The notes beneath the pieces are model-generated. The model was not told the origin of the DNA and searched no databases. It was given only the letters and a program-made list of their open reading frames with translations. A DNA stretch of 64,000 nucleotides. It comes from Okamejei kenojei (Eukaryota). The stretch covers positions 16,802,001-16,866,000 of the forward strand of contig CM069157.1 in assembly GCA_035221665.1 (NCBI GenBank). Direction: 5' to 3'. This document shows positions 1 to 64,000 of this stretch, piece after piece. Position numbers and translations under genes: made by a program. Position 1 is the stretch's first letter, and each line of letters begins with the position of its first letter.

Positions 1-206
1 TGTACAAAATCATGAGAGGAATAGATCGGGTAGATGCACAGTATCTTGCCCAGAGTAGGGGAATCAAGGAGCAGAGGACAAGAATGCTCTGTCATTTCTT
101 GATTTCACACAGTGGATTGAACTTCAGTGGTGATGATTTTTGGGAAAAGCTGTCGTTAATCATATATTTGGGGCTTCTAGCTAAACGTGGTTACAAATCC
201 TTCAGC

Positions 207-279
207 CGAGGCTCCAAGAGCATCCTCATTCTTGATGGCATGTTCTGTCATCAAGAATGAGGATGTTCTTGGAGCCTCG
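207..279 (+). repeat. 34-bp inverted repeat with 5-nt loop
   Basis: Arms 207-240 and 246-279 are complementary apart from two G:T pairs. Confidence 0.9.
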
Positions 280-669
280 TCCTCCTGGTCCGCCCTTTCG
301 TGCGATAACTATCCCTGAACAACCCCTTATTCTATGACAATAACCAACCCATCCTGAGCATCTCACTGTGAGGGGACGGAACTACAGATAGCAGTTTACA
401 CTGAAGATAAATACAAAATGCTGGAGTAACTCAGCGGGACAGGCAGCATCACTGGAGGGGAGTGTTTCGGGTTGTGTCCCTGTTTCAGACTGAAAGTCAG
501 GGGAGAGAGAGGGGCACAGATATGGAAGGGTAAGGTGTGAAAACGAGACATCAAAGTGGATGAGATCAAAGATTGAACGTTTCAGGTCGAGACCCTTCTT
601 CAGATACAGATTTGTGTAATTGTGGATGTTCGCTGAGGCACAAAGTGACATCTCTGATTCTCTGCAACT

Positions 670-1030
670 CGAACAACCCGCCCGTCCTAGGCCGCCGCCA
701 TCCGGTGCCGGGCCACGTGACGCTGTGGCGGCGCCGGCGCTGGCGCTTGGCCCGCGTGACGTCAGCACCGCGCGCGCGCGCCAGCGCGTGACGTCAGTGC
801 GGCGCGCCGGCAGGCTGTGAATTGCTGTCTCACAAGGCCGGCGCTTGAGTCAGTGAGCGGGACCCGCCATGGAGTACTTAGTCGGCATCCAGGGCAGGGA
901 TTTTGTACTGGTGGCGTCCGATACCGTGGCTGCCAGCAGCATCATCGCCATGAAGCACGGTAAGGCGGCGAGAAAGGAAACGGGTGGTCGGCGCGGCGCG
1001 GCGCGGCTCTCGGGCCTTAGCCTGGGTCAA
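670..1030 (+). promoter_or_regulatory. PSMB2 CpG-island promoter with E-box (714-719), two CREs TGACGTCA (757-764, 789-796), (CG)n run, ARE-like site (823-833, -) and AP-1 site TGAGTCA (~846-852)
   Basis: Very CpG-rich island over exon 1 in AT-rich surroundings; motifs read directly; function inferred. Confidence 0.8.
869..959 (+). CDS. PSMB2: Proteasome subunit beta type-2, coding exon 1 (MEYLVGIQGRDFVLVASDTVAASSIIAMKH)
   Basis: Kozak GCCATGG; translation resembles the PSMB2 N-terminus; donor G|GTAAG at 960; 91 nt. Confidence 0.97.
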
Positions 1031-3475
1031 CCAGTCTCCCCATCAGCGGGATATTCAGGCGCAGCAGCAGCAGCGCCAAACCAGTTCCATAAAGAACAGA
1101 CGGATCTTCCTTGCTATAAACACCGCAATGGAATGCCACCCATAAAGCCGGTTGGAAATAAACACAGTCCCGGAGGAACTCTGGCCGCATCTGTGAAAGG
1201 AAATACTTCCTTCTACAGATTCTGCCTCGCCGGTGAGGTCCAACAGCAGTTTGTAGGTCTGATCAGGATTAAAACCTCTGCAATCTCTTGCGTATAATTC
1301 CTCGAAAGGCCCAGGAAGTCGACCAGCGTCATTATACTGCAAAATAAGGCTTTTTGCACCACATCTGAATTCTGACATTTTGAACAGTTATCTGGTTACC
1401 ACTTGTTAACTTGGCCCCAAATTATCCCATAATTAATATTAACAGAAGCAATTGAACATTGCAATACTCGATAATGTGAAAGTAAAATCTTCAATCACCC
1501 AGCATATCGAGCAGCATCTGTGGATAGAGGAAATGACTGACCTAGTAGTATATTCTATTTTTAGTATTTGTAGTATCTTCCATTTTTTATTTTGCTAAAA
1601 TAGTTATTTGGTCAAGTTTGGGGTACATTGTGCGAATTGTTATGTACTCAGAACAGTGACTGGACTTTCAAGGTTACTAATTAGCTTTCAAGTGTTGCGA
1701 AAGTGCAGTATATTTTTGCTTTTGCGCTGTTCATGTGCTTCATCTGAAGTAATGGATTTGGAATTTCCATCCACACTTTAAAAAAAAAAAAAAGATTTTC
1801 CATAACTGTGAATATTGTCACAAGTTAGATTCAGTCTGAAGAAGTGTTCCAACCCACAACATTGCCTATCTATTCCCTTCACAAGATGCTGCCTGACCTG
1901 CTGAATTACTCCAGCACTGTGTTTTGATCGCGATTCCAACATCTGCAGTTCCTAATGTCCAGATTAGCAATTTTCGTGCTACGGGAGGTGTTTTCCTGTA
2001 CTTGCAGTTTAACTCTCAGATTGTTATATTAACCTGTGTAGAAAGTCAGTTGTGTAAAATGATGTACTGTCAAATTGGAGATCTATGCTAATTGATTACT
2101 AATAAATTAATTGTCTACATTATACACCCCAATTAATCATAACCACTGATAGGATTGTGGGAATGTGGCTAGTTGTCACAGTTGTTTTTATTTGTAAGTC
2201 AATAAGTAACTTGGGTTTTTGCACTTTAAGTAGAGGATTGAAATGCCGATCACAAAGATGGAGAGCACCACCTTCTTTCTCTACTATTTATAGTAATGTA
2301 AAAACAGATGGCAACATTGCCTGCAGGCAATTATTTGAACATAATTTATAAAATATACCTTGTACCTAATTCACATTTAATGAGCAATTGCAGCCTAACC
2401 AAGGTACTGTTAAATCATGTTTTAACATTCTTTTGGGCTTGTTTAAAATAAATTGATGAAATTGAGCAATTGATTTGATCCTTTACTCCCCAATGCTTGT
2501 GATGACTCTGAAAACAGTATATCAGATCACCTTTAACCACTATGGATGTTGTCAAAATATTGCTCATAATTTCCAAAATAATTGCAGTACTTGCATCATG
2601 CTCTTAGGTTCAGCAAAACATTTTGTAAACAATGGTGGGCATCTGGAATATTTTTCTAATAAACTATAAAGAACATTGAAAATATTGTCTTTACCGGTGG
2701 ATGCTTAAAAGCTCGATTATTTTTATTGCAGTTTAAGGAAGATGTCATGTAAATAGGAATTTGATGCATAGAAAGCTTCTCTCGAATAATATAATTATAT
2801 TGCACCAAAATATTTGCATCCCAATCACTTTTCACAGATCGAGCTAAAGATCCATTTTATTCTCCAGTCTGTTATTTCATGTTGTGCTTCTGCTCACAGT
2901 ATTCTTAAGCAATCTGAAAGTGAAAGTGAAAGAATAGCCAGGAAGGTTGAACAACCATTTTCAAAGAGACAAAATGGGGATTAACATTTTATCAAAGCTT
3001 TAACTGTTTGCCACTAACAAAGGCTTTATCTTCTGGGTTAAGATTGTAGTTTCTTATTTTTTTAACCGTCGAATATCTTACTATGCATTCAATATATACG
3101 ATTTACCAATGGTTATATTCATTTTGATTAATTAAAGTGCTGTGAAAGCAACTTTCCCATGATCAGGCAATCTTTTAAAATCTAAAAATTAAATGCTCTT
3201 GGATGCATTTTCATCTTCTGAATTTGATGTGGGTGTATATTTTGAACAATTTTGAGAGCTATTTAAGTTTTCAAATGTACAAGTCAGCATATTTGGTTTT
3301 GAGAATGATTTAGGTTTGAGGGAGTCGCGTTATCCAATCTACATATTGTCAAGTATTGTCTGTTTCTATGACTAGTGCTCAAGTAAAACCTTTAGCTCTT
3401 CTACTCATTAACATTGGTAGATTTTATTCAATTTATTTCCAGATTTTGATATTGGCAATGCTTTGTAATTTCTAA

Positions 3476-3619
<144 letters not shown>

Positions 3620-5189
3620 TAATTATATCTCATTCAACTTTTATGCTCAAAACACGATTTAAAATACGTTTTTATGTTGATAAATATTATCTATTAGCTT
3701 TGAGAAAGCATGACTGAAATGTTTGTCAAGAACATGGACAGGACAGGTTTTGGAGGGATATGGACCAAATGTGGGCAGGTGGGACTAGTGTAGCTGGGTC
3801 ATGTTGACGGTTGTAGGTGATTTGGGGAAAAGGGCCTGTTTCCACACTATCACTCTATGTCTCCAACCACTTAACCCATTTGCATTACACTTGATCTTGT
3901 GCAACAGTTGAATTAGAAGTTCAAAGCTATTGTGGGACCACGAGTCCCAGCAAACAAAAAGCTGTACAAGAGAGAAATTAAGACAAATTGCTGGAGTAAC
4001 TCAGTGGGTCAGGCAGTATCGCTGGAGAATATGAACAGGAAGGGCCCTGATCCCAAACTTCAGAGACTGAAGAAAGATTCCGACCTGAAACATCACCTAT
4101 CCGTGTTCTCCAGAGATGTTGCCTGACCTACTGAGTTACTCCAGCCCTTTTATTTTGTAAACTAGCATCTGCAGTTCCTTGTGTCTCCTTTACATGAAAC
4201 AGGATGATCAATATGTGTGGGAAGGAACTGCATATGCTGGTTTACACTGAAGATAGACACAAAAAAACGGGTCATCAAAGTGGATGAGATCTAAGAAAAT
4301 GTAGAATAGATCATTGTTAGCTCGGGGAAGGTGACAATGAAGCATACAAAGATAAATTTGAATCAGGACGACAGTCAGACTGGCTGGAGAACTAGGATGG
4401 AGGAGGCGTGGAGAGAGAGGGAAAGTAAGGATTACTCTAAGTTAGAGAAGTCGATATTCAAAGTCAAAGTGAGGTGCTCAAGAGGTGCTGTTCCTCCAAT
4501 TTGCGTTGGGCCTCATTCTGACAGTGGAGGAGGCCCAGGGCAGAAAGATCAGTATGGGAGGGGGAGTTAAAGTGTTTAGCAACCGGGAGATCATGTAGAT
4601 TTAGGCAGACGGAGCGAGGTGTTCAGCGAAACGATCGCCAAGTGTGCACTTGTGCTGAAATGTTCCAGATAAAATAAAATTGTGTTGCAACCTTGTTTGG
4701 TTTCATCCACAGTGCTATCAATCATCAGATTATTTTTTTGTTGTTGCATATCTAAAAGCTTTCAATTTGAATACCAGGTATGGTAACTTGCATCTTTGCA
4801 GCTGGTTCAAAATCCTTGGGTGACAATGTAATGTCCTGAACAACATCTTTAAATTGTGTTTCTTGTTGCAATGGTGTTCACTGAAATTGCATTTAGTGAG
4901 GACTATCTCAGAAATGTCTACAAATAGTGCATTGAAACCTGTTCGTTTCTCCGACATTGAAACCTGTTCGTTTCTCCAATTAATATCCCAACAACTAAAA
5001 CCAATTTAGTATGAGTGAACTCTGCATTATCACTGTTCACGTAATGGAATTTTGCCGTTTCGGTATCTCAAATCATGATCCAAAAATTTTAGATATGGAA
5101 TAAAAGTGAGAACTTTTGAGATGATACAACTTTGCGAATTGGTGATACAGTTATTGGAAAATAGTGATGCACACCGTTTTGGGTGACGA

Positions 5190-5600
5190 CACTGGGCCTG
5201 TACCCGCTGGAGTTTAGAAGGATGAGGGGGAACCTCATTGAAACATCGAATAGTGAAAGGCTTGGATTGAGTAGATGTGGAGATAATGTGTCCACTAGTG
5301 GGAGAGTCTAGAACTAGAGGTCATAGCCTCAGAATTAAAGGACGTTCCTTTAAGAAGGAGATGAGGAAGAATTTCTTTAGTCAGAGGCTGGTGAATCTGT
5401 GGAATTCTTTGCCACATAAGGCTGTGGAGGCCAAGTCAATGGATATTTTTAAGGTAGTGATAGATAGATTCTTGATTAGTACGGGTGTCAAGGGTTATGG
5501 GGCCGAGAATAGGGTTAGGAGGGGGAGATAGATCAGTCATGGTTGAATAGCGGAGTAAACATAATGTGCCGAATGGCCTAATTCTGCTGACCTTATGACC
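5190..5600 (+). mobile_element. CR1-type LINE 3' fragment
   Basis: ESRTRGHSLRI…FFSQRLVNLWNSLP peptide and typical 3'UTR. Confidence 0.85.
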
Positions 5601-8600
5601 TTTCTAAAAATGCAACCCCCCCCCCCCCCCCCCCCCCACCCAACCCAACAGACTCCTAATAGAATTTGGGTTTTTTTCCTCTGAATGTTTGGGAAATAAA
5701 TTGGTATCAAAATGCTGGGGATGCTGCTTTAATTCCACATTAAATTTAAAGATTTGCTCAGAGTTGAGGAATGCTTTGTGTAATAAAACCCTCATTCAGT
5801 TGTTTATTGCAGCACAGTAACTAACAGTTGAAAGATTACATTTCTGTTTCACACTTGCTCTGTACTTGCTTCTAAACATTTTGCAAGCATCCACATTGAA
5901 ATTGGCGCAGATCCAACCATGTAGTCTGAAGAAGGGTCTCGACCCGAAATGTCATCCTTCGCTCCATAGATGCTGTCTCACCCGCTGAGTTTCTCCAGCA
6001 TTTTTGTCTACCTTCGATTTTTCCAGCATCTGTAGTTCTTCCTAAACATGTAGTTTGGTTTATTACGTGAAATATTCAGAAACCAATCACTTTTTCAAAT
6101 AATTTAATGTTAAATATTATTGATTCTCGTGAAGGAAGTTGAAATGCGACTATTTCAAATTCTAATAATGTAATTATTGTAATAACGTAATTATTACAAT
6201 GCAATTCTCTAGATTAACAGTTCAATTTGTTACATTGCTTTATCTGTTTTAAAATGTCTATATAATTTTCTATAACTTTGGCATGGCCGTGCGTTTTCAG
6301 AACAGTTGGTGGCAATTCACATTGGTGCACCAGAGTGTTACATTGTTGGTTCTTTTATCTTCTGTTCACTACACTGTGAATCCTTTATCTTAACTAATCA
6401 GATGCAGTCATGCATGAAGTGAATACAGGAAATTGGCAATTAATTTTCCTGAAGTGTTTTTACAACATTTGGAAATGTTGCCTCTTTGAATATTTGTTGA
6501 AGACAGAGATAGCTATAAATGGACATAATGGTGATATGCCATAATCATCTTGGTTTAGTATCTCAAATTAATTCTGCAACAGATTACTTTATAATGAAGA
6601 GAGCAAAGAAACAAGAGTTATTTAAGTCATTTGCTCAGAATGAAATAATCTTTGGAACTGTTTTCCACATCGGAGGGAAGCTAGCCTTTTCTACACCTGA
6701 TAGAAGTTCAGTGTTAATCTGGTCAGCCATTCACCATATCTTGGGATTACTGCATTTCAGAGAGTGATTAATAAATCAACAGTAGTTCACGAATCCTTTA
6801 ATCCTCGCTATTTTATTTCCTAGGATTGGAGAATATTTGTGTTTTTAAACTCCATATAACAATGCAAATGAACTTGATGATAGGTTAATTCATTAACTGT
6901 GGATAATTTATAATTCTTTGCGACTTTAAGGCATTCTGTTTCAGCTATAGGTGTTAAGCGCCTCCATTCTAAATGATCAGAGGTCGTCTCGAGGCTTGGT
7001 TCTGTAAACTGCTTGAATTTATAGAAGAATGCTACATATTACTATTGTATTTATTACATTATTTCAGCTGCAATGAAGTATTTTTCTAGTATTTTCTTGC
7101 CCATGTTGACTATCTATCTTGATTCTTATCATAGAACATAAAATAGTGCAGCAGAGGGACGGGCTCTGTGACCCACAATTGCTAAACATGAGGCCAACTG
7201 ATCTCATCGGCTTGTACATGATCCATATCCCTCTTTTCCCTGCACTTACATGTGCCCATCTAAAAGTCTATTAATCACCACTCTTATCGTCTCCACCCCC
7301 CCCCCCCCCCCCCCCCCCCCCCTCTACTGTTTTAAAAAAAAACCTTTCACCATACATCTCAAACTTTTGCCCCTCTCTCGCCTTGCAGTGTTGGACATTT
7401 CCGCTCTGGGAAAAAAATTCTATAAATATTTATGCTTCTCACAATTTTATATACTTCTATCATCTCCTGACATTCCAGAGAAAACAATCTGTCTATCTTA
7501 ACTTAGCAGTAAAAGGTCAAGCTGTCCTGTTAGTTTTATTCAAATATTCCTTATTAATAACAAAGTAAATTGCCCTTGAATTGAATCGCGTTCTATTCTG
7601 TCACATGCACATTTTGAATGACAGCCTTCATTTATGTCAGAGATTGTATGTTTTCTGCATCCTTTAGGCCAGGGTCTTTGTACTCCACAAGACAAAGTTT
7701 GTTATTTTGTTCACAGCATTTTTGTACACAAAGGTCTGCCAACACACTTGTGGAAAAATGGCTTGTTATTTCAATGGGGTACCCATAGGACCGGTATATA
7801 TGTAGCCACCTCCATTCATATTCCTGTCTACTACTTCCTAAAATTTCTCTTATAACTAGAGTAGTACAGCACGGACACAGGCCCAACTTGCCCATGCCGA
7901 CCACAATGCCCCCATCTGCCCGTATTTGCCCCAATTCCCTCTCAACCTTTCCTATCCATGTACCTGTCCAAATTTCTTTTAAATGTAGCTCAGCATATTT
8001 CTTTGACCATTTTGGTGATATAATGGCTTTTTATTTTGCTTTATCCTATTGGACAAATGAATCACTAATTTCCCGTATATTTTATGAAAAATTATTACTC
8101 GCAAATCTTTATTTAAAAATCAGTTTAATTGGCTTTCCTCGCTAAACATGCATAAGACAATGTATATATTCCACAATTGTTCTGTTGTAAAGGTTTTTCA
8201 TGAACTATGCTTTAACCCGTGTGGTAGTATTAGAACAATAAGTTTACCCAGTTGTTTTTCATGAATGGTGCATGCTTGCAGAGCACACTCAAAGCACACC
8301 TAAAAATACTATGTAGTATATCTACAGTATAAACTGTTGACTCAGTTGTGCGAAAGTATATTGTATGTAATACAAGTGTTTCTTTACCATGTTGCCACAT
8401 GTATTGTGCTTATTGCCTAACTAAAACAAGGCCAAATAAGTTTGCTCTTCCCACAGGTTCCAGTTCTCCATGATGTAATATTCTTTTGGTAGAGTTTTAG
8501 GAAAAGGATTATTAGTAGCATCCTTGGACATCTTTTCTGTACCGTTTTTAGCTATTCCAAATGTGGTCACACCGATTAGAACAATTATACCATAACATCC

Positions 8601-8609
8601 CAACTGTTG

Positions 8610-9780
8610 TGCAGCTATTCATTAGGAAAGCTAACAATGTTTATGTTACTAGAGTAATCGAATATAAAACTAGGGCACTCATTTTTCATTTCTTTAGTGT
8701 ATTGGTGAGACCACTATATTCCCTGTACAATGTATGCCAGGCGTGTTCTATCTATGTCACCACTCTAGGGAAACTTTGTATCAGAAATATTCCCTCCACA
8801 AGTGTCGTCAGGAACCCTTTGGATCTTTTATATTTCCATCCTTGCATTCTTCTCAATTTCAGGAGGTATAAGACTATCCTTGAGGCAACCTGCCCATTCT
8901 GGATATCAGTTCAATAAACCGTCTCCAATGTATTTGGATCCTTGCTGAGAAAAAGGAGACATTGTGTACTACTGCTGTGGTCTCACCAATACCCTAAACA
9001 AATGAAAAATTAGTGCCCTAGTTTTATATTCAGTTACTCTAGTTACATAAACATTGTTAGCTTTCCTAATGAATCGCTGCACTTGCATACCACCTTCTTA
9101 CAAAGCAGGCACAGAGACAATGGATCCCTCTGCATCTCAGTATTCTGTCAAAAGACAATGTGCAGTTTTTAGCCAAAATGGACAAATTCACATTTTCGAT
9201 GCTGTGCTCTATTTGCCAGATCTTCACCTACTCAAGCTCTTTATTGCCTTTTTTAGCTTTCGTGTCATCTTTCTAACTTTGCTAGAACCTGGGTATCTGG
9301 TGCTGAGAGGCAGCAGCTTTACCAGCGGCTGCACTGTGCCACCCTAACCATAATGCTTTCATCCAAATCATTTATATATACATATTGTAAAAAATAAAGG
9401 ACCCAGCATTGACTCCTGTAACATTTATAGCATCTTTGCAACCAGAAAATGACCCATTAATACCTATTGTTTCTTGTAAGCTAGCCAGTCTTCTATCCAT
9501 CCCGATATATATTCTTTAACACTATGATTTTTATTTTCTACAGTAACCTTTGCAGCACCTAATCAGATACGTTGGGGAAATCTCAGTGTAGCTCATCCAT
9601 GGGTTTATATATCCTCAGCAGTTCAAAGAACTTGAGTAAATCCTGCTGTATTGTCTAATAGCTCCTGACCACTTTCCAATGACGTTAAGCCTGTTGGCCT
9701 TTTTGAATAAAGAAATTCTAATCTAATGGGACCATTGCCATGTCTGGAGAATTTTGGACATTCAGAACCAATGTTTCAAC
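8610..9780 (-). mobile_element. Old CR1-type RT fragment with an inverted duplicated segment
   Basis: CR1-like antisense sequence; arms 8610-8733 and 8959-9081 are reverse complements. Confidence 0.6.
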
Positions 9781-9920
9781 TATTTTACTAGCCATGTTTG
9801 AAAGTTCTGTCATGGTGTTCAGTGTTGATATGAAAAAGAAAAGAGTGCAGTTTTGTTCAGAATTAAATAACAATTTAAAGATAAAATTGGAGATCATTGA
9901 TTCCTTTTTCAACTTTGCAG

Positions 9921-9991
9921 GTTATGAATTGTCTCCGACAGCAGCTGCAAACTTCACTCGCAAAAACCTAGCAGAGTACCTCCGAAGCCGG
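9921..9991 (+). CDS. PSMB2: PSMB2 coding exon 3 (GYELSPTAAANFTRKNLAEYLRSR)
   Basis: tttgcag acceptor, GTAGGT donor, 71 nt; recognisable PSMB2 peptide. Confidence 0.97.
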
Positions 9992-12535
9992 GTAGGTGAA
10001 CTGAATTAACTAAAGATTTTATTAAGAGTCTAAATGTTATATTTATAGGAGGACGGTAAGTATATAATAAGAAACATAGAATTTATAAAATATAAAGTGA
10101 CACTACTTAATTGGACCATTAAATGTTTTGGACGTGGCCAGTAATTTGCTGTTCCTGACGCCTTGTTCCCGTCTTTAAATTGAATAAAGTGATACATTGA
10201 AGACATTTGGATTGTGTTGAACATAAGAAAACGTTAAGTTATGTTTCCAGTCCTATTGTTAATTAACCCTTTGAATCATTTCCATTTCATCATAAATTGT
10301 GAACCTATGGGAGCAGCATTATTTACCCACGGTTTCATAGCATAACAACGATTCTCAAGTTCATGGCATCAATGCAAATGTTACTAGTAGTATTGTTTCC
10401 CCAGAGACTAATATGTATCTAATATGGTAAATCACTTGTGTGGGAAAGTGAGTGAAGATGGGTTTGTAAGATGTCCTATACGAGCATATATTGTTGTAGG
10501 ATTGTCTAAGATTACATTATTGTCACCACATTACATTATTGATTAAGTAATGTCTAGAAAGGGCATCAGATTTGATCATTGAACTTTTTTATTGTCAGTT
10601 GGGGGTGATAAAAAAAAAAATGAAGATATGAATTTTGATATTCTATTTTGCCCTTTCAATAAAAGATATGTTGCATAACAATCTATTTACACCTGACATT
10701 ATGGAATGTCACTGCACATCATTTTTTGCACTGTTAGTTTTCCATAGCCAGCTTACCAGTAAAACTTTTAAAAATATGTTGTAGATGTAGCCATTTAGCT
10801 GTTATTGAAGTGTTTGAAAATTTACTGCAATCTGTTCTCATTCATGACTCCTTAAATCATCCTTTTGTTGGCTAGGATGAAACAGATGAATCTTGACTTC
10901 ATTCTTGGAAAAAAATCATCTTTTATGTGTAATCTTGCCTTTTCATCCCAGGGGATTCAGTCCTCTGAAGAGCTAAATTAAACAGTGGTACAATTCATGG
11001 TGTTTTCTAAGACATAAAGCAACAATGTGCCATACTTCCCATTCATTGGGTGTTTTTGGTTCCTAGTGTGTTCAAATTGGTCCATTCACTTGAATATAAA
11101 TGTTACTGTAAAACAGCTGTTGTTTAGGTTAAATAAAATATAAGAAAAACACCTACTTTACCTTGTGCTAAAAGTAGACTTCTAGATTTAATGATATTTC
11201 CATTAACCCTTTTGGGAAATACTGTTTGCAAAGTGAATTGTTACTATAGACATGTGCTCTGGCTTTAATGCCTGAGCAAGTATTTTAGCAGAAGACATCC
11301 TTTCCTTCTCTTCTCTTTCCCCCCCATCTTTCAAGGAAAACACATCTGTCTGTGCCTGTGATCCCCCTGCTGTGCAGTCCATCTGGAACATGCATGTTGT
11401 TGGGCAAGTCCAGGCATGGGCAGGCTGTGGGGATCAAACACCAGGGACTTTAGCTGCACCTCACGACCTCCACTAACCAAAATCTTGTTAATTACCTTAT
11501 TACAGAATTTATTTTAATCACTTGTAACAAGTCACAATTGCAATGCTCTGGCAAGGGAGCTCAAACCATTCACAGCATTTACCTGTGCCATATGTTGCTA
11601 ATCACATGATCAGTGACAGACATCTAATCAGCTCGTCTCATCAACCCCCCATTGCACTTTGCACAGAAGGGTGGGCAAAACATCCCAATTAAATTATCCA
11701 TAATTGATGATGTTGTATTGGCACTGAACCTTGCCCTCCCTTGACACCTAACGTTTTTAGTTAGCCAGCTGTTTAATTTTCCCCGGTGGATTGGAATTGT
11801 GGTCTCAATGGAAGAATGTGTTTAGAATGAGCTAAGGGATGGAACAGCATTTATCTCCCAGCTCTGTGGTTGCAACCTATCCTCAATTCTAGACAGCGAA
11901 GCCAGCTGCAATTATTAATTTGACCCCACCCCTGTGAGTGATAAAATTCAAGATGCTGAGTATGTTTGACAGGGTGTTAGCCTTGTGAGTCTCAAATTTG
12001 TCAAGTGTGATTGGAGATTATAATATTTATCATGGCTAAAGTTAATGTCAGAACATTGATAATTAGTGCATAGGTGTTTTGTGTAAAACCTATTTTCAGA
12101 TTGCTATATGAAGTGATTGTGCTGGGTAAAGATGGTTGGCAGATATGATTCAAATGTTCCATTCCTTATTAAGAGTTGACATTCAAATATTTCACTATTT
12201 TCATAATGACACTCTTGCATGGTTAAATGCACATTGAATTCTGAAGAGTAACATGGTGACATCACACTGAACAAGTCTCGGCTCGTTCAAATTATGTTAC
12301 TCAGTGAGACATGTGTCAGTCTTCCATCTGATAGACTTGGTGTCGATTGTGTCAATGTTAGTTTCATTACATTGTTTAACAGTAACATAGAACATGCACA
12401 TCCTAGTGCAGAACCTAGCCAGGCCATAATATTTCCTTTCAAGGAATCGGGATGACATTTTCTTAATCTTAGGTAGCATTCAAACAATATTTGTGATAAT
12501 GCGTGAAATATATTGAATATTCAACTTGTAGTTTA

Positions 12536-12800
12536 GAGTGGCATGGTGGCACATCCTTACAGCGCCAGAGCCCTGGTTCGTTCCTGACTGTAGGTACTGT
12601 CTGTATTGAGTTTGTACGTTCTCCCTGTGACTGCATGGGTTTCCTCCAACATTCCAGACGTACAGATTGGTAGGTTAAGTTGGCTTTGGTAAAAATTGTA
12701 AATTGTCCCTAGTGTGTAGGACACTGCTAGTGTACGGGGATCGCCTGTCGGCATGGACTCAGTGGGCCAAAGTTTCAGTGTTTCCGTGCTGTACTCGACA
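12536..12800 (+). mobile_element. HE1/V-SINE-like SINE
   Basis: Similar to the 50550 copy (ttacagcgccagag…gtaaattgtccct). Confidence 0.75.
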
Positions 12801-13832
12801 AAATACTGTAAAAGATAAATCACCGAACACTACTGAAGTTGAACCTGGCATGTCTTGAAACTTTGTTGTGGTTAAGCACAATATTAGGGCAGAGCACAGT
12901 ACAGCATGGAAATAGGCCCTTCAACCAACCTTGTCCATGCCAATCAAATTGGCATACTAGGCTTGTCCCTTTAGCTCATTTTCTTCTGTCCACATATCTG
13001 TCCAAAAGTTTTTTTGAAGGACATAACTATCAACTTCAATAGCTTTCTCTGGCAGCTCATTCCAGATACTGACTACCCTCCAAGTGAAAAAAAAGTTGCC
13101 CTTGTGGTCCCTCTTGAATCTCTTTCCTCTTATGTCTATGTCCTTTAATTTTTCAATCTTCTACCTTGAGGGAAAAAGTCTGTGACCATTCACTTTATCC
13201 ACGTTTGCTTGTTTTTGTATGATTGTGTTTGTCAGCAATCAATTAGACACAACCATGTTATTGAGAAATTGCCAAAAGGTGAATCGTTTTGTTGGTGATG
13301 GAGCATTAAAGCGCACAGATGTCCTGTTTTAAAATCCTAACCTCAACATCTGCATTTCGAAATAGACTATGTATCATGTCATTGCAGTTGGGCAGATATT
13401 TTTTGGAGAGCAGAACAGGGGTTAAATTCTACTTCTTCTCCAACTTTGGGCAGTTGAACATCCAAATTTGGATAGTTAACTTAGTAGGATTTACCAAGGT
13501 GAAATCGATGATCCATATAATTATTAAAAGGCAAAGATCTGTAGTGCAAATCTGAAATTCAACACTGAATATGCTGGACAAACTCAACAGATCAGACAAC
13601 ATCTGTGGAGAGAGAAGAAACAAACTAATTAAACGCATCACATGATTATCATTTGAGTCTGAAGGAAAAAATAACATTTAATACAAGAAATTAGGACAGA
13701 CATTTGTTTTCCTGATTCTACACCATATGCTTTCAATGAAAAGACCATAAAATTTAATTTGTATGTACATTTAATGATTCTGTTTAATATATACTTTCTG
13801 AACTAAATCTAACCCATCAATTATTGTATAAG

Positions 13833-14982
13833 GTAGTCACAAAATGCTGGAGTAACTCGGTGCGACAGGCAGGATCTCTGGAGAGAAGGAATGGGTGATG
13901 TTTTGGGTCGAGATCTTTCTTCTGACTGATGTCAGGGGAGTGGGTGGTACAGATATAAAATGCAGTCGGAGATGGTAAGACTGGTCGGAGAATTGGGAAG
14001 GGGGAGAGGATGGAGAGCGAGGGAAAGCAAGGTGTACTTGAAGTTAGAGAAGTCAATGTTCATACTGGTGGGATGTAAGATAGCCAAGCAAAGTATGAGG
14101 GGCTGTTCCTCCAATTTGCGCTTGGCCTCACTCTGATACTGGAGGAGGCCCAGGACAGAAAGGTGAGGGGCAGTTAAAGTGTTGAGCAACCGGGTGATCA
14201 GGTAGGTTTAGGTGGACTGAGCGGAGATGTTCAGCAAAACGATCACCATCTCCTGCGGTTGCAGGAGTAAGTACCTGGGGAGGGGGTGGTTTGGGTGGGA
14301 AGGTCGAGTTGACCAGGGAGTTGCGGAGGGAACGGTCTCCGTGGAAAGGGGTTGAGATGGGAAGGTGTGGCTAGTAGTGGGATTCCGTTGGAGGTGGTGA
14401 AAATCTCGGAGGGATATGTGCTGTGGGCGACGGCTGATGGGGTGGAAGGTGAGGACAAGAGGGACTGTCCTTGTTACGAGTGGGGGGGGAGCAAGTCCGG
14501 AGCTGCCGGATATCAAGGAGACGCTAGTGAGAGCCTCATCTATAATATAAGAGAGGAACCCTCATTCGCTAAAAAATGAGGACATCCCCGAAGACCTGGT
14601 ATGGAATACCTCATCTTGGGCACAGATGCAGTGTAGACGGAATTAGGGGTAGGGGACAGAGTCTTTGGGGTAGGAAGAAGTGTAGCCTAGAATAGTTATG
14701 GGAGGCAGTTTATAATAGATGTCAGTTGATAGTCTGTCTCCTGTGATGGAGACGGTGAGATCTAGAAATGGTAGGGAGATGTCAGAGACAGTCCGAGTGA
14801 ATTTGAGTGCAAGATGGGAATTAGTCGTGAAGTTGATGAAGTCAGCGAGTTCTGCATTGGTGCAGGATGTAGCACCGATGCAGTTGTCAATGTAGTGGTG
14901 GTAGTTCAGGAATAGGGACACCCAAACCACCCCTTGTCCAGGTAATTTTGATTTAATCCAGCATCTGCAGTTATTTCCTACA
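13833..14982 (-). mobile_element. Penelope-like retroelement remnant with inverted terminal piece
   Basis: RT-like peptides (YIDNCIGA, LPFLDLTV, STDIYYK) on -; 15-bp direct flanks CAATTATTGTATAAG at 13818-13832 and 14983-14997. Confidence 0.85.
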
Positions 14983-16721
14983 CAATTATTGTATAAGATA
15001 GTTATTTTTCAATTTAATTGTTAACATTTAAAAGTGCAGTTGTTAATCTCTGGATTGCTAAATACAAATTAAAGTATAAACATGGTGTGTCTAGAAAACA
15101 ATATTGTGTCATTGGCACCATTTTACTGTCTTCATTGAAATCTTCATTGAATTTTATGTAATATTAATTGTTTTATTTCAGGATATCACCAAAACTATAG
15201 TGAAGTTTTACAGTTCATTGAAAGCTAAGAGACTAATCTGGCCACCATTAGGTGTTTTTAATTAAAATACTTTTTTTTTTTAATTAAAAAGCCTTTTACT
15301 AAATATTAATTAAAACAGTTGCATTTATCATACTACGGTAAGTTCTTGACTACAATTCAATTGCATGAAACTTTTCCAGCATAAAGTGATTTGATATCTA
15401 ACACCACTTGGAGTAAAATGTAAAACTTATACTTCTAGGACATATCCCCCTGAAAATCTTGCTGGTGATTTCCTGGGATGATTCATTGTTAATGATATGA
15501 TTTCTATTGCAGTCACACAGAGAACATTATTCTCTGTTCAAGATGTTTAAGAAGGAACTGCAGATGCTGGAAAATCAAAGGTAGACTAAAATGCTGGAGA
15601 AACTCAGCGGGTGAGGCAGCATCTATGGAGAGAAGGAATTAGGCAACGTTTCGGGTCGAGACCCTTCTTCAGGGCCTCGACCCGAAACCACCTGAAGAAG
15701 TCTGAAAAAGGGTCTCGACCTGAAAAGTTGCCTATTTCCATTATTCTCTGCTCCATACTCCCCTTGTAGATTGTAGGGGTTTCCCCGGAAGTGACCATCA
15801 TGGACATTCTTGAGACAATGGGATTTTAATGTCACATCCCTGTATTTGGCGCTCAACAAGATACTCCCATATTTTGATAATTCTTCCCTCCACTTCTCAT
15901 CAATATACATGTTCTAAGCCTTGAGCCTTCAAACTTCCCGAGTCCAAGGCATTTATCTTTAATTGCATACTGTATCTCTCCTCCTCGGATCTAGTACTTT
16001 CCCTCCCCCCACCTCCATTGAGGCACTTCTCGGGGCACCCACATACCTTCAAGGTATAAAGAAATAGAATCACCATCAGCAATAATGTGAACATTTGAAA
16101 AAAAAAAAAAGACTTGCCTCAATTATTTCCTAAGTGCTATTTGATATTCACATTCATCTTTGTCCATCTGTCCTTTTTTAGGGCCTGCAAACCATTTAAT
16201 AAAAATATTCATTCCTGATAATAGGATATTTTTTTATTTTCAGCACTTTCCGCTGGAGCTAGTTGACCCTAAAGATGCTTAAAATTTGAGGGATTCATTC
16301 ATGAGCTGGTTTGGTTTTTAATAAAAACCTTGTCCTATTACATCTATGAGACACATTACATATTCACTTGATGGAATAATTATGTTACATTAGTGCCTCT
16401 TTTATGGGATGAATTTCAAGCTGATTCTGATATTGAGCTAAATCTCATTGCTGAATGTCCCATAAGCCGAGCAGATTTTGCGCTGAATAATCTACAGTTT
16501 TAAAGCAAATGTATTTGTGTATTGGTAGGGTTGAATTGCCAACTATATTATGTTTCTCCATAATGCATTCCCCTATCAGCAGCAATATCAAAGATGTAGT
16601 CCGGGCCAACACTTGAATTCTGCTTGCAATTTGTTTAGTATAACTGTTAGATTCCATTCCAAATGATCATTTGGTATGTTCTACACAGGATTGTTCACAT
16701 TATAGGGTTCATAAGATCATA

Positions 16722-17233
16722 CAGTGCCCTCCATAATGTTTCGAACAAAGACCCATCATTTATTTATTTGTCTCTGTGCTCCACAGTTTGAGATTTGGAT
16801 CAGGAAAAATCACATGTGGTTAAAGTGCACATTGTCACATTTTAATAAAGGCCTTTTTATACATTTTGGTCCTCGTGTTGATAAACAGCAATAAAAGTTT
16901 CCAAAGGTGATGGAAAGACTGGAGGAAAGGCTCGGTGCTAAGAACTCTTATACCTGCATTAAAGAGGCAATTAAACACACCTGAGCAATTACAAACACCC
17001 GTGAAGCCATGTGTCCCAAACATTATGGTGCCCTGAATTGAGGGGACTATGCATAAACACTGCTGTAATTTCTACATGGTGAACCCAAATTGTATAAAAA
17101 TGGCCTTTAATAAAATCTGACAATGTGCAGTTTAACCACGTGATTTTTTTTCTATTACAAATTTCAAATTGTGGAGTACATAGGCAAATAAATAAATAAT
17201 GGGTCTTTGTCCCAAACATTATTGAGGGCACTG
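16722..17233 (-). mobile_element. Tc1/mariner non-autonomous deletion derivative
   Basis: CAGTGCCCTC…GAGGGCACTG long inverted termini (~150 bp); TA duplication on both sides. Confidence 0.9.
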
Positions 17234-17235
17234 TA

Positions 17236-18115
17236 AGTGGAACTAGAAGTAGAATTAGGCCATTTGGCCCATCATGTCTACTCTGCCATTCAATCACGGC
17301 TGATCTATTTCTCCCTCCTAACCCCATTCTCCTGCCTTCTCTGCATAACCTCTGACAACTCGTTCGAATCAAGGATTTATTTATCTCTTCCTTAAATATG
17401 TCCACTAACATTGCTGCCACAACCTTCCGTGGCAAAGAATTCGACAGATTCACTACCCTCTGACTAAAGAAATTCCTCCATCTCCTTCCTTAAAAAAAAA
17501 AAGACCTTTAATTCTGAGGCTATAGAATCATAGAAAATAGGTGCAGGAGTAGGCCATTCGGCCCTTCGAGCCTGCACCGCCATTCAATATGATCATGGCT
17601 GATCATCCAACTCGGTATCCTGTACCTGCCTTCTCTCCATACCCCCTGATCCCTTTAGCCACAAGGGCCACATCTAACTCCCTCTTAAATATAGCCAATT
17701 AACTGGCCTCAACTACCTTCTGTGGCAGAGAATTCCACAGATTCACCACTCTCTGTGTGAAAAATGATTTTCTCATCTCGGTCCTAAAACACTTCCCCCT
17801 TATCCTTAAACTGTGACCCCTTGTTCTGGAGTTCCCCAACATCAGGAACAATCTTCCTGCACCTAGCCTGTCCAACCCCTTAAGAGTTTTGTAAGTCTCT
17901 ATAAGATTCCCCCCCCTCAATCTTCTAAATTCCAGCGAGTACAAGCCGAGTCTATCCAGTCTTCCTTCATATGGAAGTCCTGCCATCCCAGGAATCAGTC
18001 TGGTCCATCCCAGGAATCAGTCTATGACCTCTAGTCCTAGACTCTCCCACTAGTGGAAACATCCTCTCCACATCCACTCTATCCAAGCCTTTCACTATTC
18101 TTTGTTTCAATTAGG
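17236..18115 (-). mobile_element. Two nested CR1-type LINE 3' ends (inner ~17524-18023)
   Basis: LYSLEFRRLRG…RTRGHSLR…FFTQRVVNLWNSLP motif; the outer copy resumes after the inner one. Confidence 0.85.
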
Positions 18116-19699
18116 TCGTTTCCCCCCCCCCCCCCCCCTCATTTCAGAGGGTTGCCTCAATCTTTGAAAAGTGGCACAAGCTACTTATCCACTGACATAA
18201 CATATTTGCCAGTCTTTGTTTATGTGTCATGTCACCTTTCATGATGTTGTGATGTTTCATTTGTCTTTAGCACTTTATACAATACTTAAACTCTGGATTC
18301 TACATTCATGATTTTATCTATTTTAAAGTGAGTTTTCTTTTGAGATTGTAACACAATTTCACAATTTCATCCACATGCAGGATACACGGAATAACCATTT
18401 CTAACATCTGGAAAAAGTAGAAGCCTCTTCAGTTTTCAATATTTCATTTTTTATCTCTTAAATACATTTGCTTCTAAAGACTATGGAACAGTTGAGTGAG
18501 AAGTTAGAGAATTTGACACAAATTAAGGAAATTAATTCCCACGTCAGTTTCTCTAAATGATTTGTACCCTATCTCAGTATTTAAAATTTGCATTCTTTTA
18601 ATGTTGTTAAATGTTAATAAATAAATATAACTTATGGAGAAATACCATGATAAGCTTCTGGGTATGAGATTATTCAGGGGGATTTTCAAGGTAGCAGTTA
18701 GAGATTAAGAATGAAATGCATGTGTGTCTTGAAACCTATGTATCGTTTGATTCCATAATAAATTGCCAAGCTAGTGGATTGTTCAGCAAAATATACAATT
18801 TAAAGCTTATTGCCTGCCACTATGAGCAATATGAGCAATGCTTGCAGTGGACAAGTGAAATTGGAAGAGTATATTCAGTGAATATTTCTGTGAATCTATG
18901 GAATGTGGAGATGGTAGATTTTTATTCTTAAAGTGACTGATAGTAATTTTGAACTCTGTTTTGAAATGTTTAAATTACATTCTGGTACTTTAAATGCTTG
19001 TGGTCTGTTACTGCTTACAGCTGCCAACAGCGGCTGAGGGATGGCTTCGTTGTAGGGATCGAAACATTAAGTGGGAAACAGTTTCCCGCTGCCAAATCTG
19101 TCACTGATTCAGATAAATAAGAACTATTTCGATTTGAAATTAATGGTCTATTCTATTTAGTATAAATAGAAAGAAGCATTGAAGCTCCTGCAAGGATCTC
19201 CAGTATTTTAAGACTCCAGTATTGTGAAATATTTTACTCGCGTCCTCAAAGGCATGCTCAAATATATTAACATTTTAAGCAATGGATTTTTTACAGTAGA
19301 CTAAAATTTTTCTTGCCATTGAAACAACTGATTTTTGGTTGTTTTATTGTCATTTATACAACATAGTGAAAGTTTGTGTGCTATCCAGTGAAGCCATACT
19401 ATACATGAATACAATCAAGTGAATGAAGTACAGCTTGGCAATTCATTAAGGAATTGAGAGAGATGGGTTCCAAGACTCCACATCCATTTCACACTTAATC
19501 TCTTACTTCACAACCTTGAAAATCCTCCTGATCAAATGCACACATGCAGCAGGGAGTGCAAAGTAATAAGTACTATAGTGCAGAATATTGTGCTGGAGCA
19601 TTATAGTTGCAGAGAATGTGCAGATAAATATAAGTGCAAGGGCTACAATGAGGGAATTTTGGGAGATTGGGTCTGCACCCTTGGCTTATTTGACCTATT

Positions 19700-20125
19700 C
19701 TTGTGTATGGCATGCACATGACATTCAGGCCAGAACAGCATCAGTTACTGGGCGGATGGCTTTGATGCCCCCAGGGAAAAGCTGCAGTGAGCAGTCATTC
19801 ATGATGTGTGGGATGGTCTGGTCTTGATGTTCGCAGTCTGTCATCCCCCACTTATGCAGGTTGTGGGCTGTTCTTGCATTGAGGGTGCGAATTTTGTTCA
19901 GGGTTAGCCATTGCTTGCGATGGAGGTCAAAACCCGGTGGTTTCACTGTGGGTTTTGTGATGACCTCTCTGTTGGTGTTGACATCTTTTCAGGCTCTGCG
20001 CCACTCAGTCTTGGAGTCAAAGTCTTCCAGGGATTTAACGGAAGTAATTTGACTGATAAGTGGGAAGGAATTCCTGAATCTGCTGGTGCTTTCAAGCTTT
20101 GTATCTTCAGCCCAATTAGATGAGA
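19700..20125 (-). mobile_element. 3' end of a non-LTR retrotransposon, Ingi/Vingi-like
   Basis: PPGFDLHRKQWLTLNKIRT…LHKWG…QTIPHIMNDC C-terminal zinc-knuckle-like region; clade call tentative. Confidence 0.6.
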
Positions 20126-22914
20126 AAGAAGAAGGAATGATCAGGGTGTAAATGGTTTTTGTTTATGGTGCCCGCTTAAGTGTAAATGGAGTCATGGGTG
20201 GAGGGGCTAGTTTGTGATGGACTGGGCTAAATCCATTTTTGCAATTTCTTTTGGTCTTGGACATTACTGTTGCCAAACCAAGGTGTCTTTTTGCAAACCC
20301 TCAAGGGGATTATAAGATTAAAGCTTGAGTTTAATGTTAAACTTTAATTCTATAACTTAAAATCGGTACATAAAATTGCTTTAATGATTGCCCAACCTCT
20401 GCCATTAGATCGTAATTAACGTGTTTTGGCTCATTCATTCATAGCTGCAAATGTAGTCTTTTACCTTTTGTTCTGAAAGAAAATACAGTAAATGTTCATT
20501 TATTAAGTCATTTTATGGTTAGGGAATGGTGCTGAAATTAATGATTTTGCCTAATAAGTACAAAGTGTCACGATTACAAAGTGCCGGTAATCCATAGCAC
20601 ATAGGAAATCATTAAATATAACCATTTTAATTAGAAGCCGGTGCAAGAATGTGTAATGGGAGGAACTGACACGCTGCACTAAATGGTGTGAGTTAATGCT
20701 ACTTTGACGTTTGCACAGAAGTTGTAAAGACAGTGAAAACGATAATAAAAGGGGTTAGACAATTCATGATGTTGTGGGAATTTGTGCACCCTGATCCACG
20801 TACACCTTGTGGGTCCAAAGAATTGGAGGCCTTGTTCCCAACGTGGTTCCGAAGAACAGTAGTCTGCAATAAACAATAAACATGCCTTTATCGTCATCAG
20901 TTCCTGCACCCAAATCACTGGCCTTTAAGTGGCTTGCTCTTAAGGGCCCTTTTAACTGTCTCCGACAACTGGAGATATTTTTTAAAAACAGTTTAAGTGA
21001 GTTAATTAAAATGATCTACAATTAAAACACACTTGACTGATGTAAGTTAATTAAAAACATTAAACCTAATTAAAATGAGGGAAAAAAATCCACTTAACTT
21101 TGCTATTTGAGTCGGGGACCCCATTCTTATGAATGATCTGCACTCGATATGCTGACCTTGGCTGGCATAAAGCCAGGGATACAGATGCGAAGCACATCTG
21201 GCTATTTCGCTCAGCAAATTTGTGTTCTGCCTTCGGATTCAGGGCTGTATCAAGCGGCAAAACGGGAAGTGGGGTATGCCAGCATCTGAGCTCCAGCATA
21301 TTCCATAATTTAATGTGGGAGCACGCAGGTGTAGAAGTCAGGTGTATGCTGACCTGCACAATGCTGTTAACTGGCATTTCTCTACACAACAATCAGCTGA
21401 AGACCTTGATCTAGGCCAATGGAGTTAAAACGTCTAAGCCCTCGTTCCCTTCCCAATTTATTCACCAGAATACCTCTAGATTATATTCGGCAAAAAACTG
21501 TGAATGCCTAATTCCCCAGCAATTTATAAAATGTATTTGAACTAAAGGGGCATGCTTTACGTTCGCTTTCTTAATGCCTGGACACTAATAATAAAGGTGG
21601 GCCGTACATGTATGTGATTAGGGTTTTAACATACAATCCAGAACCTTTTGTTGCCTTTTCTCTAGCTTGATGAGGATGCAACGTGATGGCTGAAGTAAAA
21701 ATATTTTGTTCCAAAACTCTCGTCAGGTTTTTGTCTGTGTCTTTGTTTACTAGTTACAAATATTGATTCTTCCCTTCTGACCTTATTTTGTCACAATGTG
21801 CGCAGACTCAGAAGAAAGACAGCAGTAGAATTGAATTTTGGGAACATAGCAATTCACTACTGCTATTAGTAGCACATTTAGTTCTACTGGTTAAGGACTT
21901 ATTTTTAGGCATATAACTACAGGTTATTTCCATTCCGTTAGCTGTGTGCAGGTTAATTAATTTTTATGCTAACAGTTAAGAGTGGAATCCACCTAGGATT
22001 AATATTTTATTGTAACAATTCCGCCAGTAATTCGCACTGAGATTACTGCGGCTTCTAGTTGCTTACCACTGAACTTGTTCTTATATAGAGGACACCATGG
22101 CACAAAGTTCTACGAACTTCCAAGACACAAAGCTGATCAGAGATGCTCTGCACCATGCAAGGTCTTTCCTATCTTGAAAAGCAAACCCTTACAAGGAATT
22201 GCTTTGGTGGCTAGTTAAAACATCTCCCCAGGCTTATTAACTGTCAAAGAAATTAATGAATATGAATGTCTGGCATTCACAAACATTCAAAAACGATTTA
22301 AAAAAATAAGCATTTTATTACATTCCTTCAAATGTAAAAACAAATAATAATTAAAGCACTTTGATACTTAAAAATACATAGATAACTGATTGATCCATTA
22401 AAGGGAAGTAAACTAACTTTATACTTGCCGTTCTCCCTTGTGGCTGCGCTTTATTCAAATGAATGAAATTGCTTTTCCTGTAACTGATGTAACCTGACCC
22501 ATTTAAGTACTAGGAAATCTGTGGAAATTCACACTCCGCCACTGGACTCCAGGAGTGGCAGTGTTTGAAAGCAATCTGGAAATGGTCTGTGCAGTTCAGG
22601 ATTTGCACACGTGTCACAAACCTCTGCACTGTAACATTAGTAAATACCAGCAGTTCCGAACAGAAGACTTGGTCAATATAATTTGTAAACCATGTAATTG
22701 TAGCTTTCTAATGCGGGAGCCTATTCTAGTGACACTTTAATTTCTCGTTTTCTAGCAAGCCTTGTTTTACTGTCTTTCCATCTAGAGGTGATGGAGGAAT
22801 TAATATGATCTTGAATGCAAAAGTAGTAGAGCTAATAGGACATGATGTTTCAATCCCTGTTCTAAGTTGGCACTCTTGATATTTGTAGTGGAATTGGAGT
22901 GGTAAAAGGTAGGG

Positions 22915-24050
22915 TACCCTCCTTCTTTGACGTTTCATTGATAAGCCCACAACGTCTCCAGAGGGCTCAACGGTGATACCTGGCGTCCCAGGTACACCCC
23001 CCTCAATTCCATACACTCCTGTCTTCATCTTGCAGCCCAATATCTTTCCTTTTGATCCAAAGCCAATTGCTGCTTTTTTTTCTGCAGAATTTAGTAATGA
23101 TTGCTTGTTGGAGGGAATGACCCTCTCACCACCATTTTCTTTAATAGACTGGTTGTAGATGCAGCAACAAATACCCTGCATCCACTTCTACAGGGAAAAT
23201 CTTGGTCTTCCAGCCATTCTGGGCAGCTTCAGTTGCCAGTTCAGATTACTTTTTCTTTTTCCTCTCATATGCATCAACACCATCTTCCCATGGAACTGTC
23301 AATTCCACAACATATGCCAACTTGGCTGTTGTGGACCACAGGACCATGTCTGGCTGGAATGTTGTAGCCACAATGTCTGGGGGAAACACAAGCTTTTTTT
23401 CCCCTAAGTCCACTTCCATTTTCCAATCCTGAGCAGGCTGCAGAATGCTTGCATCCTTTGATGTTATCTGGTGCTCTGGAGGTTGGCCTGCTGGCACAAA
23501 TGTTGTGAAGTGGACATTTCCTGACAATGTTTGTGGGGAAGCATTTGTGATCGTTTGTCTCTGTTCCAGGATTGATGCCAGTTGTCTGAGAACTTGGTTA
23601 TGCCACCAAGTGTAACGCCCTTGGGTGAGGCTCGCAGTTCATCCTGTTAAAATGTGCCTTAGTGATGCAGGTGCTTAGCAAAGGGAGCAAGCGGGGTCTT
23701 CTCTGAATCATTGCGTCGAGTTCTGGGGTGATGGTAGAACATCATAAGTGATTCTGATGACAAAACTTAGCCGAGATCCCTCCATTTGCCAGATGTCACG
23801 CCAATTGAGTTTCCACTTGTTCCTCGACTGCTTGAATTTTTTTGGGGATAACTTGCTTTTCCCACTCGACCCTCGTGTTCCTCCAGAGGAATTTCAGAAT
23901 ATCTGGGGCGTTCTTATAGACACAATATGGAACACCATTAGGGCCTGGTGCAGAGGCCGTTCTTGCCTTCCTCATCACTTCTTTTACCTCGCTCAGCTTG
24001 GGAGGCCTGATGTCAAATTTATGTTGTGGGGGTGGGATGTCACGGGGACA
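22915..24050 (-). mobile_element. HERO/R2-superfamily (RLE-type) non-LTR retrotransposon remnant, internally deleted
   Basis: Peptides KARTASAPGPNGVPY, QGRYTWWHNQVL and PDMVLWS…ELTVPWE (restriction-like endonuclease); RT core missing. Confidence 0.75.
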
Positions 24051-27000
24051 ATATATTTATTTAATAAAAGCCCACTGTGTACTCAATTCTCATTGAAAAG
24101 AAAATGCACCTGTTGCTTGCTGCTTATTAATCTGAGCTGTGGGATTCAAACCATCTTGACTGTAATGCCTGCATATATTGGTTCATGTTAGCAACCTGGT
24201 CCGTCCTGATCAACTAAATTGTAAAATAGACGTACAAGTCTGAAGAAAGGTCTCAACCCGAAACGTCACCTATTCCTTTTCTCCAGAAATGCTGCCTGAC
24301 CTGCTGAGTTACTCCAGCATTTTGTCTTTCTTCAGATATAGCATATTATTGACTGTTTCCAAGGGGTCTCTGGAGTTGAGCCATGTTTTCTCTCAACCAA
24401 AATAATTTTGATGGTGTAGACTTTGCAGAAATATTGTACAATATATGAATCTAAATTCAGTGTAATGAGCTTTAGCAGTGCTGGTGGTTTCAGTATGGAT
24501 GTATCTTGTGGTAGAGCACTGAGCCCCATATATACTCCCTCATTAGGAGTGGGGGTATCTGACAACTCAAATGAGTATTAGATTATCATCTAAGTGTTAA
24601 TCCCCGAGCCATTCAAAACAAAACGGAGATGCAGTAAATGTTAGTACCTTATCAATTACCTATAAAGGTAAACCAGCAGTTTCAAACTTCCAACTTGTGT
24701 CTGATTCTTATTTCGCTCAACAAGAAAAGGACAGAGGCTAAAGGGCTTCTTTGACGGTTTTATTTTGAGGATGCATCGCTATTCTGGACAAATATGGGTA
24801 ATTTTTTGCAACATTGAAATGGTTTGTTGTGATTGGTCAAAGTCAGTGGGTGAAACTTTCTTCATCAGTATTTTGTTCCTCCTCAAATTGTGCCGGCTGT
24901 TGGTGCAAGCTTCTAAAGATTTAATTATTGCTGCTGGGTGTTGGAAGAGGTCCAATATGAGATTAACGCTCCTGCTCCACTGCTCGGTGGGATACTTCCT
25001 TGCTCTCTGCCTGAACTGTTAGGTTGTTTCACCAGATGTCGCAGAAAAAAACCATCAATAGTGTGATTATCTTATTTGTTGCTTAATTTTTTTTTTATTG
25101 AACTTTGTTAGCTTAATTGCCCTGCTTTGGTTATATTGCACAGTTCACTTTCAATGATTTTAATCAAACCAATCTTTTAAAGTAGTGAATGCCTTCACTG
25201 ACTACTCAAACGTTTATAGTAAAGCTTTAGCTGATTGTATATTCTAAAAATTGATGTTGATCATCTGTTATGATTTGGATATAACAGCAGCTGTTTCTAT
25301 CTTTGCTTGATGCTATCTTCAACATCCACAGTTAATTTGTTAATCACCATTCACTTCATTTTTCTTGGTTTGTTTTTCTATGCTGCTTCCACTTGTTCCT
25401 CGACTGCTTGAATTTAGTATAATCTCTTAATTGGTGGGAAATTCCTTATTCTTGTCAGTATTCAGCATCAGGGACTTGCTGTCTAATCTTAATTGATATG
25501 GAGCATTATTTTACATTGATAAAGAACATTAAACTGTCTCTAGATTTTCTTTATAATAACACTCTAGAACTGCTACATACTCCTGGTAGCTACCCTTAAA
25601 TTTGGCGTGGTAGCTATTTTGTGAAAATCATTCAGCGATGCATTTTTGGATGCATGAGGGAGGCCTTTTGTCTTAGATTCACATTAGTTATTCTGCCCAT
25701 CTGATCCATAAAGCCAAGGGGACTTGCGCAGCCTGTGGTGCTGCAAATTGTATCCAGTGTGTACAGATTTGCAGTACATGGTGCATTCAGCAAACCCTTC
25801 TCGTTTCACTCTTAATTAATGTGCAGTTATCGTTTTCCACAAAATACACACTGTTCTTTTTGACCAATCGCCTTAAATTGACAACACCATTCCTTAATAG
25901 CAATTTTGCTTTACTCCCTATCAGAAATAATCGTGACAGGGAAAAAAAGATATTCGGACCACATCTGTACTAGTTGAAAGAGCTACCCGACCTAATGCCC
26001 CCTTTCAGCACTTGTTCCACAGCCTTGCTTGTTGTGGATTCATTTACCTATCCTACTATTGCTTGAATATGATGAGCTTCTGCCATCATTTCATGCGGTG
26101 AGTTTAAGATCGATACCATCACTGGGTGAAAATCTAACTTTTACTCATTGCCTTCCAATCCACCTGCCATTTGCTTTAAATCGATACACCTGCTCAGGGG
26201 ACTGGATCTTTCCTCTTTATCTTTTTCGACCATCCATAATTTTAGTGTTCCTCCTCGTTTCCCGCTGTCCTGTTTATCAGCTGTAGAAGAAAATCACTTA
26301 GGACAAATGCAAATTCACTGCATGATGGGAGTGAACGGGAAATACATGGGGTAGTCTGTTATGTTTTGCATATACAAAAATAGCTGTACATTTAATAAAT
26401 GTACAAGTCTAAAGAACTCTGGAACACATTAGCCATATTCACTTTTATATTTTAAAAAAAAAGGAAACACGGTTGCAGTGTGACTAAGCTGGTCGGGTAG
26501 CATCTATGGACAACATGGAGAGGTGATGTGGGAACTTTTTAGGCTGTTAAGTTGCTCCAGCATTTTGTCTTTTTTTGTCAATCAACTTTTGCAGTTCCTT
26601 TTTTCTGAAGAAGGGTATCAATCCAAAAACGTCACGCATTCCTTCACTCCAGAGATGCTGCCTGTCCTGCTGAGTTACTCCAGCATTTTGTGTTCATCCT
26701 TGTCTCTTAACCTATATAAAAGTGGATTTAAGATGGATGGTTTCTCCCATTTTGTTATGTTGTGAAGAATAAACAAATGTGCAATAACCGGTTGTCGTTG
26801 CTTATCTCAAGAATTGCAAACAGTTTTAAATAGGTGATATACATGATCTTTATATTGATAATTTTGTCAAGCTTCATAATTTAGGTATGGTGCCATTGGA
26901 ACACTGGTCATGTCGAATTTTGTGTTCTACGCTCACATCTTTAGCTTTAATTCCCATTATTGGATTAGCAAGGAAACAGCAGTGTATTTTCTGAATATTA

Positions 27001-27504
27001 AATCTAATAGAAATCAAATTTTATCTCTATCTTGTGTAAACAAATATTTGGGAGGGAGGGAGAAAAACTAGTTTAGAAAACTTTGATTCGAACACATTTG
27101 GAATGTTGTGTGCTTTCTTACAGGAAGGATTAGGAGGCTTTGGAGAGGGTACAGAAGAGGTTTAGCAGAATGCTGCCTGGATTAGAGGCTATAAACTGAA
27201 AGGAGAGGATATTAACTGTGAGGAGAGTTTGGACAAACTTGCATTGTTTTTTTTTTGATGCAAGTGTATAATATTTACAAGAGGCACAGATAGGGTAAAC
27301 GGTTCAATTTTTATCCCAGGTGGAAATGTCAAAGATTAGAAGGCAAAGCTTTAGGGTGAGAGGAGGATAGTTTCAATTTGATTTAAGGAACCATAATTCT
27401 AAAATAAAATAATTGAATACTAATCAGGATATGGGCAATGCAACTGAGATGTATTTACAATGCTGCTTATCATAAGAGCCAAGTTAGTTTGTTATGAATA
27501 GTGA

Positions 27505-27741
<237 letters not shown>

Positions 27742-29175
27742 TGAACCATTGTGTTCCAGCCCTTTGTTCTATCTGCTTTGCATCACAGGATTGAAAAGCC
27801 TTGGTTACACAATCATGATCTGTAGCTGTTCCGTTCTAGCGGGCTTGCATTTTTGCCACTTGCCCACTGATGACCAGTGTCGATAATTTAATAATGCTAA
27901 ATTCGTCAACATTGATTTCTTAATTCAACAAAACAGTTCATCCCCATTTCATTTTTGCTTGATCTGTTGTAATACTCAGTAGCTGAGCAGGGTATTGTTG
28001 CTAACTTTATGCCAGTCCAAAGGTCAGTTTCCAGAAGGAAGTAAATTCTTTCCTCTGAAGCAGCCAATGTACATTTAGTGAAGCCAGCTGTGCAAAGCTG
28101 GTAAAAATCAGTCTTCCATGTACAAAATAATTTTGAAATGGTTTTCCCTTTTAGGGTAAAGTGGTTATTTTGGTTCATTTATTTTTCTGGATGCCATGTC
28201 AACAATGTAACTATTTTTATCACTTTGTGGTACAATCAAAATTGGAGCTGTGTGGACATCTGTCATTAAATTGTGCAAAAAGATTTTCTTTACCTGAGAA
28301 AGAAAGAGAATTAAATTTAAGAAGTATGCTGTCATTTTTTTTCCCTCCCTCATCCTCTTAAACAGGCATTATAATTGCATTATAATCCCATCATAATTAG
28401 AATTTGATCTTGTTTTGTAAATTCTGAAGCACATTATAGCCACTTAAGATGAACACGAGCCACAGTTCCTCTGAAGCATTTCAAATGAAGGAAGAAATAC
28501 TTTAGCTTGGATTGTACAAATGTAATTGAAATAGTTTTTACTAATAAAATGTACAAAAATAATTCTGACAATTAAAATGAATTCTGGAATAGCATGGTGC
28601 ACTAGTTCTGAGCTTTTAATTGTCTGATCTTAATGCTACATTTCATCTTTTAGAGTTAATCTTAAATTTCTGTTGAAACATGTAATGAATAAAATTGCTC
28701 TCACTGTGTTAAGTAGAATAGACTATATCACGGATCGTTATGGCAGAGTAAGCACAGGTCTTTACTCTTAGAAGTCAAAAGCACGTGTCACTTGCATTGA
28801 TGAATCTAATGCTCAGCAGGAGGCCGGTTAAACGAAATGCGCTAAGTGCAGCCAGCATCTGCAGATGGAGCTCATTACACTGTTTGTAATAAATTGAATC
28901 TAAGAAGTGCCTGTCCTTTTCCCGGGTTTGGACCAGGAAAAGGAGGCGGATTCTGATGCGATTTGATTTCCAAAAACTAATTGATTCGTTTCAGCTTGCA
29001 GTTTGAGTGGGCCTGATTCTGTTTAAAAACCCTATTTTACATATGGACTGTGTTCAGCTGTGTGTCAGATAACTTCTGTTTTCTAGTCTGGAATTTATTT
29101 AATTTTGCAGAGGGAGGGGGTTGGGGCTTGTTTTTATTTGAGAAGATTTCAAAAATTGAAACAATGTGTTTGCAG

Positions 29176-29225
29176 ATCTCACGCGCGAAGAGGCCATTGA
29201 GCTCTTGAAGAAATGCTTGCTAGAG
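29176..29225 (+). CDS. PSMB2: PSMB2 coding exon 5 (DLTREEAIELLKKCLLE)
   Basis: tttgcag acceptor, GTGAGA donor, 50 nt, in phase. Confidence 0.96.
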
Positions 29226-29814
29226 GTGAGATCCAAATCTGAGTGGAATTCTGTAACAAAATTTGTTCTTTATATAAAATACATTATTCATCTCTGGGTT
29301 TCTGAAACTTGCGGCACATGTTTATATTTTCACACGTTGACATCAAAACATCCAGCCTGGTCCTTGTAATTTTGGCCTTGTGCTTTGAACGGGTATCACT
29401 AGGTCTGTTCAAGACGGTTTCCTTTAAAGAGCGCATTCTCAGCTTTTACTGAGTTTTGATATTAACTGCTCTGGATAAATGTTCAGGGAGTGAACACACT
29501 TTTCATCTTCTGCATGTGTATCCTGATATCAATTGAGTAGTATTGATGTTCATGTCTTCACTTTTCTCTCTAATTATTATGCTTTTATTAACATTTTCTG
29601 GGTGGGAGGGAGCTCATTTAAGACAGAAAGGTATAGTTGCTGCTCTTCCATACACTGCTGACAAAGGGATTAGCAAATGTGAAAATGCCCAGTTACTCAA
29701 ATGCACCCCATCTTTCTCCAGTGCTGTATTTCCATATTGGGCTTGTATGTGACATTAATCGTATGTTGAAATTTTGGATTGATTGAATTTGGTTGTAATT
29801 GTTTTGTCTTTCAG

Positions 29815-29916
29815 ATCCAGAAACGATTTATTCTGAACCTTCCCACCTTTACTGTTCGAATCATTGATAAGGATGGTGTTCATGATATGGAACAGATTAC
29901 AGTGTCAAAGATATAA
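29815..29916 (+). CDS. PSMB2: PSMB2 coding exon 6 ([33 protein letters not shown])
   Basis: tttcag acceptor, TAA at 29914-29916; the six exons sum to 600 nt = 199 aa + stop. Confidence 0.96.
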
Positions 29917-29971
29917 TTGTACTTTTTTTTGGCTTTTTTTACTTGTAGAAATTTATTATGTATATGAGCCC

Positions 29972-29977
29972 AATAAA
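29972..29977 (+). terminator. Likely PSMB2 polyadenylation signal
   Basis: AATAAA 55 nt after the stop codon, with T/GT-rich sequence downstream. Confidence 0.7.
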
Positions 29978-32900
29978 GCCTAAGGTTCACACGAAGTTAT
30001 GGAGTTTGTTTGAAAATATGACCTCACTTATGCACACACACACGATTTATACGCTTCCAATGTATGTTGGTACAATGTTAATTGGCCATGAGTTTCAGAA
30101 AAATGCTCATAAGTAATTTGCAAAACTATGTAAAATAAATATTTCTGAAATACCGGATGATGCTCTAGTCTAGCATCCTTGTGACTGACCTGTGCTGGAC
30201 CACAGAAATTATCCCCTGATCATCTTCTTCCGAGTAGGAGATGGGTTTGGTGGGACAATTACAGGAAATGGAAGCTGGAGAACTCCAAGAATCGTCCATG
30301 ATCTGGTTTTCATAAAATGGAAATGCTATCAGCTAAGATTTATAAAACTTGCACTGGTAGCTGCAGATTAGTACACATCTTAGTTCATGGTAAATCTGAG
30401 CTAGAATTGGTTAATTAGTAAAGATATGTAGTACAATTTTAAAAACATGCCAGACCAGAGAGTTTAAACTTGTGCTCTGCAAAGAATTGTTTTGTCACCA
30501 GCAGTTTGCCAGTCTAATCTTTGATTTGAGGGCTAATTATTTGAACTGAATCTCGAATGTACATTTAAATTTGGGGTCGTGATGTCTTACTCAAAGCATT
30601 CGAGTTCATTCAATTTATGTTATGCTGCAGTCTTGCAGCAACAGAGGAACAAGGTGAAAGTGATCAGATTATTGCAGTTCAACAGTTGATTGGACATCTG
30701 CTAAAATTTAATTGTTTTATGCTAGAAATTGGCATGTATTTTTTATAATCATGACTCTCCGTGTTATTTTGGAAAAGTTATGCTCTATTACATGTGACAG
30801 ATTATCTGAACACTTTGTGTACTTTTACAAAATATAAATTCAGATAGTTTGGACCAAGATCAATCTGGATAGATTGATGTATATGCCCCAGTTTTTTTTT
30901 TTTGTTGGTTCCAGCTTACTCTACTGGAGGATCTAAACACCTGTTTTTTATTAAATAAAACATAATGTTGCTCTTTTCTGTTCCACCATGGGTCATAACG
31001 GAAATATTCAGAATTCTTGTAAATAACATTTATTTCGCTCATTTTTGAATCATTGTTTGCTGTAGAAGAATTTTAATCAAAAGTAAAATTAATTTAAACC
31101 CATCAATTGTCAGATCCACTGCTAGGACTTAGTTTAAACCAAATATCAGTCAATGTTTGAAAGGCTAACTTTCATGGTCAGATTCAGGCAAGTGTGTGAT
31201 CTTGTCGCTGATTTACATAAGATCAACCACAGCTGCTGTATATTACCCCCCACCCCCAGTAAATCATCAAACCAGCAAATACTAATATATTGAACTTGCA
31301 TTTCTCTGTACTACTCATCGCAACATTTCAATGTAACGACATATACAGTGGTTGAAGTTTCCCACCATATAAGAAGTGATAGTTAAAAATAATATTGTTA
31401 TTAAAGGTTAGAGAGACTCTGAATTATTTCACATTGAAATGAGCTATCATTTAAAAAGTGGAAGATTTCTCTACACGTTTATCTACATGGGCCTTCTATA
31501 ATGCTGGGTTTAAAGTTAATTTGTCAATCTGCAACTTCACTGAGGATTGTTCACTTATATTGTTGGATGTGAAGGGATATAGGGTCGGTTAAGAAAAGTG
31601 GCCCTGGGGCAAAAGACCAGGTATGATTTATTCAATGGTGGAGCAGGTGCGAAGAGCCCAATGGCCTACTCCTGATTCTATTTATGTTCGTATCAGTGGG
31701 TAAGATTGAGTTAAATCACTTTTTTCTTGAATTGCATCAACAACTGTTTTTAGCCTTCTATCTGTAGGGCACAGCAGTCGTGATTTTATTGCTGTTTTCT
31801 CCTGTGTATTAATGCAACATTTTATCATTTATCAGTCAACCATATCCATTGCATCTCCACAGAGAGCATGAGCATTGTCATAACTTATCACCAAAGATGC
31901 TCCTTTTTTTCAGCAAGAACAGGTTTCGCCTGGCTTTTCTGAACATAAAAGAAAGTCATGCCAGCCAGAACGTCGATTGAAATGCTGAGCATTTTTCTTG
32001 AGGAAGTTTGTTTTGCAGCCAGCTTTTGCTTCAAGATCCCCTTGTGAAAGGAAATGTCACTGTTCTAATAGGGATCTTGTATATCTAATTATTGCAGATG
32101 TGTGCAAAGTTTTTATGATTTAGAAAATTGTGAAACCTAACCATATTTACATTCAATTTGTTTGATGGGTCCAATAGCGTGACATACAAATATATCAGAT
32201 ACTGAGAGACGTAATACTTATCAGCCTCTTCACCTGTCCCTTTGTTTTATTTTCTGTGCCTGTCTCAATGCGGTGATCTTTATTCAGTGGTGCTCATGTG
32301 CACAGAGGTGATTAATAGACATTTGATAATTATTGCTCCAAAATAAACTCGTATTAATCAGTTTGAAAGTAACATATGTTTTGCCTGAGGCTGGAGACCC
32401 TCCAGCTTCCCCGCTGAGAGAGAGAGGCTGCAAGGCAGCAAGGGTATTACCCCTGTCATTGCAGGCATAGGACCAGCCAGCAGCTTTCATTGAGAATTTC
32501 ATGCCATTAGGAATATGATGAGGATCCTTTTCATATACAAAAAAAAAAGAGATTATTATTTGAAGCCTTTTGGAAATAAGCAGTTGGGAGCTGCTGAAAA
32601 TATGGCAATTCTATAGTGCAGATTTTTTTTTTTGTGGGTAATTCCCCACAAGGGAGCATAATCTTAATATTCATCAAGCTTTTCAGTTGAATCCGGATGC
32701 CTTTCTTCAAACATTTGTAGAAACCAAGAACTGTCTTGTCCAAAAGGGCAATGGATGCTGGGTCAACTGGTTTTGAAGGCCTGAAATTATTTTTTGTCGG
32801 TTAGCAGTATCAAGGGAGATTAATCAAAATAAGCTGAGGCAGCAAGTTTATTGCTGGTTGGCCTTGTGCTGTGTGGACTTCTTCAAAGCCAAGTTTCCAC

Positions 32901-35900
32901 ATTTAACATTGCTGCCATTCATACTCGCCTTTTGTTTTCTTTACAACTGAAATATTTTGATCGGTTCGCAAATGTTAAAAATTGTACTCGAACATGGCAG
33001 AAGGTGTTGGTGTTCCTTGTTCAGTGGGAGAAATTGTATTAAGTGAATAACAAATTCATAACGGCCTACCATCATTTACTAATTTTAAAATAAAAAATGA
33101 GATGTTGAAATATTCAGTCAACGAGGCAGCATCCGTGGAGAGAATGTTTCAGCACAATGACTCATCAGAGCTGGAAAAGCGAGAAAGCCAAGAGTACTAA
33201 ATTGCAATGAGAACAAAATAATATCTGACGGAGTGAGATAAAGATGTGCAAGTGACACAATTGCTTTTGATCTGTCAGAGAGAGAAAGAGAGAGTTGATC
33301 TATTTGGAGGAGCATACTGTAAATAGAGACATAAATGAGAGGTGGAGTAAACAGCAACATGCAAGAACTTGGATGTGGAATACAGCAGTTACTGGAAATA
33401 TTAAATAAAGAGCTAAATTGTTCTGATTAAGTTTGCACTTACGGAGAAAGCAAAATTAAAACTGAAATATTGTTGCAGATGGATGACTTTGCTTCCGAAT
33501 GAGGCAGCTCTGATACAAACAGGAAAAGCTCATCAGTAATGTTGAGTCCTGAGGGCTGCAACCTGGAAGTCGAGATGCTGATTCTTGCGCTAACATTGGA
33601 CTTTGATGGGTAGAACGATGGTCAGAAATGGAAATACAATGTACGATGGGAATGGGCATTTATATGAGTAGTTGTATTTCTTGTGATTGTAAGGTAAAAC
33701 GTCATGTGAAATGGAGCCTTTTGGCTTTAAGATTGGCACATGGACCTGCAGAAAATGGAGAGATCTGGATCACATGCAGGCAGAGGAAAATAGATTAATG
33801 TGTCTTCATGTTTGGCATGGACGTTGTGGGCCAAAGGGCCTGTTCCTGTGCTACACTGTTCTATGTTAGTGGAGATTGAGAGGAAACGAGAGAAGGGATC
33901 AGCGAGTCACAGAGGGAACAGTGCCTTTGTCCGGATAGATTTGTCCGGCTGTAAAATCTTGTTGAAGGTTGTGGGAATTAGGGGCTGCTCCTTTGGATGT
34001 GGAGACTGGCAGGGTAGCTGTGAGGGCAGCGGGTACACCGGCATTGCTTTGGCTGTGCAGGCGGGGTGAAAGAAGTGCAGGAAATAACTGAAATGTGTTG
34101 TGAATCCTGTCAACTATGAGGGGGGAAGGAAGGCGACTCAAAATCACAGTCTTGTCATTGGAAAAGGTTGAGATGAAGAAACTGGGGAAAATGCAATGGT
34201 GTCCTCACAGGGAGCAGAGTGCAAGAGGTACAGTCTAGATAGCCATAGAAGTCAGTATGCTCAATCACTTAAAGGTTCACAATAATCCTGGTCCAATACT
34301 GTAATAAAGGACACAAAATGCTGGAGTAACTCAGCGGGTCAGACAGCATTTCTACAGAAGGTGACATTTTGGGTCCAGACCCTTCTTCAGACTGAAGAAG
34401 TTTCCTGACCTGAATCCAGAGAGGCTGCCTGACCTGCATTTTGTGTCTTTTTTTGTAAATCAGCATCTGCAGTTCCTTGCAGCCACGCTGTAGTAAAATA
34501 TGCTTTTTTAAAATAATCAAGCTTTTCAACATCCTTTTTTTGACACGGGTTGCTTCCAAATTTTCTGCTTACAGAATAAAAATATATGTATATTTAAAAA
34601 ATCTGTAATTTTGTGCAATGTAGATGTGCATAGGGAGACTTGTAGTCAGAATGAGTTCACGTGGGTATGGTAGGGTGTTGGAGTACTGAACGTTACTACA
34701 AGCATCTGCTAGTATTCAGGTGAATAACTTAAGTATCTACAGCTTTATTCACCAATAGGTTCAGTTTATGTATTGAAAGCTTTATGATTATTTTTGAGAG
34801 TTTGATAATATTCATGTTCCTGCCTTTTCCACATTTAGTTATGTTACCTGATATTAAAGAAAAATACATATGAATAAAACTTTCCCTTTACATTCTTTCA
34901 GAGGGAAAAACATTCACAGATGCTCCCAGAGCACTCATAATCAAAGATTTATTTTGAGTTTGTTATTTGTTGCATAACTAAGTTACTAAAAGCAATGGGT
35001 AAATCTAGTAGCCAAGTGGAAGCACATTGAAAATATATTTGCATGTTAATATGGACCAGTTTTATGATACATAACGACGCAAGATACCTTTTTGAACTTG
35101 AGTTAGTAATTTCCATTCAAAGCTAAACTGATTCTAATATTTTTTGATGAGAAAATTGTCAACAAGGAGTAAAATTTTACTGTATTCTTTGAAGTGGAAA
35201 AGGATAAATGATTCTGAAAATCTTTCCCCTTTCACATTAAACCTTTGCCCTCTAGTTCTTGATTGCCCAACCCTGCAAAAAGGACTGTGCATTCACCCTA
35301 TTTTTTTCCCTTTCTCCTTTTTTCTGATGAGGACTTCACTTTTTCTCGTCATCCTGAGTTCCCAACCTGTACCTATTTTACCATTCACTTTAACAGGAAT
35401 ATGTATACCTTGAACTTTCACTATCACACTTTTAAAAACATCCTGCTTTCTAGACATCCCTTCACCGGCAAATAACCTATACCAATCAACTTTTGTCAGT
35501 TCTTGTCTAATATCATCAACATTTACCTTGTACTCATTTTAAACTTTAAACTTGTGTACCAGCCCTGTCCTTATCCACAACTATTTTATAGATAATAGAA
35601 CTGTGGTCACTATTCCCAAAAGGCTCCCCATCAGTTGGCTGAACACCGCATTTCAAAGCAGAGATACAGTATCCACTGATTGCTTGTGTAGTTAATTTAT
35701 TGTTATCAAACTTCTTTTAATTCTCTATGACTGATGCATCGGAAGTTACATAAACAAATCGAGCAAAGTTTGATTTGCTTCTTCAGCTTTAACTTGAATA
35801 AACATTTCTGCTTCGCTATTTGTGAAGATAGTAACTGTAATGCGTGGTCTTTGCCGCCTAGATTTTTCTTGCATAAGATGCCATTTGTTTGATTCACAAT

Positions 35901-36949
35901 GATGAGGAAATCCGAGGTCAGGTTATCGGAGACCACGAGAAAGCACTTGGTTACGAGAATGCCAGGCTAAATGATTCAATAGCCGAACTAAACGCTCGTG
36001 TGACTGTGCCCTCTAATTCTGTTATACTCATGAAATTCATTGGAACAAAGTATTAGCCTCTTTTGCTAAATGCTGACGTTTTGTTTTGGTTAAAGAGCAT
36101 TGTTGGTGACAGATTAGGGTCCAATATGAGTGTATGTATATATATGTGTGTGTGCGTGTGTCTGTTTGGAAACAGCTGCAGCCATCAGCTGCCTGTCCCC
36201 ATTGTTGAGGTCAAAGGTACTCAGTCATTTACAATACGTCTATTATTACCACTTTAGTGAAGCGCAGAGTGACAGGGTAATCCTGGCCTGTCACAATTCA
36301 CTATTCTCTGCGTATTCTTGGCGACCCTCTCACATACCCTCCAACCCACAACTTGGCAACTGAACACCAGCCTTCAGAGAGTTTAATTGCTAATAATCCC
36401 AGTTAAATGAAACGGGAACTAAGTGATCCCTCCTTTTTATCATCATCTATGTAATATGTATGTAGAATTTCAGTGGTCAAACAAAATCAAGTTCAATATG
36501 TTTAACTTTTGGGAATATTTAAGTGCTGTGTATGGGAATTTCTCTTATTCCACTTGACAATTGATCATTTAAAACTGTTGGGGAATTTGCTGGAATGGGA
36601 ATTGTCTTGGGTGCAACCAAAAGTCTCTAACGTCTTGAAGCACTGCAGCACAAACATCGCCGGGTAAACGTGGAGACACAAGATTACAGATGCAGGTCGG
36701 ACAGCAATTGGGCAGTGAATGGCAGCAACATTTCATGGCTGGACCCTCCTGACTGATTACAGAAGGGTTCCAACCCGAAACGGCACCTGTCTATACAAAC
36801 TGATCCAGTCTGATGAAGGGCCCCAGCCTGTAATGTAGTCCTCTCCAGATGTTCATGAGTTGCTCCAACGCTTTGTTGGGTAAAAGTGGTCACAGCCTCC
36901 AGTCACAAGAAAATAACAGGTCACATCTGAACTTCACTCCTCACTTCCC

Positions 36950-37885
36950 TAATGACAGTAACATTGGTGGTATAATGGCACTAAAGAAGGATTACAATGG
37001 GACCCTGATTAACTGGAGCAGCAGGTGGAGGAATGGAAAATGGCGTTTACTTCAGTTATACAGTATGCAAGGTTGGCAGGGTTTGCATAATAAATGGTGG
37101 GGTCCTCTGTAGTCAAACAGAGAGACTTAATGGTGGAGTTTATAGTTCCATGAAGGTGGGGACATAGGTAGGTAGGACGGTGAAGAAGGTTTTTGGCACA
37201 CTTGCCTTTATTGGTCAGGATATTGAATATTGGAGATAGACACAAACTGCTGAAGTAACTCAGCGGGTCAGGCAGCATCTCTTGAGAAAAGGAATAGATG
37301 TTTTGGGTCGAGACCCTTGTGACTGTTTTGAACATAGGAGTAGGATGTCATGTTACTGCTAAACAAAACATTGATAAAGCCATTTTTGGAATATTGTGTA
37401 TATTTCTGGTTGTCCTGTTATAGGAAGGATACCATTAAAATAGAAAGTGTGTAAAATAGATTTATGGGGATGTTGCCACATCTGGAGGCTTTGATTTACA
37501 AGGAGAGGGCGATAGAGTGGGTCTCTGGACCATGGAAGGCTGAAGGGTGACCTTATGAAGTTTATAAAATCATGAGGGGCAAAGATAATGTGAATAGCTG
37601 TAGCTTTATGCTCCAGATTAATGGAGTCTAAAACTGGAAAGGAAATGGTGAAAGGGGAAGGATTTAAACGGGGCCTGACTGGCAAGATTTTTACACAGAT
37701 GGTGGTGCGTACATGGAACAAACTGCCTGAGGAAGTTGTAGAGGCAGGTGCAATTATGACATTTAATTGTACAGGTGAGATAGGAATAATTTGGAGCATT
37801 ATGGGCTCGGGGCAGGCCAGTGGGACTGGCTTGGTCAGGCAACTTGGGCTGCAGGCACAAGTTGGACTGAAGGTCTTGTTTCCGA
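36950..37885 (+). mobile_element. Decayed CR1-type LINE interrupted by a Penelope-derived repeat (~37234-37325)
   Basis: IFTQMVVRTWNKLPEEVVEAG peptide and upstream RT-tail similarity. Confidence 0.75.
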
Positions 37886-38089
37886 GCAATATAGCTCTAA
37901 AACTCAAGCACTCAATATTAGGCTATTAGGAAATCCATCCATTAAATAATGGAAACTTCTTCAATTCATTTGTGACAGAAGTCTCTGTTCCATTTGTCTC
38001 TTGTTGGGTGGTTTTGTTAGTATTTTGACGTGAAAATTTAAGTCTGATTCTTATCCTTGCATGACGTTATTTTTTTACATTATATTAGG

Positions 38090-38643
38090 TGGCCTCAAGA
38101 AAACTTTAGAGGACTGCGTGCAATTCTGGACGACACATCACAGGACGGATGTGGAGGCATTGGAGAAGGCACAATGAGATTTACTAGAATCATGCCTGGA
38201 TTCTGGAGTGTTAGCTACAGGGAGAGGTTAGGTAGGCCTGGATTAGTTTATCTGGAATGCTGGATGTTGAGGGGAGACCTGATAGAAGTACATAAACTTA
38301 TGAAAGGTACAGATAGAGCAGACACTCAGAACCTTTATCCCAGGATGGAAATATCAAATACCAGTGGGCACAGCTTTAAGATGAGTGGGATAAATAAAGG
38401 AGATGTGAAGGGCAAGTTTATTTTCACAGTCGGTGGCAAGTGCCTGGAGTGCACAGCCAAGGGTAGTGGTATTGGCAGGTACAACAGTGGCTTTTTAAGA
38501 CTTCTAAATATTCTCAGGGATATGCAGAGAATGGAGCGCTATGGATTGTGTGCAGTTGGATAAGTAAGTGTTGGTCGTGGTATCGTGTTTGACACAGATT
38601 TTGTGGCCCAAAGGGCTTGTTGTTGTGCTGTACTGTTCTATGT
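38090..38643 (+). mobile_element. Decayed CR1-type LINE 3' fragment
   Basis: RFTRIMPG…SYRERL…LRGDLIEV peptide. Confidence 0.75.
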
Positions 38644-39082
38644 CCTATTTGCAAAAGCCACTTTCCTTTGTCTCAATCAGTTCCAGAGACTTCTCATTTG
38701 TTATGTGGAAGAAAGTCCGGCTATGTTTTACATTTAAGAGCAAGGTTAATAATTCCCTTCAAAATGTAAGTTTCTACATCCATTAGATCTGCAGATCAAT
38801 ATGCAATGAATTCTGTGCATCCACAGTTGGAGAATTTCATCAATAAAGCCACTTTTATACTTGTGTTTCAGGACACCAATGCTCATAATGAAACCTGCAA
38901 TTAATGCTCTCCCTAATCCACTTCTATTTCAAATTTTGATTATAGTAAATGCTCTCCCTCTCATTTCTTGGCTAGGTAGTAAATGCTCTCCTTACATTTT
39001 CCTCCAGATTCATAAAATGATTAGCTGCAGGCAACATCGCAAGATTTTGTCTACAGTCACTTTGGCATTTTAGTCACTGAGT

Positions 39083-39110
39083 CTGAAGACGGGTTTCGGC
39101 CCGAAACGTT
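39083..39110 (+). ncRNA. Minimal hammerhead-ribozyme-like motif (best-preserved copy)
   Basis: CUGAAGA-c-GGGU(UUCG)GCCC-GAAAC-GUU: both core boxes, 4-bp stem II, palindromic ACGU; activity not demonstrated. Confidence 0.55.
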
Positions 39111-40207
39111 GCCTATCTCCTTCGCTCCATAGATGCTACTGCACCCGCTGAGTTTCTCCAGCTTTTTGTGTACCGTCACTTTAGCAATGTAGTTGCTCCT
39201 TTATGCATTGAACCTTCATCAGACTGAAGATCAGAATAGAAAACAGTTGAGAGACCACAAGCTCCACCTGTTAACCCCCATCCCCTACTCTCACCCAACC
39301 CGAAACTTCACCCATCCTTTTTCTCCAGAGATGCTGCCTGACCCGCTGAGTTTCTCCAGCACTTTGTGTCTTTCTCTGGTATAAACCAGCATCTGCAGTT
39401 CTTTGTTTTTAAAGTTTCTGTTGGTCTGATACAGAGCACACAATCTCCTCACGTGCAAATGAACTGAAAATATAGAGCGCACAGTGCAACTCTGGCAATA
39501 GAGAGCCCTGCATATGTGTTGGGTCACACTCTTAACTTGTTACTATTACTTTCTTTCTCATCAAAACATGGAGCCCAAAGAGCCTCCAATTAGGAAAATT
39601 CTGAAAACCAGCCAAATTTCTCAGTTATCTGCTGCATTTTTTGCCATAAGTATCATAAGGTTATGGGTTACAATTGTTAATTCTCATGAAGCTAAAGTTT
39701 CAAATGCAGGACAGAAACTAAAAGCTGAGTTGCAATCAGTGAACAAAATATACCTAAGAACATACAGTATATATTTTATCAATCACTAAATTATAGTTAA
39801 ATAAATCCATTAGTACTTAATAAAAGATTATGTATTGAATTCATCATAAATTAAAACATAGATCACCATACAGAAGGCTCCTATTTAAGTTACTGAACTA
39901 GCAAACATGGGCTTGCGTGATTTTCAAGGTCAAATTCTTCTATGCCAGCTGGGGAATTTAAGATTTTTAATTGAATAAATAAATTAGTAAAATCTTGTTA
40001 TTCCTATTGGGGATCTTGAAACAATTGAATTGTTGTAATATTAACATTCTAGTTCACTGAAGTCCTTTGAGGAAGAAAATATACTGACTTAACTAGCCTG
40101 GCCCATACTGTGCGTGTCTCCCGACGCATAGTAAGATAATTGACTCCCAAAGCCTAACATTAAAAGATGGGTCCAGGAGCAATCAGTGATAGGATCAGTG
40201 ACAGTGA

Positions 40208-40544
40208 AGGGCCTGTCCCACTGTACGAGGTTAAAAAAAAAATCTAACTCGTGGTAAGCACGTAGAATGTACGTAGTGGGTACGTCGGAGCTCGGGACGT
40301 CTCTTAGAGGCTCGTAACGCTAACGGCAGATACTCGGGAAACGCGGTAAGCTCGTGAAGACTCGTGAAGATTTTTCAACATGTTGAAAAACGTTTCAACA
40401 TTTGAAAAGATGTTTTCAACATGTTGATAAATGTCCACGAGAGCCCCGAGTACCTACGAGCGGCTATTACCGTAATTCTCCAAGTTTGAATCGGGGGAAA
40501 CTCGGGAGAACTCTTGAATTAGCTTGTACAGTGGGACAGCCCCA
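40208..40544. mobile_element. MITE, probably PIF/Harbinger type
   Basis: ~23-bp TIRs GGGCCTGTCCCACTGTACGAGGT / AGCTTGTACAGTGGGACAGCCCC; 3-bp TGA flanks; CpG-rich interior. Confidence 0.8.
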
Positions 40545-43500
40545 TGATGGAGAACAGAGAGGACTCAGCAGGGGTGGTGGGTGGTGGGGGGTTGGAGGGA
40601 GAGAGGGAAGAGGGAATGCATTGAATACTTTTGTAACTTTGTTGGCTCCCTTTATGTGACTCTTGCATACATGTACTATATACGATCAAAGAAGCTCACT
40701 GTATCAGTTACATTTGACAGTAAAGTATCAATCAATCAATGAAATGCACAATAGTAAATCCAATTATTTGCACTGACTTTATATCTCATCTGTTTCCAGT
40801 AAAAAGAAACAAAAAACAACAATATTCGCCATGTCTCGGTGAATCATGATAATCTGCACTCCAGGTTATTGATCCAAAATAGTTTGTAGGCGGTTTGTCT
40901 GTTGCAGGATTTGACCATAAGTGCACACCCATTAAATACTCACATCCCCTATATTTCTCTGAAATTATGATTCAGTCTTCGTGTAATTTAAAATTGTAGT
41001 TTTCATTCAAGTACACCCTGTATATTTGATTCACGAGAAAAAATATCAGATTTCCTTGTATATCAAGACAGTTTGTTCTTAACAAGACCTAATTTTCTTA
41101 ATATAGTTCTAACATTGAAGTTAGCTGTAAAAAAATAATCCCATTAAAGCAACTACAAATGTGAATCTGAACTATTGGCATAGGCAGTCCCCAGGTAACA
41201 GTTCTCTTCCTGAGAACTGTTCATAAGCTGATTACTCTGTAAATCAGGAATGTCTGTTTTCTATAGCTGCCGAAATTATATCACTCTAGGTACACTTGCT
41301 GTAATTCTATAATTTCATTGAATAATTACCCCCAAACTGCGCATAGTTAAACTACCGGAATAAATGCATCATCCAGCCATGAATGAATATCATGAAACAT
41401 TTTTATTATTGCTACTAGCATGAAAAATGCTTTAAAGATGTATAGGAGAATAAAGTCAGATTTCCTTAAATCAGATGTTTCAGAACCTGGCGAGCCCCTG
41501 GACCAGAATTACAAGCTTGGAATCCTCATAGCAACAATTTAGAAATAAATCAATTAAAATATAACAGTTGACATATATCAACCAAATAATAATTCTGTCA
41601 TACTACCGTAACTCAAATTAGGAATTAGCTTTGGTTGAGTAGATTAATAATCAGAGTTCTCGATGTTAATTGAGATTTGCTTGCACCTGAATTGGAAGGA
41701 GGGTAGTTAACCAGTTGTGAAGTGTCCATTTTGCAGCCCTCAGGAATACATATTGAATTCAACATTTTCAGATAACCAGCCTTCCCTGATTACGTGAGAA
41801 GTGGTTACTACTGATGTGTGATCATCCAAACGCAATCACTCAATCATTCTCAATCCATAATTGCTGCCTTATCTGCAAGGTAATTCCAACGTTCACTTTT
41901 TTCTCAGCTTTCTAACAGCTGCTGTGTTCTGCAACCCACGGTAATTTATTTGCGTTCTTTCCCTCTGACTGCCCCAGTACATCTGTAAACTCGATGACTT
42001 TGTGTCTTCTGGGCAACCTTCAGTGTCCATCCTATCGCAACTCCTTGAAAACACTTCTGTTTTCGCCCTTTCTGATGATGGGTCATTGTTTCTAAAGCTG
42101 CCTGCCTCTCCCTATAATAATTCCTTCCATCCACATGCTACCTCCATCATGACCCATTTCAACAAACATATAGTCAATTGCATAAAGATACAATGCCAAG
42201 GGACATGTAACATTAACAATGAGATGAATTCTAATGCATTGTGATCATCCACTTCAATCAAACAGATCTAGTAGTAGTTTAAATGCTGCATTGTTTATGC
42301 GATAGAAAGTTTTGATCTGAGTTTCCATATTTGCTGAGGTCCAAGCCTCATAGTGTCATAGAGTCCTAAAGCACAGAAACAGCCCATTTGGCCTAACTTT
42401 CCCATGCTGACCAAGGTGCTCCATCTACACTTGTCCGCCTGCCCGCATTTAGGCACATAAATATCCATCTAAACCTGTGTTAATCTATCCATGTGTTCAT
42501 CTACTAATAACTGTATTGCAATGAAAGGGAGCAGTAGTTTCCAACAGGAACTAAAGCAAAAATATTAACAGGAAAATGACAGATCTGGAGCAGCACTTGC
42601 TGTTATTGGACTAGCTCTGACATGAAACCGGTGCTTTGGGATGACAAATACTGAAAAGGCCAAGATTGAATTACCTTGTAAAGTGGATATCAGAGTCACC
42701 ACAGCGGACTCTGGAATAGTCCTCCATAACAGGTGCTGCAACCTCTAGTTCACTTGTGTTTCAATCCTTATAATATTTAATGTAGGATATAATTGGTGGT
42801 GTGATATCATCATATTCCCAATTGCATGCCCTTTAAAACACATTTAAATGGTATTCCTATTAAAGACCAAATAAAGTGTGACATATAGCTTATTTATATG
42901 AAATGCTCAGATACATTGACCATGACGGCACAAAGAGGAAATGTGTTTAGCGTTAGTCTTCATTCCTCCTGAATTGCAAAAAGGCCATAATAATGAGAAG
43001 CACTGTGCACTTCACTGTCATCCCTTTGTTCTAGGCCATACCTCAGATAGTCCACATAACATTAAGTTCAGAGTTTGTTACTGGGGCACATATGGTGGAA
43101 AGCAGGTCAGTTCACCCCCAGGACTCGGAGGAAATGATTGACAGCTGTTTGCAAAGTTGATTTTGGTTAATGTATTCTACTGCCACTATAACAATAAATT
43201 AAAACTTATCAAGACAATATGTGGAAAGGATATGTAGCCTTTCTGCTAATAGAATTGTTCCAGCTAAGCTAAAACATCTGGGTCCTACGGCCCATCAGAT
43301 ATTAATGATCCTGGTACATAAAAGCAATACAGAAGTAAACCGTAAAGAGATCACTTGGGATGTAACTTGTTGGATGATTCTAATTTTCCTCAATCTTTTG
43401 TCTTTTCCTCAGAACAATTTGGTGGTTCCTTCCTCAGTGATCCACTTAAGAGTCATCTGCAGTGTTATGTTATAGTTGTATCATCACACATATTCTACAA

Positions 43501-43699
43501 CCAACGTGTATATCCTTTTAACAAACACTGTACTTGGGTTGTAAACAGATGCAATAGAGTGCAGGCAATAAAGGAGCAGAATTTTACCAAGCAATAATAA
43601 ACGGTGTGTTTAGTTATTAATATGGGAATGAAATTGTCAGTTAACATCATTTATAACCGAATGTCTGGAATATCTGGAATATCTACACCAACAGAATAG

Positions 43700-44240
43700 G
43701 TTTAGGGTTTGGTTTATCATTGTCACACTTTCCGAGCTAGAGTGAAAAGCTTTGTTTTGCATGCTATTCACTCAGAAAATACTACACATAAATAAAATCA
43801 GGTTAAACTCAAGTACAATGAGTGGAGCAAAGGGGAAGATACTGAGTGCCAAATATAGTTCTCAGCATTGTAGCATACAGTTCCATAGACAAAATGCAAT
43901 ATCCACAATAGGGTAGAGGTGAATTGAACAGTATCCCAGCTTATTGAAGGACCATTCAGAAGCCTGATAACCGGGCAAGAAGCTGTTCCTGAGTTGGCTG
44001 GAGCACACTTTCAAGCTTCTGAACCTTTTGCCTGATAAGAGCAGGGAGTGGAAAGAATGACCAGGGTGAAATAAATGCTTTTGATGGCACATCTGTAGAA
44101 GTTGGCGAGGGTTGTTGGGGGACATGCCAAACTTCTTAAGCCTTCTAAGGAAGTAGAGGTGTTGGTTTTGCTGGCCATTGCTTCGATATGACTGGTCCAG
44201 GACAAATTGCTTGTGATATTTATTCCAAAGAACTTGAAAC
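43700..44240 (-). mobile_element. Rex1/Babar-like LINE 3' fragment
   Basis: SWTSHIEAM…LANFYRCAIKSI…HPGHSFHSLLLSGKRFRSL peptides; related pieces at ~56190-56380 and ~61960-62130. Confidence 0.65.
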
Positions 44241-45413
44241 TTGAATCTTTACTTCAGAACCGCCAATGTATTCACCAGGAATGGCTACCAGCTGAGATAT
44301 AAAAGTAACTGCGATGAAATATGAACCAGTTCTGAATTCACTTCACCAGGATCAGGTATTATCCCTGATGTTCTGTAAAGCTGTATTTAGTCAATGAGCT
44401 TCATAGCCCAGGATACAGCTACTGCTCCGTTTCACTGCCTGCAGACTCCATCTACCTGGACTAATTTTATCTTGATGCTAGCTGATATTTTGCACCCGTG
44501 AGACATCCCATGACACAGAATGGGCTCCAAGCTTGCCAAAGCCAAAGGCCTTTGAACAGATTTTATATGCCTTTGATAGCAGAAACATTCACAATTGATG
44601 AAAATACGTTGGCAGGTTAAATAAATACTGTAAAATGCTGGTGGGAGAATTAAGGATGTTAAAGGGGTTATGTGAGAGAATAGGTGACTGGGAAGTAAGT
44701 GAGGGAATAAGATTGATAGAATTGCTGTGAAAGCATGCTCAATGGACCAAATGGCCTCCTTCAGAGGAAATGTAAATATGATTAAGCAAACTTTGAAGAA
44801 TTAATAGAGATGATTTGTATTACTTTTAAACAGTACTTAATGTGATATATGTAAGGAATTGTGGAAGTTCTGGCTGGTACATAGAAATTATGTGGCAACG
44901 CTGACAATACTAGTGATCAAGAGGGTGGCAAAGTTGTCAGCCCTCTTCAAACAGGGCAAGAGCAAGCCGGTCATATTTGTTATCTACCACTTTAGTGAAT
45001 AAGGATGGTGGCAAAAGAAATGGGGTTACAGGAAAATGATGGCTTGAGGGCAGAATTTACAGAAGGAGTTAGAAGCTGGGATCCCAGACCAGTGTGACAT
45101 GGAGATCAGTATTACATGGGGTCACTCCCACCTTCTTTGTGTAAAAATGATCAGGAGTTACAGCATAATGGGATGTATTGCAGGAGATGCAGAACAACAG
45201 TAATATCAATGCAGAAATGATGGGAGATGGCATCACAGAGACAAAGTATGGATCCTTGCATTATGGAAATTAAAATGGGGAAGATTGCACTTTACAGAGT
45301 TAAGTCTTAAATGGAACAGAAAATCAAAATAGACAGTGTATACTTTGTTTAATGTGAATGCCCAGTCAAAATGCATTTGTTTCATGTGTTTTGACAAACC
45401 AATCCATCTGCAA

Positions 45414-45595
45414 GGGTACACAAAAAGCTGGAGAAACTCAGCGGGTGCAGCAGCATCTAAGGAGCGAAGGAGAAGGGTCTCGACCCGAAACGTCGCCTAA
45501 TCTCCTTCGCTCCTTAGATGCTGCTGCACCCGCTGAGTTTCTCCAGCTTTTTGTGTACCCTCGATTCTCCAGCATCTGCAGTTCCTTCTTTAAAA
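45414..45595 (+). mobile_element. Palindromic Penelope-derived short element
   Basis: Perfect 60-bp inverted arms (45414-45473, 45501-45560); 14-bp direct flanks CAATCCATCTGCAA. Confidence 0.85.
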
Positions 45596-48500
45596 CAATC
45601 CATCTGCAAACCAATTTCTCATATTTCTGGAGATACCAGAAAAAGTTTAAGTATGTATTATATATTTATTTACCTATCTCACTGAAACAATGTGTAATCT
45701 TAAACGCGTAATAATAAAAATCTGAATGATCATGCAGCTGCCTGTCTCATTCCCTGTTAGACTCATGTTTCCCTTTTGTTACACATGTTTTGAGTCCGCT
45801 ATATATTATTTCTATCCAATGTTCACCTAAAATCTAAACTCGACCTCATTACCCCTTCAGGTTTTTCAAGATTGCCCCGTTCCTTACATTCATGTTTGAA
45901 AAACAGAAACGGGTTCCATTTTCTGAGCCAAAATCGGTGAGAACTGACAGCTCTCAAATTATGGCTTGTTGGTGGCACCCAACCAAGAGAGATAGCTGTA
46001 ATTAAACATCTCATTAACAGGTTTCGAAGTGTAAATAAAATCTGTAGTGCACGACAGCTCTACCTTCTCATATGTGACGCAACCCAGAGCAGAGCTCCTG
46101 ACTGGTTCCATACCAATATTCAGGTGTTTGATGGCTCAGTGCAGCTCAAGTAGGGTCAATTATGTCATAAAGATCCGGCAAGCCATTCGGAGGTGCTCTG
46201 CCGTTGTTCATCTCTCACTTCAAAATATGAGGAGACCTTCAGAGCCTGGGAGCGTGCAGCAAATAACATGGTCAGATGTATACTGTAGCAGCTTGTAATA
46301 ACAATGGGACAAGTGGCAGCTCGATACAACAAGCAAATCTTTGACAAACCAACCCATCTACAATCCAATTGTCTCATATTTCTGGATATACCAGAAAAAG
46401 TTTAGTATGCATTATATATTTGCTTACCTTTCTCTCTGAAACAATGTGCAATCTTAAACATAGGTAATGATAAACATCTGAATGAACATGCAGACTCCCT
46501 ATCTTATTCCTGCGAGATGCAATTTTGATTATTTCTGGTTTTGATTATGTCTGGTGCTGAGTTTTATGTTCAATTCTACCTTATACATATTTATTATTAG
46601 GTTCTCAAAGAATTACATTTATATTTTATGTATCGATTCATGACATGACATGCACATAAGTGTTGTTGATTCAAGTCCCACTCCAGAACACATAAAACCA
46701 GGATAGCCACCACTGCAGGACGGAGGAAGTACTGCAAGATCTGGTGCTGATTTTTGGATCATTGAGTTATAAAGTCATTGAGTTACAGAGTACAGAAACA
46801 GGCCCTTCAGCCCACCTTGTCCATGCTGATTAAGATGCATTTCTATGCTAGACCTATTTAATCAGGTATTGACCAAGATCAGGATCAGTTATTAAGCAGC
46901 CTGGCAATCCTCCAAGTGAAAGGGAAAGATCTCATCGCACCCTATTGAAGGAAAGCAGGGGAGTTAACCCCCCGTCCATTCCTGCCCAACCTTTTTTGCA
47001 ACTTAAAACAATTTTTTTCTCACTTTTCCATTTCTGAACAACCTGAAATGTTTTCTGATTCTTTTCTGATTTCTCATTCTAGTGATGCTGCCTGACCTGT
47101 GGCATTTTCTGTTTTTATTTTATGAACAATTCCCAGGATACTATTTGTTTATCAATGAATGTTACAGATCTCATATGGATGAACTGGGCATTATCACATT
47201 GCTGCAAGGAGAAGTTTCTCATGTGCAAACTGGCTGTTGCATTTCTTACAATTCAACAGCAACTATGCATGAAAGATATTTAATTGGCTGCAAAGCATTT
47301 TGATGCATACTAACATAGCATGAAAGGTTCTATGTCAATACCATATTGTGAAGTTATTGTAAGTAATTTATAAACTTACTGAACTTTCTGACTCCCTAGT
47401 GCCTGGTAGAGGAATGCAGAGCCTGGACTAGTGCCAACAATGAAAGCTTGGGGAGGGTCAGGGGACTCGTGTAAACTTCACTCTTTATTATTTAAAGGAT
47501 CAACTGAAAATTATTTGGTCCCTTAGCCATGTCTAGAGATAGATGTGTGGAATAGGTAGTCATGGAAACACATTTTGTCATGTTCGTGATTCCACTGGAA
47601 GCCAAGGTCTGGTAGCTTACTTACTCTTCGGATCTGGAAACAGAGGAGGAAGAGTGAATTATTAACGGTTATTTATATATTACGTACAGTATATTCTTTA
47701 GGCACACATATGTATAGATATCATGGGATTTCTTAAATGGCTTGAAATATTTTCATGGATTGAATCATATCCTCATGAATCATCACCACTTCGCAAACTG
47801 TAATTCTGTAAATCTCCATATCACATGATTGCAACAAGCGTTTTCTGCAGCTTCAGGTGGATTCCATCTGAAACAGCACTCTCATCTGCTAAATCCCAGT
47901 ACTCACTTTTAAGATTTTAATGTAAACTATTTTTTACTTTAAAAGGTAAAATCTATTAATATAGACAATATTGTAAATAATAGCTGTTTTTTTTTTACTT
48001 TGCATGATCTTGTCCTTGGCAGGAGAGGCTTCCAGGATCCAGTACATCATCCCCAACTAAGAAAGGTACCTGTAACTGAGGAACGAGAATAACTCCTGGG
48101 GTTATCCTGCCAACCTGCTTTGTCACACTTATATCTTGAGTGTTGTTTTTCAGTTGTACACCACAAAATGGCTTTCCGCTGGCAATCTAATTATTTTTCA
48201 AAGTAAGCCAATTTTAAATCTGGTGCAAACCTGTCACAGACTTGTTGGAGAATCTGATGTTTAAGCCACATTGGAGCTGAAAACGACTCCATATGTTCCA
48301 AGGTGACATAAAGCTGCTATTTGTGTGTTAGTTTAACAGTAAGAGAATAAAAGCTGCAACCTTCTTATGATTAGGAAATGTAACAAGATTCTTGACAGAT
48401 TTAATCAGATTATTTAATCAAATTGAAGCCAAGTACCCCAGTATATTTAGTAAGGTAGAGGGCAAATCTTTCCAAATGTTTAAAGAAGTGTATGGCAGCC

Positions 48501-49520
48501 ACTTGCGTTACATGAGAACTTTTAACATTGATTTTAAATTAGGACCTGGTTGAGCTTTGTGGAAATTACGTGGTTACATTCATGCCTTGAATCAAGTGCA
48601 GGGAATGTTTCACTGAATGGGAAAGCCAGCCAGTATAGTTAATGCCAACCATCCAGCATCCAGCCAGGTCCTCTTGTAGTTATTTGAGAAATATTTTGAA
48701 CGTTCAAAGATCACACATGAATGGAAAAGAAAATCTGATGGAGAGTAAAACTGACATCAAATTTACAACCATCCTACTGTACAATACAAACTTCTACTCT
48801 ACCTCACAATGTCATATGATTAAATAGAGAAAAATGAACTTCCTACTGTAAAGTCATGTGTGCAATCCTACCTCTGTCATTCATAGACCTCACTCCCTTC
48901 CACTGGTGGACTTGTATCCCTGCCAATCCTGGACATATAACACTCGAGTAATTGGCATCAACCTTCTGCTAACCAGTGATCTTAGTCTCTGTCAAACATG
49001 GACCCAGTCCACTGCTAAAGAATTCTTGATGTCGATGCAGCTCAGATTTATTTGAGCTGTATTTTCTTTATTTACTTCTTTGCCCTCTTTGAAGGTTTAA
49101 GGGTTTGGGATGAATTGTGTCACTCCTGGTGTATTTAAAAAGAACATTTAAAACATTTAAAAATGTTCCCCCGCAACGCTGAATACACTGCGAGAGGCAT
49201 AACTGAATTCGGGTCGGGTTTACTGAAATGGCGGAAGTTACGCTCCGTTGCGTACTACACATCAGTCCATTGGATTTTGCAGGAGTGGTCTATCTTGCTC
49301 CGCCCTAGTATCTTTGCTTGTGGCCTCTGAGGTTCCACAGACTCAAGGGAAAGAAGGCCCCTGCTGAGCCATCCTGTTATTTAACATTTAGCAGGATTAC
49401 TTTTCATCTTTCAATTGGAACCGTTTCAACTGGCTAAGGGGAAAGATTTCTGTCTCTTTATTGGCACTGATATGAACTCAGATTTGGAATTTACACATTG
49501 AGCTGCAAAATGCTGCATTG

Positions 49521-50077
49521 CAGTGCCCTCCATAATATATGGGACAAAGACCCATCATTTATTTAATTGCCTCAGTACTCCACAATTTGAGATTTGTAAT
49601 AGAAAAAAAATCACACGTGGTTAAAGTGCACATTGTCAGATTTTATTAAAGGGTATTTTTATACATTTTGGTTTCATCATGTAGAAATTACAGCTGTGTT
49701 TATACATAGTCCCCCCATTTCAGAGAACCATAATGTTTGGGGCACATGGCTTCACAGGCGTTTGTAATTGCTCAGGTGTGTTTAATTGCCTCCTTAATGC
49801 AGGTGTATGGGAGCTCACAGCACCTGATCTTTCTTTAAGTCTTTCCATCACCTTTGGAAACTTTTATTGCTGTTTATCAACATGAGGACCAAAGTTGTGC
49901 CAATGAAAGTCAAATAAGGCATTATGAGACTGAGAAACAAGAAAAAAAACTGTTAGAGACATCAGCCAAACTCTCGGCTTACCAAAATCAACTGTTTGGA
50001 ACATCATTAAGAAGAAAGAGAGCACTCGTGAGTTTACTAATCACAAAGGAACTGGCAGGCCAAGGAAGACCTCCACA
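49521..50077 (+). mobile_element. Truncated Tc1-like transposon: left TIR plus degenerate transposase N-terminus (MRTKVVPMKVK*…TVRDISQTLGLPKSTVWNIIKK…TGRPRKT)
   Basis: Same TIR as the 16722 element; HTH and GRPR motif from ATG 49882 with a stop and a frameshift. Confidence 0.85.
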
Positions 50078-50997
50078 CACACTCCAACTTGCCAACACCA
50101 TATCTTCTGAAAATTGATTTAAGTGATCCATAACATTTTGAACGTAGCTTATGGTATTCTCAAACTGCCACTGAAGTGGAATGTAGGATAATAGTAAGAG
50201 AATGATATACCACTAAAGGAGGACATTTGGCCCATTACATCTATGTTCACCTACTGAAGAAGATTTCTATTCACCCGCTCTCTCTTCGTATTGTTTAAAA
50301 ACTTTTTAATACATTTATCTATTTGTTTTAGAGTATTATAGATTCTGTTTCCAGCATATAATCTAATATCTGCCTACAAAAAGCATTTCTTCTGACTGTT
50401 ATATTTGCTTTTAACTTAAATATTTCCATTTTAGTCCACCTAGCCAACACATCAGCCATTTAATTAAACAAGGCATCAAAGTCTTTGATCCTTTTAATCT
50501 TCTGTGCTTTCATTGAAAAAGCACCAATTCCCAAATTGATCCAGGTTGTGGGCGGCTTGGTGGAGCAGCGGTAGAATTACTGCCTTACAGCGCCAGAGAC
50601 TCGGGTTCGATCCCAACTATGGGTGCTGTCTGTACAGATTTTGTACATTCTCCCTAAGAATGCGTGAGTTTTCTCTGAGCATTCGGTTTCCTCCCACATT
50701 TCAAAGATGTGCAGGTTTGTAAGTTAATTGGCTTCTGTAAATTGTCCCTCGTGGCTCGGATGGAACTTGTGTACAGTGATAACTGGCCAGTGTGTGTAGA
50801 TGATATGTGTATACACCTTTAATTGATAGTGACGATGTCCATGCTAACCACCCCCCCACCAGTTAGTATAATTATAACCCACACGCCCCTAGCTCTCTCT
50901 CTAGTGATCGTGACAGACCACGTACAGCTAGGGCTGTATATAATGTATGATTAATAAAGTAGTGAAGACCTTAAGGTGTCTATGTACCTTCTCTACA

Positions 50998-51046
50998 TGG
51001 TGTCAGAAGTGGGATTCGAACCCACGCCTCCAGTCGGAGACCAGAA
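50998..51046 (-). other. 3' half of tRNA-Leu(CAA) including CCA, forming an extended PBS; not a functional tRNA gene
   Basis: Reverse complement TTCTGGTCTCCGACTGGAGGCGTGGGTTCGAATCCCACTTCTGACACCA gives 3' anticodon stem, long variable arm, T arm, acceptor strand and CCA. Confidence 0.9.
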
Positions 51047-51226
51047 AGAAGCACTTCTGGCCGTCCCCCCCCGATGCCTTCGTCGCCAAGGGGTTCTCCT
51101 GTCCGTAGCCCCCACCATGCCCTGGCGTCCCCGCTTGTTCCCGTCGGGGAAGGAGGTGATGGTGAGGTGCGGACCCAGTCTGGTCGCCTGGTCAGGCCGC
51201 CGGTCCATTACGGCGATTACGTGTGA
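51047..51226 (+). pseudogene. Probable C-terminal remnant of Ty3/Gypsy pol/integrase (…VRTQSGRLVRPPVHYGDYV*)
   Basis: Stop-free Pro/Ser-rich frame ending in an RSGRxxRPPxxYxDYV*-type motif recalled from Gypsy pol ends; lies just upstream of the PPT. Confidence 0.65.
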
Positions 51227-52199
51227 TTCTGTATTCCCGTGCTTTACTGTTTGCATTTACCCTAGCCAATGAGACGTGGTCGCCCTGTCACTCACTGTTT
51301 GTTTTGGTAGAGGAAGGATGTAGATGATATGTGTATACACCTTTAATTGATAGTGACGATGTCCATGCTAACCACCCCCCCACCAGTTAGTATAATTATA
51401 ACCCACACGCCCCTAGCTCTCTCTCTAGTGATCGTGACAGACCACGTACAGCTAGGGCTGTATATAATGTATGATTAATAAAGTAGTGAAGACCTTAAGG
51501 TGTCTATGTACCTTCTCTACAGTGTGGACCCAGTGAGCCAAAGGGCCTGTTTCCACGCTATATCACTGAACCAAACTAAATTAAACTAAACTAAAGCTTC
51601 ATCAATAACATGGCATCTTTTTTCACATCATTCTTTACAAAGAGAAGGTCTTGTACTTGTTTACGATGAAGGTGAATCTGGCATGAAATTGGCTTTTACT
51701 GAGTATTCTGAGTATTATCTGCGTTATTTTACATGATAATAATTCTGAAATCATTACATATTAAAAATAACACGGAATCGGCCGGCACGGCATTCAATAA
51801 GGGCTTCCATTGATTTAGTGATGTCAAAATAGAGTTTGACAAGCTTGAAAGTAAAAAAAAAAACGATGCTAGAAATCGAAAATTAAAAATGAAAAACTAT
51901 GGAAACGAGAAAGCGAGTTAGGCAGCATTGGTTGAAAGACAAACAGAATTAAAAGTGCAGGCCAAAGAAAGTCTTTGACCTCTTCAGACAGACATTACTG
52001 AATATGAACTGAGGCGTGATTACTCATTATTATACTTTCAAAGATATTTTTGTTAATTGTTAATTTTCATAAAGCCCCATGTAATTGGGAATAAAATGGG
52101 CAGTAAGTATCTGTACCTGGATATCAACATCAACACTAGACTTCAGATGCATCTTCTGCGAGCTTTGTATTTATTAAGTCTCGGCCATTGAATGGGTAA

Positions 52200-52920
52200 T
52201 AAGTTCATAATTAATCGGAGCAGAATTAGGCCATTAAACCTATCGAGACCACTCTGCCATTCAATCATTGCCGATGTATCTTTCCCTCTTAATCCCATTT
52301 TCCTGCCTTCTCCCTATAACCTTTGACAGCTTTACTAATCAAGAACCTGTCAATCTCTGCTTTAAATATACCCAATGGCTTGGCATCCACAGCCATCTGT
52401 GGTAATGAATTCCACATATTCACTACCCTCTGATTAAAGAAATTCCTCCTCATTGCCTTTCTATAGGTACATCTTTTTATTCTGAGATTGTGGCGTCCGG
52501 TCCTAGACTCTCCCACTGGTGGAAACATCCTCTCGGCATCCACTCTATTCAGGCCTTTCACTATTCGGTGACTTACAATGAGATCTCTCCTCATCTTTCT
52601 AAACTCCAGCAAATACAGGCCCAGAGTTGCCAAACGCCCATCGTACATTTACCCAATCATCCCGATATCATTCTTGTAAACCTCCTCTGGGTCCTTTCCA
52701 ACACCAGTATATCCCACTTCTGATATGGAGTCATATCAGCTCACAATACTTCAAATGCGGTCTGATCAGTGCCTTATAAAGCCTCAGCATTACATCCCTG
52801 CTTTTATATTCTAGTTCTCATGAAATGAATGCCAACATTGCAATTGCCTTCCTTACTACTGATTCATCCTGCAAATTAACCTTTTGGAAATCCTGCACGA
52901 AAACTCCCAAATCCCTTGGT
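52200..52920 (-). mobile_element. CR1-type LINE 3' fragment
   Basis: LGLYLLEFRKMRRDLI…FFNQRVVNMWNSLP peptide. Confidence 0.85.
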
Positions 52921-54106
52921 TTCAGATTTATCACCTGAGCTAAAATAACACAGATAATGTTCGGAATACGCAGGAGGTCAGTCAAAATTAATGAAGGGAG
53001 TGCCTCAGAGTGCCGGCATTTGCAGTCTTTTGCTTGTCTCTTTAGGTTATTGCTTAATTCTACAGGTAACGCCCTAACCAGATTAATCATGACTCACTGC
53101 TGGTTAAAAGTAGTTATTCTACCTAGAGTCAAGTGTTTGCTGTCTTATGGGAAACGCAAGTGACTGCAAGTGCTGTAATATTGGGCGAAAGTCAAACCGC
53201 AGGAGGAGCTCAGCGAGTCACTGATCAAGGGTCTTCAATGGTCACAACCCAAAACATTGTCCGTCTATTTTCCTCCGCAGATATTGCCTGACACACTGAG
53301 TTCCTCCAACGGTTTTTTTTTGTGTCTTACCATTTTGCCATTTTGACCAAACAAGTCTTTGATCTTCATCTCCTAAACCTTTGTCCAGATTCTGTTTTTT
53401 ATTAAGTATTTGTTACTTATCTGAAGAAGGGTCTCGACCTGAAACGTCACCCATTCCTTCTCTCCAGAGATGCTGCCTGTCCCTCTGAGTTGCTCCAGCA
53501 TTTTGTGTCTATCCTTGGTTTGGACCAGCATCTGCAGTTCCTTCATACACATGTATTACTTATCCCTGGTTGTCATTGAGAAGGTGGTGGTGAACTGCTC
53601 CCTTTAATCACTGAAGTCTTTCTGGTGAAGGTATTTCCACAATGCTGTTGGGCAGATTCTAATAGGTTCCAAGATCCAGAATCAGAGACAACGATGGCCC
53701 ATTAATTTATTACCAAGTCAGGATGATGCTCAACATGACAGGAACGTGCAGGTGGTGGCATTCCAATGCATGTGTTGCTCTTGTGCTTCTTGGTGGCAGA
53801 GCGAAACAGTGACACCTGCATTCAGATGTCTGAAGTCACCTTCATTTGAAGCACCCCCTGCCAATTGTGCCCAATGTGAACAGATATGAATTGTGCACCT
53901 TCAGGCTAATTGTTAAAGAATAAATTCAGGCTACAGCTACCGACTTAAGAGATAAGTCAAAATGTCTCAAAATATGATGTAATTATAGTGCTACGGTTTC
54001 AGATTCTCAGCGAGATCCCAATGTACAGTACTAGTCTTGAATATCATTCACCGTCTCTGCACGATACTGGTCTTGGCTTGGTTAACCAAAGCAGCTGTGA
54101 GAGCAT

Positions 54107-54157
54107 GGGGGGGGGGGGGGGGGGGGGGGGGGGGTGGGGGGGGGGGGGGGGGGGGGG
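54107..54157 (+). repeat. G28-T-G22 homopolymer tract (poly-C tracts also at ~5615, ~7296, ~18122)
   Basis: Read directly. Confidence 0.9.
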
Positions 54158-54699
54158 AGAAACTGAGAATGTCTTAAACAACCAAAGTGTGGTGTTAGCA
54201 GACTGTGCAAAGGCGATTTAGCAGTTTAGCAGCCAAGAAAGGTGCACTTATGGGAAAGTTAACATATTGGGGAATTGGGAGGAGGAAAGGAAAAGCTCTC
54301 AAATATTTTAATAAAAGCAAATGGAAAAGTCAATTTTTCTTATGTAATGCAGGAACCTTGCAAATTTTTTTTCGGATCCAGAGAGAATTTGCCCAGTAAT
54401 GTGGGTGGGAACATATGCTCCAAAGCATATTGAGAGCAGGATTGTTTTATTATATTTCTGGTTCTGCAATAAAAGTTTTGAAGGAACCTTGGTTTCCACA
54501 CTGGTCTGATTATACATGCATATTTAAAGGCATTTAGAAGGACCAAGTGGCTGGTAAATAATACTGACATTCAGAGAAATAACATACCAGATATTTATAA
54601 TCAGAATAGTTGCAAAGAACATTTGATACCACAGAATGTAGGGGACATGTAGAATGTGTGCCATCAATGAAGGTCATTGGGTTGAAATGTCTATCACAA

Positions 54700-54897
54700 C
54701 CACTCCAAAGACATACAGGTTTATAGGTTAATTGGCTTGGTAAAATTGTAAATTGTCCCTAGTGTGAGTAGGATAGTGTTAGTATACGGGGATCGCTGGT
54801 CAGTGAGGTCTCGATGGACTGATGTGCCTGTCTCCATGCTGTATCTCGAAACTAACCTAAACTGAACTGAACTAAACTAAGCCAAACTAAACTAAAC
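54700..54897 (+). mobile_element. 5'-truncated HE1/V-SINE-like SINE with (AACTA/G)n tail
   Basis: Shares core and tail with the other copies. Confidence 0.7.
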
Positions 54898-57424
54898 CAC
54901 TGTGGATGGCTTTCTCATGTCCCTTTTTTTATTATTCACTTATTTGATTTCTTAATTTTCTCATGCAGTTTCTTCTTCAAAACCACTGTATGTAAGGAAT
55001 AAGGCAGAATGATTCTAGCAGAAATGATACTTTTAAGATATTTATTTTCTAAAACATTTTGTAAGGATACGTTTCTAAGTTTCCTATTTTCCAACTCAGC
55101 TTGCAATTAAGACTGCGCGCTTGAAATGTGAATGATATTAGTGTGTGGGATTATCGTTTCCTACACTAACACAGGACATCATTGAAAGCTGTCTGATTTT
55201 ACATGGGGTGAAAACCTGGGATTTGGATGCAAATTATTAGACTCAGGGCGTTTCCTGAAAGTGTCTATGTGGCTTCTGCTTGAGTTGCTGGATTCATGTA
55301 ATGTGACTTTATTTACTTCAATGTTGACACGTCTCTCAGTGTGCCCCTCCCATGTCATAATGTTTGTTAAATATGTTTTTGTGAGACTCCAAGTCTGTCT
55401 CTGTGAATTAACCCACTGAGGAAGATTTAGTTTTATCTTAGCTACAGTTCAAAAGTATTCAGAAGTTGACCTCCTTGAAGCATTGCGCAATGCTCGCGGT
55501 TGTTTTTTCTCAACCTTTTTTTTGAAACTGCAGTTTAAGTTTAACTCATTCATTACCATCCGTGTTCATTTAGGATTGAATGAAATGTCCCCTGAACAGC
55601 ATTAGCTCAAACGAGCCTGAGGGGAGATAAGTCAGGCAATAATATCATAGAAATTCTGCTCTTGAATGCACCAAATTCCTCTCTCGGTTATTATGACCAA
55701 GATGTTAATCTGTTCAGAATAAATGAGGTAAAAACACTGTTGCATAGCAGAAAAAGCAATCTGATACAAGAAGTTATCGTACAATAATAGGTCATTGTGA
55801 AACATCCAAGCTAAATTGTTTTTTTTTCAAGAGACATTATGTTCCTAACTCTGATTAAATCATCAAATCTTAATCTCTTATTGTTTTTCCACTTCTGATA
55901 ACCCTACTGTATATGGTCAGCATTTTCTGTTCTTATCATAAATTTGCATTCTTCCCTGCTCTTCTCTGTCCAATATGACCTTTTTGTGTTATTCTGGGAA
56001 ATATGTACAGAAGTGGCTAGTTAGACCAACCTGGGCTTGAAGGTTCCTTTGACACAAGTGACATAGGTGCAAGGATGCTGCAGCATCAGAACTTTTTGAT
56101 TTTCAGGATTCTCTTATCCTCTTTGTTTCCTCCATTCTAGCTTCCTCATATGAGTGAGCACTGCCCTAAATGCAGGTATGCCAACAGCTTGAATCTGGTG
56201 GTGCATGCTTTCAAGGTTTTGTATCTTCTGCCTAATGGGAGAAGGGGGAAGAGAGAATGACTAGGGTGTGAGTGACCGGTGAATACATTGACTGCTTTAC
56301 TGAGGCAGCATGAGATATGAATGGTATCAATTGGGGGCTGGGGAAGGGGGAAGGTTGTCTTGTGTGATAGACTGTTACATATATCTGTTTTAAGCCATTC
56401 AGGCTGAATTTAGGCGATTCCAGATATTTAAAAAATCCTTTAACCTTTTTAATGTGAGCAGAAAGCTGAGTAATCTTTCTTCATATCCTCCTAACTAGGT
56501 AATAACAGAATGTTAGCCATATAACCTAGCTCAGCCAACTCCATAGTGTATAAGCAAGAATAAATTGTACACATTCTTCTTCTTCGATTGTCCCCCAGCA
56601 TTGGAAACGATTTTCAGCATTCAGCTTGTAGATCTTCATGTAACTGATGAGCCCCGTATGGTATCTGCAAATTATGCTGCACATAGGGGCGGGAAGGACT
56701 TGATAAGCGGCCAGTGTGAGAGGCAACCCCTCACTCACAGTGGACTTCTGCTTGCTCCAAAAGAAAAGGCTTGAACTGCTCCATGCCTTTCACAATGCTC
56801 CTTCTCCATTTTGAGGGCCAAGGATTCTGACTTTTTCTCCACAATTTTTGAGTCCATCACAATATGTCATCTGGTGTTTAACGTGCAAACACTGTGGCTT
56901 GCCCACATGACCCAGATGGATGTAACTAGACCCTCAATGCTGGGCTCTTGGAGAGAGGATTCTGAGATTGGCTTACTTATCCTGCCAACGGATTTGGATG
57001 ATCAGCTTTGGTATACATACTCTCCCACACCAAAGCAACTGCAGTTTTCCAAAAATAATACATTCATTATCAACATATCAACCTAATCAGCATCTTAAAT
57101 AGCAAATACCTTGCCGCTTGAAGAGACTGCACATAAAACAAGGTAAGAGGGCTTTTACAAATGGAAGGTCTCATGTTATGTCTGAGAGCCCAGTGTTTTA
57201 TAGCCCAGTGTTTTAGTTTGGCCAATTAATTTGACCCATCATATTTGCCATCAACAACATTGTTCTTTAATTTCTGCCAAATCAGATAAAAGCTAGAGAA
57301 CCATGTTAGCACATCCTGGTCATCTCATATGGCCCCATAGTGTGTGTCTACAAGCAGTAACGGGAAACTCCAACCTTAAAGATTTTTGTATTGCTATTAT
57401 CTTAAGGCACTATTTGCATCTTAA

Positions 57425-57740
57425 GGTAAGTAGGGGAATTAAGAACCAGAGGACATAGCTTTAAGATGAGAGGGGAAAGATTTAATAGGAACCGGATGGA
57501 CATCTTTTTTCACTCAGAGGGTGGTGGGTATATGGAATGAGCTGCCAGAGGAGGTAGTTGAAGCAGATACAATAACAACATTCAAAAGACATATGGACAG
57601 GTACAGAACATGGATGGGAAAGATTTAGAGGGATATGGACCAATTGCGAGCAGGTGGGACTAGTGCAGATGGGGCATTGGGGTACGCATGAACAAGTTGG
57701 GCTGAAGGGCCTGTTTCCATGTGCTGTGTGACTCTCTCCA
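57425..57740 (+). mobile_element. CR1-type LINE 3' end
   Basis: tggaatgagctgccagaggaggtagttga core and aagggcctgtttcc tail. Confidence 0.75.
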
Positions 57741-58159
57741 TCTTGCAAGATTGTTTGTACCATACTCATAGTTCAACCCAAGGCAAATGACTGCAACAAT
57801 TAAAGATTGTGTTTACTTCTGTCTAAATGAATGTACATGCGACAGCGATAGTCAACTGCAGAAAACACTTTGGAAGAACCTCAAAATACTAACTGCTAAT
57901 AAGAGCAGAATCACAGAAAGTCCCATCCACTGTCAATAAAGATTTTCTGCACGATTGTGCTGTGTTTAATTTATATTGTCACTGTTAGTAAATGCTGTGT
58001 CACTAAAGTGTCACCGTTAGTGACAATAACAGACGCTTAAAAAATGGGTGCATGAAGTCCCATCAGCTGATGGAAAATCTGAATCATGTCTTTGCCAAAA
58101 AGCAGTGTTATTCAATCAAAGTGAGCGTTTTAATTTTAGCGCTGTTTAAATTATTTTCC

Positions 58160-58165
58160 TTTATT
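58160..58165 (-). terminator. Candidate TFAP2E polyA signal (another at 58720-58725)
   Basis: AATAAA on - about 850 nt past the stop, in repeat-free AT-rich 3'UTR-like sequence. Confidence 0.45.
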
Positions 58166-59010
58166 AACAAGACAGATTGCGAGGAAATTTAAAACACAAA
58201 AATGGGTTCAATTTAAATCTTTTTGCAGAGAGTTTGGGGTAGGAGAGAATAGGTTACAAAATCTTACAAAGTCCTGATAACCAAATTTTCATTACATGAA
58301 AGAAACATATAATAGAATTGTTCTGTATAGCAGCACAATTTATTCAACAATTTATGAAACACTCTAGACAAACAAATTAAGAGATTTATAACCTCGTACC
58401 TCACACGCCACCGTTTCAAGATATGGTTCAGGAACACATTCACAAATATTCCTCTGTGCATCACTTCCACAAGAACATACAATGACCTTTACACAGATAC
58501 TGCCAATCTGCCCTTATCCTGTCCCTGAAACCTCAAGTTTAAAAAAAAATCTAAAAGCAAAGTCTTCATCTCCTATCACTCACAGCAGAAAAACCAGGTC
58601 AGCAGATAAATAGCTTGCACGGGTCTATTTAAAATTCCCATTTAATTACACATAAATAAATATATACATGTGGAACACTATTTGCTTGCTCTGCCGAGGC
58701 TGTTGCTTCAAACTTGTGCTTTATTAATGTCTCACCATATTAATGTTCCCAAATTCTTGTCCCAAGATAATTCAATGTGCGTGCCCATTGCTTGAGACAA
58801 GCCTGGATTCAGGCCGTATTCGCTCCCGATAAAACCAGGCTAACTCTTTCCTCCTTTCTCGTCTCAATTAGAAAGTTGCCACTGCGCAGCCACCTCAACA
58901 CAATCCTCCTGATGATTATTTTATTTGTCCTTTGTTATTAATTGCACGTTGAATGACTGTTTAATCTCTTTGATAATTAGAACAGTTTGGTCCGTGCCAT
59001 CTGTCCCCGG

Positions 59011-59302
59011 TTATTTCCGATGTTTGGCCTCTTTGTCTGTGCTTTTAGTCCCGGATTCCCCCGAGGGATGGCTGTTGGATGAGCTCAGGAACATCTTATC
59101 CAGCCCCTTTATAGCCTCCACCAGGTAATTCTGGAAGGCAGTTAATGCAGCAATGATGGCGGGACTCCCGAAGCCGTGTGTAATCAGGCTGAAGTGAGTC
59201 AGGCAGCTCTGGACTCCCGCTTCAAGGATGGCTGACGGGCGGCTGTTTCCTAGTGGAGACCGGTCCTGAGCTAATAAATCTGTGAATTCTTTACAGATCT
59301 GC
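59011..59302 (-). CDS. TFAP2E: Transcription factor AP-2 epsilon, last coding exon ([22 protein letters not shown]...[11 protein letters not shown]...DKEAKHRK*); upstream exons not found in the window
   Basis: AP-2 helix-span-helix C-terminus; ttcctttttcag acceptor on -; GLDKMFLSS and AKHRK tail plus position next to PSMB2 indicate the epsilon paralog. Confidence 0.93.
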
Positions 59303-59474
59303 CTGAAAAAGGAAGGAAATTGGGACAGTGAGTGTTGGTTGCTGACAGTATATCGACTGAACAAATTCTGCAATTGTAAGAAGAGCTCTTTCATAATTAT
59401 TTGGCTATTTTAAATTAGTACCTATATAATACATACTTATATATACATACTTATCTCTACAGTGTTAACTTACA

Positions 59475-59825
59475 GAACTATGATCCAGAAGCCTGGATTA
59501 ATGATTCCGAGACATGAATTCAAAATCATACCACAACAGCTGGGGAATTCAGATTTGAGTAATTAAATAAATTTAGTATGAAACTCTTGTATTAATAATG
59601 GTGACCTTGAAAGGACAGGTTCATCATAAAAAGCATCTGATGTACTAATTTCCTCAGGGAAGAAAGCCTGCCAACCTCATCCGGTCTGGTCTACATATGA
59701 CTCCAGGCCCACCATCGAGGCTAGACCGCAAATTGAATTAACTCCAAGAGTCATCCTAGCTATTCAGTTCAAGGGGAAATTTCGGAATGGACAATGGATG
59801 TTAACTTACCAGTAATATCAACATC
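59475..59825 (+). mobile_element. Old SINE-like repeat; related copy at ~39885-40195
   Basis: Shared cagctggggaatt…aataaat…gaagaaa…ctggcc/ctggtc blocks in both copies; family not identified. Confidence 0.5.
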
Positions 59826-60714
59826 TTTAAAATATGCATGCTTTAGTAGAGACAAGGAACTGCAGATCCTGTAATCTTTAGCAAAAAAACACAAAGTACT
59901 GGAGTAACTCAGTGGGTCAGGCAGCATCTCTGGAGAAAATGGACAGGTGACAGTCTGAAGAAGGGTACCGACATGAAACATTGCCTATCCATGTCCTCCA
60001 TTTTTATAAAAAGACCTTGGTTACAATATAAAAACTGCTCGTGTAGAAGGAGAAATGTTGTGTGTTATCAAAGAGACTGAATATTCAGTTGCCGATAAAT
60101 CCTTTGTCCATCAATGTTACATCAGCACCAGAGTGGATTTTACTCCTTTCACCTATGGACCAATTTCCTTCTTCTCAAAGTTGCATGGGTTTGCCAATTC
60201 CTGCAAGAAAACTCAACTCATATGGTTGTGTCCCCAGCTTTCTAGCCCCTCCATGTATTTCCTGGAGAAACGCACAGCTCCTGTTTATAAATGTTTGAGG
60301 AAAAAGTGGCATGGTCTTCCCTTGTCATTTTCTCTGAATTCCATGAAATTGCTCCAATGATCTCCCCCAGATTTCACAAAATCAGCTATAGCCTTCACGG
60401 CCTCTCTCTATGTGTGGTGCTACTCTAAAGTATGACACCTTATTTGTTTGCCATTCACAGCTGTCACTGATCAAAAAAAAGACATGGAAAATTCAGGCTG
60501 TGGAAGACACAAGTTTTGTTCCCGTAATCAGATGAATAGTTCTAATTTCTCACACATCAAAGCTTTTCAAGGGAGTAATCTCAGAAATCTTCACGATCGC
60601 ACATTAGTTGACTTATGGCCATAATCAACTCAGTGATGTCTTGGTAATAGCCAAAGTAATTATAATGGCGCTCATTTTTTAAAACTTTCAAAATTTAACA
60701 AAAACAAAGAAAAT

Positions 60715-61560
60715 AGTATAAAGCTGCAGATGACACAGAAATTAGTGGCATTGTTGAAAGTGGGGAGAGTAATTGGTCTGGTAATTTAGGCAGCTGGTAA
60801 TTTGGGCTGAGAAATGGCAGATGGAATATGATCCTGAAAAGTGTGAGGTGATGTATTTTAGGGATCGAATTAGATGCGACATATACTGTGCAGGGGGTCA
60901 CCGACGGGAGAATGAGGAACAAAGAAATGTTGTACAAGTCCAAAGATCCCTGAAGGTGGCAGCATAGGTAGACAGGACAGTAAAGAAAGCACCCAGGAAG
61001 CTTGCATTTATTAGCTTGGCCATGGAATATAAGTGCAGCGAGGCCTTGGCTAAACCACAGCCGAATATTGGCACAGTTCTGGTCATCACACTGTAGGAAG
61101 GACATTATTGCAGAAGAGAGAATGGAAATGGAGATTCACAAGGATGTTACCTGGGATTGAAGGTTTCAGTTATGACGAGAGACTGGATGGGCTGGTTTGG
61201 GTTTTCCTTGGGTGGAAGGAGTCCCATTGGGAACCTAACATACGCATGCCCAAAATTATAAGAAGCATAGATTGGGTAAATAGTACAGAAACTTTAACCC
61301 AAGTAGAGGTGTCTAATACCAAAGACCATAGGTTTAAGGTGAGGAATAGAAGGTTTAGAGGATATCTGAAGATTAATTGCTTCAAGAGGGAAAATTATTC
61401 AGACGGTAATTGAGGTCTGTGTGCACTCCCTGAGAAGATGTTAGAGGAAGACAATCTCACAACATTTAAGTAGTCAACGGACCAAGTGCTGGCAGATGGG
61501 ACAGGAGGATAGTTAATATGATGGCCAAAATACCTGATTCTGTGCTCTGTGACTATATGA
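60715..61560 (+). mobile_element. Decayed CR1-type LINE fragment
   Basis: ADDT and WAEKWQME-like RT tail; RFTRMLPG…SYDERL peptide. Confidence 0.75.
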
Positions 61561-62274
61561 TTGCTCAATGCCTCTTCAAAGTTCTTTTGTTTTTGGAGTT
61601 TTAATGATATTTGGAAAGGAGCCATTTTCATGATTAAAACATTTTTTATTATTGTTGATGTTTTTAGTAACATCTTTCCAAAATTCAATTTCTATTTCTC
61701 GTGATGTCTTGACCATTTAAATGAACTAATATAAGAAGCATCCACGTAGAAAAAGTATATTTGCAGATTTGTCTGTGTTTAGTTAGTTCCCTGGCAAACA
61801 GGCTCTGCCCGGCAGCCCTGCCCAAGCCAAGTCTTTCAATTCAACTCAATTACCCCAAGGCTAATCCTTCCATGGATGGACGGCCCCACCCGATTGCTTT
61901 GTTCGTGTTTACAATTTTAAAAAAATGAAGCATTTCATTCCAAGGTGGAGATCACAATTTGACTTGCAGCCAGCATCATCAGAGACCCACACCACCCTGG
62001 CCACACTCTCATTTCAAACCCGCCATCGAGAAGAAGATGGAGAGGTCTGAAAACTGTAGTGTCCAGGTTCTGGAGCAGCTTCTTCGCAACAATCGTCAGC
62101 GTGTTAAACACTACACCTCCAACTAAACTCTGAACTCCATAGACTTGGGGGCATTATTTTTATCTTTGCACTATTAATGCTTCTTTTTTTTTTAATATCC
62201 TGAACTTTTTTATTGTCTATTATGGTGTTTACAGAGCATCATGTGCTGCAGCAAGTAGGAATGTCATTGTAGTA

Positions 62275-62496
62275 AAAAGGAACCACAGATGCTGGTTTAC
62301 ACCAAAGATAGACACAAAATGCTGGAGTAACTCAGTGGGTCAGGCAGCAGCACTGGAGAAAATGGATAGGTGATATTTTGGGTCGGGACCCTTCTACGGT
62401 CTGAAGAAGAATCCCGACCAGAAACGTCACCTATTCGTTTTCATCAGAGATGCTGCCTGACCTGCTGAGTTACTCCAGCATTTTGTGTCTATCTTT
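62275..62496. repeat. Palindromic Penelope-derived repeat; family also at ~383-605, 1831-1950, 3980-4630, 5923-6048, 15545-15740, 24237-24330, 26500-26700, 34305-34480, 36670-36870, 39080-39410, 53160-53550, 59845-60000, 63550-63935
   Basis: Recurring caaaatgctggagtaactcagcggg / ctgaagaagggtctcgacccgaaacgtc / cagcatctgcagttcc modules, same as the terminus of the 13833 element. Confidence 0.8.
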
Positions 62497-64000
62497 GAAA
62501 TTGTATTGTTTCATTTCAGGACCTATGACAATAAAACACTTTGACTCTTGAATCCCCCTCCATGTTGTGTTACAGCATCAGCGCATTTGGACAAAACAGA
62601 CCCTAATTCTTGGTGGCACACAGGGGGGGGGGGGTCCCCAATACTCGACAGGGATCTAGATCATGCACCAAGCAAACAATAGTGGCTACCGCTCATCAAG
62701 GGAACAGATCAGAGGGGGATGGGTTGGGCTGCTCGAGCTGACAGCTGAATAAGGCCCTAGGCCTGGAAACAGCTGCCGGTTCGATGCCCCGAAGGTGCTG
62801 TGTGCACTTGTGTCACACAGAAAAATAATAAAACATTTTTGGGAAGCAAATTAAAATGACCAAAACAAAATGCGCAGAATTAAAAAAAAAATATAGGCAA
62901 GCTTAGGAATGATTTGAACAGAAGTGGTGTTCCTCTGTGTCGAGTGCAGGGATCACGCAAAGAGGCACATCTTTAAATGAGTTTTACCGTGCTCACAATA
63001 CCCATAGGATATGGAAACAAAATGTGAAATAATTATAGGCTACGTACTATAACAGATGCAAATGTGTGGCAGTGAGCTGCTCGGCAATGATTCAATTAAC
63101 AAGTTCTAATGTCACCATAAACCACGATAGCAACATGGCTCATGAACCTCAGTATAAACCACAGAATTCATCATCTACAACTATTTCACATTTGAGTTTT
63201 TAAAATGCTGGCCTGGCCCTCACCCAGTACAATAAATGTGGAGTGACATTGAGTAGAAAATTATGAAAGTGGGAAAGAGTAAAATCATGAACGCTTGTGG
63301 TGATACGTGATGTTGAACCACTCTTTGACTTCACAGTGGCAGATTGTAGCGAATACAGGCCATGCTCACATATATACCATAATGGATTCATGCCGAATGG
63401 AATGGAATGGTATACTTTATTGTCACATGTGACAATTAAGACACTGTGAAATTTTTCACTTGCATATGCAAGGTATGCAAGTAGTCGCCACATAAACATA
63501 GCTGACAAAGTTACAAAGTACCCCTGCCAGCTCCTCCTTTGGTCCCTCCACACCAGGTCAGGCAGCATCTCTGGAGAACATGGATAGGTGACGTTTCAGG
63601 CCCAGACCTTTCTTTTAACAGGCATCTGCAGTTCTTTGTTTCCACACAGAGTGCTGGAGTAGTTTAGTTGGTTCGGCAGAATCTCAGCAGAACATGGAAA
63701 GGCGATGTTTTGGGAAGAAGGGTCCTGACCCGAAACATCGTCTATTTATGTTCTTCTAGGATGCATCCTGGCCTACCGAGCTATTCCAACACTCGGTGCC
63801 ATCCCCAGCATCAAGTCAATTACTGATGGAAAGTTATTGACTTGAAATGTCACTTGCTTTACTCTCCACGGATACCATCAGACCTGCTGAGTATTTCAAG
63901 CATTGTTTTTCACTTTAGATTTCCAGCATCAGCTGTTTTTTTAAATCTTTTTCATTACAGCCTAATTCCTTTAGACTTTTGTTCATATTGAGAGGGACTT

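Follow-up and report, generated by a model that had tools for sequence, protein, structure and literature searches.

A 727-bp element in a 64,000-nt stretch of Okamejei kenojei DNA (the whole stretch that was analysed, hereafter the window) is a single-copy, deleted Ty3/Gypsy element that arose from a one-off accident of reverse transcription, and is not a new mobile family. Where its relatives carry a short primer binding site (PBS), it carries a 49-nt DNA copy of the 3' part of tRNA-Leu(CAA), which was very probably made by the element's own reverse transcriptase (RT) reading past the methylated A58 and the probably methylated C of the variable loop, and stalling before the methylated G37. 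The locus is of value because it leads to a class of several hundred copies, in which both the modifications of the primer tRNA and the errors of the enzymes in vivo are recorded.

The element and its copy of tRNA-Leu(CAA)

The element lies at 50795-51521, and consists of two 203-bp LTRs, which are identical at 203 of 203 positions, and an interior of 321 bp; a 5-bp target site duplication (TSD) flanks the whole. Its parts are as follows.

50790-50794, forward strand: TSD, left copy, 5 bp, same as 51522-51526
50795-50997, forward strand: 5' LTR, 203 bp, TG...CA, 203/203 against the 3' LTR
50998-51046, forward strand: DNA copy of tRNA-Leu(CAA) from nt 76 back to U38, 49/49 to the host genes L091 and L092 plus CCA
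51016 (PBS position 19), forward strand: base facing A58, correct in the window copy
51033 (PBS position 36), forward strand: base facing the variable-loop C, a putative m3C site of the e2/47d type, correct in the window copy
51042-51059, reverse strand: 18-nt antisense copy of the family's PBS/leader junction, an exact match to the natural long copies L058 and L059
51042-51046: 5-nt overlap of the antisense piece with the tRNA copy
51052-51064, forward strand: integrase-region stepping stone, 13 nt exact in L058 and L041, 11 nt in L059
51060-51318, forward strand: pol 3' end, 3' UTR and polypurine tract (PPT), with the stop at 51224-51226 and the PPT at about 51306-51318
51319-51521, forward strand: 3' LTR, 203 bp
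51522-51526, forward strand: TSD, right copy, same as the left copy

The preliminary description of the locus had recognised, from the letters alone, an 18-nt PBS followed by 31 further nucleotides of tRNA-Leu(CAA) that reach nt 38. Alignment to the host genome bears this out: once CCA is added to the 3' exon of two host tRNA-Leu(CAA) genes, its reverse complement agrees with the piece at 49 of 49 positions (the chance of such a match being about 4e-25 per window). The host genes have no encoded CCA, and contain an intron of 30-31 nt after G37; the match thus ends at U38, and the proposed 37/38 boundary coincides with the splice site of the host genes. The exact 5' exon was found at 9 host loci, 8 of which have the normal 30-31-nt intron after G37 while one is interrupted. 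In a tRNA-Leu(CAA) gene of the C13 tRNA cluster (L098), about 110 extra, repeat-looking bases were seen inside the intron. Within the window itself, ARAGORN predicted no tRNA gene, and Rfam returned sub-threshold matches only. As the window copy has the correct base at both marked sites (positions 19 and 36) and does not cross the splice junction, the modification and splicing state of its primer is inferred from the class of related copies described below.

The sequence from about 50548 to 50794 and from 51527 onward is the target into which the element was inserted, which we take to resemble a tRNA-derived SINE; a related stretch is present at 54701-54749. Elsewhere in the window, at 45413-45561, there is a perfect 61-nt inverted repeat with a spacer of 27 nt.

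The parent family and the path through the junction

A DNA search of the genome returned 3595 candidate relatives. Among the best 40, which were scored, all but the window's own copy match only from about 51052-51067 onward, and the identity to the pol tail and the sequences behind it (51060-51318) is 95-98%; Pfam gave no match for this segment alone. The natural long copies are about 4.7 kb in length and possess TG...CA LTRs, a short TSD, a tRNA PBS and a PPT. In two ORFs of such a copy (L058), Pfam domains are arranged in the order protease-RT-RNase H-integrase, the protease match being below the curated cut-off, and no env match was found in these 2 scanned ORFs of the 14 listed for the 4.7-kb copy. 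The best matches of the RT among solved structures are 4ol8 and 7q5b (Ty3-G), with E about 1e-60, followed by Pr125Pol and later rows at 1e-25 or weaker; ranked by these E-values, the RT of the parent family appears nearer to that of Ty3 than to those of retroviruses.

The PBS of the parent family is shorter than that of the window copy. In 207 parent-type junctions, 14 nt pair with the tRNA and the leader follows directly, and these same 14 nt begin the 49-nt copy in the window; the 18-nt PBS that had been called canonical is therefore not that of the long copies. At the same LTR end, another 197 junctions match the tRNA over 18 nt or more. The two types are also separated by PBS position 4, at which C, a mismatch to the tRNA, was found in 74 of 100 parent-type and 3 of 100 tRNA-type junctions, and the tRNA-type base in 26 and 97, respectively (by-eye counts of the first 100 listed of each, in which the T class may be enlarged by CpG decay). 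Judging from this split, normal copies appear to inherit their PBS from the parent RNA rather than from the primer, which fits what is described for Ty1 and Ty3, whose primer sequence is not inherited (PMC5371799, section 6). The tRNA-type copies, on the other hand, look like captured first plus-strand strong-stop DNA, a product that is treated as a dead end in the sections on Ty1 and Ty3 of two reviews (PMC5371799, section 6; PMC7472051, section 13). The window copy has the tRNA base at position 4, unlike most of the long copies.

The tRNA copy in the window had been thought to lead at 51047 directly into the tail of pol, by a single jump that deleted gag-pol. This does not hold, since the pol tail starts at 51060, 51042-51059 is antisense PBS and leader, and the sequence contains three joins. 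In window order, the tRNA copy is followed by the plus-sense leader copied backwards, the stepping stone and the pol tail, the successive pieces overlapping by 5, 8 and 5 nt. The stepping stone is located about 290 nt upstream of the final landing, and its overlap is 8 nt on the side of the antisense piece and 5 nt on that of the pol tail; among random landings, a spanning 11-mer was found in 49 of 4162. The first switch, with the same antisense start, recurs in four other copies (L065, L080, L346 and L335), each of which continues differently, and the fold-back in L335 traverses the whole PBS, with the parent base at position 4, into U5.

Under the mechanism that we propose, the RT would have copied its mature tRNA-Leu(CAA) primer past the methylated A58 and past the probably methylated variable-loop C, and stalled before the methylated G37, the 49-nt DNA thus being the first plus-strand strong-stop product. 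Because such a product overshoots the 14-nt PBS, it would be a dead end in Ty3-type replication. It may then have paired through 5 nt with the plus-sense leader, which was copied in reverse into the PBS; a homology of 8 nt would have carried it to the integrase region, and another of 5 nt to the pol tail. Rescue by these three short-homology template switches is likely, and would have preceded integration; as both LTR ends are normal, integrase could have inserted the rescued product. Against this mechanism, numerous junctions of the class lack clean microhomology.

It is possible, but unlikely, that RT copied the tRNA whereas the fold-back and the two hops are the work of host microhomology-mediated end joining of broken cDNA. 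Polymerase-theta-type repair leaves short homologies, fold-backs and tiny templated pieces, and all three are seen at the window junction, the homologies being 5-8 nt. Furthermore, several junctions of the class have non-element landing sequence or bases of no assigned source. However, the landing sites recur at a few spots within the element itself, often antisense, and nearly all products retain two normal LTRs and a TSD (18 of 20 TSDs are exact 5-bp duplications and one has a single mismatch), which is expected for events within the particle before integration. For the later joins, the sequence by itself is compatible with either template switching or host repair.

Rearrangements of other kinds were also observed in the family. 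Among copies with an 18-nt PBS (L004, L005, L008, L009, L013, L044, L174, L181, L185, L193-L199 and L349-L351 being noted), 19 of 25 junctions are antisense in pol, with 17 at two hot spots that offer 6-8 nt of homology, and the four copies that were mapped have differing second junctions, resulting in internal inversions. In L065, L080, L248 and L261, the strand returns to U5 after the tRNA copy, which generates tandem U5-PBS repeats.

Ends and errors of the tRNA copies throughout the genome

The class was collected genome-wide by the pattern of an exact LTR end followed by 25 PBS nucleotides. There are 369 LTR junctions with at least 25 nt of tRNA-Leu(CAA), 153 of which have the T that is correct opposite A58 and 216 a wrong base; rough clustering of 180 fetched contexts by LTR end gave 32 clusters, 7 of them with at least three members. 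In addition, PBS nt 26-49 gave 123 exact matches (80 with a base other than G and 43 with G at position 36), all of which were fetched, yielding 122 distinct contexts. Eleven of the 122 are genes or pseudogenes, all with G at position 36.

Where copying ends was scored in 121 fetched junctions, comprising 92 of the 153 with the correct base and 29 of the 216 with a wrong one. Copying ends between nt 25 and 48 in 104 of them, and 17 reach nt 49, of which 16 end by nt 52; as the score skips positions 36 and 50, the counts at nt 35 and at nt 49 each combine two positions. Before the variable-loop C, at nt 35, there is a weak stop peak (15/99, two positions pooled), and stops at modifications alone leave the spread of ends at nt 25-48 unexplained. 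The peak at nt 42 was considered as an amplified subfamily and rejected, because its copies differ in inversion lengths, subfamilies and position-19 bases and are read as independent; the homology suspected at the nt-42 landing site was not seen in that family's own pol.

Among 126 contexts matching nt 26-49 (genes included), 11 pass over the spliced junction into the 5' exon, and clear entry into the intron was seen in none. Six of the 11 do so unambiguously, for 7-15 nt; in two the sequence also fits the copy's own U5, and in three it is no longer than 5-6 nt. Entry into the intron had been suspected in L038 and L322, but the 3-4 nt that they have in common with the intron end are within chance for about 115 copies. 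The base opposite G37 in the crossing copies is A in 6, G in 2, C in 2 and deleted in 1, i.e. wrong or missing in 9 of 11. Three crossing copies, one of them ambiguous, end at nt 60, just before G26, and two pass beyond.

Since copies cross the spliced junction with no clear entry into the intron, the primers of the class are mature, spliced tRNAs, which are likely to be methylated; the CCA, which the genes lack, had already suggested a mature or processed template in the preliminary description. The crossing copies, most of them wrong opposite G37, show that full-length spliced tRNA was used, and G37 acts as a strong but leaky block. The earlier proposal of read-through at A58 with a stop before G37 is supported by the 14-nt parent PBS, by the host alignment, and by the recurrence of the stop in independent copies. 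This stop was observed on tRNA-Leu(CAA), an intron-bearing tRNA; when over-extended PBSs of other tRNAs were sought with a loose pattern, there were 9 matches, five of them mutated Leu-CAA sites, against 5 in the reversed control.

The alternative raised in the preliminary description, in which a tRNA 3' half or an unligated 3' exon (nt 38-76) served as the primer and was copied to its end, is very unlikely. Although 37/38 is the splice site of the host genes and the window copy alone would have the same sequence either way, at least six copies run 7-15 nt across the spliced junction, most of them wrong opposite G37, and three copies, one of them ambiguous, end at nt 60.

Errors were counted in a main tally of 93 copies, from which 14 contexts whose ends were shifted or decayed, three duplicates, and a gene and an element that had been mis-sorted were left out. 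Position 19, opposite A58, is wrong in 59 of the 93 (A 43, C 9, G 7), and position 36, opposite the variable-loop C, in 65 (A 58, T 5, C 2), while background errors outside positions 19-21 amount to 41/2046 (2%). In a sample unselected on position 36, this position is wrong in 40 of 77 copies and its neighbours in 0-6%. The wrong A at position 36 occurs on both isodecoder alleles (37 and 24 copies).

The wrong bases are most improbably explained by unassembled tRNA gene variants or mutation after insertion. The tRNA genes are in a cluster that is possibly collapsed in the assembly, and positions 20-21 show CpG decay (14 and 10 of 93). On the other hand, all four bases are found at position 19, a non-CpG site opposite A58, which is near-invariant in tRNAs; the background is low, and none of the 80 non-G matches at position 36 is a gene. 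Moreover, A58 and the variable-loop C are present in the host gene and pseudogene loci wherever they could be assessed (11 loci, one of them without its 3' end).

As hundreds of copies have wrong bases or ends at a few tRNA positions, the chemical marks of the primer tRNA are likely preserved in the genome as a fossil read-out. The marked positions would be m1A58, an m3C resembling that at e2/47d, and m1G37, and the ends at nt 60 would reflect m2,2G26. Of these, A58, G37 and G26 are among the standard sites of misincorporation or stops in the parts cited of two tRNA sequencing studies (bioRxiv 10.1101/2024.01.30.575011; PMC8062790). An m3C on the variable loop of tRNA-Leu(CAA) is a prediction, its place being analogous by our own numbering; in zebrafish, the cited part of the preprint gives m3C at e2/47d for Leu-CAG and Ser, not for Leu-CAA (bioRxiv 10.1101/2024.01.30.575011).

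Error rates also differ by family. The correct base is present at position 36 in 12 of 17 copies of the window's family versus 19 of 89 of other Leu-primed families (p=1.4e-4), and at position 19 in 11 of 16 versus 21 of 80. This difference points to element-specific polymerases, and could also reflect differing ages of the families.

The idea of a spreading TRIM-like family, equipped with a primer site of 49 nt and a Pol III box in antisense, is scarcely credible: 727 bp, two identical LTRs, a PBS and a PPT would suit it, but the assembly holds only one copy (when up to 2 mismatches are allowed, the window junction has a single match in the genome), the 5' half of the tRNA is missing and with it any A-box next to the antisense B-box, the repeated junctions have common flanks (L253/254, L264/265, L107/108 and L362-364), and the other repeats are homology hot spots with differing second junctions and position-19 bases. 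One copy (L278) returns to its own PBS after 49 nt; it was considered as a long-PBS parent, and was discarded for being single, deleted and interrupted.

Significance and comparison with known systems

Several hundred integrated copies show that A58 was read through with wrong bases, that copying stopped almost completely before G37, and that mis-landing rescued the products. Both the in vivo error spectra of endogenous RTs and the tRNA methylation in the cells that host transposition thereby become countable from assemblies alone, and the class shows one single-cycle route to TRIM-sized elements and internal inversions. Furthermore, an 18-nt PBS here marks an aberrant copy, the normal length being 14 nt, so that PBS length taken from genomic copies can mislead. 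We consider it fairly probable that Ty3/Gypsy-bearing vertebrate genomes are a large, datable archive of in vivo tRNA reads, with about half of the 5' junctions of the present family derived from dead-end DNA, and with errors that report germ-line methylation, including an undescribed m3C on tRNA-Leu(CAA), and per-family RT error spectra over evolution. The stops have been described for HIV in vitro, and the dead-end DNA for Ty3. An integrated genomic record of tRNA read-through or misincorporation was not encountered in a literature search that covered older virology and subscription papers thinly.

HIV-1 on tRNA-Lys3 has its major stop before m1A58 and minor products that extend to the modified position 37, and in the cited parts of two papers the over-extended product is described as non-functional, with no completed synthesis or integration (PMC13191261; PMC8599865). 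Whether m1A58 halts reverse transcription in living cells, and what becomes of the read-through products, had been debated on the basis of in vitro experiments and a single knockout study, in which read-through DNA is said to be unable to integrate (PMC8599865). The likeness to our class is the major stop before m1A58 with minor read-through to 37; the difference is that here hundreds of products are integrated with their misincorporations preserved, and that the block at 37 is on a Leu tRNA. With the Ty1/Ty3 dead-end DNA, as treated in the cited sections, the class has in common a short PBS, a primer that is not inherited and an overshoot into the tRNA (PMC5371799; PMC7472051). That DNA extends about 12 nt there, whereas here it extends up to 49-65 nt and is captured in integrated copies that are deleted or inverted. 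A review part on mouse ERV PBS variants weighed misincorporation inside the 18 nt and rejected it (PMC7472051).

By its size and parts, the 727-bp copy falls under the definition of TRIMs given in the cited text (<1 kb, two LTRs, PBS and PPT, no protein; PMC10886601), yet TRIMs are multi-copy mobilised families and the window copy is single. Helenus/TRIMp3 elements, which likewise contain tRNA-derived sequence, are described there as having a tRNA-like promoter inside their LTRs and as forming families (PMC10886601); their A and B boxes are in the LTR, whereas the piece in the window is antisense, 3' of the LTR, and without the A-box half. The deleted form of the window copy has a further parallel in the laboratory. 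Pulsinelli and Temin (1991) reportedly obtained large deletions in retroviral vectors from mis-landed strand transfer; the likeness is in large deletions after a strand-transfer error, and those were reportedly single-round events.

The closest counterpart of the read-out itself is misincorporation-based tRNA sequencing, in which the same signals are described, in the parts cited, at m1A58, m3C47d, m1G37 and m2,2G26 (PMC8062790; bioRxiv 10.1101/2024.01.30.575011). In the present case, however, the reads were made by endogenous enzymes, in the germ line in vivo, and have become fixed in the genome.
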